Below the pieces are notes generated by a model. It saw nothing but the letters and a program-made list of their open reading frames with translations, searched no databases and was not told the origin of the DNA. From Trueperaceae bacterium (lineage in GTDB: Bacteria > Deinococcota > Deinococci > Deinococcales > Trueperaceae), in NCBI GenBank assembly GCA_965213705.1, contig OZ243913.1, positions 2,048,001 through 2,112,000 on the forward strand: a DNA stretch of 64,000 bases, written 5' to 3'. Positions 1-64,000 of this stretch are shown here, in pieces. A program made the position numbers and the translations under genes. Position 1 is the first letter of the stretch; each line of letters opens with the position of its first letter.

Positions 1-241
1 GAAACACCATCCCAAAACCGCGCGCTTGCGGGGTGGCGTGGGTGATGTCGTCGGTCCCCAAGCTTATTCGGCCCCCGTCTACGTCTTCCAAACCCGCGAT
101 AAGCCGCAACAACGTACTCTTGCCGCAACCCGACGGGCCGAGCAAGGCCAAGGTTTCACCCTCGGCCAACTCTAAAGACACGTTGCGCACGGCCTGGACC
201 GCACCGTACCGTTTGCTGACGTTGTCTAAACGCAGGCTCAT
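1..241 (-). CDS. ABC transporter ATP-binding protein (5' part; runs off the window edge)
   Basis: Manual translation from ATG 241: MSLRLDNVSKRYGAVQAVRNVSLELAEGETLALLGPSGCGKSTLLRLIAGLE; Walker A motif GPSGCGKS. Confidence 0.9.
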   Translation of the reverse strand, partial: MSLRLDNVSKRYGAVQAVRNVSLELAEGETLALLGPSGCGKSTLLRLIAGLEDVDGGRISLGTDDITHATPQARGFGMVF

Positions 242-564
242 AAGAGGATTCACTATAACGCCAAGTCCGGGCGGCAACGCGCACGCTCCAACACAGTCCC
301 TAAGCGCAACCTAGTTTTAGAAATCCACCGTCAGCGTGACTATTTCTGCAGAAATGCAAACTTTACCCTCCGTTTTGTAAATTTTCTAACTTCGTTGTGG
401 TAAAGCGGTGTAGGCTTTTGCACACGACGGCTGTTTTTCATGTTCTTCATAAATTTCCAAGATAGGGTCGAATTCGGTTTGGGTCCGCACCTGCGAGCCC
501 TACAAAACTCATGAGGAGGACGCCTGTAGAACACTTTTAGACGACAAAGCGTGTAGGGGATCTT

Positions 565-641
565 CCCCGAGCGGCGACGACACCTGTCCTTCTACATGGG
601 CGCTTAAGAACAGGTCGAGCCAGTAGCGCAACCGGCTGGGG
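565..641 (+). ncRNA. Cyclic di-GMP-II riboswitch
   Basis: Stem ACCTGTcCTT/AAGaACAGGT; loop TGGGCGCT can pseudoknot with AGCGC in the 3' GAGCCAGTAGCGCAACCGGC; outer CCCC/GGGG stem. Matches the class II consensus (GGGCAC...GAGYYAGTRGYGCAACCGGC). Confidence 0.8.
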
Positions 642-747
642 CACACTCGTACCGCTGTCTTTTCACCCCAGATTGTTTCACGCGCGAGCGTGTTGTAAGC
701 GAGCGTCCAGACCGTAAGGTTTGGGCTTTTTCACGAGGAGTTTGGTC

Positions 748-2997
748 ATGTCTGATAAGTTACGTCGGCGCTGGTGCGAAAGCGTGTTCTGTTTGGTTCT
801 TGTGGCATTTTTGAACGCTTGTGGCGGTGCACCGCAAGAAACCGTACTGCAAGAACCTATATTCGACGGTCTGGAGGTGCAAGCACGCGTCGGCGACTTG
901 CTGGTGAGTCGGACGGCTGACCGCGGTGCCCCACAAGTGCTCGACGCGAGCCAGGTGGCGGGCAAAATTTACACCCACCTCGGTCTGAAAGACGTGCGCG
1001 AAGTCAGCTATTACCTCAACGACTTAGAACGCTCCGGCGCGCCTCACCAGCATGAAACCCTGGCGCCTTTCGACGTAGGCGGCACGCTGGGCAACGGTCA
1101 GGCCGGCGGCTTCGACACGCGTGTCTTGAAAGACGGTATCAACACGCTGACGGCGGCCGTAACCCATCAAAACGGACAAACCAAAGTCGTCACCGCAACC
1201 TTTTTGGTAACGAACGAGCCGGGTTCGAACCTGAGCGAAACCCTGCTGCTGAGCCGTTCGGCCCGGCGCTTGGACGCCGTCGCCCTGGACGGGCAAACGG
1301 TCAAGGGCAAAATGTACGTCTTCTTTGTGCCCCGCGAGCCCGTTCGGCAAGTCGACTTCTACCTGGACGGCCGGCACACCACGCGCGAGCGCCATCCCTT
1401 TTTCGACTTCGGCACGACCGCTCGAGACGGAACGTCGCACCCTTTCGACACCTCGGCCCTCACAAAGGGCGAGCACACGCTCCGCGCGGTCGTCACCCGC
1501 ACGTCCGGCAACCAAGACGAGGTGACGGCGACGTTCAATGTCGGTCAACCGAAGCCCGCCGACCCCGGCCCGACCGACCCTGCTCCTGACGACCCGACCC
1601 CGAACGACCCGAACCCAAACGACCCGAGCCCGAACAACCCGACCCCAAACGACCCTACACCCGAGCCCGAGCCGACCCCCGAGCCGGCTCCCGAGCCCGA
1701 AAGCCCGGTGCCGGGCAAGATGGCGCGGCTGCAAGTCTCTGACAACGGCCGTTACCTCCAAACCGCTTCGGGCGCGCCGCTGTTCGTCTTGGCGGACACG
1801 ATGTGGGGTCTAGCGACCCTGAGCGAGTCCGAAGCCGACTTCTACTTCAAAACTCGCAAAGAGCAAGGCTTCAACACCATCCTCGGCCCGGTCGGCTGGG
1901 GCAGCCACTTCAAAACCCCCGCGGGCGACGACCTGGACAAGCCCAAACAGGGCGACGACGCCTACTACCGCCACCTCGACATGCTCGTCGCCAAGGCCAA
2001 AAAGCACGGGCTGTACCTCGGTTTCGTGGTGCAATGGGGCAGCGCCGACCGCATGAAAAAGTTCAAAAATCCGGAAGAGGCTTACGACTACGGCCGTTTT
2101 ATCGGCAACCGTTACAAAAGCGAGCCGCACCTGTTCTGGCTCGGCGCAGGCGAGTACACCCTGGCCGACAAAAAATTCTTCAAGCACCACGCAGCGGTCG
2201 GCCGTGGCGTCAAAGACGCGGTCGGCTCGCGCCAACTCGTGACGCTCCACCCGGCCGGCGGCGAGGGTTACAAAAAGCAGTCGAGTTCTGACTTTTTCCA
2301 CGACGCCGACTGGCTCGACTTCAACTCGGTACAAACCTGGACCCACGACGCCAGCACCTTTAAGAAAATTAAAGACGACTGGAATTTGAGCCCGACCAAA
2401 CCCGTCTTTATGTCCGAAACGAAGTACGAGGGCGAAGGCTCGGACGCTTTCCGGGTGCGCCGGCTGGCCTACTGGTCGACTTTCTCAGGCTCGCTCGGCT
2501 TCGGCTACGGCCACGGTAACATCTGGTCGGGCAAGCGCGACGGCAAAGACTGGCGCGGCGCGCTGCAAGCGCCCGGGGCCAACGACCTGCGCCACCTCTC
2601 GAGCCTCGTGCGCAGCCGCAGCGAAACGCCCAACGGCAAGGTCATCTACTTCGACCGCCGCCCCGACGACGGCCTGGTCAAGCGGGTCGACGGCGGTAAA
2701 AACTCGGACAAAGCCAGCGAGCGCGGTCACGTCGCCGCCATGCGCGACGACGACGGCAGGTACCTGATGGCTTACGTGCCGACCGACGGTTCCACGCGCA
2801 GCCTCACCGTCGACATGGGTGCCATCAAGGGTGCCAAAGCCAAAGCCTGGTGGTACAGCCCGAATTCGGGCGACGCCCGCGAAATCGGCGTTTACGACGC
2901 TTCGGGCTCACGCACTTTTGACACGCCGAAAAGTGGCAAAGACTGGGTGCTCGTCGTCGACGACGCTTCCTACAACTGGACTGCGCCGGGACGGTAA
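748..2997 (+). CDS. Secreted lipoprotein: two repeated Ig-like domains, Pro-rich linker, DUF4038 (apiosidase-like TIM barrel) and C-terminal putative collagen-binding domain
   Basis: GAGGAG RBS before ATG 748; lipobox-like FLNAC; repeated unit L.SR.A.R...LD.Q.V.GK.Y; motifs LADTMW, HPAG, WLDFNSVQTWH, KPVFMSETKYE, AWWYSP..G, DWVLV. Confidence 0.75.
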   Translation: MSDKLRRRWCESVFCLVLVAFLNACGGAPQETVLQEPIFDGLEVQARVGDLLVSRTADRGAPQVLDASQVAGKIYTHLGLKDVREVSYYLNDLERSGAPHQHETLAPFDVGGTLGNGQAGGFDTRVLKDGINTLTAAVTHQNGQTKVVTATFLVTNEPGSNLSETLLLSRSARRLDAVALDGQTVKGKMYVFFVPREPVRQVDFYLDGRHTTRERHPFFDFGTTARDGTSHPFDTSALTKGEHTLRAVVTRTSGNQDEVTATFNVGQPKPADPGPTDPAPDDPTPNDPNPNDPSPNNPTPNDPTPEPEPTPEPAPEPESPVPGKMARLQVSDNGRYLQTASGAPLFVLADTMWGLATLSESEADFYFKTRKEQGFNTILGPVGWGSHFKTPAGDDLDKPKQGDDAYYRHLDMLVAKAKKHGLYLGFVVQWGSADRMKKFKNPEEAYDYGRFIGNRYKSEPHLFWLGAGEYTLADKKFFKHHAAVGRGVKDAVGSRQLVTLHPAGGEGYKKQSSSDFFHDADWLDFNSVQTWTHDASTFKKIKDDWNLSPTKPVFMSETKYEGEGSDAFRVRRLAYWSTFSGSLGFGYGHGNIWSGKRDGKDWRGALQAPGANDLRHLSSLVRSRSETPNGKVIYFDRRPDDGLVKRVDGGKNSDKASERGHVAAMRDDDGRYLMAYVPTDGSTRSLTVDMGAIKGAKAKAWWYSPNSGDAREIGVYDASGSRTFDTPKSGKDWVLVVDDASYNWTAPGR
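1552..1701 (+). repeat. Coding Pro-rich tandem repeats (PxDPx/PND/PEPEP, 15- and 6-bp units)
   Basis: PADPGPTDPAPDDPTPNDPNPNDPSPNNPTPNDPTPEPEPTPEPAPEPE. Confidence 0.9.
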
Positions 2998-3008
2998 ACA
3001 CTTCCTAG

Positions 3009-3042
3009 CACGAGAGGACATCGGCTTCGGCGTCCTCTCGTG
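3009..3042. terminator. Hairpin between convergent genes
   Basis: CACGAGAGGAC...GTCCTCTCGTG inverted repeat. Confidence 0.55.
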
Positions 3043-3044
3043 TC

Positions 3045-3815
3045 TCACTCCAACCGCCCGTAATACACCTGCGTCCGGTAACGAAACGCGACCGTGGCTT
3101 TTTCAGGACCCTCTTCAGAAAATCGTTCGAACAAAGCCTCCAACGCGGAGGTCATCTCCGAATAGCGGGCGTGCTGGGGCGTCGGCATGTACGAGGACGA
3201 GGTGACGCGGCCCAGCAAGCTTTCAAAGTCGAAACTCTGCACGTTTTCAAAGCTTGCCAGGTTGAACCCTCCGGGCGCAAAAAAGTCGGTCAGTGCCTCG
3301 TCGCCGACGTTTTTGTGTGACACCTCCGCGTAGTCGGTCGCGTAGGTTTGGGTGAACGTTTCGTAACTCTCCAAAAACGGGGTGTCGGTCAGGCGCTCGT
3401 TCCAGACGAGCACGGTCCAGCCGCCGCGTTTGAGGACGCGGGCGAACTCAGGCCGCGCCCGCTCTCGGTCGAACCAGTGAAACGCCTGGCCCGCCGTGAC
3501 GAAGTCGGCGCAGGCGTCGGGCAGCGCCGTCGCCTCGGCGGTGGCGTCCACACTTGTAAAAGCGGGGTGGCCGGAAAGCAGGCGCTCACCCGCCGCGCGC
3601 ATCTCCCGGTTGGGCTCGACGCCGTAAACGGGGTTGCCGTTCTGCAAAAAAAGTTCGCTCAGCTTGCCCGTACCCGAGCCGACGTCGGCGACGACGCTCT
3701 GCGGCGTCAGGCCGCACTCGCTTTGCAGCAGCCCCAGCACCCCACGCGGGTAGTCGGGGCGGTACTTCACGTAAACATCGACGCGGTCGGAAAAGCGTTC
3801 TAGCGGGTTGAGCAT
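3045..3815 (-). CDS. Class I SAM-dependent methyltransferase
   Basis: YVKYRPDYP, VADVGSGTG, VEPN, AGQAFHWFD. Confidence 0.9.
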   Translation of the reverse strand: MLNPLERFSDRVDVYVKYRPDYPRGVLGLLQSECGLTPQSVVADVGSGTGKLSELFLQNGNPVYGVEPNREMRAAGERLLSGHPAFTSVDATAEATALPDACADFVTAGQAFHWFDRERARPEFARVLKRGGWTVLVWNERLTDTPFLESYETFTQTYATDYAEVSHKNVGDEALTDFFAPGGFNLASFENVQSFDFESLLGRVTSSSYMPTPQHARYSEMTSALEALFERFSEEGPEKATVAFRYRTQVYYGRLE

Positions 3816-3821
3816 CCTGAT

Positions 3822-4349
3822 TTATACCTCGAGAGCCTCGAGCCAACGCCTCATAGCCTCAGGCGAAGGCAGCCGCACGAAATTGAGATGACTATACTCG
3901 GGGTTGTTCAGAAGCGCCGTGTACCTCTCGCGTTTAGCCCGGTGCGTGCGCAAAGCCCACAAGAATAGCGAGTCGCGGCTCAAAAACTGTTCCCAAAAAC
4001 GTTCTTTGTTGCCGTTGTAAAGCTCTTCGCGCAAAAACACCCTGCGAAACGTGCGCGGGGTGAGCTGTTTGAAAACAGCAAGAAGCGGGTAGTCGAGCCA
4101 GACAAGTGTGTCGGCCCGCGCCAGCACGAGGTCTTGAACGGCGCTATAGTTTCCGTCGGTCACCCAGGCATCGCTGTCCAGAGCGGCGTCGACGCGGCGA
4201 CGGAACTCGTCGGTTGGGAGCGCTTGCCAGCCGGCTTGCCAGTGGACAGCGTCGAGTTCGATGTGCTTTACGCCAAGCGTACCCGCCAGCCGCCGGGCCA
4301 ACGTCGTCTTGCCCGAGCCGGTTTGGCCGACAACCGAGATACGTTTCAT
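3822..4349 (-). CDS. Adenylate kinase-like P-loop protein (FlaR/topology modulation family)
   Basis: MKRISVVGQTGSGKTT, ELDAVHW, WVTDGNY; start overlaps the upstream stop (ATGA). Confidence 0.85.
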   Translation of the reverse strand: MKRISVVGQTGSGKTTLARRLAGTLGVKHIELDAVHWQAGWQALPTDEFRRRVDAALDSDAWVTDGNYSAVQDLVLARADTLVWLDYPLLAVFKQLTPRTFRRVFLREELYNGNKERFWEQFLSRDSLFLWALRTHRAKRERYTALLNNPEYSHLNFVRLPSPEAMRRWLEALEV

Positions 4350-5230
4350 TCCAATAGGATAGTGGGCTCGAGCGCGACCTCCGCCTTTTCTCCGTCCGAC
4401 GTTTTCCAGGCGTAGGCCATGTGCGGTGCGTTGAAGCCCACGCACACGCGCCCGTCGGCGGTCGCGCAGATGAGGCCGCCGCTGCCGCCGAACCGCTTCA
4501 CGTCCGCAAGCGCCCTCGCCACGGCTTCTTCTAAAGCTTCGCCGCGCTCGAGCCGCAGCGCCACGTCCTTGGCCGTCACCGCCTTCATAAAGGCCTCGCC
4601 CTTGCCCGTGCAGGAGATGGCAATTTGCGGCGTCGCGTAAGTCCCCACACCGATGAGCGGCGAGTCGCCGACCCGCCCCGGCCACTTGCCCAAGACGCCG
4701 CCCGTGCTCGTCGCGGCGGCTAAGTTCCCCGCCTCGTCCAGCGCCACCGCGCCTACTGTCGCCGAGCCGACCGGCCCGGCGTTTTGTTCCCGCCAGCGCT
4801 CCAAGGCGGCCCTCGTCCGCTCGGTCAGCAACACGGCGTTGTCAACGGGATTAGCAACGAGCGCGTCCGCCCCCGCGCCGACGAAAAAAACGTGCGGCGT
4901 CTCGGAACGCACCTTGTCGGCGACGAGAACAGGGTTTTTAGCCTTCGTCACACTCGCGACCGCGCCGCAAGACCCGTCCGAGAGCATGACGGCCGCGTCG
5001 CACTCCACCACGCCCTCGCTCGTCGGTGAGCCGCCCGTGCCCGCGTTGAAAGCGAGCGGGTTGTCCTCCATCAGGGTGATGGCTTTGAGGACGGCCTCGA
5101 GCGCGCTGCCGCCGGACTCGAGTACAGAAAAGCCCGCGTTTCTGGCCTCGAGCAGGCCTGCTTGGTAGTTGTCTCTGTCCTCTTCCCGAATGGTGCCGGA
5201 GCCGCCATGGATGAGCAGGGTGATGGGCAT
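4346..5230 (-). CDS. iaaA: Isoaspartyl peptidase/L-asparaginase (Ntn hydrolase)
   Basis: IHGGSG, FNAGTG, TVGAVALD, AATSTGG, GRVGDSP, CTGKGE. Confidence 0.9.
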   Translation of the reverse strand: MPITLLIHGGSGTIREEDRDNYQAGLLEARNAGFSVLESGGSALEAVLKAITLMEDNPLAFNAGTGGSPTSEGVVECDAAVMLSDGSCGAVASVTKAKNPVLVADKVRSETPHVFFVGAGADALVANPVDNAVLLTERTRAALERWREQNAGPVGSATVGAVALDEAGNLAAATSTGGVLGKWPGRVGDSPLIGVGTYATPQIAISCTGKGEAFMKAVTAKDVALRLERGEALEEAVARALADVKRFGGSGGLICATADGRVCVGFNAPHMAYAWKTSDGEKAEVALEPTILLE

Positions 5231-5274
5231 GAATGATTGTACTAAAACTTTGCATAAATGAAAGAAAACGCTAA

Positions 5275-5293
5275 AACATACTTATGTTAAAAT
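5275..5293 (+). promoter_or_regulatory. Palindromic operator overlapping the extended -10 of the TA operon
   Basis: AACATA-CT-TATGTT palindrome (5275-5288) overlapping TGtTAAAAT, 5 nt before ATG 5299. Confidence 0.55.
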
Positions 5294-5298
5294 GAGCT

Positions 5299-5562
5299 AT
5301 GGCAACCACAACTGATAAAAAACGCACCACCGTCTATATGGCCCCCGACGTGCTCGAGTTCCTCGGCATTCGCCGCGCTAAAGGCGCGGGCAGCGTCTCG
5401 CAACAGCTCGAGGACTTAGTCCGCGAACAAATGCCCCGCCGCCTCAGCGCTGAAGAGGTTAGCGCGTTGGAAGCTCGAGACATAGGGGGCTATCAGGCGC
5501 AACCGCAAACACAGGACGAACTCGCCGCCTGGCTCGGGGAGCAGGTCTGGGCCGAGGAGTGA
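5299..5562 (+). CDS. Putative ribbon-helix-helix antitoxin
   Basis: Small ORF with KKRTTVY strand and acidic C-terminus ending GY..QPQ...W; overlaps the toxin start (GTGA). Confidence 0.7.
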   Translation: MATTTDKKRTTVYMAPDVLEFLGIRRAKGAGSVSQQLEDLVREQMPRRLSAEEVSALEARDIGGYQAQPQTQDELAAWLGEQVWAEE

Positions 5563-5882
5563 AGCGCGGCGAGGTCAGGTGGTATACCTTCAAAGCCCCC
5601 GACAAACGCCGCCCCGTGCTGGTATTGACCCACAACAGCAGCATCGGAGTCTTGAGCGCTCTAACCGTGGCACCCATCACCTCGACCGTTCGCGACGTGC
5701 CTTCGGAAGTTCTGCTCGACGAGGATGACGGGCTTACGAACGAGTGTGTGGCTAACCTCCACAGTTTGCAAACGGTGCCGAAGGCTAACCTGGGACCGCT
5801 CGTCACGACGCTATCTGAAGAGCGGATGCGGGAGGTCGAAAGGGCTGTTCGGTTCTCTCTCGGATTCGAAGAAGTGTTGTAG
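5559..5882 (+). CDS. mazF: MazF/PemK family toxin
   Basis: KRGEVRW, KRRPVLVLT, VAPITST. Confidence 0.9.
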   Translation: MKRGEVRWYTFKAPDKRRPVLVLTHNSSIGVLSALTVAPITSTVRDVPSEVLLDEDDGLTNECVANLHSLQTVPKANLGPLVTTLSEERMREVERAVRFSLGFEEVL

Positions 5883-5942
5883 TTGCTTGCGGAAACCAGC
5901 TTAGCGAAAATCACAAGCCACTCTCGCCACCACTTGCAACCC

Positions 5943-7091
5943 TCAGGTCAGCGCGTGCGGGTCGAACAGCCGCGCGTACTCGTCGCCGGCAAAGCGGTCG
6001 GTCATGCTCGCTAAGTAGTCGGTCACCGCCCGCACCAGCCCGCGCACCTCGGCGGCCTGTTGTACGTCGGTCGGCAGCATCGTCGGCGCGGCCACGTAAG
6101 CCTCGAAGATGCGCGCCAGGATGTGGTCGGCCTTTTTGGTCATGCGGATGAGCCGGTAGTGAAAGTAAAAGTTCTGGTAGAGAAAGTTCTTCAACTCGCG
6201 CAGCCGCTCGCGCATCTCGGGCGAGGAGGCGACGATTTTGTGCTCGGCCCCGCGCACGTCGTCGATAGAAGCGATGTTCAACTCTTTTAAGCAAGCGTCC
6301 GTATGGTAAATCGCGTCTTCGATGACTTTACCCAGCAGTTCACGGACGAGGACGTAGCGCTCCTGGTTGGTAAAGCTGCCGGGGTTTATCTCGAGTTCGG
6401 CCAGCAACGCCCCGACGAGTGGAATATCGGCAATCTGTCCCGGCGTCAAGATGCCGCTGCGCAAGCCGTCGTCGAGGTCGTGCGCGTTGTAGGCGAGTTC
6501 GTCGGCGATGTTGACGACCTGCGCTTCTAAACTCGGCTGTTTGTCGGGCTCCCAGTCCGGGGCGGGCAGGTCGTACTCGGTTTCGTGTTTCATGATGCCC
6601 TCTAAGGTTTCCCAGGTCAGGTTGAGGCCCGGAAAGTCCGGGTAGCGCTCTTCGAGTTCGGTTACCACGCGTAGAGACTGTTTGTTGTGGTCGAAACCGC
6701 CGACCTCTTTCGCCAGCCGGTCGAGCGTTTTTTCCCCGGCGTGGCCGAAGGGCGGGTGGCCCAGGTCGTGGGCCAGCGCGATGGTCTCGGTCAGGTCCTC
6801 GTTCAGCCCGAGCGCCCGCGCCACGCTTTTGCCGACCTGGACGACCTCTAAGGTGTGCGTCAGGCGGGTGCGGTAGTAGTCGCCCTCGTAGTTCACAAAG
6901 ACTTGCGTCTTGTACTCGAGCCGCCGGAACGCCGAGGTGTGAACCACGCGGTCGCGGTCTTTTTGGTAAGCGGTCCGGTAGCCGCTCTCGCTTTCGGCGT
7001 GAACGCGGCCCCTGGTGCGACCGGCCAAACTCGCGTAGGGCGCGAGCGTGATTTGTTCGTTGGCCTCGAGCTTCTCCCTGGTGTAGAGCAT
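5943..7091 (-). CDS. dgt: Deoxyguanosinetriphosphate triphosphohydrolase
   Basis: RDRVVHTSAFRRLEYKTQV, RTRLTHTLEV, AHDLGHPPFGHAGE, IADELAYNAHDLDD. Confidence 0.95.
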   Translation of the reverse strand: MLYTREKLEANEQITLAPYASLAGRTRGRVHAESESGYRTAYQKDRDRVVHTSAFRRLEYKTQVFVNYEGDYYRTRLTHTLEVVQVGKSVARALGLNEDLTETIALAHDLGHPPFGHAGEKTLDRLAKEVGGFDHNKQSLRVVTELEERYPDFPGLNLTWETLEGIMKHETEYDLPAPDWEPDKQPSLEAQVVNIADELAYNAHDLDDGLRSGILTPGQIADIPLVGALLAELEINPGSFTNQERYVLVRELLGKVIEDAIYHTDACLKELNIASIDDVRGAEHKIVASSPEMRERLRELKNFLYQNFYFHYRLIRMTKKADHILARIFEAYVAAPTMLPTDVQQAAEVRGLVRAVTDYLASMTDRFAGDEYARLFDPHALT

Positions 7092-7190
7092 GAATTATCG
7101 TAGCAGACAGGACGGGAATGGGTAGGGGCGCACCCGAGAAAAGGATACGGGTTGGACAAAACCCCTTGTCGGGGATTGACATAACTCTTT

Positions 7191-7310
7191 CGCGTGACAT
7201 TGAGACAAATCGGTTTTGACCTTACCTCCCTTTTTAGGGGAGGTGGCCCTGTGGGGGTCTGCTTCTGAGCTTGCGCGTTTATCACGTCTCAATCGCTCTT
7301 GGAACCGCTG
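7191..7310. repeat. Dispersed intergenic repeat family A, copy 1
   Basis: Highly similar to 20112-20221; central ACCTCCC-TTTTTAG-GGGAGGT hairpin; TGAGAC...GTCTCA inverted pair. Confidence 0.85.
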
Positions 7311-7386
7311 ATAAATGTAGCCGCGTTTTTGCTTGAGCCAAGCTCGAGACTTCATCGTCTTCTCGAGACTCGTTACACTGGACCCT

Positions 7387-8163
7387 ATGAGCGAACTCAC
7401 CGACCTGCTCGACTTTGCCACCGAAACCGCGTTCCAAGCCGGACAGCTCACGCTCCGCTATTTTCAAACCGGCGTCGCGCCCGACACCAAGGCCGACGAC
7501 TCGCCCGTGACGGTAGCGGACCGGCAAGCCGAAGAACTTATCCGGGCACGCATCGAAAAAACTTATCCAAACCACGACGTGCTCGGCGAAGAGTTCGGGG
7601 GCAGCGGCGAGGGCGCAAGCCACCGCTGGGTCGTCGACCCCATCGACGGGACGAAGTCGTTCGTGCGCGGCGTGCCGCTTTACGGGGTGTTGCTGGGGCT
7701 CGAGATAGACGGCGTCGTCCAGGCCGGCGTCGCCTACTTTCCCGCCCTCGGCGACATGGTTTATGCCGCGACGGGCGAGGGTTGCCGCTGGAACGGGCGG
7801 CGCTGTTTTGTGAGCGAGGTCAAAACGCTGGACCGCGCCGTCGTCTCGTTCACCGACACGGGGAGTTTCAAAAAGTTTGGGCGCGGGCCGGCTTGGGAAC
7901 GCGTCCAGGACGCCTCATACCACCGCGTCGGCTGGTCGGACGCATACGGGCACGCCCTCGTCGCCACCGGTCGCTGCGACGTGATGCTCGACCCCGTCAT
8001 GAACCCCTGGGACTGCGGCCCGTTCCCGGTGCTGCTCCGCGAGGCGGGCGGCTACTTCGGCGACTGGGTCGGGAACGAGACGATTTACGGCGGCGAGGCG
8101 CTGAGTACGACGCGGGCGCTGTTGCCGGAGGTGCTCGAGGTTTTAGGAGAAAGGGGAGAGTAA
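7387..8163 (+). CDS. hisN: Histidinol-phosphatase (inositol monophosphatase family)
   Basis: KADDSPVTVADR, GEEFG, WVVDPIDGTKSF, PWD; TACACT -10 seven nt before ATG 7387. Confidence 0.8.
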   Translation: MSELTDLLDFATETAFQAGQLTLRYFQTGVAPDTKADDSPVTVADRQAEELIRARIEKTYPNHDVLGEEFGGSGEGASHRWVVDPIDGTKSFVRGVPLYGVLLGLEIDGVVQAGVAYFPALGDMVYAATGEGCRWNGRRCFVSEVKTLDRAVVSFTDTGSFKKFGRGPAWERVQDASYHRVGWSDAYGHALVATGRCDVMLDPVMNPWDCGPFPVLLREAGGYFGDWVGNETIYGGEALSTTRALLPEVLEVLGERGE

Positions 8164-8318
8164 GCCCCGCCTGTCATTCTAAACGCAGTGCAGCAAAGTG
8201 AAAGAACCTCTTTTTCGTTACCGCTCGAGAGTTTCTTTCGCTGTAGTTCAGGTTGACAAAAAGTTTGAGTCAGTTCCCGATCAGCCGACTAAAAAAGAAC
8301 GACGAACAACGTCTACCT

Positions 8319-9152
8319 TTACCGTCCAAACCGCCGCTCGCGCTCTTGGAAGTTGCGAATCGCCCGCAGAAAGTCGACCTTGCGAAAGCTCGGCCAATAG
8401 GCGTCGCAAAAGTAAAACTCGCTGTAGGCCGTTTGCCACAGCAAAAAACCCGACAAGCGCACCTCGCCCGAGGTGCGAATCACGAAGTCGGGGTCGGGCG
8501 TGCCGGCGGTGTAGAGGTAGCTGTGAATCGCGTCGGTCGTAACTTCTTCGATGAGACTGTCCAGGCTCATCGCCCCGTCCGACTTGTGGTGGAGCAGCTT
8601 GCGCACGGCGCTGATAATTTCCTCGCGGCCACCGTAGCCGAGGGCGATGTTGAGGTGCATTCCGCGGTAACTCTCTGTGGCAGCTTCGATGTTGCGCAGC
8701 GCCTCTTTGGTCTCGTCGGGAAAGTCGTCGACGTTGCCGATGACGCGCACCTGGACTTTGTTGGCGTGCAGCTTGGGGTCGTCCAGCAACTCTTTGGCCT
8801 GCCGGGCGAACAGGGTGTGCAGGTGCGCCACCTCGTCGGAACTCCGGCCCTTGTTGTCGCTGCTGAAGCCCCACAGCGTCACGTGGTTGATGCCGAGTTC
8901 CAGGCACCAGTCGAGCACTTCGCGCGCTTTGCCCGCGCCGTAGTCGTGGCCCGCCTTAACGTCTAGGTTGAGCGTCCTGGCAAAACGCCGGTTGCCGTCC
9001 ATGATGATGCCGATGTGTTTGGGCAGTTTGTCGTTTTTGGCGATGTCGCTTAAGAGCTGGCGTTCGTAGAACCAGTACAGCGGGGCGGTGGCCTTGTCCC
9101 ACACCTTGAGGGCACGCTTCGTGCTCGAGAAAGTACCGGTGACGCTGCTCAC
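8319..9152 (-). CDS. uppS: cis-isoprenyl diphosphate synthase (UppS family)
   Basis: HIGIIMDGNRR, GFSSDN, GYGGREEI, DPDFVIRTSGEVRLSGFLLWQ. Confidence 0.85.
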   Translation of the reverse strand: MSSVTGTFSSTKRALKVWDKATAPLYWFYERQLLSDIAKNDKLPKHIGIIMDGNRRFARTLNLDVKAGHDYGAGKAREVLDWCLELGINHVTLWGFSSDNKGRSSDEVAHLHTLFARQAKELLDDPKLHANKVQVRVIGNVDDFPDETKEALRNIEAATESYRGMHLNIALGYGGREEIISAVRKLLHHKSDGAMSLDSLIEEVTTDAIHSYLYTAGTPDPDFVIRTSGEVRLSGFLLWQTAYSEFYFCDAYWPSFRKVDFLRAIRNFQERERRFGR

Positions 9153-9236
9153 AGCTTAAATGTACCCCAGTCGGCGTGAGAAGGTGATGAAATAGACACA
9201 GTCCCGCGGGGAGTCGAAACTGCTATCCTGAGCCCT

Positions 9237-9563
9237 ATGAAGCGCCGTGTCACCGCTGCAGAAGCGTTCGAGAAGCTACCCCCTGAAGGCGGAACGCGCT
9301 TTGTTTCCACGTTCGAGCACGGCACCCTTTCTGTCGAACTCTACGCCCCGCGCGGCCACGACCCGCAGACGCCGCACACGCGCGACGAGGTCTACGTGGT
9401 GGTGAGCGGGACGGGCACGTTTTTTCACGGGGGCAAACGCGAACCGTTCGGCCCCGGCGACTTCTTGTTCGTTGAGGCGGGTTTGGAGCACCGTTTCGAG
9501 AACTTCAGCGACGACTTTGCAACCTGGGTCCTGTTCTACGGCCCCGAAGGTGGCGAAGCGTGA
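9237..9563 (+). CDS. Cupin domain protein
   Basis: QTPHTRDEVYVV, PGDFLFVEAGLEHRF. Confidence 0.85.
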   Translation: MKRRVTAAEAFEKLPPEGGTRFVSTFEHGTLSVELYAPRGHDPQTPHTRDEVYVVVSGTGTFFHGGKREPFGPGDFLFVEAGLEHRFENFSDDFATWVLFYGPEGGEA

Positions 9564-10048
9564 GCGAGTTGCGGGTTGTACAGGCCGGGCTTCAGCATTT
9601 GGGCGCGTTGGTTCCCCTGTTCGACGCCTACCGCGTCTTTTACGAGCAAGAGAGCGACGTCGCAAAGGCCGAAGCTTTTTTGCGGGAGCGGCTGACGGGG
9701 CTCGAGTCCATCGTCTTTCTGGCTTTTCAGGACGACGTGCCCGCCGGTTTTACCCAACTCTACCCAAGTTTTTCGTCGGTTTCGCTCGCCCGTGTCTGGA
9801 TTCTCAACGACTTGTTCGTGACGCCCGCACTCCGCGGCCGGGGCGTTGCGGAAGCACTTTTAAAACGCGCCGCGACCTTTGCCGAGAACGCGGGCGCGCT
9901 GCGGCTCGACCTGGCGACGCAAGTGGAGAACGAAACCGCACAACGTCTCTACGAACGCCTGGGCTGGCAACCCGAGGACGGGTTTTATCATTACAGCTTG
10001 CCACTACAACTTGCCAATCGGGAAGTAGATGATGCTCGAGAGGGCTGA
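9560..10048 (+). CDS. GNAT N-acetyltransferase
   Basis: FDAYRVFY, ILNDLFV..RGRGVA, NETAQRLYERLGW. Confidence 0.9.
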   Translation: MSELRVVQAGLQHLGALVPLFDAYRVFYEQESDVAKAEAFLRERLTGLESIVFLAFQDDVPAGFTQLYPSFSSVSLARVWILNDLFVTPALRGRGVAEALLKRAATFAENAGALRLDLATQVENETAQRLYERLGWQPEDGFYHYSLPLQLANREVDDAREG

Positions 10049-10051
10049 ACC

Positions 10052-10768
10052 ATGAACCGACAAAACGCGTTCGGGCAAGTTGTCGGTGAGCCCGTACCGG
10101 CTTGGCGAGCGCCGCCACGCCCGCAACCGACTGTACTCACAGGGCGGGCTTGCACTTTGGAGCCGTTGCAACCGGAGCGCCACGCCCCCGACCTCTTTGA
10201 AGCTAACCGCGCCGACGACGGGCGCATGTGGACTTACCTGCCTTACGGACCTTTCGATTCGCTCGCTACTTACTGCGCTTGGCTGGCAACCTGTCAAGGA
10301 AACGGCCCCCTTTTCTACGCCGTTTTGCCTCGCGAAACCGGAAAAGCTGCGGGGCTCGCCAGCTATTTGCGGATAAGCCCGGAGTCGGGTTCGCTCGAGG
10401 TTGGACACCTCGCCTTTTCCCCGGCGCTGCAAGCCACCACGGCGGCGACCGAAGCCCTGTACCTGCTGCTGAAGTACATCTTCGAAACAGGCTACCGCCG
10501 CTGCGAGTGGAAGTGCGACGCGCTGAACCAGCCGTCACGCCGCGCCGCCCAACGTCTCGGCTTTTCCTTTGAGGGAATTTTTCGCCAGGCGACCCTGTAC
10601 AAAGGGCGCAACCGCGACACCGCCTGGTACGCCGTGACCGACAAAGATTGGCCTGAGGTGAAACGAGCGTTCAAAACGTGGTTACAGCCTGAGAACTTCG
10701 ACCGGGACGGTGAGCAGCGCACGCGTCTGAGTGAGTTGACAGCGCCTTTGCTCGAGCAAGCCGGTTAG
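10052..10768 (+). CDS. GNAT (RimJ/RimL-like) acetyltransferase
   Basis: GYRRCEWKCDALN, RLGFSFEGIFRQ, KGRNRDTAWY. Confidence 0.9.
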   Translation: MNRQNAFGQVVGEPVPAWRAPPRPQPTVLTGRACTLEPLQPERHAPDLFEANRADDGRMWTYLPYGPFDSLATYCAWLATCQGNGPLFYAVLPRETGKAAGLASYLRISPESGSLEVGHLAFSPALQATTAATEALYLLLKYIFETGYRRCEWKCDALNQPSRRAAQRLGFSFEGIFRQATLYKGRNRDTAWYAVTDKDWPEVKRAFKTWLQPENFDRDGEQRTRLSELTAPLLEQAG

Positions 10769-10781
10769 TGGGGAATCACGC

Positions 10782-11408
10782 ATGTACCTACCTAAGTATT
10801 ACCAAGAAGACGACTTAGCCACCCTCGTCGCGTTTATGCGGCAAAACAGCTTCGCCGCGCTCGTGTCGACGCTGGAGGGCGAACTCGTCGCCACGCACTT
10901 GCCCCTCGTTCCGGTCGTGAAAGACGAAAAAGTAACCTTGCTCGGCCACGTGGCGCGGGCCAACCCGCACGCGCTCTCGTTCGGCGCGGGCGAAGCCCTC
11001 GCCATCTTCAGCGGCCCGCACGCCTACATCTCGCCCACGCTCTACGAAAAAGAGGAGAGCGTGCCCACCTGGAACTACGTCGCCGTCCACGCGCACGGCG
11101 TCCCACAGGCGGTTACGTTCAAAGACGAGCCCGAAGCCATGCAGGCGTTGATGGACGTGACGATGGACGCTTATGAACCGAGCTACCGGGCGCAGTGGGA
11201 CGCTTTAAGCGAGAAGTACCGCCACGGCATGATGAACGGGATCGTAGGTTTTGAGCTGAAAGTCGATAAGCTTTACGGCAAGTACAAACTTAGCCAGAAC
11301 CGCAGCCGTACGGACCGGGAAAGCGCCGCCGCCGCCCTCGTTGGTCAGGACAATCCCGTCACAGCCGGAGTCGGCGCGTTGATGAAGAAGGGGCTCGAGA
11401 CCGGCTAA
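10782..11408 (+). CDS. FMN-binding negative transcriptional regulator (PaiB family)
   Basis: MYLP, ATHLP, GHVARANPH, GPHAYISP, VPTWNY, KLSQNR. Confidence 0.9.
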   Translation: MYLPKYYQEDDLATLVAFMRQNSFAALVSTLEGELVATHLPLVPVVKDEKVTLLGHVARANPHALSFGAGEALAIFSGPHAYISPTLYEKEESVPTWNYVAVHAHGVPQAVTFKDEPEAMQALMDVTMDAYEPSYRAQWDALSEKYRHGMMNGIVGFELKVDKLYGKYKLSQNRSRTDRESAAAALVGQDNPVTAGVGALMKKGLETG

Positions 11409-11444
11409 AAAGTAGAGCCGAACCGTACGGTTCGGCTCTACTTT
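11409..11444. terminator. Perfect 36-bp palindrome; likely bidirectional terminator
   Basis: AAAGTAGAGCCGAACCGT-ACGGTTCGGCTCTACTTT between convergent genes. Confidence 0.8.
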
Positions 11445-11460
11445 GCTGGCTGGGGCCGCT

Positions 11461-11649
11461 TTAGACGCGCCGTGCGGTTTGCCGTGTGGCAGTTTGCGAC
11501 GGGTTGACGGCGACGCGGGTGACCTCGAAAAAGGTTTCGCGTTCTTGAAGCGCGGCCGTGTTGACTATTAAGCCTTTGTCGTTGTGCCAAAGCCCCGGCT
11601 CGAGGGCGTCCTGGTACCAAACTTCGCTTACTTTGTGAAACTGAGTCAT
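11461..11649 (-). CDS. Small hypothetical protein (62 aa)
   Basis: Strong RBS GGGAGGA before ATG 11649; ends just before the palindromic terminator. Confidence 0.55.
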   Translation of the reverse strand: MTQFHKVSEVWYQDALEPGLWHNDKGLIVNTAALQERETFFEVTRVAVNPSQTATRQTARRV

Positions 11650-11768
11650 CGTTTCCTCCCAATGTCCAGACAGTTTATGTCGCCGCCGTGCGGCCGTCAT
11701 CAGACTTTTGTAGGACTCGTAAGAGGACGTCAGTAAGGTGCAACGAGTACCCGGACGTATACTGGATT

Positions 11769-12707
11769 ATGCGTCCCTCCACGTCGCCGCCGACCGGCCT
11801 TTACGGCCGACCTTACTGGCTCTTAACGTTGGCCGTGCTGTTTTGGGCCGGTAACTTCGTGCTCGGTCGGGCGGTGCGCGCGGAGATTCCGCCGGTCGGC
11901 CTGGCGTTTTGGCGCTGGTGCGTCGCGACGCTTATCCTGTGGCCGTTCGCCTGGCCGCACCTGCGCCGCGACTGGGCTACTGTCCGGCGGCACGGCGGCG
12001 TCATCTTGTTGCTCGCCGCGCTGGGTGTGGGCTCGTTCAACACGCTCGTCTACTCGGGCTTGCAGTACACGGTCGCGCTGAACGCGTTTTTGCTGCAGTC
12101 GCTCATGCCCCTGGGGGTGGTGCTGTTTTCAGCGCTGTTTTTTCGGGACGTGGTCGGTCCGCGGCAACTCGGCGGCATCTTTTTGTCGCTTTTGGGCGCG
12201 GCGCTCATTATTTTCCGCGGGGACCTGGCGACGCTTCTAGCGTTCACGCTCAACCCCGGCGACGCGCTCATTGTCGTCGCGGTGGTGGTCTACGCGGCCT
12301 ACACCGCCTTTTTGCGCAAGCGGCCCGCGCTGCACCCGCTGAGTTTTTTGCTGGCGACCTTCTGTTTGGGCACCCTGATGATTCTGCCCTTTTACCTTGC
12401 CGAGACGGCGGCGGGCCGCTTTGTCACGGCGAACCTGCCGACGGTCTCAAGCATTCTTTACGTGGCGGTGTTTCCCTCCATCGTGTCCTTTTTGTTTTAC
12501 AACCGCGGCGTCGAACTGCTGGGCGCAAACCGGGCGGGGCTGTTCGCGCACCTCATGCCGCTGTTCGGCGGGATTTTGGCGGTGCTCGTGCTGGGTGAAA
12601 CGTTCAAGTGGTTTCACGCGCTCGGCGCGGTCTTAATCCTGTCGGGAATAGCGCTGGCGACGGTGCTGCAACGGCCGCGCTCGCCTTCTTTTCGGGGCTT
12701 GAAGTGA
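11769..12707 (+). CDS. DMT/EamA family transporter
   Basis: LFWAGNFVLGR, about 10 TM segments, GVELLGANRAG; TATACT -10 before ATG 11769. Confidence 0.9.
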   Translation: MRPSTSPPTGLYGRPYWLLTLAVLFWAGNFVLGRAVRAEIPPVGLAFWRWCVATLILWPFAWPHLRRDWATVRRHGGVILLLAALGVGSFNTLVYSGLQYTVALNAFLLQSLMPLGVVLFSALFFRDVVGPRQLGGIFLSLLGAALIIFRGDLATLLAFTLNPGDALIVVAVVVYAAYTAFLRKRPALHPLSFLLATFCLGTLMILPFYLAETAAGRFVTANLPTVSSILYVAVFPSIVSFLFYNRGVELLGANRAGLFAHLMPLFGGILAVLVLGETFKWFHALGAVLILSGIALATVLQRPRSPSFRGLK

Positions 12708-13741
12708 GGGCCGCCGTGTTTGGCGCGTTCGGTGAACGCTTAGAAGTCCGCAACGTGCCCGACCCCGCAGTGCCGCGGGACGGCGTTGTCATCGAGGTGC
12801 GCGCCAACGGCGTCTGCCGCAGCGACTGGCACGCCTGGCAGGGCCACGACCCCACCATCCGGCTGCCGCACGTGCCGGGCCACGAACTCGCGGGCGTCGT
12901 CGCGGCAACCGGCGCGGACGTGACCAACTGGCGGGTGGGTGATCCTGTGACCACGCCGTTTTGCGGCGGTTGCGGCACCTGCGCGCAGTGCTCGAGCGGA
13001 CACCAGCACATCTGCGACCGGGACTATCAACCCGGCTTTTCGGGCTGGGGCTCGTTCGCGCAATTCGTGATGATTCCCAAAGCCGACATCAACCTGGTGC
13101 GCCTGCCGGACACTCTGGGTTTTGTCGAGGCGGCGAGTCTGGGCTGCCGTTTTGTCACCGCGTTTCGCGGCGTGGTCGACCAGGGGCGCGTTCGGGGCGG
13201 CGAGTGGCTGGCGGTTCACGGCTGTGGCGGCGTGGGGTTGTCGGCGGTGATGATCGGGGCGGCGCTGGGCGCGCAGGTCGCCGCGGTCGACATAGACGCA
13301 AGTAAGCTCGAGCTGGCTAGAACTCTAGGTGCGGTCGCCACCGTCGACGCCTCTAAAGAAAACCCCTGGCGCGCGGTCCAAGAGCTGACCCAAGGCGGCG
13401 CGCACGTCTCCGTCGACGCGCTCGGTTCTCAGAAAACGTGCCGTAACTCCGTAAAGTCCTTACGCAAACGCGGCCGGCACATCCAAATCGGGCTGCTGTT
13501 GGCCGCCGAGGCGAATCCCAAACTGCCCATGCACGAGGTTATCGCCAAGGAGTTGACCCTGCTGGGTTCGCACGGGATGCCGGCGCACCGCTACCCGGAG
13601 ATGTTGGACATGATCGTTTCGGGCAAGCTCGAGCCCGCCCGTTTGGTAGGCAAAACGGTTTCCTTGGACGAGGCGGGGGCGGAACTAGAGGCGATGGGGC
13701 ATTTTGCACAGCAAGGCGTGACAGTGATAGATAAATTTTGA
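12704..13741 (+). CDS. Zinc-dependent alcohol dehydrogenase (MDR family)
   Basis: GVCRSDWH, GHE, structural Zn CGGCGTCAQC..C, GCGGVG; GTG start overlaps the DMT stop. Confidence 0.92.
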   Translation: MRAAVFGAFGERLEVRNVPDPAVPRDGVVIEVRANGVCRSDWHAWQGHDPTIRLPHVPGHELAGVVAATGADVTNWRVGDPVTTPFCGGCGTCAQCSSGHQHICDRDYQPGFSGWGSFAQFVMIPKADINLVRLPDTLGFVEAASLGCRFVTAFRGVVDQGRVRGGEWLAVHGCGGVGLSAVMIGAALGAQVAAVDIDASKLELARTLGAVATVDASKENPWRAVQELTQGGAHVSVDALGSQKTCRNSVKSLRKRGRHIQIGLLLAAEANPKLPMHEVIAKELTLLGSHGMPAHRYPEMLDMIVSGKLEPARLVGKTVSLDEAGAELEAMGHFAQQGVTVIDKF

Positions 13742-13743
13742 GT

Positions 13744-14427
13744 TCAAACCTCACTTGGGCTGTCGCTGGTCAAGGGCGCGAGCGTGACGCGCGCCAAATA
13801 GTTCTGCGGCCCGCGCTTTTGGCCGTACTTTTGGATGAGGGCGTAGAGTTCTTTCTGAAAAGCCTTGGCGTCTTGGAAGGTCAGCGAAAACGTGTACCAA
13901 TCCATGAGCAGGGCCGGCGAGTCGGGCTCGAGGGCGATTTCGTTCAGGGTGCGGCCGTCCTCGGGGGTCGGGGTAACGTCGGTGTAAAGGACGTCGCCTT
14001 CTTGGTAAACGGCCATGCCCCAGCGGTGCAGGTCGGGAAAGGTATCGCTGCCGACTTGCACTAAGCTGTGCGCCAAAAGGCGCTGCCAGGGTTCCTCTTG
14101 CTGGTGCAACAGGGTTTCCAAACTGCTGTCGGGCACGGCTGCGAACGGGACGAAAAAACCGTCTTGGGCGGTCGCGTAGTGTTTGACCGCTCGGCCGCCA
14201 CGTTTCACGGTGCGCGTGACGTGGAGCAGCCCCAACCCGGTAAAACGCTTCGTCCAGTACGACAGCGCGTGTGTGCTCACGCCGAGCAGCATGGCCGCCT
14301 CGCCCAAGCTGCGCTCTCGGCCCATAAACGGCCCGAGGTGCCGCGCCGCCCTGGGGTCGGCGAGCAGTCGGGCCGTACCGGGTTGGTCGACCCGCTCGAG
14401 CGTTCTACGTAAAAGATGTTCACCCAT
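13744..14427 (-). CDS. Winged-HTH (ArsR-like) transcriptional regulator
   Basis: ARHLGPFMGRERSLGEAA..LGVS...LSYW.KRF..LGLL.V....RGGRAVKHY; divergent from the 14524 operon. Confidence 0.7.
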   Translation of the reverse strand: MGEHLLRRTLERVDQPGTARLLADPRAARHLGPFMGRERSLGEAAMLLGVSTHALSYWTKRFTGLGLLHVTRTVKRGGRAVKHYATAQDGFFVPFAAVPDSSLETLLHQQEEPWQRLLAHSLVQVGSDTFPDLHRWGMAVYQEGDVLYTDVTPTPEDGRTLNEIALEPDSPALLMDWYTFSLTFQDAKAFQKELYALIQKYGQKRGPQNYLARVTLAPLTSDSPSEV

Positions 14428-14523
14428 TTTGCCTAGCCTACCTCTATTCTTGAGGTTGAGCGTGAGGTGCGTTCCTTTAGGTAAGAACGGCTCACAAAGG
14501 TTAAACCTCGTAAGGAGGAAATA

Positions 14524-15597
14524 ATGAGTGCAAAAACCGGAACCGTACCGCGGGAGAAAAATGCCGAGCCGGCGGCCGACCTGTGGCGCAGCGGACTGTT
14601 GCCCGTGTTGGCGCTGGGCGCGCTGGCGGGCTTGCTTGGGATTTACTGGGACATCGCCTGGCACATCGACAAGGGGCGCGACAGCTTTTTTACGCCGCCG
14701 CACAACTTCATCTACCTGTCTATTCTTATCGTTTTGCTGATGAGCGTGTACGGGTTGGTTCGTGACCGCCGGCAAAGCCCGCTGCACCTGCGGTTGGGGC
14801 GGTTCCTCGTACATCCGGGCGTGTTGATCGTGGCGGTCGGGGCGGGGTTGGAACTGTTTTTCGCACCCGCCGACGAACTCTGGCACCGCGTCTTCGGCTT
14901 GGACGTGACGCTCTGGGCACCGATGCACCTCATCGGCGTGACCGGCCTGACGCTCTACGCTTTTGGCGGTCTGGTAACGAGCTGGGTCGAGCGGCGCTTG
15001 GCCCTAACCGAGAAACGCAAGCGCCTGTTCGGCTACGTGACCGTGTTCTTCGCGGTGGCGCTCCTCGGTTGGACGATGTTGCTGCTCGCCGAGTTTGAGT
15101 TCGGCACGCCCGCCTTTCCGATGTTTTGGCAACCGCTGCTGCTGATGGGGTTGCCGGTCTTCGTCTTAGTGCTGCTGGCGCGGTTGAAACCCGTTCCTTG
15201 GGCGGCGACCTGGACGGCCGTCGCTTTTACGGGTTTGCGCCTGTTATTGGCGGGCCTGCTGCTCACGACCTCGCGCTTCGACCTGGCCGGGGACAGTCGG
15301 CCGGCGATTCCGCTGCTCGTCTTGTCCGGCGTGGCGGCGGACCTGCTGGTGCGGCGCGGCGCGCCGACGTGGTTGACCGGCTTGGTCGTCGCGGCGGTCA
15401 CGCTGGCGTCCAACCTGCCGCTCACGGCGCTGAGCGAACTGAGCTGGTACGCGGGCGCGCTTGTGCGGGGCGTGCCGGCGGGCTTCGTCCTGGCAATCGT
15501 CATGGCCTACCTCGGGCGGGCGACGGCGGACGCGCTCGAGCCCGCGCCGAACCCAGAGCCCCGCCGCGCCCCGACCGCCGAGCGGGTGCCGGCGTGA
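14524..15597 (+). CDS. Polytopic membrane protein with PmoC/AmoC-like copper motifs fused to a PmoA-like region
   Basis: AAGGAGG RBS; WDIAWHIDKGRDSFFTPPH (D43,H47,H60) and ADELWHRVFGLDVTLWAPMH (D117,H121,H135); C-half P-x6-P-x13-PWAAT. Confidence 0.65.
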   Translation: MSAKTGTVPREKNAEPAADLWRSGLLPVLALGALAGLLGIYWDIAWHIDKGRDSFFTPPHNFIYLSILIVLLMSVYGLVRDRRQSPLHLRLGRFLVHPGVLIVAVGAGLELFFAPADELWHRVFGLDVTLWAPMHLIGVTGLTLYAFGGLVTSWVERRLALTEKRKRLFGYVTVFFAVALLGWTMLLLAEFEFGTPAFPMFWQPLLLMGLPVFVLVLLARLKPVPWAATWTAVAFTGLRLLLAGLLLTTSRFDLAGDSRPAIPLLVLSGVAADLLVRRGAPTWLTGLVVAAVTLASNLPLTALSELSWYAGALVRGVPAGFVLAIVMAYLGRATADALEPAPNPEPRRAPTAERVPA

Positions 15598-16151
15598 AGC
15601 GCTTCGGTGCGCTGTTCCTGGCGCTCGTGGTCTCAGCACCGCTGTTCGGGTTCGCCCTGGGCCAAGCCCGACCCGGCAGTACGGCGGACGTTACCGTCGT
15701 TGAGCGCGGGCCAGGCCGGCCGACCCTTATCGAGGTGCGCACCAATCCCGAACTGACCAAAAACGGCGAGATGATGCTCTACATCCGCGGGCGCGACGTG
15801 GGGCACGACCGCGGCTACATCAAGCGGCTCGAGCCGCCCGTCGAGCCGGGGCTGTACCGCTTCGAGGTGACGTTGCCGCACGCGGGCACTTGGGGCGTCA
15901 ACCCGCGCTACGGCGTCGGCCTCGACCTGTACTACGCTTCGTTCAGCGGACATTTCGACCCGGCGGGGAAGGACACGTTCACCTTCCGAACGCGGTTTCG
16001 CGGCGAGTTGGGCGCGGGTACGCCCGCTTACCTCCAACCCCTGGGCTTCGGCATTTTGGGCGTGGTGCTCCTCGTCGCGTTCGGGCTGGTGGTGGCGGTT
16101 TTGCGCTCTTTGGGGCGGCAGGGGGAGTCCGCAACGACTCACCTCGTATAA
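15594..16151 (+). CDS. Exported beta-sandwich protein with C-terminal TM anchor (YtkA/PmoB-like)
   Basis: GTG start overlaps the upstream stop; signal peptide; PGLYRFEVTLPHAGTWGV; hydrophobic C-terminal helix. Confidence 0.55.
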   Translation: MKRFGALFLALVVSAPLFGFALGQARPGSTADVTVVERGPGRPTLIEVRTNPELTKNGEMMLYIRGRDVGHDRGYIKRLEPPVEPGLYRFEVTLPHAGTWGVNPRYGVGLDLYYASFSGHFDPAGKDTFTFRTRFRGELGAGTPAYLQPLGFGILGVVLLVAFGLVVAVLRSLGRQGESATTHLV

Positions 16152-17401
16152 ACGCGCGTGTCCGGCTTGAAAGCGGCCCAGGCGAACCACAGGGTGTTGT
16201 CGTGGACGACTTTGCTAAGTTGCGCGCCGGCCAGCGGTCCGGCCGTGGCTGCGCCGAGGATGTTCCAAGTGCTGCCGGTTTCCTCGTCGACAAAGGCGTC
16301 CCCGTCCGCTCGGAACGTTAAGTTTCGGCCGTCTAACGTGCGCTCGAACACGCCGACCGCGCCCACGTCGCGGCTCGCGGCGATGCTGGCGGCGTCGAGC
16401 GCGCTCGTCGTCCCGGCCTGCCAAAAGAGGGTCACGGGCGTGTTGCCTATCCTGTCGTTGACGACCCCGGCTTCGCTGAGGGTTTCCACTGGGTAAGCCA
16501 CCGCCTCGGCGGGCGCGTCGATGCTGACGACTCGAGCTTTCGGGGGTAAGCGGCCGTCGGGCGTCCCGGCGAACAAAAAGGCCGGGCTGTCCGCGTCGTC
16601 GTAGCCGACGTAAGGGTTTTGCCCGTAGGCCCGCGTAAAACCGGTATCGCGCGACAACACGTGAGCCTCCGGCGCGGCGGCGCGCGCCTCGGCAAAGCTG
16701 ACAATCTGGGCCGGGTAGCGCAGGAGTTGCGTTCCGCTCAGCGTCCCGACGCTGCCGACGCCCAACAGTTGCGACCAGAGCGTACTCGTTGCAGTATCGA
16801 ACATGAGCAAGTTGGAGTTGTAGAGCGTGCCTGACACGCCGAAGGTGACGGGGAGCAGGGCGGTCACGTTGGCGGCCTCGCCTTGAACCCGGTAGGCCTC
16901 AAGAAACGCCTCATCCGGTTCCGTCGGTGCAGCTTCGGGGTTCATTTCGCTCACTTCGCCTTGCTGTTCGGTCGTCAGCGGTAACCGCCTATCGAAAGCG
17001 AGCGCGCTGTTGCAGAGCGGGCAAAAGGTGACGGCCACCGGCACGCTGCCTACCGTGTCGTTGACGATTTCGTGCCAGGTGAGGATTTGCAGCGGGTAGA
17101 CGCGGGTTTCGCCGTTCAAACTGAACACGATGACGGGCTCCTGGGGCTCTATCCAGTCGGCCGCCTCGCCTTGCGACACGAAAATGGGGGCTTGGGTCGG
17201 CGCGGCGGCGTTTTGCCAGTCGCCCGTAAACCCGAGCGCGGGGATGCCGTTGGGCGGCGGGCCGCCGCTCATGACTTCGGCCAGGGGAATCTCAGCCTGC
17301 GACGTGTCCACGCCGATGGCGCGCAGTTGCGACGGCGTTTGCTGAGCTACGGCGGCACCTAAAAAACTCAGTCCTAGCAGCGTCCGAAAAAGTCTTTTCA
17401 T
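16139..17401 (-). CDS. Exported DUF3179 domain protein
   Basis: Signal peptide; SGGPPPNGIPA, YP..IL.WHEIVND, TFCPLCNS, FGVSG.LYNSNL.MFD, WFAWAAFKPDT. Confidence 0.85.
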   Translation of the reverse strand: MKRLFRTLLGLSFLGAAVAQQTPSQLRAIGVDTSQAEIPLAEVMSGGPPPNGIPALGFTGDWQNAAAPTQAPIFVSQGEAADWIEPQEPVIVFSLNGETRVYPLQILTWHEIVNDTVGSVPVAVTFCPLCNSALAFDRRLPLTTEQQGEVSEMNPEAAPTEPDEAFLEAYRVQGEAANVTALLPVTFGVSGTLYNSNLLMFDTATSTLWSQLLGVGSVGTLSGTQLLRYPAQIVSFAEARAAAPEAHVLSRDTGFTRAYGQNPYVGYDDADSPAFLFAGTPDGRLPPKARVVSIDAPAEAVAYPVETLSEAGVVNDRIGNTPVTLFWQAGTTSALDAASIAASRDVGAVGVFERTLDGRNLTFRADGDAFVDEETGSTWNILGAATAGPLAGAQLSKVVHDNTLWFAWAAFKPDTRVYTR

Positions 17402-17498
17402 ACCTCCGAGCTTAAAAGTTGGAAGTGAGGCGTGCGGTCAAGCAGTGTACGGGGCTCGAGCCCTCCACGTTACAGCCGCCGAACCCAAACGCCAGAAC

Positions 17499-18131
17499 CT
17501 ACCGACCCCCAGCGGCGAGTGCGGCGGCCAGCCTGTCGGCCAACTCGCGTAGCGGCTGCTCGAGCTCTTCGTGGTAACGCACAAAGGTGTCTTGGCGCAC
17601 GGTCTCGACACTTCTCGCGATGAGCCTACGCCCTTCGGAACTGTCCGGTTCGACTCCGCCCGGCAGCTCGAGCGGAACGACTTGGGTCACCCGAGTGGCG
17701 AATGCGGGTGACAGGTAAGTGCCGAGAACCTCGGCATTTTCGGGCGCGACGAGCACGGCCTGGACTTGCCCGGTCAAGGTGACCTCGACCTCCAACACGT
17801 CCGTCAGGGCGACCGGCCGCGCCGTTTTGACGCCGCGCAGACCCACCATGACTCCGTAAGCAGCGCCCTGTGAACGCGCAATCAAGGAGGTTCGTACAGG
17901 CGCGCGACCGCCGAGCATGTCGTTGTGGGTTTCTTGAAAGCGGAGCGTCGCTGCTGGGCTGAACCGGTAGGTGCGAGCGACCTTTTTCTCGAGGGCCGCG
18001 GCAAAAGCGTCGGCCAGGCCTGGAAAGCGGAGTTCGGTGGGCGCGTTGACGACGACAATTTTGGACCTGGCGGTTTGGTGGGCGGGCGCGCAAGCTGTCA
18101 GCAGCAGCAAGCTCAACAATATTTTTTTCAT
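17499..18131 (-). CDS. Hypothetical lipoprotein
   Basis: MKKILLSLLLLTAC lipobox; TATACT -10 upstream. Confidence 0.7.
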   Translation of the reverse strand: MKKILLSLLLLTACAPAHQTARSKIVVVNAPTELRFPGLADAFAAALEKKVARTYRFSPAATLRFQETHNDMLGGRAPVRTSLIARSQGAAYGVMVGLRGVKTARPVALTDVLEVEVTLTGQVQAVLVAPENAEVLGTYLSPAFATRVTQVVPLELPGGVEPDSSEGRRLIARSVETVRQDTFVRYHEELEQPLRELADRLAAALAAGGR

Positions 18132-18212
18132 GCGCGTGAGTATAACGCTTCCGCACAGTTGAAACTGTGGCTTTGCCAACGTGTGAAGGGCCAGCGTGTG
18201 AAGGATTTTGCC

Positions 18213-19349
18213 TTACGCTTCTGCGAAAGCGCGGCAACGCGCCACCGCTTCGGCAAAGTGCGCGGCGGCTTTTGTCAGCACGCCCTCGCTCAGCCCGTAG
18301 CCGAGCGAAAACCGCACGCTCGCTTTGGCCGCTTCGCGGGACAGGCCCATCGCCGTGAGGACGTGGCTCGGCTCTATACTGCCCGCCGCGCACGCCGACC
18401 CGGCGCTGACAAAAAGGCCGAGCGCGTCTAGGTTCATGAGCAACGCCTCGCCGTCCACGCCACGCACGAAAACGTTGCTGTGCTTGGGGCCGCGCGGCGC
18501 GCCCGCACCGTTGACGCTCACGCCGTTGACGCTCAGCAACTTGCGCTCGAACCCGTCTCGCAACGTTCTCAAGGCGCGGGCCTCATTCAAACGCCCTCCG
18601 GCCAGTTCCGCCGCGCGGCCCAGCCCGACGATGCCCGGCACAGGGTGCGTACCCGCCCGCAAACCGCGCTCTTGTTCGCCGCCGTAGAGAATAGGCGAGA
18701 GGTCCAGCCCCTCCCGCACATAAAGCGCCCCCACCCCTTTGGGGCCGTAGACTTTGTGACCCGAGACGCTCAATAGGTCGACACCCCACTCGTCGACGTT
18801 CACCTCTTCGAACCCGAAAGCCTGTACGGCGTCGCAGAAAAAGAGGGTGTCCGTGCCTCGCAACAGGTCGCCGACGGCGGCAACGTCGGTGCGCACGCCG
18901 GTTTCGTTGTTGACCGCCATGAGCGCCACGAGCAGGGTGTCGTCGCGGAGCACCTCGGCGACTTGGCCTACCGAGACTTCGCCACGCTCGTTCGGTGCCA
19001 AATACGTGACGTCGTACCCTTGGGTTTCCAAAACCCGGCAGGTGCTCAGCACCGCCGCGTGCTCTATGCGGCTCGTGACGAGGTGACCGCCCGGACGTTG
19101 CGCGGCGGCCCCCCGGATAGCCTGGTTGTCGGCCTCGGTCGCGCCGGAGGTAAAGATGATTTCTTTGGGCCGCGCCCCGAGCGCCGCGGCGACCTGGTCG
19201 CGTGCGGTCGCAACGGCTTTTCTGGCGGCCTGCCCGGGCCGGTGCAAGCTCGAGGGATTGCCGTAAACCTCTCTAAAAAAAGGCAGCATCGCCTCTAAAA
19301 CGCGCGGGTCGAGCGGTGTGGTGGCGGCGTAGTCAAGGTAGAGTTCCAT
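18213..19349 (-). CDS. iscS: Cysteine desulfurase (IscS/NifS type)
   Basis: YLDYAATTP, GNPSS, FTSGATE, SGHKVYGPKG, SAGSAC. Confidence 0.93.
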   Translation of the reverse strand: MELYLDYAATTPLDPRVLEAMLPFFREVYGNPSSLHRPGQAARKAVATARDQVAAALGARPKEIIFTSGATEADNQAIRGAAAQRPGGHLVTSRIEHAAVLSTCRVLETQGYDVTYLAPNERGEVSVGQVAEVLRDDTLLVALMAVNNETGVRTDVAAVGDLLRGTDTLFFCDAVQAFGFEEVNVDEWGVDLLSVSGHKVYGPKGVGALYVREGLDLSPILYGGEQERGLRAGTHPVPGIVGLGRAAELAGGRLNEARALRTLRDGFERKLLSVNGVSVNGAGAPRGPKHSNVFVRGVDGEALLMNLDALGLFVSAGSACAAGSIEPSHVLTAMGLSREAAKASVRFSLGYGLSEGVLTKAAAHFAEAVARCRAFAEA

Positions 19350-19404
19350 TTTCAACCTCGGCGCATCCCGTCCCGGGCGGGAAGGTGGGTGCGTTTGCTT
19401 TCTA

Positions 19405-19438
19405 CTCGGTACTTGTTACTCCGTACTCGGCGCTTTTC
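19405..19438. repeat. Heptamer tandem repeat (ACTCGGT-like)
   Basis: actcggt acttgtt actccgt actcggc; a similar array lies at 26201-26235. Confidence 0.6.
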
Positions 19439-19486
19439 ACGGTCCCGCTCCCGGCTCGTCGCGTCCAGTATTTGGGGCCGCAAAAG

Positions 19487-19933
19487 CTAGTTGGCCGCGA
19501 AGTGTTCGGGCAGCGCCTCGAGCTGCAACAAACCTCGCTCGGCTACTAGGTCGGCCAAGGTGGTCGAGCGCAGCACTTCGCGCACGGCGGTGTCCACACG
19601 CCGCCACAAGCCTTCGGTCGAGCAGTTGCCGGTGCGCTCGCAAGTTTCTTCGTCGTCGATACAGGTGACGGGGGCCAGGCTGCCTTCTAGCAGTTCGACA
19701 ATCTCGAGCGCGTCTATTTTGTCCAGCGCCCTGGTGACCCGGTAGCCGCCGTGCGCCCCGCGCAACGCCTCGACGTAACCGGCGCGGCGCAGCACCGCGA
19801 CAATCTGCTCCAAGTAAGGCTGACTGATGAGCTGCCGTTCGGCGACTGTTTTTAAGCTCACCGGCTCGTTGCCGCTTAAAGCAATCTCGACCAGGGCGCG
19901 CATTCCGTACTGCGCTTTAGTTGAAATCCACAA
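19487..19933 (-). CDS. Rrf2 family regulator (IscR-like, three Cys)
   Basis: STKAQYGMRAL, YLEQI, RGAHGGY, C-x6-C-x5-C; lies upstream of iscS. Confidence 0.9.
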   Translation of the reverse strand: MWISTKAQYGMRALVEIALSGNEPVSLKTVAERQLISQPYLEQIVAVLRRAGYVEALRGAHGGYRVTRALDKIDALEIVELLEGSLAPVTCIDDEETCERTGNCSTEGLWRRVDTAVREVLRSTTLADLVAERGLLQLEALPEHFAAN

Positions 19934-20111
19934 GGTTCACCGCCGTAAACTGTCGCTCGTCTTAAGTGTAGCAGTTGTGTGTGGCAAGCCAGCCACACCC
20001 CGTCCCGACGTCAGTATAGCGAAGCCGGGGCGCAGGATACGCTTTTTACGGACATGGCTTTTGACGCGCCCTGGAAAACGGCTTTGCGCTTGCTTGTTTT
20101 GTTTAGTCTTC

Positions 20112-20221
20112 CGCGTGACATTGAGACAAATTGGTCTTGACCTTACCTCCCTTTTTAGGGGAGGTAAGGTCTGCTTCTGAACTTGCGCGTTGGTTACGTC
20201 TCAGTCCTCTTGGAACCGTTG
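20112..20221. repeat. Dispersed intergenic repeat family A, copy 2
   Basis: Matches 7191-7310; GACCTTACCTCCC-TTTTTAG-GGGAGGTAAGGTC hairpin. Confidence 0.85.
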
Positions 20222-20257
20222 GTTGATGCTTGCCGGACGTTCGCGGTTGGCAGTTTT

Positions 20258-20374
20258 AGAGGGATTTCACTACTACAGCTCGTAAACCTTGGAAGAGACT
20301 TTATCTTTATAGAAATCCGTATTTTTCTCGCTCTGCTCGCATTTAATCCCGAGGGAACCAAAAGGAAAGGGTAT
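20258..20374. repeat. Dispersed repeat family B (Deinococcus SNR/MITE-like), degenerate copy
   Basis: Matches 47084-47209 (CGTAAACCTT.GAAGAG, TCCGTATT, TCTCGCTCTGCTCGC.TTTAAT, AAAGGGTAT). Confidence 0.8.
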
Positions 20375-20470
20375 GAGTTGGCATCTGCAAACGACGGCGA
20401 AAGATGAAAAACGGTTTGGTCGTCGGCGTTCAGGGCGTGGCGCGGGGCTCACGCGTACGGCTGGGTTTTG

Positions 20471-20860
20471 TCAGGCGCTCGCTATGGCTTTGCGGGCGAG
20501 TTCGACGAGTTGGCTGGGCCGAAAGGGCAGCTTGAGTTGGGCGACGTCCAGGACGACCTCGCCGAACTCGCCGGCCGCTTCGCCACCCGCCAACTCGCCA
20601 CCGGTCAATTCGCCACTGGTCAACTCGCCACCCATCAAAAGGATGACCGGCACGGAGCGCGCGCCGAGGTTGGTCAAGCTGCCATACGTTTCAGTCGGCT
20701 GCTTGCCGACCACGATGAGGTCAACGCTGTGCCGTGAGACTTGCTCGCTCGAGCCTTCTCCGGTAGTGGTCGACACCACCTCGAACCCTTCTTGTTCGAA
20801 ACGGCTTTTGAGCAGCGCCAGCATGTGAGGTTCGGCGTCGACGAGTAGGATTCGTGGCAT
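20471..20860 (-). CDS. Atypical (pseudo) response-regulator receiver domain
   Basis: MPRILLVDAEPHM...GFEV...VDLIVVG...VPVILL...LPFRPSQL; phospho-Asp absent. Confidence 0.6.
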   Translation of the reverse strand: MPRILLVDAEPHMLALLKSRFEQEGFEVVSTTTGEGSSEQVSRHSVDLIVVGKQPTETYGSLTNLGARSVPVILLMGGELTSGELTGGELAGGEAAGEFGEVVLDVAQLKLPFRPSQLVELARKAIASA

Positions 20861-20950
20861 AGCGTTTTTTACTTTAGCGCGCCCTTTCGCCCCCGTCTGT
20901 GCAATTTGCCGAGCGCCCCGGCTGACGGCGCGACTCAAGTACGACCGCCG

Positions 20951-22039
20951 CTACTGCAAGTAGCCAAGCGGGTCGACGGTGCGGCCCTCAAAGCGGATTT
21001 CGAAGTGCAAGTGGGGTCCGGTGGACGCGCCCGTACTGCCCACCAACCCGAGCGGGTCGCCCTGTTCCAGCACCGACCCGACGCTCGTCAAAACTTGACT
21101 GAGGTGGCCGTAGCGCGTTTGGCTGCCGTCCGCATGTTCTACGAACACGACGTAGCCGTAAGCGCCGCCCCAACCCGCACGGCTCACCACACCCGCCCTG
21201 GCCGCGCCGACCGCCGTGCCGGGCGCGGCGGCGATGTCGACGCCGCCGTGAAACGTATTGCCGCCGACCGAGACGTTGCGCCGCCCATACCCGGAGCTGA
21301 CGCGGCCCTGCAAGGGCCAGCGAAAACCCGGAGGAGCTGGCTCGTAAGCGGCCAACAGCGCCCCGGCCCCTTCCAAAAGTTGGCGTTGCCGCGCCAAATG
21401 CACCTTGCGGGCGTCGGCCGGGGTGGGGGCCAAGGTGGGGACGGGGGTGTAGGCCGGGGCGGGTGTGGGCACGGGCGCCGCTACCACGGTAGGGATGAAC
21501 ACCCTTTGTCCCGCCGCGACGTAGCGCAGGTCGCCGAGCGCGTTGACCCGGCTGAGTTCGGCCGGACTGACGCCGTAGCGCAGCGCCACAGTTAAGACGC
21601 TTTCGCCGGTTGCCAGCGCGACGACCTCACCCTCGCCCGGCGGGACGAGTACGAGGGTGTCCACGGTGAGGCGGGCGTCGCTTGAGAGGTTGTCAAGCGC
21701 GGGGTTGGCGCGGCGCAACGTCGTTTCGGGCAGCCGGTAAGCAGCAGCCAAACCGCCCAGCGTGTCGCCCGCGACAACCCGGTGCTCGGCAACACCCACC
21801 TGCTCTCCCGGTACGCGCAACGTTTGACCGGCGAACAGCGCGGAGCTTGTCAAGCCGTTTAACTGCTTAAGGTCGGCGACCGACGTGTCGAACGCCTTGG
21901 CGATGGTCTCGAGGGTGTCGCCCGTCGAAATCACGTAAGTTTGACTGCCTTGCGCCGCCGCGAAAGCGCTCAGCACGACCCCCAACAGCAAGGCGGCTCG
22001 CCCTAAAAAGAGCCAGCCGCCTTTAGGCACTGCGTTCAC
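20951..22039 (-). CDS. LysM-repeat M23 metallopeptidase
   Basis: Signal peptide, three LysM-like repeats, HGGVD, YGHL, STGPHLHFE. Confidence 0.92.
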   Translation of the reverse strand: MNAVPKGGWLFLGRAALLLGVVLSAFAAAQGSQTYVISTGDTLETIAKAFDTSVADLKQLNGLTSSALFAGQTLRVPGEQVGVAEHRVVAGDTLGGLAAAYRLPETTLRRANPALDNLSSDARLTVDTLVLVPPGEGEVVALATGESVLTVALRYGVSPAELSRVNALGDLRYVAAGQRVFIPTVVAAPVPTPAPAYTPVPTLAPTPADARKVHLARQRQLLEGAGALLAAYEPAPPGFRWPLQGRVSSGYGRRNVSVGGNTFHGGVDIAAAPGTAVGAARAGVVSRAGWGGAYGYVVFVEHADGSQTRYGHLSQVLTSVGSVLEQGDPLGLVGSTGASTGPHLHFEIRFEGRTVDPLGYLQ

Positions 22040-22054
22040 GCGTTCAGGCTAGCA

Positions 22055-23842
<1,788 letters not shown>

Positions 23843-24221
23843 GCTCTCTCCCTCTTCTACAAGACGACGCTTCGAACAAAGCTCAACGCCCGGTTCCAAG
23901 CCGACGACTTGTGATGGTTCGGTATTTTTAAGTGGTTCACGAACATCCTTTACCACTGCAAAGGCATACTCAGGTTAGGTCGCACTCGCCCAAGAAAACT
24001 TTTCGAAACGTCTGCGGTTCACCCAGGGGGTAAAACCAGGTTGTCAGGGGAGAGTGCAGCAAGTGTGATTGACTGTTGAGTCGACTGCTGCGTCAAGTAT
24101 ATGCAAGTTTTAGCCCCCTTGTAAAGCGAGCTTGGACACGGCCTGGTTTTTTTCACTTTACAAAAAGACCTCGCGGGTCTATCCTGGTTGTAGCACCCCC
24201 GACCCTTACGGTCGGGGCGAA

Positions 24222-24580
24222 CAGGCGACGACGGGAACAGTAACTCGCCCGCACGGCGACAGCGAGCCGAGGACGGTGAAAGCTCGGCGGCACGGCGGCA
24301 AGCGAATATCCTCCCCGAGCCGTTTCCTGAACGGGGTCATTGGTATCATCAATGATTCATTGATGATACCAATGACCCCCACTAAGCGAAACCGCGAGCC
24401 GCGCGTGACAGCGGCGCACTCTCCGCACCGGCCTTGCGCCGTGCGGGCGGTGACGGAGGTCGGCGTTGTAAGGCGTCGGCGAAGTTGGGTGGCACCACGT
24501 TAAAGACACAAAGTGTCGCTGACGTCCCAACCTTAAAGCGTTCGCCCTATAGGGCGGCGTGGACGGGAGTCGGGACGTGC
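24222..24580 (+). ncRNA. T-box riboswitch with Ile (ATC) specifier
   Basis: Stem I landmarks (GA motif, AGTA, AGCGAG, GGTGAA, specifier loop GAAT-ATC at 24308-24310); T-box AAGTTGGGTGGCACCACG at 24482-24499; antiterminator GTTGGG/CCCAAC plus ACGT/ACGT; alternative ACGTCCC/GGGACGT helix. Confidence 0.9.
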
Positions 24581-26064
24581 GTTTACGTTTAACCCTTACT
24601 GTAGTGGCACTTTTGGTGGGCGCTTTGGTGAGCGCACAAGATTACCGGGAAACCTCATGTCCGCGCCTGCTCATCCTGGGCGAGACCGAGGGCGACACCG
24701 TCACTTGCGGCTTTTTGAGCGTGCCCGAGAGCCGGAGCCGTGAGAACTCGCCGACCGTAGAGCTTGCCGTCATGGTGTTGCACGCGCGCTCGAGCACGCC
24801 ACTGGCCGACCCGCTCCTGTTTTTACAGGGCGGCCCCGGCGGCGCGGCGCTCTCGACCGCCGAGCTGTGGCGGGCGTCCGTGTGGCGCGACACGCGCGAC
24901 ATCGTCTTGTTCGACCAGCGCGGGACGGGCTACTCGAGGCCGAACCTCAAATGCCCCGAGTTGTACCAGGACCTGTACGCCGGTTTGGACACCTGCCGGG
25001 CTCGTCTCGCCAGGGCGGGTGTCGACCTGCGCGCCTACAACAGCCGCGAAAACGCCGCCGACGTCGAAGCGTTGCGGCAGGCTCTGGGCGTCGAAGCCTG
25101 GAACCTCTACGGTGTCTCTTACGGCACGCGCCTCGCCCTCACCGTGCTGCGCGACCACCCCATAGGCGTGCGGAGCGTCGTGCTGGACTCGACCTACCCG
25201 CCGCAAGTGCGGCGTTTTGCCGAGTTCGGCGCGAACTTCGAGCGGGCGCTCAACCAAGTTTTTACAACCTGTGCGGCAGATGCCGCTTGTACCGCGGCGT
25301 TTCCCGACTTGAAGCGCAAGTTCAGCACCCGCATCTCGGTGGCGAACGGCATCCCGTTCGAACTGTTCGACGGCTTCGAGGTCGACGGCGACGACCTGCT
25401 GTCCCTCTACTTTCAGAGCATGTACAGCGAGGCGGTGCTGCCCAACCTGCCCTACAGCATGAGCAAACTTGCCGAGCGCGAGGTGGGCGACGCGCTGCTG
25501 CTGCTGAGCGGCGTCGTCAGCGGGGAAGAGGTGGACGCCGGGCGCGCGGGCGGCCTGGCGATTTATAGGGTGGTGCTCGAGGCCCTGCAGTGGTTCTGGC
25601 GCGAGGTCCAGTCCGAGGGCGTCTTTTTCTCGACCGAGTGCCAAGAGGACGTGTCTTTCGAACGCCTGAGCGACGTGACGGCGGCGTCGGAAAGTTTGAG
25701 CGCCGTCGTGCGTCACCTCGTCGAGACCACGGGCCGCGACATGTTCGACGACTGCCGCGCCTGGCGCGTGGGGCGCGGGGACACTGTTGAAAGTCAGGCC
25801 GTCGTCAGCGACGTGCCGACCCTCGTGCTGGCCGGCAGCTTCGACCCCATTACCCCGCCGAGCTGGGGCAAGTTGGCGGCCGAAACCTTGCAGAACAGCT
25901 TCTTTTTCGAGTTTCCCAACGCCGCCCACGGCGTCTTTCTGAGCGGTGACTGTCCGGTCGGGATGGTTCAGGACTTTTTGGACGCCCCCGAAAGTGAGCC
26001 TGATTCAGGGTGTATTGCAGACATCAAGCTCGAGTTTTACATCCCGGAAGCGAGCGGAAATTGA
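24577..26064 (+). CDS. Secreted alpha/beta hydrolase (TAP-like/S33 family)
   Basis: Signal peptide from GTG 24577; GGPG, DQRGTG, GVSYG nucleophile, FDPITPP, AAHG. Confidence 0.85.
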   Translation: MRLRLTLTVVALLVGALVSAQDYRETSCPRLLILGETEGDTVTCGFLSVPESRSRENSPTVELAVMVLHARSSTPLADPLLFLQGGPGGAALSTAELWRASVWRDTRDIVLFDQRGTGYSRPNLKCPELYQDLYAGLDTCRARLARAGVDLRAYNSRENAADVEALRQALGVEAWNLYGVSYGTRLALTVLRDHPIGVRSVVLDSTYPPQVRRFAEFGANFERALNQVFTTCAADAACTAAFPDLKRKFSTRISVANGIPFELFDGFEVDGDDLLSLYFQSMYSEAVLPNLPYSMSKLAEREVGDALLLLSGVVSGEEVDAGRAGGLAIYRVVLEALQWFWREVQSEGVFFSTECQEDVSFERLSDVTAASESLSAVVRHLVETTGRDMFDDCRAWRVGRGDTVESQAVVSDVPTLVLAGSFDPITPPSWGKLAAETLQNSFFFEFPNAAHGVFLSGDCPVGMVQDFLDAPESEPDSGCIADIKLEFYIPEASGN

Positions 26065-26106
26065 GTTTTTTTCGGTTTGGGTCCGTGCTGAGTGGGCCGC
26101 ACCAGA

Positions 26107-26146
26107 CCCCTCAGTCACTTCGTGACAGCTCCCCTGAAAGGGGAGC
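26107..26146. repeat. Double-hairpin REP-like palindromic element
   Basis: GTCAC-TTC-GTGAC followed by GCTCCCCT-GAA-AGGGGAGC. Confidence 0.55.
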
Positions 26147-26259
26147 GGGGGGCAAGGTCAAAGTGTGTCGCGGATTTCCAACCTGTTCTCAACGCTTTTG
26201 ACTCGGTACTTTCAACTCGGTCCTCGGTACTTTTTCCATCCTACCTTTGGGAGGTAGCC

Positions 26260-29200
26260 ATGTTCGACGAAGTTAGCGCCAACGTCAACTTTCCGGAATT
26301 GGAGCAGCGCGTCATAGAATTCTGGAACGCTTCGGACATTTTTAGAAAGTCCCTGCACAAAGACGCGCCGCAAGGTGATTACGTCTTCTACGAAGGCCCG
26401 CCGACCGCGAACGGGCGGCCCGGCGTTCACCACGTCATCTCGAGGGCGTTCAAAGACCTCTTTCCCCGTTTCAAGACGATGCAGGGCTACCACGTGGGCC
26501 GCAAGGGCGGCTGGGACACGCACGGCCTGCCGGTCGAGTTAGAAATTGAGAAAAAACTCGGCTTCAAGGGCAAAAAGGACATCGAGGACTTCGGCGTCGC
26601 CGAGTTCAACAAGCTCGCCAAAGCCTCGGCCTTCGAATACATCCAGGAGTGGAACGAGATGACCGAGCGCATCGGCTTCTGGCTCGACCTGGACGACGCT
26701 TACATCACCTACGAAAACGACTACATCGAGTCCTGCTGGTGGGTGATGAAGTCCTTGTGGGAGCGCGGATTGCTGTTCGAGGACTACAAGGTGACGATGC
26801 ACTGCCCGCGCTGCAACACGAGTTTGGCCGACCACGAAGTTTCGCAAGGCTTTGAGGACGACGTGGACGACCCTTCGGTGTACCCGAAGTTTCCGCTGCA
26901 CAAAGACAAGGTTGTAGCCAGTGGCTTGTGGCCTGTGGAGGACGGGCGGGACGTTTACATGATGGCCTGGACGACGACGCCCTGGACGTTGCCCGCGAAT
27001 ACTGCTCTGGCGGTCAAAGAAGACGCCGAGTACGGGCTGTTCGAAGCGCCTCGAGCGCATGGCTCTGAAGGAGATAAAGACCTCTACATCCTGGCGACGG
27101 CTTTGGCCGAGCGCGTTTTCGGTGAGGGCAACTACGAAACTCTCAAAACATTCCAGGGCGGCGAACTGGTCGGCCTCACCTACGACCCCATCCTGCAAGG
27201 CCGCGTGCCGGGTGGGGAGGACGTCTCGAAAGGTTTCCGCGTGCTCGCCGATGAGATGGTGAGCCTGGACGACGGCACGGGCGTGGTTCACTTAGCGCCC
27301 GCCTACGGCGACCTCGAACTTGGCACAACCTACGGTTTGCCGACGCTCTTCTCGGTCGATTTGGCGGGGGAAGTGTTTCCGGAGGTGCGGGCGCTACCCG
27401 GCGACCCGACCCCCGGCCCCTACACCGGCCAGTTTTTCAAAGAGGCGGACAAGGCGATTGCTAAAGACCTGCTCGAGCGCAACCTCCTCTACCGCGAAAC
27501 CCGCATCAAACACGCCTACCCGTTTTGTTGGCGCTGCCACACGGCGCTGCTTTACTACGCCAAAAGCTCCTGGTACGTCCGCACCACGGCGGTGAAAGAC
27601 AAGCTCCTGGCGAACAACCAAAAAATCGACTGGTACCCCGAGCACATCAAGGGAGGGCGCTTCGGCAAGTGGCTCGAGAACAACGTCGATTGGGCGCTCT
27701 CAAGAGAACGTTACTGGGGCGCGCCGCTGCCCGTTTGGGTGAGCGAGGACGGGCAGGAAAATCACTGCGTCGGAAGCGTGAGAGAGTTGGAAGAGTTGAC
27801 CGGGCAGGACTTTTCAGACCTCGAGCTGCACCGTCCTTATGTTGACGACATCACCTTCGAGAAAAACGGCAAAACCTTCCGCCGGCTGCCCTACACGGTC
27901 GACGTGTGGTTCGAGTCCGGCGCGATGCCCTACGCGCAGTGGCACTATCCGTTCGAAAACCGGGACAAGCTCGCCCCAAACTTTCCGGCGGATTACATCT
28001 GCGAGGCCATCGACCAAACGAGGGGCTGGTTTTACAGCCTCCACGCCATCGCCACGCTGCTGACCGACTCTGGCGCTGATGACGATGCTGGGGGACGTGA
28101 ACCGGGCGCGCTCGCCGCGGCGGGCGTGGCCGTGGACACCTCCTCGTTCAAAAACTGCATCGTGCTCGGGCATATCCTGGACGAAAACGGCGAGAAGATG
28201 TCGAAGTCCAAGGGGAACATCGTCAACCCGTGGGACGTCCTTAACGCCCAGGGGGCCGACGCGCTGAGGTGGTACTTGTACAGCTCGAGCCCGCCCGGTA
28301 ACTCGAAGCGGTTTTCGGAAAGCTTAGTTGACGAAACCTTGCGCGACTTTTTGCTGACGCTGTGGAACACTTACAGCTTTTTCGTCCTGTACGCCAACCT
28401 AGACAAACCGGACTTGAGTCGGGATGTTCCCGTAGCGGAGCGCAGCGAAATCGACCGTTGGCTCGTCGCCAAAACGAACACCCTCGTGCGGGATGTGACG
28501 GCGATGCTCGAGAACTACGACCCGACCGGGGCAACGAGGGCGATTCGCGACTTCGTGGTCGACGACCTTTCGAACTGGTACGTGCGCCGCAACCGCCGCC
28601 GCTTTTGGAAATCGGACACCGACACAGACAAGCTCGCCGCCTACACCTCACTTTATGAGGCCCTTGTTACCGTTGCGAAGTTGATGGCCCCGATGGCCCC
28701 GTTCGTAAGCGAAGAGCTGTACCGCAACCTCGTCTTGAATGTAGACAGCGCCGCGCCGGAGTCCGTCCACTTGGCACAGTGGCCGTCTTTCGACGCCGAC
28801 CTCATCAACGAAGCGCTGCTGCGCGACATGGGTGCGCTCGTGCGCGTGGTCGAACTCGGGCGGAGCGCGCGCAATGCGTCGGGAATTAAGACTCGGCAGC
28901 CCCTGAGTGAAGTGAAAATTGGGGCGCGGACTAATGAGTTGGTAGAAGGACTTCAACAGTTTGAACGGCAAATTGCTGAAGAACTTAATGTCAAAAACGT
29001 TGTTTTCTTGCTCACAACAGAAGATTCTATCGCGCGAAGCTACGTCGTTCGCCCCAATCTTCGCAAACTAGCTAAACGTCTTAAAAAGGGGAAGACTGTC
29101 CCAGCATTTCAAGAGTGGTTAAGGGCTTTAACACCAGAACAATTAAAGCTTCTTGCGATAAACATTCATAACGACTTTCCTTACACGTATAATTACATGC

Positions 29201-29745
29201 TTTTGACCTTAAATGGTGAGGATTACTGGTTTACTTCAGAGGATTTCGATGTGACACCTCCGCAAGAACCCACTTATATTGATATCACGGAGCAAGAATG
29301 GAGAGTAAACAACATCCAGAAAGATGAAGCAAGAATTCGAGCTACTCCCGTAGGAAATTTCATCTATGCTGAGGATGTGCTAATTGACGTTACTACTCCA
29401 GAAGGACAAGCTTCAGCAGAAAGTGATGGGTTTTATGTTGTCTTTGATGAGCAACTTACTCCCGAACTCGAGCAGGAAGGACTTGCCCGCGACGTCATCC
29501 GTCTCATCCAAAACGCCCGCAAGAACGCCGGGTTAGAGGTGTCGGACTTTATCCGGGTGGGGCTCGAGACCTCGAGCAGTTTGCAAAACGCCGTCGAAGC
29601 GCACCGGGAAACAATTGCCAAGGAAGTGCTCGCACGTGAACTGACGACCACACGCCTTGCTGATGCTTACGAAGAAAGCGCCGAGGTCGAGGGTACGCCG
29701 CTCACCCTCACGCTCAAAAAAGTGGCGGTTGCCGAGGCGGTTTAG
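26260..29745 (+). CDS. ileS: Isoleucine--tRNA ligase, type 2 (GVHH signature)
   Basis: GGAGG RBS; EGPPTANGRPGVHH, GWDTHGLP, WTTTPWTLP, DWALSR.RYWG, KMSKS, LSNWYVRRNRRRFW, EGLARD. Confidence 0.97.
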   Translation: MFDEVSANVNFPELEQRVIEFWNASDIFRKSLHKDAPQGDYVFYEGPPTANGRPGVHHVISRAFKDLFPRFKTMQGYHVGRKGGWDTHGLPVELEIEKKLGFKGKKDIEDFGVAEFNKLAKASAFEYIQEWNEMTERIGFWLDLDDAYITYENDYIESCWWVMKSLWERGLLFEDYKVTMHCPRCNTSLADHEVSQGFEDDVDDPSVYPKFPLHKDKVVASGLWPVEDGRDVYMMAWTTTPWTLPANTALAVKEDAEYGLFEAPRAHGSEGDKDLYILATALAERVFGEGNYETLKTFQGGELVGLTYDPILQGRVPGGEDVSKGFRVLADEMVSLDDGTGVVHLAPAYGDLELGTTYGLPTLFSVDLAGEVFPEVRALPGDPTPGPYTGQFFKEADKAIAKDLLERNLLYRETRIKHAYPFCWRCHTALLYYAKSSWYVRTTAVKDKLLANNQKIDWYPEHIKGGRFGKWLENNVDWALSRERYWGAPLPVWVSEDGQENHCVGSVRELEELTGQDFSDLELHRPYVDDITFEKNGKTFRRLPYTVDVWFESGAMPYAQWHYPFENRDKLAPNFPADYICEAIDQTRGWFYSLHAIATLLTDSGADDDAGGREPGALAAAGVAVDTSSFKNCIVLGHILDENGEKMSKSKGNIVNPWDVLNAQGADALRWYLYSSSPPGNSKRFSESLVDETLRDFLLTLWNTYSFFVLYANLDKPDLSRDVPVAERSEIDRWLVAKTNTLVRDVTAMLENYDPTGATRAIRDFVVDDLSNWYVRRNRRRFWKSDTDTDKLAAYTSLYEALVTVAKLMAPMAPFVSEELYRNLVLNVDSAAPESVHLAQWPSFDADLINEALLRDMGALVRVVELGRSARNASGIKTRQPLSEVKIGARTNELVEGLQQFERQIAEELNVKNVVFLLTTEDSIARSYVVRPNLRKLAKRLKKGKTVPAFQEWLRALTPEQLKLLAINIHNDFPYTYNYMLLTLNGEDYWFTSEDFDVTPPQEPTYIDITEQEWRVNNIQKDEARIRATPVGNFIYAEDVLIDVTTPEGQASAESDGFYVVFDEQLTPELEQEGLARDVIRLIQNARKNAGLEVSDFIRVGLETSSSLQNAVEAHRETIAKEVLARELTTTRLADAYEESAEVEGTPLTLTLKKVAVAEAV

Positions 29746-29807
29746 GTACGAACCAGCATAGGGGAGAAGGTGAAATTTCACCTTCTCCTCAAACCTTAAG
29801 GAACTGA

Positions 29808-30626
29808 ATGAGCGAAACGAAGTTGGACGAAAACATCCTCTTCTACTACAACCGCGGACGCGAACAAAGCCGCCTCGAGCGCGACCTCAGCCGGGTCGAA
29901 TACCTGCGAACCCTGGACGTGCTCGAGCGCCATTTGCCCGGATTTCCGGCGACTGTGCTCGACATCGGCGGCGGGCCGGGGCGCTACGCGGTCTGGCTCG
30001 CGGCGCGGGGCTACACGTTTTCTTTGCTCGAGCCCGTACCCTTGCACGTCGAACAAGCTCGAGCCGCGCTGCAAGAATTCGAAGATGCCGAGGCCGAGTT
30101 GGGGGACGCTCGAGCCCTCCCTTACAGGGACAACTCGGCCGACGCCGCGCTGCTGTTGGGGCCGCTCTACCACCTCACCGAGCGCGCCGACCGGCTGGAG
30201 GCGTTGCGGGAGGCGAAACGTGTTCTCAAACCCGGTGGAAAGCTCTTTGTCGCAGTCATTTCGCGGTTTGCTTCGCTGCTGGACGGTTTGTCGTTCGGCT
30301 TTTTGGATGACCCAGCTTACAAAGAAAGTGTGGAGTACGTCTTAAAAACTGGCGTTCATCAAAATCCGCAACGCCGCACGGGTCTTTTCACCACCGCTTA
30401 CTTTCACCGGCCGGAGGATTTGGAACTGGAAATGGAAGAAGTTGGTTTAAAGCTCGAAGCGTTGCTGGGGCTCGAGGGGCCGGCGCGCTACCTCACCGAC
30501 TTGGACGCGACCTTGGCCGACGCCGAGAAAACGACGACCTTGCTGAACCTGCTACGCACGACCGAATTTGAACCGTCGCTGTTGGGCGTGAGCCCGCACG
30601 TCTTAGCCGTGGCGACCGCAACGTAA
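29808..30626 (+). CDS. Class I SAM-dependent methyltransferase
   Basis: LDIGGGPGRY, GDAR.L, LLGPLYHL, RVLKPGG. Confidence 0.9.
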   Translation: MSETKLDENILFYYNRGREQSRLERDLSRVEYLRTLDVLERHLPGFPATVLDIGGGPGRYAVWLAARGYTFSLLEPVPLHVEQARAALQEFEDAEAELGDARALPYRDNSADAALLLGPLYHLTERADRLEALREAKRVLKPGGKLFVAVISRFASLLDGLSFGFLDDPAYKESVEYVLKTGVHQNPQRRTGLFTTAYFHRPEDLELEMEEVGLKLEALLGLEGPARYLTDLDATLADAEKTTTLLNLLRTTEFEPSLLGVSPHVLAVATAT

Positions 30627-30630
30627 AAAA

Positions 30631-30915
30631 TCAGAGGTCGAAAGCCGGCTGGTACGTCCACAAAACCGGCTCCGGCGCAAAAAAGGCACCGAACAGCAGG
30701 GTCAGGTCGTCGAGGGCGGCGCTGGTGAGTTCGGGGTCGAACACCGCCCAGCTCGTGCCGCGGTGCGGGTCGTCGCCACGCCTGTCAAACTCGCTGTCGA
30801 TAAGCCCGCCGTGACACGCGTTCCAAAAGCGCAGGGCGTCCTGCAAAAAACGGTGAGCCCCCAACTTTGTGTCGACGGCGATGAGGATGTGGTCTTCCAG
30901 GTAAGCTGCGTTCAT
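30631..30915 (-). CDS. Hypothetical protein
   Basis: 94-aa ORF filling the gap; no recognisable motif. Confidence 0.45.
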   Translation of the reverse strand: MNAAYLEDHILIAVDTKLGAHRFLQDALRFWNACHGGLIDSEFDRRGDDPHRGTSWAVFDPELTSAALDDLTLLFGAFFAPEPVLWTYQPAFDL

Positions 30916-31051
30916 GACTCAGGGTAAAACGCGAGGTGTCACGAAATTCTTACGTACCTGCCGTAGTTGCGGGCTCGAGCCGCCCCATTCTGCGTGAGAA
31001 AAGCTACTTTTATCTTTGAGGAGTGACCGCTCAGGCAATCCGAGGCGTTCG

Positions 31052-32326
31052 TCATTCCTCGAAAAGCCGCTCCCGCCCAACCTCCCGGACGCTCCGGCAG
31101 CCCGCCAAGGCAAGCGTCAGGTCGAAGTCGGCCGCAAAGTTTCTTATCATCTCCCGCACACCCCGCTCACCCGCGACGGCCAGGGCGTAGACGTAGGGCC
31201 GCCCCACGCAGACCGCCGTAGCGCCCAGGGCGAGCGCCTTGAACATGTCCGCGCCGCCCCGAACCCCGCTGTCCAGCAAGACGGGCCGACCCTGGGCGGC
31301 CGCCACGACGTGGGGCAGGGCGTCGAGCGCCGCGACGGCCCCGTCCACCTGCCGCCCGCCGTGGTTTGAAACGACAAAACCGTCCACGCCGTGCTCGAGC
31401 CCTTCCTTGGCGTCGTCCGGGTGCAACACGCCCTTGAGCAAGATGGGGAGGTCGGTGTGCGCCCGCAAGAAGTCGATGTCTGACCAGCTCAACGACGGTT
31501 TGGAATAGCCCTGGATAAACCGCTGCACCGCCGCGACGGGTTTGCCGGAGCGCAAATTGGCGCGGAACGAGCCGGGGTGAGCCCGCGTCATCTGCAGGAG
31601 TGCCCGCAGAGAGGCGAGGGTAACCCTGCGCTTGCCCCTCTGGGGCGGGTTGTCCTCGAGCCACGCGTTGAAAACGGGGTCGCTCGTGTACTGGGCGATG
31701 CCCTTGCCGCGCAAAAAGGGCAAGTAGGCGAGGTCTAAGTCGCGGGTGCGCCAGCCGAGCAGCGTCGTGTCGAGGGTCACCACGATGGCGGTGCAACCGC
31801 ACGCTTCGGCGCGCGCCACAAAACTGAGGACCAGGTCGTCGCTCCGGCTGTAGTAGAGCTGAAACCAGCGCGGCGCGCCGCTCGTCACCTCGTCCATCGC
31901 GGCGGCGCACTGCTCCATCGGCACCGAGGCTTGGCTCGAGAAGATGAACGGCACGCCCTCGGCCGCGGCGGCCCTGGCGACGGCTAAGTCGGCTTCGCGG
32001 TGCGCCATCTCCAACACGCCGATGGGGGCGAGCAGCAGGGGGCTCGGCAGGGTTGCGCCGAAAAGTTCCACCGAAGTGTCGCGTTCGGCCACGTCCCGGA
32101 GCACCCGCGGCACAATGCGCCACCGTTCGAACGCCCGCCGGTTCGCTAGAACGGTGCTCTCGAGCCCCGCCCCGCCCGCCACGTACGCGTAGGCTTGGGC
32201 CGACATCTTGCGCTGCGCGGCCTGCTCCAAGTCGGCCGTAATCGTCGGCACCGCCGGCTTTTCGCCCGCGACCCCGCCGAGGTAGATTTCTTCTTGACGC
32301 ACACGCCCGATGTTCGGATTAACCAT
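31052..32326 (-). CDS. FMN-dependent alpha-hydroxy-acid oxidase (lactate 2-monooxygenase-like)
   Basis: [40 protein letters not shown]. Confidence 0.9.
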
Positions 32327-32611
32327 CCCGACATTTTAACCGGACTTCAGCTAAGCCTTTTGCAAACCCGCTTCGCACCCGGTTCTTACCGCGCCGCCCA
32401 GAGAAGCGCGCGCAGCATGATTTCGCGCCTCTCGAGCAACTCCATCACCCCGACCGGCCCGCCGTGTTGCTCTGGACACTCACTCGGTCGTTCGCGATTC
32501 TTGCCGAAAGGTGCAAAGGGCAGTACAGCTCGGGGCTGAAGGGTGGTGAAAAGACGCGGCAGAGGTTCGAACCTCTGCCGCGTCCCGTCAGGCCGATGTT
32601 TGAAAACCTGC

Positions 32612-33718
32612 TTAAAAGTCGAAGTCGTTAATGTTCTCCGGAGTGAAAATGAACGGCGCACCCAGCAGCACTTCGGAACCGTTCACGATTTGTAAGTCAC
32701 CCAACCGACCTGCCGACACCGAAGTCGCACCGGGCTCCAGGGTCCCATCCGCGAGCGCCCGCATCACGTAAACCGCGGCGTAGCCGAGGTCGATGGGTTT
32801 CCACAGCACCACGTTTTGGACACAACCTTCAGACACGTAAGGTTTCATGGCGTTGGGCGTCGCCAGGCCGATGACCGCGACCTCGCCGCACAGTCCGGCT
32901 TGCGTGACCGCGTCGGCGCTGGAGGGCGTCGCCACGCTCGTCATGCCGAAAATGGCGTCCAAGTCTTCGCCGTACTTGTTGATAAGCGTGTTCGCCTGGT
33001 TGAAGGACTCGGTCGCGCTCTCTTGCGCTTCCAAGGTCTCGAGCCACTCCATGTCCGGGTAGCACTGCTCCTGGTAGGCCTGCATCTCGGCAATCCATCT
33101 CGCCTGGTTGGGCGTGGTAAAGGTGCTCGTGACGATGCCGAACGAGGCGTCTTCGCCTTTTTCAGTGGCGAGGCTGTCAATCATCGCCTTGCCGATGCCG
33201 TTGAACTCGGCCTGGTTGACGAACCAGTTGCGCGCGTCGGGTTGCGAGTTGGCGTCGTAGCCGACGACGTAGATGCCCCCCTCCAAGGCCCGCTTCAATA
33301 CCGGCGAAATCGCCACGGGGTCGTTGGCGGCGAACAGGAGGCCGTCGACGTTGCCGCTGGCGAGGTAGTTTTCAATCACGGCAACCTGGTCGTCGATGTT
33401 CGCCTCGGTCGGCCCGTCGGTCGTGACGGTCACGTTGCCGAGTTCTTCGGCGGCCTGCTGCATACCCAGCGAGGTCGCGTCGAAGTAGCCGATGCCGATG
33501 AGTTTGGGCACGTCGATAAGGGTCAAGTCGGCCCCGGCCGCAGCTTGGGCGTTGGTCACCGTGCCGCCGTCGTAGGGCATGGCCGCCATCTCGCCCGCGC
33601 CGCCGTCGCAGGACAGCGGGTTGGTCGGCAGCGCGTCCGCGCCGTCCCACTGCTGCGCGAAAGTAACGGTAAAGAGTAGAGCGAAGACGAGGCTTGCGGA
33701 TAGTCTCAGTTTCTGCAT
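32612..33718 (-). CDS. Sugar ABC substrate-binding protein (RhaS/LsrB-like)
   Basis: Signal peptide; VPKL.G..YF, GPTEA, ANDP, TPNQARWI, VLW.P.DLGY. Confidence 0.88.
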   Translation of the reverse strand: MQKLRLSASLVFALLFTVTFAQQWDGADALPTNPLSCDGGAGEMAAMPYDGGTVTNAQAAAGADLTLIDVPKLIGIGYFDATSLGMQQAAEELGNVTVTTDGPTEANIDDQVAVIENYLASGNVDGLLFAANDPVAISPVLKRALEGGIYVVGYDANSQPDARNWFVNQAEFNGIGKAMIDSLATEKGEDASFGIVTSTFTTPNQARWIAEMQAYQEQCYPDMEWLETLEAQESATESFNQANTLINKYGEDLDAIFGMTSVATPSSADAVTQAGLCGEVAVIGLATPNAMKPYVSEGCVQNVVLWKPIDLGYAAVYVMRALADGTLEPGATSVSAGRLGDLQIVNGSEVLLGAPFIFTPENINDFDF

Positions 33719-33796
33719 GGGTTCCTCCCTGGAACGTGGGGTGCTCGAGTTTACAAACGTCTCTGAGATGTCTTTAAGTCGAATGCTTGGCGGTCA

Positions 33797-34777
33797 TCAC
33801 CTCCCCCTCCGTCCCTGAATGAAGTTGTTGACGAGGATGGCGAAAATGAGGATGGCCCCGATGACGACGATGGTCGCGTCGCTCGTCACACCGGAGAGCG
33901 CGAGGCCGTTTTTGAGGGTTTGGATGAGGACTAAACCTAGCACGGTGCCGAGAATCGTCCCCTTGCCCCCGAAGATGCTCGTGCCGCCCAGCACCACCGC
34001 GGCGATGGCGTCGAGTTCCAAACCGCTGCCCATGTCGCTCCGCGTCGTCGTCACGCGCGACACGAAAATCACGCCCGCCAGCGCGCTCATGAGTCCTGCG
34101 TAGCCGTAACTGAGGAGGAGCGTCCGCCCGACGGGCAAACCGCTGAAGCGCGCCCCGACCGGGTTGTTGCCGATGGCGTAGAGCGACCGCCCGAGCGTGG
34201 TGAAGCGGAGGAGGACGCTCGAGACCACCGCGAACACGATAAACAGCCACAGTTGCACCGGCAACCCCAGCAGGTTGGCCTGCGCGAAACTCGTAAACCA
34301 CTCGGGATACCCGGTCACGCTCCGCGCCTGGCTGATGCCCTGCGCGAGCCCGCGGTAGAGCGCGAGCGTCGCCAGCGTCATGATGAGCGGCGGCACCCCC
34401 ACCCGGACGATGAACAGGCCGTTCATAAGCCCTGCCAAGACGCCGACGAGCAGCGCCAGTACCACCGCGAGCGCCAGCGGCACGCCCACCCCGCTCCAAA
34501 ACACCCCGAGCAAAATCGCGCAGAGCCCGAGAATCGAGCCGACGGATAAGTCTATTCCCGCCGTGATGATGATAAACGTCATCGGCAGGGCGACGAGCCC
34601 GACTTCGCTCATCAAGCGGCCCTGGTTGAAAAGGTTGCGTGTGGACAAAAAGTTGGGGTTGAGGTTTGCAAACACGGCGACGACGATGACGAGGAGAATC
34701 AACAAAATCCCCTCCTGGCCGAACAGCGCCGCGCGGAGCCGCCGGCCGACGCCGGGGGTTTGCGTCCCAGTCGCCAT
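33797..34777 (-). CDS. Sugar ABC permease (RbsC type)
   Basis: GIDLSVGS, GRSLYAIG.N, ELDAIAAVVLGGTSIFGGKG. Confidence 0.92.
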   Translation of the reverse strand: MATGTQTPGVGRRLRAALFGQEGILLILLVIVVAVFANLNPNFLSTRNLFNQGRLMSEVGLVALPMTFIIITAGIDLSVGSILGLCAILLGVFWSGVGVPLALAVVLALLVGVLAGLMNGLFIVRVGVPPLIMTLATLALYRGLAQGISQARSVTGYPEWFTSFAQANLLGLPVQLWLFIVFAVVSSVLLRFTTLGRSLYAIGNNPVGARFSGLPVGRTLLLSYGYAGLMSALAGVIFVSRVTTTRSDMGSGLELDAIAAVVLGGTSIFGGKGTILGTVLGLVLIQTLKNGLALSGVTSDATIVVIGAILIFAILVNNFIQGRRGR

Positions 34778-36180
34778 CAGACGCGCTGCCTTTGCCTGCG
34801 CAGCAGGTCGATTAAGACCGTGACGAGAATCAGTACGCCCTGCACCGCCTGAATCCAGAAGGGCGACACGTTCACAAACACCATACCGGAGCGAATCGTG
34901 TTGAGTAAAATCGCCGCCAACATCGCGCCGATGACGGTGCCCTTGCCGCCCAAAATGCTCACGCCGCCCACGACCGCCGCAGTGATGACGAACAGCTCGA
35001 GCGCGGGCGGCGGCGTCGCCTGAATGACCTGCAACTGCGTCGCATAGAGGAGGCTCGCCAGACCCGCAAAAACCCCGTTCAGCACGAACGCCATAATAAC
35101 GACCCGCGTCGCGTTGATACCCGAGAGCCGCGCCGCCGCCGCGTTGCCGCCGACCGCGTAGAGCGTTCTCCCCGCCGGGCTGTACCACATCCACAGCGCG
35201 GCGAGCAGCGTCAACACGAGCATAAAAACAATCGGCATCGGTACGCCGAAGGGTTTGGTCTGCGCGAGGTAAAAGCCGTCCGGCATCCCCGTCACGCGTT
35301 GCCCACTGGTCCACAAAATCAGCACGCCCTTGAGGATGCTGAACATCCCCAGCGTCACCACGATGGACGGCACGCGCAAATACGTCACGATAAAGCCGAT
35401 GAGCGCGCCAACGAGCGCGCCGACGATTAAGGGCGCGAGCCAGGCGACCCACACGGGCGCGCCGCCCACGACGAGCCGCCCGCTCACCACCGCGAGCAGC
35501 CCGATAAGCGAACCCACCGAAATGTCGATGTTCCCCGTAATAATCAACATGCTCATGCCGATGGCCGCCACCGCGATGTAGGCGTTGCCGGAAAGCACGT
35601 CGAGCAGGTTGCGCGTCGCCAAAAAGCGCGGGTTGTTCAGCCCGACGACAATCAGGAGCAGGGCGAGCGCGATGAGGATGGCGCTTTCCTGGTTGGCGGC
35701 CAAGTTGCGCAGGCTGTACTCGGGCGGCGCGGCGGGGCGGGGCACGGCGACTTGGGCGAGCATGATGACGCCCAAACCCAAGAGCGCCCAAAACCCGACG
35801 CCCATCTGCCCTAAATACGTCGCCGCTTCCGCGCGGTAGTCGAGGGCAAAGACGGCGAAGTACTCGAGCATCACCACCCCCGCCAAGGCCGTAAGCGCCG
35901 CTGTTGCGCGGCCGAGGTGTGCGTTGGTGAGGTTCCACAGCCCCAAAAAGAGCAGCACCAGCGTCGCGAAGGGAATCAGCGCGAGGCCGTTGGTCGTCAG
36001 CCCGAGTTCGTTGTTACCGCGCGTCTCAGTCAGGGTAGAAATCGTGGTCGCGCCCAAATTGGGCTGATTCACAAACGGGAAAAACTGGTAGGCGATGAAA
36101 ACGAGGATAGCTAGCACGATGGGAATGAGCAAAACGGGCTGGAAGCTCGAGCTGGACCGATTTATCGTTTGACTCGTCAC
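34777..36180 (-). CDS. Sugar ABC permease with extra N-terminal membrane domain
   Basis: GNIDISVGS, GRTLYAVGGN, VVGGVSILGGKG; GTG 36180 overlaps the ATPase stop. Confidence 0.88.
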   Translation of the reverse strand: MTSQTINRSSSSFQPVLLIPIVLAILVFIAYQFFPFVNQPNLGATTISTLTETRGNNELGLTTNGLALIPFATLVLLFLGLWNLTNAHLGRATAALTALAGVVMLEYFAVFALDYRAEAATYLGQMGVGFWALLGLGVIMLAQVAVPRPAAPPEYSLRNLAANQESAILIALALLLIVVGLNNPRFLATRNLLDVLSGNAYIAVAAIGMSMLIITGNIDISVGSLIGLLAVVSGRLVVGGAPVWVAWLAPLIVGALVGALIGFIVTYLRVPSIVVTLGMFSILKGVLILWTSGQRVTGMPDGFYLAQTKPFGVPMPIVFMLVLTLLAALWMWYSPAGRTLYAVGGNAAAARLSGINATRVVIMAFVLNGVFAGLASLLYATQLQVIQATPPPALELFVITAAVVGGVSILGGKGTVIGAMLAAILLNTIRSGMVFVNVSPFWIQAVQGVLILVTVLIDLLRRQRQRV

Positions 36181-37700
36181 GCCGCCACACTCGCCTTTTC
36201 GTCGCCCATCATCGCGCTTGCAATTCTCTCTTGCGTGGCGTCTGAGCGCGCCACCTCTGCAACAATTCGCCCGCCGCGCATCACCAGCACGCGGTCGCTC
36301 ATGCCCAAAATTTCGGGCAGCTCGGACGAAATCATGAGGATGGCGAGCCCGCGCTCCGCCGCCAAACCACTCATCAGCCGGTGAATCTCGCTCTTCGCGC
36401 CCACGTCGACGCCGCGGGTCGGCTCGTCGATGATGAGGAGTTTCGGGTTCGCGGCGAGCCACTTGCCGACCACGACCTTTTGCTGGTTGCCGCCCGAAAG
36501 GTTGTCGACGGTTTGCTCGGGGCCGTAGGCGCGGATGCCGAATTGTTGGATGGCCTTAGCCGCTAGCGTTTTTTCTTCCGACCGCTTGATGAATGAACCA
36601 CTCGAGTACGCTCTCAATACCGCCATCGACAAATTTTCGCGCACCGTCATCTCTTTGATGAGCCCTTGCGTGCCGCGGTCCTCAGGGACGTAGGCAATCC
36701 CGTTCGCCACCGCCTGAGCGGGCTGAGTCACGCGGACGGGCTTGCCCCCAATCAAAATCTCGCCCGACTCCGCGGGCAAAATGCCAAAAATCACCTGCGC
36801 GGTTTCGCTGCGCCCTGCGCCGACGAGCCCCGCCAAGCCGACGATTTCGCCGGCCCGTACCGTGAACGACACGTCCCGCGTGTAGGGTTCATTGGTAAGG
36901 TTGCGGACCTCTAAGACCACCTCGCCCACCTCGGCCTCTTGCTTGGGAAAAAGTTCGTCGATAGTGCGCCCGACCATCATGGTGATGAGTTGGCTTTCGG
37001 TGACGTCGGCAACGTTTTGCGTGCCGATGTACGCGCCGTCGCGCAGCACGCTCACGCGGTCGGCGAGCGCGAACACCTCGCTCAGTTTGTGCGAGATGTA
37101 CACCACGCCCACGCCCCGCTCGCGGAGCAGGTGCACGGTTTTGAAGAGGCTGGCGACGTCCGACTCGCTCAGCGCCGCGGTGGGCTCGTCCATGATGAGG
37201 AGTTTCGCCCCTTTCGTGAGCGCCTTGGCGATTTCGACGCGCTGCCGGTTGCCGACGTTGAGGGTGCCGACCTTGCGTTTCACGTCGAGGTCGTAAACCT
37301 CCAGCTCGGCCAGCGCCTCGCGTGCCCGCCGCGCCGTGGCGTCCCAGTCGATGACGCTGAACGGCCCCAGACCACGGCGGGGTGCGTGGCCCAAAAAAAT
37401 GTTCTCGGCGACGCTGAGTTCGGGGTAGAGGCTGAGTTCTTGGTGGATGGTGTGGATGCCCCGCGCCTGAGCTTCCCGTGGGTTGCCGAGGACGAGCGGC
37501 TGGCCCTCCCAGTGCAGCGTGCCCTCGTCGGGTTTGTAGACCCCCGAAATCGTCTTGATGAGCGTCGACTTGCCCGCGCCGTTCTCGCCCAACAGCGCGT
37601 GAACCTCACCCACGCGCACCTCGAAGTCCACACCTTTGAGCGCGTGGACGCCGGGAAAGCGTTTGTGAACGTTTCTCAAGCTCAGGAGGGGCGTGCTAAT
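36177..37700 (-). CDS. Sugar ABC ATP-binding protein (tandem NBD, RbsA/RhaT-like); possible ATT start
   Basis: GENGAGKST, MDEPT, LSGGNQQKV, DEPTRG. Frame is open upstream of TTG 37679 through ISTPLLS (ATT 37700) to a TGA five codons further. Confidence 0.92.
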   Translation of the reverse strand: MSTPLLSLRNVHKRFPGVHALKGVDFEVRVGEVHALLGENGAGKSTLIKTISGVYKPDEGTLHWEGQPLVLGNPREAQARGIHTIHQELSLYPELSVAENIFLGHAPRRGLGPFSVIDWDATARRAREALAELEVYDLDVKRKVGTLNVGNRQRVEIAKALTKGAKLLIMDEPTAALSESDVASLFKTVHLLRERGVGVVYISHKLSEVFALADRVSVLRDGAYIGTQNVADVTESQLITMMVGRTIDELFPKQEAEVGEVVLEVRNLTNEPYTRDVSFTVRAGEIVGLAGLVGAGRSETAQVIFGILPAESGEILIGGKPVRVTQPAQAVANGIAYVPEDRGTQGLIKEMTVRENLSMAVLRAYSSGSFIKRSEEKTLAAKAIQQFGIRAYGPEQTVDNLSGGNQQKVVVGKWLAANPKLLIIDEPTRGVDVGAKSEIHRLMSGLAAERGLAILMISSELPEILGMSDRVLVMRGGRIVAEVARSDATQERIASAMMGDEKASVAA

Positions 37701-37891
37701 GGGTTTGGCCTCTCATAGGGGAAGGAGAAAGAAAAGTGGAAAGGAAAAAGGAGAAAGTCATAAGTTTTTCCTCTGTTCCTCCACTCTCCTGCCGAAACTA
37801 AAGCGTATAAGCCGAGGCTCGAGCCCGCTCGTTCATGTCTAAAGTTTAGGTTCCGCATCGTACCAAGCCCTCTCCGGGGTTGCAACGCGGT

Positions 37892-38752
37892 TCACAGTAG
37901 CCCGTGCGCGGCCGCGCCCTTTTTGAGAAACGCCAGACCCTCGCGCGCCAAGACCTCGGACGGTTGGTTGGTGGGCCGCCACAGACAGGTCGCCGCCTGC
38001 AGGTCGGGGTTGATGGCGGAGAAAGACTCTAAAACCAGGTGGCCGGAAAAATTCGCGTCTTTTAAGCCGCGCCACACTTCGTCCCAGTTCACCGTGCCGC
38101 TGCCGACGAGGCCGCGGTGGCTTTCGCTCATGTGGACGTAGTCGAGCACGTCGGCGTTTGCAACCAGCGGCGCGTAAAAGCCTTCTTCTTCGATGTTCAT
38201 GTGGTAGGTGTCGGCGTGCAGTTTGAGGTTGTCGGCACCTGTCGCCAAACCTATCGCCAAAACCGTGTCTCGAGTGTCGGCCAGCGTGTTGTAAAGATAA
38301 GTCTCGTAGCGGTTGCAGGCCTCGAGCCCCACGGTGATGCCCCGCCGCGCCGCGTCCTGCGCGACCTCGCCCAGGGTGTCGACGACGGTTTGCCGTTCCT
38401 CGGCGGTCGGCGGCGCACCCGTCAGGGTGCCGAGCGCGTAGGCGGTGCAGCCGGTCAGGTAGGTCGAGCCGAGGGCCTCGAGCGCGTCGAGCACGTCAGT
38501 CAGAAACGCTTTTGCGCGGTCGGGATAGATGGGCATGTGCGCGTCGGCGGGCAAGCCGAGGGAGCAGACCGCGGCTATGCCGACCTCTTCAAGCGTCGCC
38601 TTGTGACTCGCCACGTCGAACTCGGCGGGTTTGAGAAGCGGGATTTCGACGAAGTCGAAGCCCATTTTTGCAGCCTCCCGAATTGCGGCGTTGCCGCTCT
38701 CAGTTGTCCACTTACCTATCCAAACAAAAGCGTGCGCGCCTAGCTTGACCAC
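37892..38752 (-). CDS. Ketose 3-epimerase (D-psicose/D-tagatose/L-ribulose 3-epimerase family)
   Basis: EIP, EACNRYE, DTYHMNIEE, HMSESHRG, ESF; AAGGAG RBS before GTG. Confidence 0.88.
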   Translation of the reverse strand: MVKLGAHAFVWIGKWTTESGNAAIREAAKMGFDFVEIPLLKPAEFDVASHKATLEEVGIAAVCSLGLPADAHMPIYPDRAKAFLTDVLDALEALGSTYLTGCTAYALGTLTGAPPTAEERQTVVDTLGEVAQDAARRGITVGLEACNRYETYLYNTLADTRDTVLAIGLATGADNLKLHADTYHMNIEEEGFYAPLVANADVLDYVHMSESHRGLVGSGTVNWDEVWRGLKDANFSGHLVLESFSAINPDLQAATCLWRPTNQPSEVLAREGLAFLKKGAAAHGLL

Positions 38753-38798
38753 GGGCTTCTCCTTTTGCGAGCTTTTGAACCGAGTTGTGAGCACGGAT

Positions 38799-39587
38799 TC
38801 ACGCCCCGACCTCGACAATCTGAAATGCCGTCTCGCCGGTCTCGAGTTTAGTTTTGTAGACCTCGCTAAGCTCGCTGTCCGTAATAATCAGGTCGAGGGC
38901 GTCCAAACCCGCCACCCGCGCGAGCGCCCGTTGGCCGAACTTGCTCGAGTCGATGAGTGCGGTGCGCCGCGCCGCGCAGTTCAACATGGTGCGCTTGACT
39001 TCGGCCTCGTCAATGTCGGAGTCCATGAGCCCGCCGGGCAACTCCAAACCCTTGGCGCTGACAAAAGCGTGGTCTAGGCGCAAATCCTGTAAGGTTTGTA
39101 ACGCCAACGGTCCGACGAAGCTGCCCGCGACTTGCCGCAAGTAGCCGCCGGTCAGGATGACCTGCGCCGAACCCGCGCGGAGTTCCTGGGCGCTGTCCAA
39201 GCCGTTGGTCACCACCATGACCGGCCGCCGGGCGAGTTCTCGGGCCAGCGCGAGGCAGGTCGTCGAGGTGTCGAGCGCGACGGTGTCCCCGTCTTTGACG
39301 AGGCTGGCAGCGTAGCGCGCGAGCGCCGCTTTTTCAGCGGCGTGCTTGAGCATCCGGTCGTTGTAACTGCTCTCGAAGGCGGTCTGTTCCGTGGCGACCG
39401 CGCCGCCAAAGGTACGTGCCAAGTGGCCCGCGTCGGCGAGCGCTTCGAAGTCACGCCGAATCGTCATCTCGCTCACACCGAGCCGTTCTGCCAAGTCGAC
39501 GATGCGCAGCGTACCCTGGGTGTTGACCAGGTCCCGGATACGCTGTTGCCGCTCGGCGGGCAGCAAACGCGCTTCAGTAACGGGCAT
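38799..39587 (-). CDS. DeoR/GlpR family regulator
   Basis: ERQQRI, VSEMTIRRD, RTFGGA, LDTSTT, TNGL, DSSKF. Confidence 0.93.
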   Translation of the reverse strand: MPVTEARLLPAERQQRIRDLVNTQGTLRIVDLAERLGVSEMTIRRDFEALADAGHLARTFGGAVATEQTAFESSYNDRMLKHAAEKAALARYAASLVKDGDTVALDTSTTCLALARELARRPVMVVTNGLDSAQELRAGSAQVILTGGYLRQVAGSFVGPLALQTLQDLRLDHAFVSAKGLELPGGLMDSDIDEAEVKRTMLNCAARRTALIDSSKFGQRALARVAGLDALDLIITDSELSEVYKTKLETGETAFQIVEVGA

Positions 39588-39885
39588 CGAACCTCATTTC
39601 CTGTTGACCCAACGATTGATTGCAACCCTGTAGCAAGGAGTTTAACCGCTTTGAACAAGCTTTGTCAAGAAACCACACAAATTTGTTAACTTTTGTTAGT
39701 TTCCGTATGTTAAAGGGGTAATAGTCAGCTTGTGGATGACGTGGCCGTACACCACGGGGCCACCTATGTCTCAGAGCGTGCCCGTCCAAACAGGGGTGTG
39801 CTGCTTGGCCCCTAGTTTTGGCCCAACGATTGCAGGGCTGTGCGAACGGCGCGTACCAACCCGAGATTACGCGTCAGCCGACTTT

Positions 39886-41022
39886 TCACCCTTGCCAGGC
39901 CGTACCCCGGTCGTGCCGTCCGCGGTAAACCCCTTCCGGGCCGGCTCGCCAATGAGTGCCGTCCACACCTTGCGCTGCTCGAGCCCAGCCCCCGGCCAGC
40001 CGCTCTGTCACGTCCTCGTAGCTGCTTATGCCACTCACCGCGTCGAGCGCTTCGACGCTTCTAGCGCCGACCGCGTTGGCGACGGTGAGGCAGCGCTCGA
40101 GCCCCTCACCCCGCAACAGCGCCGCGACAAAACCCGCAACGGTGGCGTCGCCCGCGCCGGTCGTCCCCTTTACGTCGGCGCTGAAGACGGGCGACCACAG
40201 TTCGCGCTCCGACCAGGCGGCTAGGTTTTGAGGTTCGGCGCGACCGAGAGCGCGGGCTTTCAGGTCAGCCGTTCTCAGGTAAAGACCGTTCTCACCCATT
40301 TTGAGGCCGACGACGGATGTGCCAAGCTCGAGCAGCGCCTCGGCAACCGGGGCCAGCGCCGCCACGTCATTCGGCACCGCCCACCCCAACATAAAGCAGA
40401 CCTCTTCCAAGCTCGGCAGAAAAAAGTCGACGTGCGGCAGGACTGTTTGCAAAAATCCTCGCCAGTCAGCTCGGCCCGAGGCGGCTTGCGGGTCGGGCAT
40501 CGCCATGTCGAGCACGGTGGTGAGGCCTAGTTTTTTAACCTCGCGCAGCCGCTCGGCCAGTGCGACGCCGCCGTCCGTAAAGGTGCGCCACAGCAGTGGC
40601 GGATAGCCGAAATAAAACAAGTCGGCGTCCGCAATTTCGTCCAAAACGATGTCTTCCGCCCCGAAGCTGTCGTTGCAGCCCGCGTGGTGCAAAAAGAGGC
40701 GGTCGACGCCCGGCGGGTTCAGCACGACGGTGTAGGAGGTGTTCGCGGTGGCCGTGCGCTTCAAACCTTGCGCGGCCTGTGGACTGAGGGCGCTCAGCTG
40801 GGCGTGGACGATGTCGCCGAAAGCGTCCGCGCCGACTTTGCCCACGAGTTTGGCGTCCACGCCTAACTTGAGCAGCGCCCCACCGACGTTGGCAACGCCG
40901 CCGCCGCAGGCCAGCGTGGCCGCGCCCACGTTTATGAGGCGGCCGGGCTCGAGCCGCACCTCACTACTATAGAATTCGGGGATGATGTCGAGGCACAGGT
41001 GCCCCGCCACCACGGCTTTCAC
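39886..41022 (-). CDS. PfkB family carbohydrate kinase
   Basis: GHLCLD, GGGVAN, GKVGADAFG, TTGAGDA. Confidence 0.9.
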   Translation of the reverse strand: MKAVVAGHLCLDIIPEFYSSEVRLEPGRLINVGAATLACGGGVANVGGALLKLGVDAKLVGKVGADAFGDIVHAQLSALSPQAAQGLKRTATANTSYTVVLNPPGVDRLFLHHAGCNDSFGAEDIVLDEIADADLFYFGYPPLLWRTFTDGGVALAERLREVKKLGLTTVLDMAMPDPQAASGRADWRGFLQTVLPHVDFFLPSLEEVCFMLGWAVPNDVAALAPVAEALLELGTSVVGLKMGENGLYLRTADLKARALGRAEPQNLAAWSERELWSPVFSADVKGTTGAGDATVAGFVAALLRGEGLERCLTVANAVGARSVEALDAVSGISSYEDVTERLAGGWARAAQGVDGTHWRAGPEGVYRGRHDRGTAWQG

Positions 41023-42149
41023 GTGGTTCGCGCCCTTTGCGACTCGAGCGCCGCCGTAAAGACTTCGTGGCTCTGCGCCGCCTCCGCGGGCGTGACGCAG
41101 GTAAAAGGCTGTTTCATGCCGTCGCGGCCGTGCGCGACCTCGTCACAGAACGCCGCCCACATCTGCAAAATCGCGTCAGGAAAACCGAACTCGAAAATAC
41201 CGCCGGTGATGGTCGGGTAAGCGCTCTCGTAGCCGAGGTCTTGGTGTTGCCAGGCTTGCGCGCCGCCGCGGTACTCGAGCGTCTTCAGAGTTTTAGGATA
41301 CTTCGTCGAGTATTCCAGCGACGTTTCGGTGCCCGAAACCCGCAAAAACCAGGTGTTTGCCTCGCCCGGCGCGATGCGTTTGGTGTGGAGGAGGATGGGA
41401 AAGGTGGTGCCGTCGGCGGATACGTCCCCGGCAATCGTCGCGTTGTCCCAGGTCTCGCAGGGAACCGTTCCGCCCTTGCCATCGGGCCGCTCGAGGACGA
41501 TGTTCGAGAGCTGCGCGTACACGTTCTCAGGCTTCCAACCGAAGCGCAACGGGACGTGCAGCACGTGCATCCCGAGGTCGCCCATGCAGCCGTACGCGCC
41601 GTTGTAGGCAACCATCCGCTTCCAGTTAATGGGCTTGTCCTGGTTGAGGTCGCTGCTGTGCAAAAAGCCCGCCTCGACCTCGATGATGCGCCCGAAACGC
41701 CCCTCCCGAATCGCCTGGACGATTTTGAACGCCCCCGGATAAAACGGAAACTCCGACGAGCAACGCACGAGCACGTCGGGGTGCGCTGCAATCGCCTCGT
41801 TGATGCGCCGATTGGCTTCCAAGTCGATGCCAAAAGGCTTTTCGCCCAACAGGTGTTTGCCCGCTTCGATGATGTCGCAGTAAAGCTGCTCGTGCAAGTG
41901 GTGCGGCACCGCGCAGTAAACCGCGTCGACGTCGTCCCTTGCCAGCAGTTCGTGATAGTCGGTCGTCGCGGTGGTAACGCTCGGGACGTTTTTTTCGAAC
42001 CACGAAAGCGCTTCGGGGTTGCTGTCGCAGACCGCGGTGATAACCGGGCGCACGCCGATGTCTTCCAAGGCGAAAAAGCGCGCCGCCGCACTGGCGAACT
42101 CGCGGCCCATCAGCCCCAAACCGATGACGCCGAAGCGCAGGTCGCTCAC
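41019..42149 (-). CDS. Gfo/Idh/MocA oxidoreductase
   Basis: GVIGLGLMG, HLLGEKP, DLGMH. Confidence 0.9.
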   Translation of the reverse strand: MSDLRFGVIGLGLMGREFASAAARFFALEDIGVRPVITAVCDSNPEALSWFEKNVPSVTTATTDYHELLARDDVDAVYCAVPHHLHEQLYCDIIEAGKHLLGEKPFGIDLEANRRINEAIAAHPDVLVRCSSEFPFYPGAFKIVQAIREGRFGRIIEVEAGFLHSSDLNQDKPINWKRMVAYNGAYGCMGDLGMHVLHVPLRFGWKPENVYAQLSNIVLERPDGKGGTVPCETWDNATIAGDVSADGTTFPILLHTKRIAPGEANTWFLRVSGTETSLEYSTKYPKTLKTLEYRGGAQAWQHQDLGYESAYPTITGGIFEFGFPDAILQMWAAFCDEVAHGRDGMKQPFTCVTPAEAAQSHEVFTAALESQRARTT

Positions 42150-42982
42150 GCCTCACCCCGCAACAATTTCATTGCAGCCTCGGGTGTCGCGCCTTCGTGG
42201 ACGATTGCCATAAGCGCACCCGTCATGGCGGGTGGATTGTCGTGCTGGATGACGTTGCGGCCGTAGACGATGCCCTTCGCGCCCTGTTGCATGAGGGCAA
42301 AGGTGCGCTGCAAAATCTCCTCTTCGGACGCCTTGCCGCCGCCCCGCACCAGGACCGGCACGCGCCCGGCGACCTCGACGACCCGGTGATACTCCGTCAC
42401 GTCGGCGCAGGGGTCGGCCTTGACGACGTCGGCCCCGAGTTCGACCGCTTGGCGGACCAGCGGCAGGATTTTCTCCAGACTGCCGTCCACCATGTAACCG
42501 CCCTTGTCGTTGGCCTGCATCACCAGCGGCTCGACCATCAGCGGCATCCCGAAGTGTTCGGCCTGGGGTTTGAGGCGGCAGATGTTTTCGACGCATTGGG
42601 CGTGAACCTCGGGCTCGTCGGGCAGCAGGAACAGGTTGACGCACAAGCACGCCGCGTCGAGCCGGACCGCTTGCAGGGCGGCGTCTTGGATGATTTTGCT
42701 GAACAGGTAACGCGGTAACGCTTTGCCGTACACGTTAGCGACGTCGGTACGGAGCACGAGGGCGGGTTTGCTTTTGCCGGGCAAATGTTGTAGCAGAGAG
42801 GCTTGACCGACGCTGAGTTGCACCGCGTCGGGTCCGGCCTCGACGACGGCCTGCACCGCCCGCGACATGTCCTCGATGCCTTCCAAAAAGCCTGGCTCGC
42901 CGAAAAAGCCGTGGTCGATGGCGACGTCGAAACACTTGCCGTCCGTTCCGAACATGCGGTTGAGTCTGGCTGAAACGTTCAT
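42146..42982 (-). CDS. Class I (DhnA/LsrF-type) aldolase
   Basis: GGAGG RBS; AIDHG, ELGADVVK, VRGGG, YGRNVIQ. Confidence 0.9.
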   Translation of the reverse strand: MNVSARLNRMFGTDGKCFDVAIDHGFFGEPGFLEGIEDMSRAVQAVVEAGPDAVQLSVGQASLLQHLPGKSKPALVLRTDVANVYGKALPRYLFSKIIQDAALQAVRLDAACLCVNLFLLPDEPEVHAQCVENICRLKPQAEHFGMPLMVEPLVMQANDKGGYMVDGSLEKILPLVRQAVELGADVVKADPCADVTEYHRVVEVAGRVPVLVRGGGKASEEEILQRTFALMQQGAKGIVYGRNVIQHDNPPAMTGALMAIVHEGATPEAAMKLLRGEA

Positions 42983-43059
42983 CTTCCTCCAAAACGGGCC
43001 GTACCGTGTGGACGTTTGCGCGGTCCGTGGGCCTTGGCGGCGCGGGTTGCTTTTCTTTT

Positions 43060-43863
43060 CTAAGGCGAGTCTAACTTGATAAGCGCCCAGTGGCTGCCCC
43101 GCTGCAGGCCGTCGCGGCGGTGCGAGTAAAAACGCGTGGCGTCGCAGTGGGTGCAGGCCGCCAGGTCGAAGATGTTGGCGGCCGGCACGCCCGCCTGGGT
43201 GAGCGCGTAACGGTTCGCCGCCCCGATGTCCAGGCGGTAGCGCGCGGCGGCGTCGGGAGCGGCGTCGGGAGCGGCGTCGGGCGGGGCGTCGGGAGTAAAA
43301 ACAGTTTCGGGAAAGCCTTGCTCGTCGAACAGCGCCTTGACCTCCGGCCCCACCTGGTAGCACGGTCCCGCGATGCTCGGCCCGAAGGCCACGCGCAGGT
43401 CTACGGGGCTCGAGCCGTACTGTTCGGTCAACGCAGTGACGACGTTGCGGGCGACGCCCTGCACCGTGCCGCGCCAGCCCGCGTGGGCCGCGGCGACGAC
43501 GCGCCGCACCGGGTCGTGAAAAAGGAGCGGCGCGCAGTCGGCCACGCTTGTCACGAGGAGCAAACCGGGGTCGTCGGTGACGGCGGCGTCCGCCTCTCGT
43601 TCGAACCAGCCCGGCTCGGCCGTCACGACGCGCGCCCCGTGAACTTGCTGCAGCGCGCACACCTGCGACCTTGGCACGCCGAAGTGCGCCAGCACGCGCT
43701 CCCGGTTTTGCGCCACCCGCTCGGGACTGTCGCCCGTGCTGAGGCCCAAGTTGAGGCTGGCGTAGTGTCCCGCGCTCACGCCGCCCGCCTTGGTGGTGAA
43801 ACCGTGCGGCACGGCCAGGTTGGGCGCGGTGAGGGGCTCGAGCACGTTCATCCGGTCGGGCAC
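43060..43863 (-). CDS. pgeF: Peptidoglycan editing factor PgeF (YfiH)
   Basis: HGFTT, SLNLG, QVHG, ADC, AHAGWRG, GPSI, FYSHRR. Confidence 0.9.
   Translation of the reverse strand: MPDRMNVLEPLTAPNLAVPHGFTTKAGGVSAGHYASLNLGLSTGDSPERVAQNRERVLAHFGVPRSQVCALQQVHGARVVTAEPGWFEREADAAVTDDPGLLLVTSVADCAPLLFHDPVRRVVAAAHAGWRGTVQGVARNVVTALTEQYGSSPVDLRVAFGPSIAGPCYQVGPEVKALFDEQGFPETVFTPDAPPDAAPDAAPDAAARYRLDIGAANRYALTQAGVPAANIFDLAACTHCDATRFYSHRRDGLQRGSHWALIKLDSP
43247..43294 (-). repeat. 4 x 12-bp in-frame repeat (PDAx)
   Basis: gcggcgtcggga units. Confidence 0.85.
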
Positions 43864-44091
43864 GTTGTTTCGCCTGCCCGAATCGCCACCGCCAGACGGT
43901 TCTCGGCGGGCGGCAAGGGGCAGCGGTAGCGCCCTGAACGGGCGCAGGCCGGCGCGGCATAGCCGGGTCTGACGTAGGTTCTGACACGGGTTCTGAAGTA
44001 GAGTCTGCGTTGACGAAAAAGGTTCATACGCTCAATTTAACCTCGCGAGTAGCGGTTAAGGGTTTGTGGTTTTTCTGTAAACCTCGACCCC

Positions 44092-45099
44092 TCAGTAGTT
44101 TCGTTCCTTCACGCGCAAACCGGGCAAGTTCAGCAGCCACTCGGTCACGCCGTGAACCGCGCCGCGTACCGGTTTGGTGATGATGGGGTCGCCGAAGCTC
44201 TCCAAGCGCACGATGAGTTCGTCGCCCTCGCGGCGTTTGACCACGACGAGAAGTTGTTGCTTCAAGTCGGGCTCGTCGACGGTTGCCCGCACGAGCCACT
44301 TTTCGCCCGGAGAGTCGTCGCCGCCCAAACTGCGCGCGACTTCGTGCAGGATGACGTGGCCGCCGCCGTAGGGCAGCACCTGTTTTTCAAAGTGGACGTC
44401 CCGCGGCAAAGAGCCTTCGAGGAGGGCGTGCGGCATTGTGACCGGCCTTTCTAAGATAGAGAACTCGGGTGTCTTTGCGCCGTTGTAAGTAAATACCCGG
44501 TAGTACAGCGGTTTGCCCTGACTTTTCCACTTGAGGGCGTACTTCGTTTCGAACACGGCGGCGGGCGGCTCGGCCTCGTGGGACGTAAACAAACTCGAAG
44601 CTTCGGCCTCTTGCACGGCGAAGGCCAGGTAGTCCGGGTGGTCGGTCGCGAGCTTTACCGTTCCCCCGGGTAAAAGCCGGCTCGCCGCCAGCTCGAAAAA
44701 AGAGCGTTGCAACAGGCGGTTTTTAGTGTGCCGCTCTTTGGGCCAGGGGTCCGGAAAGTTGACGGTGACGGAACTCAGGCTGTGCGGGGCGAACAAGTTC
44801 CTAACCGCGAAGTTCGCGCCGACTTTGAGCAGCGCGACGTTGGTCACGCCCGCGCGCCTGACCTTCGCCACCGCCCGCTGGACGCTGGCGCTGGAAATTT
44901 CCAGGCCGACAAAGCCTGAGCCGGGCTCCTCTACCGCGCGGCGCACCGTGTAACGCCCGTCGCCGAAGCCGATTTCCAGGTGAAGGGGCGCGTTCCCAAA
45001 GACCCCCGGCCAAGCGATGGGAAACGCCGCACGACGCCACGGCAGCAGCGAAGGCGCGCGCGCCGGATTGCTCGAAACCTCGTCCCGGAGCTGACTCAT
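44092..45099 (-). CDS. trmB: tRNA (guanine-N7)-methyltransferase with C-terminal extension
   Basis: LEIGFGDG, NFPDPWPKERH, LATD, TKY. Confidence 0.92.
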   Translation of the reverse strand: MSQLRDEVSSNPARAPSLLPWRRAAFPIAWPGVFGNAPLHLEIGFGDGRYTVRRAVEEPGSGFVGLEISSASVQRAVAKVRRAGVTNVALLKVGANFAVRNLFAPHSLSSVTVNFPDPWPKERHTKNRLLQRSFFELAASRLLPGGTVKLATDHPDYLAFAVQEAEASSLFTSHEAEPPAAVFETKYALKWKSQGKPLYYRVFTYNGAKTPEFSILERPVTMPHALLEGSLPRDVHFEKQVLPYGGGHVILHEVARSLGGDDSPGEKWLVRATVDEPDLKQQLLVVVKRREGDELIVRLESFGDPIITKPVRGAVHGVTEWLLNLPGLRVKERNY

Positions 45100-45725
45100 A
45101 AGGCCCCCCAAGGCTTGACGAGGAGCGTCGCGTTGACGGCCAGGCTCGAGCCGAACAGCGTTTCGCGTGAAACCAGCAAGTAAGGCCCGGCCCCGGCGAC
45201 GGCCTGCACCTTAAAGACGTCGACGTGTCCGTCCGCACGGCGGCAAGCGACCTGGGCGGGCGCGTAGCCGAGCGCGCGCTCCCAGCTGGTGTAGATGTTT
45301 GTGTCCAAACCTACGACACCGGCGGGTAGACGCTCGCGGCTGAACTGCGTCACGAGCCGAGCGGTGCGCGGCTTGACCCCGGAACCCTCCGCCCCCACCG
45401 CTTTAAAGTCCGCGGCGCTGTGCCGAGTTTCGTCAAAACGCCGCGTCGCCTCGAACAACAAGTTTTCGGTCGATATCGTCACGGACACCTGCGGCGCGGT
45501 CTGCCCCACGTAAAACTCGAAGCTGCCGCGCTCGTCGGCGAACAGCGCGTAGACGGCCGCCTCGCCGACCTCTTCCCCAAAGTCCGCGTGAACCACACGG
45601 CCCTTGTCGAAAAAAATACGCGCGTTGCCCTCGGGATGGGCGATGTTCAGGCGGCCGCTGCGCGCCGACGCGGCCAAAAGCTGAAACAGGTCGACCAACG
45701 AAAACAAGCCAAGTGTCCCGGTCAC
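45096..45725 (-). CDS. DUF4388 domain protein
   Basis: G.L..FSLVDLFQLL...RSGRL, FFDKGRVVHA, GSFEF. Confidence 0.8.
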   Translation of the reverse strand: MTGTLGLFSLVDLFQLLAASARSGRLNIAHPEGNARIFFDKGRVVHADFGEEVGEAAVYALFADERGSFEFYVGQTAPQVSVTISTENLLFEATRRFDETRHSAADFKAVGAEGSGVKPRTARLVTQFSRERLPAGVVGLDTNIYTSWERALGYAPAQVACRRADGHVDVFKVQAVAGAGPYLLVSRETLFGSSLAVNATLLVKPWGAL

Positions 45726-45874
45726 AGCCCTAAGTTTAACGGCAAAAGCCCGGAGCCGTCGTTGCGGGGTTGAACAGAACCGAAAGGGCGTCGGGAGTCG
45801 ACCCAGCTGTTGGGTCGAAAAGACCGAATTGAAAGGGCTGGGTGGGCAAGCCACGCAAAAGGAACCACGCGACA

Positions 45875-45945
45875 AGGCCTGCGCAAAAGAGGCTGCACAA
45901 GAGAGGCTGCACAAGAGAGGCGGCGTGAAAGAGGTTGCGCGGAAC
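45875..45945. repeat. About 14-bp tandem repeat, intergenic
   Basis: aggctgcacaagag twice, plus degenerate flanking copies. Confidence 0.7.
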
Positions 45946-46007
45946 GCGCCGTAGCGTGACGCTTTCGCCCGAACCGTCGGGTTGCCGCACGTTTTACTGT
46001 GGAGGCA

Positions 46008-47009
46008 TTATTGTGGAGGCTCGAGCGCGACCGTCGCGCGCACGAAGGTCTCGCGGTCCGGCGTCTCTGCGAGGGCCAGCAAGCCCGGATAACCGTCAAG
46101 TGCGGCTTCTGGCGCGAAGCGGCGGTTGGCGACGAGGCTCGAGCGCCCCCGCGCCGAGAGGTCCCACAGGTCGCCGACGAGCATCGGGTTGACGCCGTAG
46201 CGCAAGTTCAGCCGGTCTTGAAGACCGGCGCGCAACCCGTGGCGCAGCCACGCCTCGCCCTCGCTCAGCGCGGGGTCGCCCGGCCAGGGCCGCTCCCAAG
46301 GGGCGTGGTTGGCGCTCGGCTGGACGACGACGTGCGCGCCTGAGCCGTCGAGCTTGTCTATCACCGAACTGTAAAACCCGTCCAGACAGAGCGCCACGCC
46401 GACCCTGCCGACCGGTGTTTCTATAGCGTGGAGGTCGCCGAGCCGCCCCCGCGCCAAGCCCGAACCCGTTTCCGCGCCGGGGTTGAGGTAAACCTTGTGC
46501 GTCCGGCCCAACACCGTGCCCGTTGGACCAAAGGTGAAAGCGGTGTTGTGAACCTGCTTGTCGGCGACGTGAAGCCCGCGTTTGACTTCGTTTTCAAGGT
46601 GCGGCAAAAAGCTCGAGCCCGCAACGACGGTGACTTGGTGCGTCCGCGCCGCCTCGGCAAAGGCGTCGTGATAGGCGCGGTAGGCGGGCACTGCGCGCCA
46701 CAGGTACAGCGTCTTGAGGCTCAAGGTGTGGTTGCGCCAAGCAGCGCTCAACACCTCGCGCGGGCGGGCTCGAGCCAGCGCGAACGCGGCCCCGAACACG
46801 CCGGTTGCGTCTTTCGTCGTCGAGTAAGCGTCCAAACCGAGCAGCAGCGGAAAACCGATCATTTCGGGGAACGCTACCAGTGTCGGCACTTCCGGCAAGC
46901 CCGCGACGGCCTCTTCGGTAAGGGTCAAGATTTTCTGCCGAAAGGTCTCGGCACTTTGGTAGTGCTCCAAGTACATTTCGGCCTGCACCGCGACGAGGTT
47001 GATAGCCAA
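46008..47009 (-). CDS. Carbon-nitrogen hydrolase (nitrilase family)
   Basis: E-K-C triad contexts FPEM, HKVYL, LCLDG. Confidence 0.85.
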   Translation of the reverse strand: MAINLVAVQAEMYLEHYQSAETFRQKILTLTEEAVAGLPEVPTLVAFPEMIGFPLLLGLDAYSTTKDATGVFGAAFALARARPREVLSAAWRNHTLSLKTLYLWRAVPAYRAYHDAFAEAARTHQVTVVAGSSFLPHLENEVKRGLHVADKQVHNTAFTFGPTGTVLGRTHKVYLNPGAETGSGLARGRLGDLHAIETPVGRVGVALCLDGFYSSVIDKLDGSGAHVVVQPSANHAPWERPWPGDPALSEGEAWLRHGLRAGLQDRLNLRYGVNPMLVGDLWDLSARGRSSLVANRRFAPEAALDGYPGLLALAETPDRETFVRATVALEPPQ

Positions 47010-47083
47010 TTTACCGCCGCCCCTCCGCAGACACGCTGCGCACTAAAAACATCGCTTCGGCGTCAGCTGCGGTTGAGAATATT

Positions 47084-47209
47084 ATACGGATTTCGGTAGT
47101 ACAGTTCGTAAACCTTAGAAGAGTTGTTCGCTTCTTTGTCGCTAGTCCGTATTCTTTTCTTCTCGCTCTGCTCGCGTTTAATTCCAAGGGAATTAAACGC
47201 AAAGGGTAT
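47084..47209. repeat. Dispersed repeat family B (Deinococcus SNR/MITE-like), best-preserved copy
   Basis: ATAC...GTAT termini; perfect hairpin GCGTTTAATTCC-AAG-GGAATTAAACGC; TCGCTCTGCTCG core. Confidence 0.8.
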
Positions 47210-47215
47210 TACCTT

Positions 47216-47581
47216 TCAGCTTATAGGCAAGTTCCGAAGTCTGACACGTTTGTCCTCTATTACGAGAATTGCGCCCGTCACTAGGTCTTCTCGGGCGGCG
47301 TGAAGCGCTTTGAGCAACCTCGGCCCGACCGTTCCAACTCGCAAGGAGGTGGTGCGTAACAGTATGACGCTGGGCTTGCCCTGACGACTGTAGGCCAACA
47401 AAGTGCCGAAGTCTTGGTCGTGCGTGAGGACGACGTAATCTTCGCGCTCGGCATAACGCATGATGGTAGGGTCCGGCGCGTCGACCGCGCCTACCTCCGA
47501 CCAGCGTATCGCCTCGAGCCCGTCAGAGGTCAGCAGTGTGACCCAGCGCGGTGACAAGTTCACATCGACGAGCAGCTTCAC
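47216..47581 (-). CDS. DUF5615 PIN-like toxin
   Basis: KLLVDVNLS, APD..I, VLTHDQDFG, PSVILLR. Confidence 0.85.
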   Translation of the reverse strand: MKLLVDVNLSPRWVTLLTSDGLEAIRWSEVGAVDAPDPTIMRYAEREDYVVLTHDQDFGTLLAYSRQGKPSVILLRTTSLRVGTVGPRLLKALHAAREDLVTGAILVIEDKRVRLRNLPIS

Positions 47582-47594
47582 GCCTCGCACTTAG

Positions 47595-47816
47595 TCACGC
47601 CACGTAAATGTCGCGCTCCTCAGCGAGGTAAGCAGCGTAAACCAAAGCCGCCTCGACGTCTTCGGCCTCGAGTTCCGGGTAATCGCTGACAATCTCGGTG
47701 GGACTATGGTCGCGCAGCAAAGTCAGGACCGTGCTCACGGTGATTCTTAGCCCCCGAATGCACGCCTTTCCGCCCATCACGAGCGGGTCGAAAGTAATGC
47801 GTTTCAAAAGCTCCAT
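47595..47816 (-). CDS. DUF433 protein (antitoxin)
   Basis: RITFDP.VMGGKACIRGLRITV, DYPELEAEDV.AAL.YAA. Confidence 0.92.
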   Translation of the reverse strand: MELLKRITFDPLVMGGKACIRGLRITVSTVLTLLRDHSPTEIVSDYPELEAEDVEAALVYAAYLAEERDIYVA

Positions 47817-47865
47817 AACCTCATCTTAGCAGGCGTCGGGGTATTCGAGTCACGTTCCGGTACGT

Positions 47866-48408
47866 TCACCTGCCGCGCGAGACGTGCCGGCTGGCGGCGT
47901 CGAAAAAGCGCAGCGGCGCGTCTTTCCAGGTTTCTGCGTAGTCCACGCCGACGCGCGGCGTCACGGTGACGGTTTGGGGCGCGGGGCCGCGCTCGAGCCA
48001 CAACTCCGGCCCGAACAGCTCCGCGCCGTTCAGCGCGCGCGTAATACCCAGGGTTTTGGTCAGTCGGCCGGGGCCGTCGGTGCGGCCTTCAACGGCGCTC
48101 ACGGGCTCGACCGCGCGAATCAGCACCGCTTGCGCCTCGTTTTCCTTACCCGTCACCACGTTGAGCAGGTCATACATGCCGTAAATAAGGTAGATGTAGG
48201 CGTGCCCGGCGGGGCCGAACATCGTTTCGGTTCGTTTGGTGTGGCCCTTGGCGGCGTGACAGGCGAGGTCGTGCTCGCCGACGTAGGCCTCGGTCTCGAC
48301 GACGCGCGTGCGCTTGAGCGTGTTTTCCGTCTTGACCAGCAAGTAGCAGCCGAGCAGGTCGCGGGCTACGGTTTCGGCGTCTCGAGCGTAAAAGTCCCGT
48401 TTCAGCAC
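47866..48408 (-). CDS. mpg: DNA-3-methyladenine glycosylase
   Basis: VARDLLG, VETEAY, YIYLIYGMY, AVLIRA, GPGRL, RVGV. Confidence 0.93.
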   Translation of the reverse strand: MLKRDFYARDAETVARDLLGCYLLVKTENTLKRTRVVETEAYVGEHDLACHAAKGHTKRTETMFGPAGHAYIYLIYGMYDLLNVVTGKENEAQAVLIRAVEPVSAVEGRTDGPGRLTKTLGITRALNGAELFGPELWLERGPAPQTVTVTPRVGVDYAETWKDAPLRFFDAASRHVSRGR

Positions 48409-48598
48409 CTGTTTTTTACTCCTTTGCAACTCGGCGCGCTCGGGCCGAAGCTCGTGTTCGCGGCTCGAGACGCGCCACCGAACCCGACGCCCCTTCTCGC
48501 CGGTTGCCCGTGGTAACCGCCGTCTCGCCGAACTCGGCTTTCGACACGCGTCCAGTTTAAACCGTCTCCCGTCATGTAGGCGCGTTAGACTGTGGTTC

Positions 48599-49195
48599 AT
48601 GAACATCGGCGTGGTGCTGTTTCACGAGGTCAACGAACTCGACGTGGTCGGCCCTTACGCGGTGCTGGACACCGCGAGGGTGTTGCTGGTCGAGGCCGAC
48701 GCGGACGGGTTCGACCTCTTTACCGTGGCAAAGTCGCGGAACTCGGTCCAAACCTCGGCGGCCATGACCGTTACGCCGAGTTGGGCCTTTGCCAGCGCGC
48801 CGCCTTTCGACGTGCTCGTCGTTCCCGGCGGGCGCGGAGTGGAGGGGGCGCTGAAAGACAAGCCCCTGCGCCACTACCTGCAAGCGCAGCGTCCGACCCT
48901 CAAAATTCTAGCGAGCGTGTCCGGTGGCGCGCTGCTTTTGGGCGCACTCGGTTACCTGAAAGACCAGGTGGTCACCACGCACCCCGACCTTTTTGGGCGC
49001 GTCGAGGACTACGAAGTGCTGCGGGTTTCCAAAGACCGCGTCGTTAAAAACGAGAGCGGGGTGTGGTGCGCGGGCGGCGGGGCGGCGGGCTTGGAGCTAG
49101 CTTTGGAGCTTGTCCGGCACCTCTACGACGACGCGCTCGCCAAACGGGTGGCGCGTCATCTCGACATCGTCTCGGTGCAGCCCGGTCTTTTTTAG
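48599..49195 (+). CDS. DJ-1/PfpI family protein (nucleophile Cys replaced by Ser)
   Basis: NELDVVGP, DVLVVPGG, ASVSGGALLLG..G.L, TTH. Confidence 0.85.
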   Translation: MNIGVVLFHEVNELDVVGPYAVLDTARVLLVEADADGFDLFTVAKSRNSVQTSAAMTVTPSWAFASAPPFDVLVVPGGRGVEGALKDKPLRHYLQAQRPTLKILASVSGGALLLGALGYLKDQVVTTHPDLFGRVEDYEVLRVSKDRVVKNESGVWCAGGGAAGLELALELVRHLYDDALAKRVARHLDIVSVQPGLF

Positions 49196-49205
49196 GAAAC
49201 ACGTC

Positions 49206-50435
49206 TCAGCGCAGGTAGGGCTCTAAGCTTATCACCTCGACGGTTTCGCCGGGTTCGTACGAAGTTTGCGGCGGTACCACCGCGAGCGCGTCGGCCGCGA
49301 GCATCGAGGTCAGCACACCCGAACTCTGGTTGCCCGTTGACACGGCGCTGAGCCCGGAGGGGGCCGCGACGAGCCTGACCCGGCTGAACGTCTCCTTGGC
49401 GCTCGCACCCTTCAAGCGCACGCCCGCCGTCACCGTCAAGCGCCGGTGATAGGGGAGTATTTGCGCGCTGAGCGTCGCCCGGCTTAGAAACGCTTTAGCT
49501 AAGATGAGAAACGCGACCATGCTCGAGACCGGGTTGCCCGGCAGGCCCAGTACCGGCAGCTCGCGCCAGCGCCCGAACAGCACCGGCCCGGCGGGGCGCT
49601 GCGCGACCTTCCAAAAATACACCTCTCCGTGGTCGAACAGCAGGTCGCGGACAAAGTCGTAACGGCCCATTGACACGCCGCCGGAGGTGAGCAGGAGGTC
49701 CAGGTCGCCCGCCGCGGCAACCGCCGCGGCGAGTTTCGCGGGGTCGTCGGCGACGTGCTCGAGCACGACCGGCTCGGCTCCCGCCGCGAGGACGAGCCCC
49801 GCAACCGAAAAGGTGTTCGAGTTGTAAACCTGACCCGCCGCGAGCGGCGTGCCGGGCGTGACGACCTCGTCGCCCGTGGCGAGGACGCCGACCCGCGGCC
49901 TGCGCGCGACCTCCAAACTCGCGTAGCCCATCGACGCCGCCACACCGACCGAGGCGGCGTCCAGCGTCAGCCCGCGGGTCAAGTGAACCTCGCCCGTGCG
50001 GAAGTCCTGGCCCAGGGGCCGGATGTCGCCGGGGCTGGCCGGGGTGAAGAGCAGCACCTGGTCGCCCTCTCGAGCAGTGTCTTCGACGCGGATGATGGCG
50101 TCGGCCCCACTGGGCACCGGCGCGCCCGTGTAGATGCTCACCGCCCGGCCCTCGGTAACCTCGCCCTTAAAAAAACTCCCCGCGGGCACGTGGCCGACGA
50201 CGTTCAGCCGCACTGGACTGTCCCGCGTCGCCGCCAGCGTGTCCGCCGCGCGGCAGGCGTAACCGTCCAGCGCCGAATTGTCGACGCTCGGGTGGTCGAC
50301 GCGACTCGCCAAACTTTGCGCCAGCACGCGGCCGTAAGCCTGGAGAAGCGGCACCGTCTCGGTGGGCAGGGTCGGTGCTCGGTCCTGGAGAATCCGGATG
50401 GCCTCGAGCACGCTGATTTGGGTGGGGTAGGTCAT
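49206..50435 (-). CDS. moeA: Molybdopterin molybdenumtransferase
   Basis: SALDGYA, IYTGAPVP, TGDE, SGGVSMG, GLPGNPVS, QSSG.L.S. Confidence 0.95.
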   Translation of the reverse strand: MTYPTQISVLEAIRILQDRAPTLPTETVPLLQAYGRVLAQSLASRVDHPSVDNSALDGYACRAADTLAATRDSPVRLNVVGHVPAGSFFKGEVTEGRAVSIYTGAPVPSGADAIIRVEDTAREGDQVLLFTPASPGDIRPLGQDFRTGEVHLTRGLTLDAASVGVAASMGYASLEVARRPRVGVLATGDEVVTPGTPLAAGQVYNSNTFSVAGLVLAAGAEPVVLEHVADDPAKLAAAVAAAGDLDLLLTSGGVSMGRYDFVRDLLFDHGEVYFWKVAQRPAGPVLFGRWRELPVLGLPGNPVSSMVAFLILAKAFLSRATLSAQILPYHRRLTVTAGVRLKGASAKETFSRVRLVAAPSGLSAVSTGNQSSGVLTSMLAADALAVVPPQTSYEPGETVEVISLEPYLR

Positions 50436-50602
50436 AGCGGTATGCTACCGGCTTTGGGCGGCACTGCACCAGCGGCGCCGAGTCACGTGCGGGCGCGCGA
50501 GCGTCTGGCCTGTAGTTTGTTCTCCCCTTTGAGGGCGGAGGGGTCTAGCAGAGGAGCCCAAGAAGGCGAAGTCAAAGCGGTTCATCTCAGTAGTTTTGGA
50601 AG

Positions 50603-51742
50603 CTACTCTGCCTGAGCGAAAAACCTTTTCAAGATGCCGTTGAGTTGCAGCAATCCGCGCTCGGTGGCGCGCAGGTGTGGCCCGACGACCTCGAGCAAGT
50701 CCCGCCCCGCCAAGTCGTTTATAAGCGCCCGATACTTCTCGAGAACGTCGATTCCCGTCCGTTCGGCGAGCGCGGCAACGTCGACCCCGACCCGCGTCCG
50801 CAAACCCGTCATGAACACGTCGAGGACGAAATCCTCGGGCATTACGAGCAGGCTTTCGGGCGGCGCACCCTCGAGCCAGCTCTTTATCGGCCCGTTCGTC
50901 CGCCGCACCCCAATTACCCTTTCTCCTTTCTCCCCCCTTTCCCCTGACTTTCCTCCCCCCGGCACAAACCCCGCCGCCGACGGCCCCAAGTTCAAAAAAT
51001 GCTCGCCCCGCCAGTACACCTGGTTGTGTTTGGATTCGTGCCCCGGTTTGGCGTGGCTCGAGACCTCGTAACGCTCCAAACCGTAGCCCCTCAAAATAGC
51101 CCGCGCCAGCGCGTAGTCGTCGGCCTCTTTGTCCTCATTCACCGTCACGCCGCGCAGCGCGAAGGGCGTGTAGGGTTCAATCGTGAGGCTGTAAACGCTG
51201 ACGTGGGGCACGCCGGTACTCGCCAGCGCGCGCAAGTCTTTGGCCGCGTCCTGGTTTAACACGCCCGTGATGAGGTCGGCGGAAACCTCGAAACCCCCCT
51301 CGAGCGCCATTTCCACCGCCCGCAAACCCTGTGCGCCGTCGTGCAAACGGCCCAGAAATTTCAACATCTCGTCCTGCGTCGACTGCAGCCCGATGGACAA
51401 GCGGTTGAAACCGAGCGCTTTGAACGTCTCGAGCCTCGTCTCGTTAAAGGTCAAGGGGTCGGCCTCGAGGGTGGTTTCCACAGCGGCAGGCCAGCCCCAG
51501 GTCTTCTCGAAAATGCTCACCACCCGCGCCAATTCCGCGTCGGACAAATGTGAGGGGGTGCCGCCGCCGAAGTAAACGGTGTCCAAACGGGTTGGAAATT
51601 CTTTGTGAAGTTCAAGCGCTTCTTGCTCGAGCCTGTCCAAATAAGCAGCGACCAAACCCTCATGTCGGTGCATTTTGTGAAAGTCGCAGTAGGGGCAAAC
51701 TTTGGGGCAAAAGGGAACGTGGAGGTACATCGCGTGCGGCAC
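50603..51742 (-). CDS. hemW: Radical SAM heme chaperone HemW
   Basis: YLHVPFC..VCPYCDF, GGGTPS, NRLSIG.Q, YEVS, HNQVYW. Confidence 0.9.
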   Translation of the reverse strand: MPHAMYLHVPFCPKVCPYCDFHKMHRHEGLVAAYLDRLEQEALELHKEFPTRLDTVYFGGGTPSHLSDAELARVVSIFEKTWGWPAAVETTLEADPLTFNETRLETFKALGFNRLSIGLQSTQDEMLKFLGRLHDGAQGLRAVEMALEGGFEVSADLITGVLNQDAAKDLRALASTGVPHVSVYSLTIEPYTPFALRGVTVNEDKEADDYALARAILRGYGLERYEVSSHAKPGHESKHNQVYWRGEHFLNLGPSAAGFVPGGGKSGERGEKGERVIGVRRTNGPIKSWLEGAPPESLLVMPEDFVLDVFMTGLRTRVGVDVAALAERTGIDVLEKYRALINDLAGRDLLEVVGPHLRATERGLLQLNGILKRFFAQAE

Positions 51743-52002
51743 GCTCCCAAGGATAAGCGAAGGGTCTCTGAGAGAGGGTCGTGGTTGCAGCAGAAAATAG
51801 GCCAACCGCAAGGTTATCAAGCCATTCACCGTTCGTCTTTGCGAACGAATGTGAAGCAATCTCCACGTTTGCAGTGCGTTGGCAACCGGCGTATGTGAGT
51901 TTGGCTTAGTGCCTACGCTCTCTCGCAGCGACAATTTTTGACGCGACCTGACTTTGTAGTCACCTACAGTAGTCACCTACAGCAAAAATAGTTACCTGCA
52001 GC

Positions 52003-52029
52003 AAAAAGGGCGGGTTTCGAACCCGCCCC
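52003..52029 (-). terminator. Rho-independent terminator of the ABC operon
   Basis: GGGCGGGTT-TCG-AACCCGCCC hairpin with a T-run on the minus strand. Confidence 0.8.
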
Positions 52030-52050
52030 TACGCGTATTAAGGTGTGCCG

Positions 52051-53394
52051 TTAATTCATTTCGGCGAGTTGGTCTTCCAAGATGATGTTGGCTTCTTCGT
52101 TGGCCGCGGCCAAGGTTTCGGCCACGTCGGCACCGTCGATGATGGAGGCCATGTCCTCACGGATGCGGTCGCGGACGAAGTCGTAACCGGGGACGGGCGG
52201 CTCGGCCTTGGAGTATTCCAAAAGGTCGAAAGCGGTCTCGTAAGCCGGGTCGGCGGCGAAGTAGTCGCCTAAATTTTCAGCTACGCTCTCACGCACCGGA
52301 AAGTAGTTGCTGGCGCGCGCCCAGTCGGCCTGGACTTCGGGGCTGGTGTAGTACTTGAGGAATATCCAAGCTGCTAAGTCCTCTTCCGGCGTGTGGCCCG
52401 AAGGAATGCTGACCGACGCGCCGTAAACGTTCACGACCGGGTTCTCGGTGGTGTGCGGCAGGGCGCTAACGCTCCAGTCGAACGCGCCGCCCTCTTCAAC
52501 CGCGCTGCGGTAAAAGGGCAAGCCCGAGGACGAGCCGATGGCGAACAGTGTGCGGCCCGCGCCGAAGTCGGTCTGGTCGCCGTACTGCTCGGTCACGATG
52601 CTGGCGCAACCCTCTGCGACGAGGTCTTGCAAAAAGGTCATGGCCTCGACCGCCGCCGGGCTGTCCAGGGTGTACTGGTTGGCCTCGTAGTTGAACATGT
52701 CGCCGCCGAAGGCAAACGTCCAGCTCGCGAAGCGGCTCGCGTCGATGGAGATTTCGTAGCCGATGGAGGTGTCGTCGGCCGCACCGCTGAAACCGTTTTG
52801 GCTGGCGGCGCAGGCGGCCTCTCTAAACTGCTCGGGCGTACCGGGCGGGCCGTCGAAGCTTACCAAACCGGCGTCTTGGAGTTCTTGGAGCCAAGACTCG
52901 TTGTAGTACATCACCTCGGCCGAACGGTTGGGCGGAAAGCCCAAGCGCTGGTTGCCGAAGCTCGGGAACACGTCGGCGTTGTAAAAGCCGGGAAAAAAGT
53001 CGGCCTTGGCCTCGTCGTCCAAACCCCACTTCGCGCTGTTGACGAGCGGGTCCATGTCGACGACGCCGTCTTGCACCTCGTAGGTGGCGGCCTGGTTTTG
53101 GTAGGCCACGACCAAGTTGGGCGCGTCCGAAGTGCCGAGCAGTGGCAGCATCTTTTGGAAGATGTCGCCGTAACCGCCCTGAAACTCGGCGTTGACGGTG
53201 ATGCCGTACTCGTTGTTCGCGTTGAAGTCCGCGACGATGTTGTCGAGTTCGGCCTCGCGCTCCTGGGTGTGCTGGTGCCAGAACGAAATGGTCTGGCCCG
53301 TCGGGTCTACGTTTTCGAAGTCCGTGGCGTCTTGCGCGTACACCGTGCCCACGGTGAGCAGCGCCAACAGCAGGGCGAATAAACCTTTTCTCAT
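52051..53394 (-). CDS. Carbohydrate ABC substrate-binding protein (UgpB-like)
   Basis: Signal peptide, ISFWH, P.NRS...YYN, AAWIFLKY.TSPE.QA.WA..SNYFP. Confidence 0.88.
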   Translation of the reverse strand: MRKGLFALLLALLTVGTVYAQDATDFENVDPTGQTISFWHQHTQEREAELDNIVADFNANNEYGITVNAEFQGGYGDIFQKMLPLLGTSDAPNLVVAYQNQAATYEVQDGVVDMDPLVNSAKWGLDDEAKADFFPGFYNADVFPSFGNQRLGFPPNRSAEVMYYNESWLQELQDAGLVSFDGPPGTPEQFREAACAASQNGFSGAADDTSIGYEISIDASRFASWTFAFGGDMFNYEANQYTLDSPAAVEAMTFLQDLVAEGCASIVTEQYGDQTDFGAGRTLFAIGSSSGLPFYRSAVEEGGAFDWSVSALPHTTENPVVNVYGASVSIPSGHTPEEDLAAWIFLKYYTSPEVQADWARASNYFPVRESVAENLGDYFAADPAYETAFDLLEYSKAEPPVPGYDFVRDRIREDMASIIDGADVAETLAAANEEANIILEDQLAEMN

Positions 53395-53546
53395 AAAAAC
53401 TCCCTTCAAGAGTTGCATCCTTTGAAAGACGCCGCGCTGACCAGTTTGGCGCGGTGCCACAAAAACGGCGCTGAGCCGTCGATGCTGAGGATAGCTCGAG
53501 GACGGTCCACCGTCTTGACAGGGCGTGAACGTGTTCGTCAACGTCC

Positions 53547-54434
53547 TCACCCTTTTAGCCCCGACGTGGCGATGCCCTCGGTAAAAAACTTCTGCGTAAA
53601 AAAGTAGACAATCAAAATGGGGATGATGGTGATGACCGCGCCCGCCATGACGAGGTGCGTCTGCGGCCCGGCCTCGTTCACGAACGTGTAGAGCCCGACG
53701 CCCAGGGGCCGCCACTGCGGCGTGGTAGTGACGAGCAGCGGCCAGATAAATTCGTTCCAGGACGCGACGAAAGCGAGCAGCGTGACCGTCATCAGGACCG
53801 GGCGGCTCATGGGGATGACGACTTTGGTCAAAAAGGTGACGTGGCCCGCGCCGTCTATTTGCGCGGCGTCCCAGAGTTCGCGGGGTATTCCGGCAAAAAA
53901 CTGGCGCAACAAAAAGATGCTAAAGGCGCTCGCCATAAACGGCACCGTCAGCGCGGGCAACGTGTTGAGCCACGACCCCCAGGGGATGATGGTGCCCCTA
54001 ATCAGCAGCAGGTTCGGGATAAACGTCACCGTCGTCGGAATCATCAGGGTTGCCAGCAGTCCCAAAAAAATCGCCTCACGCCCCGGAAACTCGATGCGTG
54101 CAAACGCGTAGCCCGCCAGCACCGAGGTAAACAGCATCCCCACAATCGTGACGGCCGTGATAATCACGCTGTTGCGAAAATACAGGCTGAAGTCGGCCTC
54201 GTTCCAGGCGGTCGCGTAGTTCTGCCACTGCGGACTCTCGGGCACGAGTTGCTTTAAAATCGTCTCGCCCAGGGTCATGAGCGAGGTCGCTATCATGTAC
54301 AAAAACGGCGTCAGGCACACGATGGCCCCGACGAGCAGGACGAGGTAAACGGGCAGGTGCCCGAGTTTGAACTCGTACGCTTCACGTATAGGTTTGGGGG
54401 TCTCGAGCCCGTCCCCCGCTACCGCCCTAGCCAC
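53547..54434 (-). CDS. Carbohydrate ABC permease (MalG/UgpE type)
   Basis: YFRNS, AGYAFAR, LLRQFF, DAAQIDGA, WNEFIWPL. Confidence 0.93.
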   Translation of the reverse strand: MARAVAGDGLETPKPIREAYEFKLGHLPVYLVLLVGAIVCLTPFLYMIATSLMTLGETILKQLVPESPQWQNYATAWNEADFSLYFRNSVIITAVTIVGMLFTSVLAGYAFARIEFPGREAIFLGLLATLMIPTTVTFIPNLLLIRGTIIPWGSWLNTLPALTVPFMASAFSIFLLRQFFAGIPRELWDAAQIDGAGHVTFLTKVVIPMSRPVLMTVTLLAFVASWNEFIWPLLVTTTPQWRPLGVGLYTFVNEAGPQTHLVMAGAVITIIPILIVYFFTQKFFTEGIATSGLKG

Positions 54435-55644
54435 CTCTGGCCTCCTTGCCGAAAAAGCGGTTTTGCATCAAGGTAAGCAGCAGAATCACCGCGAACAGCA
54501 CGATGGACTGCGCCGCGGCCAAGGTAAAGTCGTTGCGTTTGTAAAAGGTGTCGAAGATAACCAGGCTCGCCGTGTCCACGCTGTCGCGGACGAAGCCGTT
54601 CGTCGCCTCACGCATCACGAACAGGTGGGTGAACGCCTGAAACGTGCCGATAAACCCGAGCACGGTGAGGTAAAAGGTCACGGGCGACAGCAACGGCACG
54701 GTGATGTTCCAAAACTTTTGCACGTGGTTCGCGCCGTCGATTTCCGCCGCTTCGTAAAGGTTGACGGGGATGTTGCCGAGTCCGGCCAAAAAGATGACTA
54801 CGTTGTAGCCTGTGTAGGTCCAGATGCCGAACAAGATAATGGTAAAGAGCGCCATGCTCGGTCCCAGCCACAAGCCTTCCCACTGCCACGACGCGCCGAG
54901 GTTCGTCAGCCACTCGTTGAAGCGGGCGATTTGAGCGCCGAACATCACTTCCAACAGCGGTCTGCGCTCGAACAGCCAGCGCTGCGGTGCAAGACCGAAC
55001 AGCGCTGCGACCTGGTTTGCCAGGCGCTCCTCGCGCGGGCTGAAAATGGCCTGAAACACGACCGCCCCCGCCACCGCCGGGGTGACGTAGGGCAAAAAGT
55101 AGAGCATCCTGAACAGTTCTTGCCCCTTGATTTTTTGAAACAGCAAGTAAGCGATGACAAGAGCCAGGGCAATCTGCACCGGAATCGACGCGAAACCGTA
55201 GAAGACGGTGCGCACCAGGCCCTCCAAAAAATCTTTGTTTTTGCTGGCCGCCATCATCAAATTCCAACCCAGCGCTACCGACACGCCCGCGCCGAGCAAC
55301 AGGGCGGCGCCCAAGGCGCGCCACCCGGCTTGCTTGCCGGAGCGCAGAAACGCGTCCGTCCACAGCCAGTGCGCCGCCAGCACGAGGAGCAAACCGCCGA
55401 AAAAAGCGAGCGCGCCCCACCAGTCGCCCAAAATGCGGCTGTAGTTTTCCAACCCCACAAACCGGCCCGCCTCGACGCGGCGGCGGAACAGGCTCATGTA
55501 GAGCGCGTAGCCGATAGGGAACAGCCCGAACACGGCGATGATAAGGCAAGCAGGTAAGACAAACAAATAGCCGGTCAACCCCTCGCTCGTTTTGCGTGAG
55601 AGGCGGCGCGGCGTTTCGAGTGTTTGAACAGACGTGACAGCCAT
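54427..55644 (-). CDS. Carbohydrate ABC permease (MalF/UgpA type)
   Basis: FVGLENY, FLPYVTP, LYEAAEIDGA, ITVPLLSP. Confidence 0.93.
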   Translation of the reverse strand: MAVTSVQTLETPRRLSRKTSEGLTGYLFVLPACLIIAVFGLFPIGYALYMSLFRRRVEAGRFVGLENYSRILGDWWGALAFFGGLLLVLAAHWLWTDAFLRSGKQAGWRALGAALLLGAGVSVALGWNLMMAASKNKDFLEGLVRTVFYGFASIPVQIALALVIAYLLFQKIKGQELFRMLYFLPYVTPAVAGAVVFQAIFSPREERLANQVAALFGLAPQRWLFERRPLLEVMFGAQIARFNEWLTNLGASWQWEGLWLGPSMALFTIILFGIWTYTGYNVVIFLAGLGNIPVNLYEAAEIDGANHVQKFWNITVPLLSPVTFYLTVLGFIGTFQAFTHLFVMREATNGFVRDSVDTASLVIFDTFYKRNDFTLAAAQSIVLFAVILLLTLMQNRFFGKEARGG

Positions 55645-55845
55645 AGAGTTCAGGTGCGTTTCGTCGGCGGGTTCGTCATGCTGGCCCCATTTCGGAAAGT
55701 GTAAGCGGCGACTGTCAGCGGTGTGTCACCTTTCGGTGAGACACTTCACACCAGTGTACCTCGAGTCCCTTTTTATACTAGACTCGAGAGAGGAGGGCGG
55801 GGTCAGTTGACCGACAAACCATGACTGATTTGTGTAACACTCAAA

Positions 55846-56922
55846 ATGATGGCTGAATTAGTAAGCATCATCATCGACAACTACAACTACGCGCAGTTTT
55901 TGCGCGAGGCGGTTGACAGCGCCCTTTGTCAGAGCTACCCGAACACAGAAGTCATCGTTGTGGACGACGGTTCGACCGACGACTCCCGCAACATCATCGC
56001 TTCTTACGGTGACCGCGTCGTGCCCGTCGTCAAGGCCAACGGCGGCCAGGGTTCGGCTTTCAACGCGGGCTTCGCGGTCAGCCGCGGCCACATCATATTT
56101 TTCTTGGACGCCGACGACTTTTTGCACCCGCACGCGGTTTCCCAGGTCGTTCAGGCGTACAAAGCGAATTTTGTCAAGGTGCAGTTTAAGTTGCGCGTGT
56201 GTGACAGGTATTCAAAACCTCTGCCGTACACAGACCCTCGAAACGACAAGGAAATGGCCCAAGGCGACGTGAGCGCCGAGCTTTTGTCGCGCGGCACCTA
56301 CACGACCCCGCCCACGAGCGGCAACGCTTTCTCGCGCTGGTATTTGGAAAAGATTTTACCCATGCCGGAAGAACCTTACCGGCAGGGTGCCGACGGCGGT
56401 TACTTAAACCTGCTGGCGCCTCTTTACGGGGAAATATGTTCGGTCGACCAAGAACTCGGCATGTACCGCCATCACGGCGGTAACTTTTACGCACAGACCT
56501 CACCCGGGTTCGACGAAAAGTGGTTTCTGGTGCGGGTGGAACGCGACGTGCGCAAAGAAGCCCTGTTGCGCCAAAAAGCGGCCGAGCTGGGCTTTGTCGT
56601 GGACAGAAACCCGCTGGAACGCAACTTCTTGGCGCAGACGCGGCGGCTGGTTACTTTTCGGCTCAACCGTGAAGACCATCCGGCCCAGGACGACACCCGC
56701 GCCGAGCTGTTCAGCAAAAGTTTGACCGCCGCCTGGCGCTACAGCGACGACCGGCTTGGCGAAAAAATACTGGTCAGCCTGTGGTTGGTGGGGGCGACGT
56801 GGTTGCCTTTGTCAGCTGCTCGAGAGGTCATCGCGTGGCGCTTTGACGCCGACACGCGGCCGAAGTTCGTCGGTAACCTGGTCAAAAGGGTGAGAAAACT
56901 GTTACCTAGGTCGTACGGCTAG
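55846..56922 (+). CDS. Glycosyltransferase family 2
   Basis: VSIIIDNYNY, VVDDGSTD, NGGQ.SAFN.G, FLDADD. Confidence 0.92.
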   Translation: MMAELVSIIIDNYNYAQFLREAVDSALCQSYPNTEVIVVDDGSTDDSRNIIASYGDRVVPVVKANGGQGSAFNAGFAVSRGHIIFFLDADDFLHPHAVSQVVQAYKANFVKVQFKLRVCDRYSKPLPYTDPRNDKEMAQGDVSAELLSRGTYTTPPTSGNAFSRWYLEKILPMPEEPYRQGADGGYLNLLAPLYGEICSVDQELGMYRHHGGNFYAQTSPGFDEKWFLVRVERDVRKEALLRQKAAELGFVVDRNPLERNFLAQTRRLVTFRLNREDHPAQDDTRAELFSKSLTAAWRYSDDRLGEKILVSLWLVGATWLPLSAAREVIAWRFDADTRPKFVGNLVKRVRKLLPRSYG

Positions 56923-57036
56923 GTTCTGGGAACACGCTTTGTGGTGGTTAAAGAGTAAAAGGGTCGGCGGGCGGAGGTCGCTTCGGTTCGTGCCTCGGCT
57001 TGTGGGTACAGGTTGACGGGTATAGTCTGTACAGCC

Positions 57037-58113
57037 GTGCCCAGACCCCATCAAAAAACAAACCGTCGTCCGGCACGCGGGCAACCTGAGCGCTTTGTCG
57101 CCGAACTCGAGCTTCTTGGCGGTTTACTTCCCTTTGCCCTAAAAGAAGTACAAACCCTGCACAACCTCACGGTCGCGTACCAAAAAGAGGAGGCTTTGGG
57201 CGTCGTCACCCGTGACCTCAGCGTTCTTTTAAAGTTGCGCCGCGTGGTCGCCGCTTACCTAGTCACGCACTTCGACGTGCCGCGTCCCAGGGCCCTGTTG
57301 GGTGACGAGCATTTTCGGCGACTGCTCGGTGCCTTGGACACGGTACGCAGTTTGCGGCCGGCGGGCGCTTTTGAGAGTTTTCGCTTCGGCGCGGCGGGCA
57401 GCGACTCGCCCACATACCGGCGCTTGGCTGCCCGTCTTGCCACCGAGACCGGTCTGGCTTACGACCCGGACGAGGGCGACTTGTTGCTGCGTGTTCGGCC
57501 CGGCAAGACGGGTTGGGAAGTTTTGACCCGGCTCACGCCGCGCCCCTTGAGCGCTCGAGACTGGCGAGTGTGCAACTTGACCGGCGGCCTCAACGCCACG
57601 GTCGCCGTCGCCATGAACGACCTGGCTCAAGCAGTTTCGCCCGACGCTGTGACGAGCGACCGCTACCTAAACGCTATGTGCGGCTCGGGGACGCTGCTCG
57701 TCGAGCGAGCTTTGGTCGGGGGCGTGCGCTTCGTCGGTTGCGACCTGAGCGCCGGGGCGCTCGGTTGCGCCGCGCAAAACCTGCAAGCGGCGGGGGTGAC
57801 GAAGGTTGAACTCGTGCAAGCGGACGCCACCAGGCTGCCCTTTGCCGACCGCAGCTTCGACACCCTGAGCGCCGACCTACCCTGGGGTGACGCGGTCGGG
57901 ACACACGCCGAGAACGCCGCGCTGTACCCCGCTTTTTTGACCGAGATGGCGCGGGTCGCCGCCGAACACGCCCGCCTTGTCGTGCTGACCCACGAAATCA
58001 AACTTTTTGAGCGCGTGTTGGCGGGGCAAAGCGGCTGGCGGCGCGAGCGCGAACTGCGCGTGTCCCACGGCGGCCACCACCCGCGAATGTACTTGCTGAG
58101 GCCGAAAAAGTAG
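57037..58113 (+). CDS. Putative RNA methyltransferase (UPF0020/THUMP-associated family)
   Basis: RPLSARDWR, MCGSGTLLVE, DAT.LPF, DLPWG. Confidence 0.8.
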   Translation: MPRPHQKTNRRPARGQPERFVAELELLGGLLPFALKEVQTLHNLTVAYQKEEALGVVTRDLSVLLKLRRVVAAYLVTHFDVPRPRALLGDEHFRRLLGALDTVRSLRPAGAFESFRFGAAGSDSPTYRRLAARLATETGLAYDPDEGDLLLRVRPGKTGWEVLTRLTPRPLSARDWRVCNLTGGLNATVAVAMNDLAQAVSPDAVTSDRYLNAMCGSGTLLVERALVGGVRFVGCDLSAGALGCAAQNLQAAGVTKVELVQADATRLPFADRSFDTLSADLPWGDAVGTHAENAALYPAFLTEMARVAAEHARLVVLTHEIKLFERVLAGQSGWRRERELRVSHGGHHPRMYLLRPKK

Positions 58114-58194
58114 CCTCCGGGTCAGTCATCTTGATAGCAGGTGCGGCCGACTTTCTTCCAGGTTCACTCGAACGGGGTGAGGCAAAAACGGGAA

Positions 58195-59586
58195 TTAGCG
58201 GTCGCGCCGGCTCAGCTCGAGCATGTCCGCCACCCTCACGACCTTGACCCGCGGGCGGCCCTGCGCCTCGCCGAGACCCAACTCGTGAGCGTCCAAGGTT
58301 TGCCAGTGGCCGAAGGTGATAGGGGTGACGCCTTTGCCGGCCAACAACTCGTCGACGGCCGCCGGCATCTTGTAAGGGTCGGTGGCGAGGACGGCGTCGC
58401 CTTGATACTCGAGCAGCGTCGCCACGGTCTCGAGCGCGTCGGCCTTGTTGGTGCCGATGACGCCCGACGGGCCGCGCTTGATCCAACCGGCAACGTACTC
58501 GCCCGCCACGGGCGCGCCGCCGGGAGCGTCCAAAACCTGGCCTTTGATGTTGGGAATCGTGCCGCGGCGCTCGTCGAAGGGCACGCCCGGCAGCTTTACT
58601 CCGCGGTAGCCGACCGAGCGCAGCACCATCTCGACCGGTAGCGTCTCGAACTCGCCCGTGCCGACGGCGTTGAGGTACCCCGAGGCGGTAGCTTCCAAGC
58701 GGTTGCGCTCGAGCCGAATCCCTTCGACTTTGGTGTCGCCCAAGATTTCGATGGGGGAGACGAGAAAGCGCAGGTGCACGCGCCGGGGTTTGCCCTGCAG
58801 GGGTTTTTGCGCGAAGTCGCGCAACACTTCCAAGTTCTTTTTCAGGGCCGGGTCGCCCTCAACGGAGGCCAAACTGGCCGCGTCGGGCTCGACTTCTTCA
58901 GGGTCGACGACGATGTCGGCGTTGGCAAGGTCGCCGAGTTCGCGCAGCTCTTTGGTCGTGAACTTGGCCTGCGCGGGGCCGCGTCGCCCGAGCATGTAGA
59001 TGTCGGTGACGGGGCTCGTCTGCAGGACCTCGAGCGCGTGGTCGGCGATGTCGGTCGCGCGCAGTTCCTCGGCAGACTTTGCCAAAATGCGCGTCACGTC
59101 CACCGCCACGTTGCCCATCCCGACTACGGCCACCCTTTCGGCGTGGACCCCGTCGAGGGCGTGTTCGAAGTCGGGGTGGCCGTTGTACCAGGCGACGAAC
59201 TCGGTCGCGGACAGGCTGCCCGGCAGGTCTTCGCCGGGGATGTCGAGCGAGCGGTCGCTGGACGCGCCCACGGTGTACACGACGGCGTCGTAGTAAGTCT
59301 TGACATCTTCGTGAGTAAGGTCGCGGCCGAATTCGACGTTGCCCAAAAAGCGCACGCGCTCGTCCTGCAGGGTGCGCTCGTACATCTTGGTCACCGACTT
59401 GATTTTTTGGTGGTCGGGCGCGACCCCGTAGCGCACCAGGCCGAAGGGGGCCGGCAGGCGGTCGACGAGGTCGACGGAGACGTCCTCGAGACTTTTTAGC
59501 AGCGCCTCGGCCACGTAAAACCCCGAAGGCCCGGAGCCGATGACGGCGACGCGAAAAGGGCGAAAGCTCATGGTTTGTTTTACCAC
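58195..59586 (-). CDS. Ferredoxin--NADP+ reductase (FprA/adrenodoxin reductase-like)
   Basis: IGSGPSG, GLVRYGVAPDH, GMGNVAVD, GRRGP, GWIKRGPSGVIG; alternative ATG at 59571. Confidence 0.92.
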   Translation of the reverse strand: MVKQTMSFRPFRVAVIGSGPSGFYVAEALLKSLEDVSVDLVDRLPAPFGLVRYGVAPDHQKIKSVTKMYERTLQDERVRFLGNVEFGRDLTHEDVKTYYDAVVYTVGASSDRSLDIPGEDLPGSLSATEFVAWYNGHPDFEHALDGVHAERVAVVGMGNVAVDVTRILAKSAEELRATDIADHALEVLQTSPVTDIYMLGRRGPAQAKFTTKELRELGDLANADIVVDPEEVEPDAASLASVEGDPALKKNLEVLRDFAQKPLQGKPRRVHLRFLVSPIEILGDTKVEGIRLERNRLEATASGYLNAVGTGEFETLPVEMVLRSVGYRGVKLPGVPFDERRGTIPNIKGQVLDAPGGAPVAGEYVAGWIKRGPSGVIGTNKADALETVATLLEYQGDAVLATDPYKMPAAVDELLAGKGVTPITFGHWQTLDAHELGLGEAQGRPRVKVVRVADMLELSRRDR

Positions 59587-59714
59587 GCTCCGGCTTTTGT
59601 CGTTGGGTCTGCTAGCCCTCTCTTATCAAGTCCAAAGATTTGCGGTGTGAGTCGTCTCTTCGGTTGCTCAGTTGGCTCATTTGCAAGAAGTTTGATGGAA
59701 ACCTGCTGATAAGG

Positions 59715-60734
59715 TCAGTCGGGTTGCGACAGGTGTTCCATAATCCGCCGCCTCACGATTTGCGGGCTGCCCATACGGCGGCGCAACTCCGTCTCGAGCG
59801 CCCGCGTCGGCAACAGTTGCTGCGGCGCGCGCGGGTCTTGGTGCTGCAAGCTGGCGAAACGGGGCAGGACGAGGGCTAACCAGTCGGCGAGGGCGCGCAC
59901 CTCTTGCAAGCGGTCTTCCGGACGCGTGGAGGCGTAAGCTTGCAACCGCACGACGCCCGCCAAGCTGTAAAGCCAGGGCCGTGGGTCGCGCAGCCGCAAA
60001 AACCACTCGAAATACTGCTGACTCTTGTCGTTGCCCGTGACCAGGTAAAGGGGCGAGCGCTGTTTTTCTTCCAGACCCCTCACCACGGCCAACTGTTCCT
60101 CGGTAATCTTGACCTGGTGAATCGTCTTGACGTAGCCCACCATGTTTCTGACGAAGCCGGAGCGCGGCAACGGGCCGTCGGTGACGACGAGTGCGCCCGG
60201 GTGCGCGTCTATCAAGCGGGCGGCAAGCCGTCTTTCGGTCTCGAGCATGGCGAACTGGATGCGCCGCACCACGGCGTCGGCGTCGCGTTCGTCGGTCGAT
60301 TCGACCACGTACTCGAGCGCGCCCAACCGTCGGCGCAGCCGCGACACCAGCGAAAACGTCGGCAGCGTGTGTCCGCTGCCGACGGCGCAGAGCCGGGTCA
60401 CGCCCTGAAAGCTCAGGTCGCTCAGGTTCAAGAAACCGGCCGCCCGAGAGCCTTTCGAACAGCAGTCCACCACGCCGACGCCAAAGCTGCCCAGCGCGCC
60501 GAAGGCAACTTGTTTGCGGTCGTCCTCGAGCAGCACCCGCGCCTCCAGACGCCGCGTGCCGTCGGTAAAAAGAAGTTGCGCGAAGGGCACGTCTCGGGAG
60601 GGCTGTGGGGTGACGGCTCGCCACTCGCGGTATTCGGGCGTGGCGTCCACGTTTTGACGCTCGTCTTCCAACACTTCTTCGGCGTGGTAGGCGGTGTCGT
60701 ACTCGGTGGCCCAGGGGTCGAGTCTCAGTTTCAT
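59715..60734 (-). CDS. NurA-like nuclease
   Basis: F.DG.RR, DGPL, GYVKT, DPRAPQQL.P..ALE..LRRRMG; TATACT -10 before ATG. Confidence 0.7.
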   Translation of the reverse strand: MKLRLDPWATEYDTAYHAEEVLEDERQNVDATPEYREWRAVTPQPSRDVPFAQLLFTDGTRRLEARVLLEDDRKQVAFGALGSFGVGVVDCCSKGSRAAGFLNLSDLSFQGVTRLCAVGSGHTLPTFSLVSRLRRRLGALEYVVESTDERDADAVVRRIQFAMLETERRLAARLIDAHPGALVVTDGPLPRSGFVRNMVGYVKTIHQVKITEEQLAVVRGLEEKQRSPLYLVTGNDKSQQYFEWFLRLRDPRPWLYSLAGVVRLQAYASTRPEDRLQEVRALADWLALVLPRFASLQHQDPRAPQQLLPTRALETELRRRMGSPQIVRRRIMEHLSQPD

Positions 60735-60885
60735 GTTTGGGCAGTATACCAACCCAAAAACTAAATATTAAAGTCGGATGTCTTCAGGTTTGAGAAAGTA
60801 GCTCCAAATCACCTTCCCTCGCGATTCACACAAATAAGTTAAACTCGTAGTGGAAGAAATTACTTCAGGTTGAGGGAGTCGAACC

Positions 60886-62013
60886 GTGAACATGTTGACA
60901 AAAACTTGGACCTTACTCACGCTTACCCTGCTTGCATTTACGCTGACGGCCTGCAGTTCCGGGGGCGGCGGACCCGTCCAAGGCAACCCGCCCAAAGTTG
61001 CCACCTTTGCCGCCACGCCCAACCCGGCCACGGCGGGCGAAGCGGTTACTTTCACCTGGACGGTCTCGGGCGACCTGGACAGCTGCCAACTCGATACCGA
61101 CGACGGCAAAGTGTTCGACCTCGACGCCAATACCTGTAGAACAACGACCATCCAGGCTTACACCTACGCCACAGCCGGCACCTACAGCGCTTCTTTTCTA
61201 GCCGAAGGTGCTACCGAAGCCAGCCGTAAGGTTGATGTCGTCGTGCAACCGAAGTCCGGCGGCAACCCGCCCCCGGCCAACGGCCAAGACCTCGTCGCCC
61301 TTATCAACTATCCTCAACCGGCCCTGTCTTTTTTCACCTACAGCGCGCCCGACCCGGACAACGAACTTCCGGCGACCAAAGTGCCCATCACCAACACGGG
61401 CGGCGACGTAGAGATTGCCGATGTCGGCCCGGACGGAAACCTTTACGGGTTGACGGAAGAGGGTGACGACATCGTCATTTACACCCTCAATCCCGACACC
61501 GGCCGAGCTACGCGCGGTGCGGTCGTGAAGTCACCGGTGTTCAGCCTGATCAGGTCGGCGGGCGACATCAGCCCGGACGGCTTTTTCTGGCTGTTTTCTC
61601 CCGGGCGGCGTGACATCTATTTGAAAGTCAACCTGCAAACGGGCGAAGCTACCGAGGTTCCGCGGCCCAGCTTTGCCAGTGACGACGTTTACGCTTCTCG
61701 GGGGCAGGCCGTAGTGTCCAGCTTCGCGTTTCAGGCAGACGGTTCGGCCCTTTACATCGACGACTCCGGCTCGAGCCGCTTGCCTGTTCTGGCCGTCGAG
61801 CGCCCGGCAGGTAGCGGCACGCTGAGAACCATTGGGTTGCTCAATACCGACGTTTCTTTCGACGCTTTCGAGGTTGTAAACGGCAAAGGCTACGCCGCCA
61901 ATGCTTTTGACATCTATACTGTCGATATAGACCCCAACTCTCCCACGGCGGGGACCGCCACCTTAGTCGCTGACTTTCCCGACCAAATTGCTTCCCTGAC
62001 GACGTTGAAGTAG
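60886..62013 (+). CDS. Lipoprotein with PKD-like domain and probable beta-propeller
   Basis: LTAC lipobox; YTYATAGTYSA; repeated PDG.LY / IYT.(N/D).(D).TG.AT blades. Confidence 0.7.
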   Translation: MNMLTKTWTLLTLTLLAFTLTACSSGGGGPVQGNPPKVATFAATPNPATAGEAVTFTWTVSGDLDSCQLDTDDGKVFDLDANTCRTTTIQAYTYATAGTYSASFLAEGATEASRKVDVVVQPKSGGNPPPANGQDLVALINYPQPALSFFTYSAPDPDNELPATKVPITNTGGDVEIADVGPDGNLYGLTEEGDDIVIYTLNPDTGRATRGAVVKSPVFSLIRSAGDISPDGFFWLFSPGRRDIYLKVNLQTGEATEVPRPSFASDDVYASRGQAVVSSFAFQADGSALYIDDSGSSRLPVLAVERPAGSGTLRTIGLLNTDVSFDAFEVVNGKGYAANAFDIYTVDIDPNSPTAGTATLVADFPDQIASLTTLK

Positions 62014-62065
62014 GAACACTGTTGAAATAAGGGCAACGCTGCAGTAAGGCTAAACCCATAAAATT

Positions 62066-62095
62066 GACATCGTGCGGTTGCAGCCGCACGATGTC
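62066..62095. terminator. Hairpin between convergent genes
   Basis: GACATCGTGCGG-TTGCAG-CCGCACGATGTC. Confidence 0.55.
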
Positions 62096-62195
62096 TAGGT
62101 TTGTCGCCACCGAACCTCAAGCCGCACAGCAAAACCTGCGCTGAATCACGTGCACCTCCGACCCGCTTCAGTCCAAGCGGTCACGAACAACCGTC

Positions 62196-64000
62196 TCACT
62201 TTCCCTTCGGCAGCAACTTCAGCGCTCCCACCGCCCCGCTCTCTATTTCAGTTCGGTTTGTGGTCATCGGCAGGTACTCGACGTCGCGCCACTTTGCTAA
62301 GAAGTCCTGGTAGTGCCGCGACAGCGGGTTGCCGGACTGGCCGGTCGAGTGAACATAGAGCGACTTGTCGAGGTCGCTCAGGTCGTAAACTGCCCGGTAG
62401 CCGGGGCCGTGGTTGTCGCGGAAGGGCGCGCTGGAGCCGAGGCTGAAACTGCCCACGTTGACGGAATTGGCGCTGCCGCCGACCTCTATGCTCAGGTCGA
62501 ACAGGGGTGCGAGCGGCGTGTTGGTCATGACGGCGTGGTCCATATGGGCGACGTGCGCCGCGCCCCAGCGCCACTCTTCGGGGTTGCCGTAGGTTTCGGT
62601 GAGGTAGGCGAGCCCGTCGGAAAGTGCCTGTGCTGCTAAGTCTTCACAGCTTTCCCGGTCCGGCGTGCGGGTGTCGTCGCACCAGTCCGTTTTTGGACTG
62701 CCCGCAATTGCCGAAAGCATAAATTGCGAGCGCACCCCGTAGTAGTCGCTGAACTGTTCACCCAAATCGTCTGAAAGCACCAGGCGCACCAGCGCCCGGT
62801 ACCAGGCCCAGAACAGTAGCGGCTCGGCCCTGTCCGCGCGCATCGTCCCGTCCCAGTCGCGGAGTTTGGCGAGGGCGGCGCGGCCCGTTTCCGTGGTGGG
62901 TTCAATTGAGAGCAGCAGCGGCAAAAAGTCCAAGCTCATCGCGTCCAGCTGGTCGGCTTGAATTTGGGTGAAGCTCGAGACGGTGTGCTTTTGCGTCTGC
63001 GCCAACAGTTCACCGATGCGCTCCGCCCGGTAAGGCGGTGCCCAATCCGTGGTCAGAAAGTAAGGGTAGGCTTCGGGCACGACCCGGTTGTTTGCGGTGA
63101 CGACCAGGTCGTTTGGCGGGTTGTAGGCGTGGGGCAGGTCTTCGAAAGGAATGTACCCCATCCAGTCGTACTCACCCGTCCAACCCGGCACGGGCGCGAG
63201 CCCGTCGCCCGCGGCTCGTACCGGCACCTTGGCGGGCGCGTAGTAGCCGATGTCGCCGCTCGTGTCGGCGTAGACGATGTTTTGCTGCGGCACCTTGAAG
63301 TTTTTCAGGGCCGCCACGAACTCGTCCCAGTCTTGGGCCTTGTTCAGCTCGAGGCCGGCCTGTAGCGTCAAGTCTTCGTCCTGCAGCGCCGTCCAACTTA
63401 GTGCCAAAACGTAGGTATCGTTTGTGTCATCGCCTATTTCCTCGACCGCGCTCGCCGACGCCGCGTTGACGTCGGAGATGACGGGACCGTGGCGCGTTTC
63501 GCGCACGTTCAACACGACGTCGTCCGCGTCTTTGACCTTGACAGTTTCCTGGCGTTCTGTAAAATCCTGGTAACCGTCCGGCGTCAGGTACTGCGCCGGG
63601 TTTTCGGGGTTGACCTGTTCGATGAACGTGTCTTGCACGTCCGGCCCGGTGTTGGTAAAACCCCAGGCGACGCGCTCGTTACGGCCCAGCAGCACCGAGG
63701 GCGTACCCGGCAGCGTCGCCCCGATGACCTCCAACCCCGGCGCGCTGAGGTGCGCGAAGTACCACAAGGACGGCGCTTGCAAGCCCAAGTGCGGGTCGTT
63801 GGCGAGGAGTGGCGAACCGCTCTCGGTACGAGCGCCGCCCACGACCCAGTTGTTCGAGCCCGCCCCGGCAACCAGTCCGTCGAGCGAACCCGCCCACACA
63901 CCCGCAAAGTCCAGCTCGCGGTAGAGTGCCGTAAAGTCCGGCAACGCGACGGGGGCGTCCTCGGGATAGGGCGGCCACAGTTCGGCGATTTGCTCGGAAC
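62196..64000 (-). CDS. Penicillin acylase family protein (5' end outside the window)
   Basis: GSNNWVV, ANDPHL, PQQN.VYAD, TANNR, GQSGNPLS.HY. Confidence 0.93.
   Translation of the reverse strand, partial: SEQIAELWPPYPEDAPVALPDFTALYRELDFAGVWAGSLDGLVAGAGSNNWVVGGARTESGSPLLANDPHLGLQAPSLWYFAHLSAPGLEVIGATLPGTPSVLLGRNERVAWGFTNTGPDVQDTFIEQVNPENPAQYLTPDGYQDFTERQETVKVKDADDVVLNVRETRHGPVISDVNAASASAVEEIGDDTNDTYVLALSWTALQDEDLTLQAGLELNKAQDWDEFVAALKNFKVPQQNIVYADTSGDIGYYAPAKVPVRAAGDGLAPVPGWTGEYDWMGYIPFEDLPHAYNPPNDLVVTANNRVVPEAYPYFLTTDWAPPYRAERIGELLAQTQKHTVSSFTQIQADQLDAMSLDFLPLLLSIEPTTETGRAALAKLRDWDGTMRADRAEPLLFWAWYRALVRLVLSDDLGEQFSDYYGVRSQFMLSAIAGSPKTDWCDDTRTPDRESCEDLAAQALSDGLAYLTETYGNPEEWRWGAAHVAHMDHAVMTNTPLAPLFDLSIEVGGSANSVNVGSFSLGSSAPFRDNHGPGYRAVYDLSDLDKSLYVHSTGQSGNPLSRHYQDFLAKWRDVEYLPMTTNRTEIESGAVGALKLLPKGK

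Follow-up and report, generated by a model that had tools for sequence, protein, structure and literature searches.

The gene at positions 14524-15597 of the window (the whole stretch of 64,000 nucleotides under analysis) encodes a single-chain membrane protein that has the scaffold of the copper membrane monooxygenases (CuMMOs), is homologous to them, keeps two sets of invariant ligands, and is coupled to a partner gene, and whose relatives are distributed among aerobes. Together, the two genes would constitute a minimal relative of those enzymes. The host belongs to the Deinococcota, its nearest named relative being a Trueperaceae genome with 87% protein identity; and its genome, in which the fusion-protein gene is present in a single copy, is 98% complete. 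The features of the module are the following:

14512..14518, plus strand: ribosome-binding site AAGGAGG, read from the sequence
14524..15597, plus strand: fusion-protein gene, encoding a 10-helix membrane protein of 357 amino acids with a PmoC core and a PmoA-like domain in a single chain
14596..15000, plus strand: residues 25-159, a four-helix bundle assigned as the homologue of AmoC/PmoC TM3-TM6, a duplicated two-helix hairpin
14650..14703, plus strand: site 1 (CuC-type), D43, H47, and H60 with R52 and D53
14872..14928, plus strand: site 2 (at the CuD position), D117, H121, and H135 with D127 and the conserved P115
15010..15537, plus strand: residues 163-338, a six-helix domain of predicted PmoA/AmoA (and ECF S-component) fold
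15091..15099, plus strand: acidic pair E190-x-E192 on the outer end of helix 5, in alignment with both aspartates of PmoA GDWDF
15594..16151, plus strand: partner gene, with signal peptide, Ig/YtkA-like beta-sandwich, and C-terminal membrane helix; GTGA overlap

The N-terminal half and its two ligand sites

The AlphaFold model of the 357-residue protein (pLDDT 90.5, pTM 0.89) consists of four helices followed by six. As a single sequence the protein received no assignment from Pfam or NCBIfam, the former giving only sub-threshold matches to TauE and 5TMH_Lnb; searches of the PDB sequences with that single sequence, with a profile of its close homologues, or with one homologue found no match, and Foldseek returned nothing at E ≤ 0.001 for the model of either the fusion protein or the partner. 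Among the homologues, Pfam matches to TauE (7/116) and YibE_F (14/116) were taken as hydrophobic noise.

When a profile of 69 family members was compared with 177,635 PDB sequences, the top 14 matches were C subunits of AmoC/PmoC (E 8.6e-5 to 0.068), ahead of any other sequence. By hhalign, the profile of residues 20-160 aligned with XmoC over 103 columns (94%, E 1.4e-7), with both sites in one register, and the swapped and reversed controls stayed at P ≥ 0.075. The family profile matched real XmoC at E 4.4e-8, and in the opposite direction the XmoC profile found the fusion-protein gene as its sole match in the host genome (E 0.0046), the reference CuMMO subunits having been taken from annotated plasmids and metagenomes. 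No member reached the Pfam AmoC cut-off (best E 3.7e-4, in 5/116; 6/69 in a second set). The fold, for its part, is as modelled not specific on its own for this half, PmoC being aligned at Z 8.0 (rmsd 5.5), below designed bundles (Z 11.3) and cytochrome b561 (Z 10.6). That ranking, along with the empty Foldseek result and a gap of only ~1.3 Z between PmoA and the best ECF S-component in the C-terminal half, is what would speak for convergence, namely for a generic bundle of four helices bearing His and Asp, joined to a domain that resembles S-components; but the reciprocal profile matches, the precedence of the 14 AmoC/PmoC chains, and the circumstance that the two halves match subunits of one enzyme in operon order make such an origin highly improbable, with respect to the N-terminal half the proposal being largely refuted. 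To judge from the profiles, residues 25-159 are almost certainly a true, remote homologue of PmoC/AmoC.

A sequence-only reading of this DNA had described D43-x3-H47-x12-H60 with R52, and D117-x3-H121-x13-H135, at a distance of 57 residues; both are indeed present, in WDIAWHIDKGRDSFFTPPH and ADELWHRVFGLDVTLWAPMH, respectively, and H60 lies 57 residues from D117. The full pattern of site 1 is D43-x3-H47-x4-R52-D53-x6-H60. In the survey of homologues which that reading had proposed, 193 matches were reduced to 178 of full length and these to 163 non-redundant members, among which D43 was conserved in 162/163, H47 and H60 in 163/163, R52 in 160/163, and D/E53 in 161/163; while at site 2 D117, H121, and H135 were each conserved in 162/163, D127 in 161/163, and P115 in 147/163. 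In 69 diverse members (17-62% identity) the six ligands were the sole invariant columns of the alignment (69/69). With each ligand retained by at least 162 of the 163 divergent homologues, and the strict two-site pattern matched by 1 of 9024 ORFs in all six frames of the genome (by 2 when relaxed), chance does not account for the pattern.

The residues of AmoC that are invariant in the XmoC alignment are D136/H140/R145/D146/H153 and N207/H211/H225, with the sites 54 residues apart; and D136/H140/D146/H153 and N207/H211/H225 are given as the CuC and CuD ligands in PMC12804982. Site 1 has its equivalents there residue by residue (D43=D136, H47=H140, R52=R145, D53=D146, H60=H153). The register of site 2 on CuD was set by profile-profile alignment and by the PDB profile matches, and the position of the CuD Asn is occupied by Asp in 162/163 family members versus Asn in 7/7 XmoC. 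The Glu located two residues before the first Asp of AmoC (E134) is absent from the family, together with the segment carrying it.

The profiles of the two family repeats aligned with each other at E 2.6e-15, and the match persisted at P ≤ 1e-3 in 5/5 subsamples of six sequences, whereas the same hairpin-versus-hairpin comparison detected no internal repeat in XmoC (P 0.09). Repeat 2 of the family matched XmoC site 1 at P 6e-4, versus P 0.78 for XmoC site 2 alone, so that site 2 is CuD by position only. According to these profile comparisons, the two sites go back to a single Asp-His-His hairpin of CuC type that was duplicated within the chain, in a symmetric two-CuC design, which symmetric state may be the ancestral one. 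The earlier proposal that the ligand spacings match, with CuD having changed from Asn to Asp, consequently holds for position and spacing but not for chemistry, site 2 resembling a CuC copy. The fusion protein very probably binds metal, which would presumably be copper.

Tandem pairs of family genes were observed at L194:5371-7874 and L195:5841-8266, and also at L031 and L037; in the tandem genes of L194 and L195, site 1 is shortened by a residue (D-x3-H-x11-H) and has no Arg, and no partner gene is adjacent.

The C-terminal domain and the partner protein

When the top 1000 chains from Foldseek were structurally aligned, the best eight for residues 163-338 were PmoA/AmoA (Z 10.5-11.5); and the superposition on PmoA, a check that the sequence-only reading had suggested, gave Z 10.8 with an rmsd of 2.9 over 165 aligned residues for 9cl6_B, and Z 11.5 with an rmsd of 3.9 over 173 for 7ev9_B. 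A wide fold search returned ECF S-components at Z 7.5-10.2 and one PmoA chain at Z 7.4, the best S-component, 5edl_A, aligning with this half at Z 10.2 (rmsd 4.3, 168 residues). Since the model of one and the same domain is matched by both PmoA/AmoA and ECF S-components, these two groups share a fold. Group II S-components need not be gene-linked to an ECF module; genes for an ECF ATPase or T-component did not recur among the flanking genes scanned. The main text of the preprint on the S-component fold does not mention monooxygenases.

By sequence, the profile of this half matched XmoA at P 7e-4 over 117 columns; with the S-components, of whose many families four were compared, the match was P 5e-3 for BioY and 0.28-0.83 for the other three. 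The Pfam model Archaeal_AmoA matched 1/88 homologues at E 5.1e-5. The motif P204-x6-P211-x13-P225-WAAT, with P263 and D273, is present as had been claimed, and stands in register with PmoA P68, P75, P89-xGAT, P124, and D135; but for P211, P225, and the SNLP Asn, conservation stays below 60% across the broad family. As to the acidic pair, E190 is kept in 154/163 members and E/D192 in 141/163. Residues 163-338 are in our estimation probably homologous to PmoA/AmoA, mainly on account of the modelled fold and with a weak in-register sequence likeness, an estimate that we derive in part from both halves matching the same enzyme in operon order. The description of the protein as a single-chain C+A homologue is accordingly borne out, for the C subunit by sequence and for the A subunit chiefly by fold. 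At the position of E190, the members from Rokubacteria/Methylomirabilia (L029, L031-L033, L037, L039) have His, and the domain fused to their C terminus is a different one.

The sequence-only reading had overlooked the conserved, coupled partner. The partner gene is clustered with the fusion-protein gene at 14/39 loci; and among the best 150 of 2064 cluster representatives, a partner-type domain is fused to the C terminus in 102 and to the N terminus in 7, a count in which a few of the extensions are frameshift-like junk. Its model (pLDDT 89.7) has an Ig/FnIII-like fold (best Z 9.3-9.4) that is YtkA/FixH-like, and its fold neighbours include the copper- or iron-handling proteins 9g6b_C, FetP/P19, and CrdA (Z 8.5-9.2), whose scores are on a par with those of generic FnIII and C2 domains. 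PmoB/AmoB was not among the top 50 entries of three fold searches with the partner, and hhalign found no match to XmoB (P 0.13). The coupled partner appears to be an Ig/YtkA-like sandwich rather than PmoB. No conserved His, Met, or Cys was found in it across the clade of the window, and 52/102 of the C-terminally fused partner domains have an A-x-A-H pattern like the mature start of PmoB. The partners at L034:7152-7985 and L036:7089-8636 begin with HVGSP after the signal peptide, that of L036 running on into His/Met-rich segments, as opposed to the His-less partner of the window. The partner is absent at L018, L026, and L019-L023, which latter loci form a Chloroflexota subfamily (mostly Dehalococcoidia) with a conserved run of a cupin-like gene (so labelled from reading the sequence), DUF255, GBBH-like_N, and DUF815.

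Distribution, gene neighbourhood, and candidate functions

The fusion protein has 153 close homologues, and the family comprises 2064 cluster representatives (50% identity) at E ≤ 0.001, of which the best 150 were examined. The named loci are from Deinococcota, Chloroflexota, Actinomycetota, Methylomirabilota/Rokubacteria, Acidobacteriota, Gemmatimonadota, and one Thermoplasmata archaeon; in the Atlas, archaeal clusters appeared as further leads. The family was present in 37/301 Deinococcota and 52/301 Chloroflexota genomes, its spread being patchy, in heterotroph-rich groups, with up to 4 copies per genome. Because the family is large and has no Pfam or NCBIfam model, its function, whatever it may be, is common and unassigned.

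Within the 301 Chloroflexota genomes the family occurred in 51/240 with a COX1 match at E ≤ 1e-100 and in 1/61 without, the lone carrier in the latter group having a full-length COX1 match at 5e-81; a heme-copper oxidase subunit was therefore present in 52/52 Chloroflexota carriers, and five further carriers also had COX1. The Fisher p was 5e-5, or 8e-5 without five unpublished genomes (49/235 versus 1/61), in a comparison for which the tables were crossed by eye and in which kinship and genome size inflate the Fisher p. The Deinococcota, Chloroflexota, and COX1 tallies include the unpublished genomes G655, G1166, G1271, G1262, G1034, and G1169, on which nothing else in the analysis depends. 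This link fits a role in copper supply equally well as one in O2 chemistry.

The neighbours were obtained by heuristic gene calls and a Pfam scan of 1-3 genes on each side at ~84 distinct loci. CopZ/CsoR/CopA genes flank 2 of these, TetR regulators 8, and alpha/beta hydrolases 6, beyond which nothing recurred across groups; in particular, no electron-donor or product-processing gene recurred beside the family gene. In individual cases, copZ-csoR lies directly upstream on the same strand (L007), csoR-copA-glutaredoxin upstream (L149/L200), ctaA/ctaB nearby (L017), and YtkA genes nearby (L012, L154, L191, L204), and several loci are bordered by genes of lipid and acyl-CoA metabolism. L024, L025, L168, and L018 adjoin genes for membrane proteins of the molybdopterin-oxidoreductase or ferric-reductase-like kind, which are possible electron partners, four loci being too few to count.

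In the window, the scanned flanking genes include no CsoR gene. The divergent HTH regulator at 13744-14427 (minus strand), with at least 4 paralogues in the genome, was rejected as a part of the system because no homologue adjoins family genes at other loci, as was the Zn-dehydrogenase at 12608-13741, which recurs at only 2 loci. A perfect short inverted repeat, AGGTT-A-AACCT (14498-14508), lies just 5' of the ribosome-binding site; visual inspection of the upstream regions of nine homologues did not reveal it there. A DUF3179 secreted protein is encoded convergently at 16139-17401 (minus strand) with a 13-base overlap with the partner gene, which arrangement is kept at the same-genus locus L002.

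The sequence-only reading had left function and substrate open, and rightly so. We tentatively favour, while granting it somewhat less than an even chance, an O2-using two-metal membrane oxygenase or oxidase that would act on some hydrophobic substrate, neither methane nor ammonia. The AMO channel that holds both coppers is made of AmoC TM3-TM6 and AmoA TM1, according to PMC12804982, and these are exactly helices 1-5 of the fusion protein. Two metals, most likely copper, would lie side by side at the outer membrane face, each on Asp-His-His, above a hydrophobic channel built by those five helices; the short basic loop joining the halves, under the positive-inside rule, would place both sites and E190 on that face. 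More speculatively, the metal pair might be reduced from the quinol pool and then activate O2, the oxidised substrate might be a hydrophobic, membrane-borne lipid or organic compound, and the partner might cap the outer face, as PmoB does, or, in the subfamilies with an N-terminal His, load metal.

CuB is dispensable in Verrucomicrobia and in the mycobacterial HMO, the CuC residues being essential, as reported in PMC13058606; a partner without CuB does therefore not exclude catalysis. We favour the oxygenase or oxidase because the protein retains the helices of the channel together with its two sites, because of that dispensability, and because copper genes are rare neighbours; the COX1 association and the TetR and hydrolase neighbours were also counted in its favour. 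Counted against it were the Asp instead of Asn at the site most often tied to activity (CuD), the missing E134 segment, the lack of a recurrent electron-donor gene, and the copper- and iron-handling fold neighbours of the partner.

The same neighbours enter into a second, less probable though still appreciable explanation, in which the sites would take copper from the periplasmic partner in order to store it, to pass it across the membrane, or to load cuproenzymes, with no O2 chemistry. We grant it that weight because of the YtkA/FixH-like partner fold, the S-component likeness of the C-terminal half (with the BioY match), and the two copper operons, to which may be added the ctaA/ctaB and YtkA genes near other loci, the A-x-A-H pattern of the fused domains, and the heme-copper oxidases of all Chloroflexota carriers; but the copper genes flank only those 2 of ~84 loci, the partner in the window is without conserved His, Met, or Cys, and neither a recurrent ECF ATPase or T-component nor, in the window, a CsoR gene was found among the flanking genes. 

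Sets of two His and one carboxylate with extra carboxylates suit Fe or Zn. The carboxylate richness of the sites, which are symmetric sets of this kind accompanied by the conserved D53, D127, E190, and E/D192, keeps in consideration a non-copper two-metal enzyme on the same scaffold, such as a di-iron oxidase or hydroxylase or a zinc hydrolase, e.g., on lipids, whose genes and those of acyl-CoA metabolism flank several loci; and Cu, Zn, and Fe have each been assigned over the years to these pMMO/AMO sites, as noted in PMC13058606. Against it, copper is the metal of the only characterised homologues, and Cu and O2 are indicated by the two copper operons and by the confinement of the family to genomes that encode heme-copper oxidases, so that we deem such an enzyme unlikely.

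Relation to the copper membrane monooxygenases and other known systems

The host genome has no XmoA, XmoB, or true XmoC, in a search that included a positive control. In a quick, unrooted tree of 46/163 family rows and no archaeal AmoC, the 14 bacterial XmoC stood on their own long branch (support 100), outside which the family appears to fall. Further CuMMO references were found neither in 401 genomes nor in viral contigs, nor above the cut-off in 301 Thermoplasmatota genomes, whose sole weak match, L163, is not a family member; the CuMMO reference comparisons accordingly ran without archaeal AmoA/AmoC sequences. Because the CuD Asn is replaced by Asp, C and A are fused, no cupredoxin B is demonstrable, and the scores lie below the family cut-offs, the family is not a CuMMO member, though built like the CuMMO catalytic core. 

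That it is nevertheless a true CuMMO, oxidising methane, ammonia, or short alkanes, could be argued from the C-A-(B-like) gene order, from the presence of both ligand sets, from a B-like topology that recalls the truncated archaeal AmoB, and from an N-truncated C like archaeal AmoC, which likewise is without the first two helices (PMC10030591). But the scores far below the Pfam AmoC cut-off, the lack of genomic XmoA and XmoB, the partner's P of 0.13 against PmoB, the separate branch of the bacterial XmoC, and the patchy spread in heterotroph-rich groups with up to 4 copies leave this reading with very little probability; and the family should not serve as a marker for methane or ammonia oxidation.

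A literature search, with subscription papers and supplements outside its scope, found no description of the family, nor a passage on it in PMC11725843; what the window contributes is the internal repeat, the clade with a His-less partner, the direct comparison with S-components, the tally of copper genes beside the loci, and the heme-copper oxidase link. Published CuMMO trees take archaeal AMO, chosen by distance, for their outgroup (PMC6215863); they could be rooted by a family that lies outside all bacterial XmoC. We advance, as a speculation on balance unlikely, that in this family the sister group of all CuMMOs survives, a symmetric two-CuC, O2-activating dicopper enzyme of one or two polypeptides, and that pMMO/AMO arose from its ancestor by the change of Asp to Asn and the recruitment of a cupredoxin. 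If this were true, thousands of ordinary aerobes would offer an outside root and a small, expressible model of CuC/CuD. Whether the chemistry of pMMO/AMO takes place at CuC, at CuD, or at both is debated, the enzymes being hard to purify in active form, as discussed in PMC13058606; a natural protein that retains only the five helices of the channel with the two sites, and has Asp where CuD has Asn, lends itself to comparison and could make the question testable.

With the ECF S-components (5edl_A, 6zg3_H, 4tkr_B, 4dve_A) the C-terminal half has in common the six-helix fold (Z 7.5-10.2), at a higher rmsd (3.3-4.4) than with PmoA. The partner has the layout of archaeal AmoB (PmoB/archaeal AmoB, PF04744), i.e., a signal peptide, one beta domain, and one C-terminal helix, is third in the operon, and in some subfamilies begins with His after the A-x-A site; it differs in its Ig/FnIII-like, YtkA/FixH-like fold, in having no HxH, and, in the clade of the window, in having no conserved His. 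PmoA/AmoA (PF02461, PF12942; 9cl6_B, 7ev9_B, 7s4h_B) has the same six-helix fold over 165-173 residues, with an acidic pair at the end of TM1 and the P..P..xAT, P, and D in register, whereas the family domain has ~10% structural identity, is shorter, and is without the soluble YVRTGTPEY region. With PmoC/AmoC (PF04896; 9leg_C, 9cl6_C, 9pxf_G, 6cxh_C, 7yzy_C), finally, the family differs in being without the first two helices and the GGSFF-EQ segment, in having 57 instead of 54 residues between the sites, Asp for the CuD Asn, and a fused A-like domain, and in its clear internal repeat, undetectable in XmoC; but it has the same TM3-TM6 core, the exact site 1 spacing D-x3-H-x4-RD-x6-H, and the identical 3/13 spacing of site 2.
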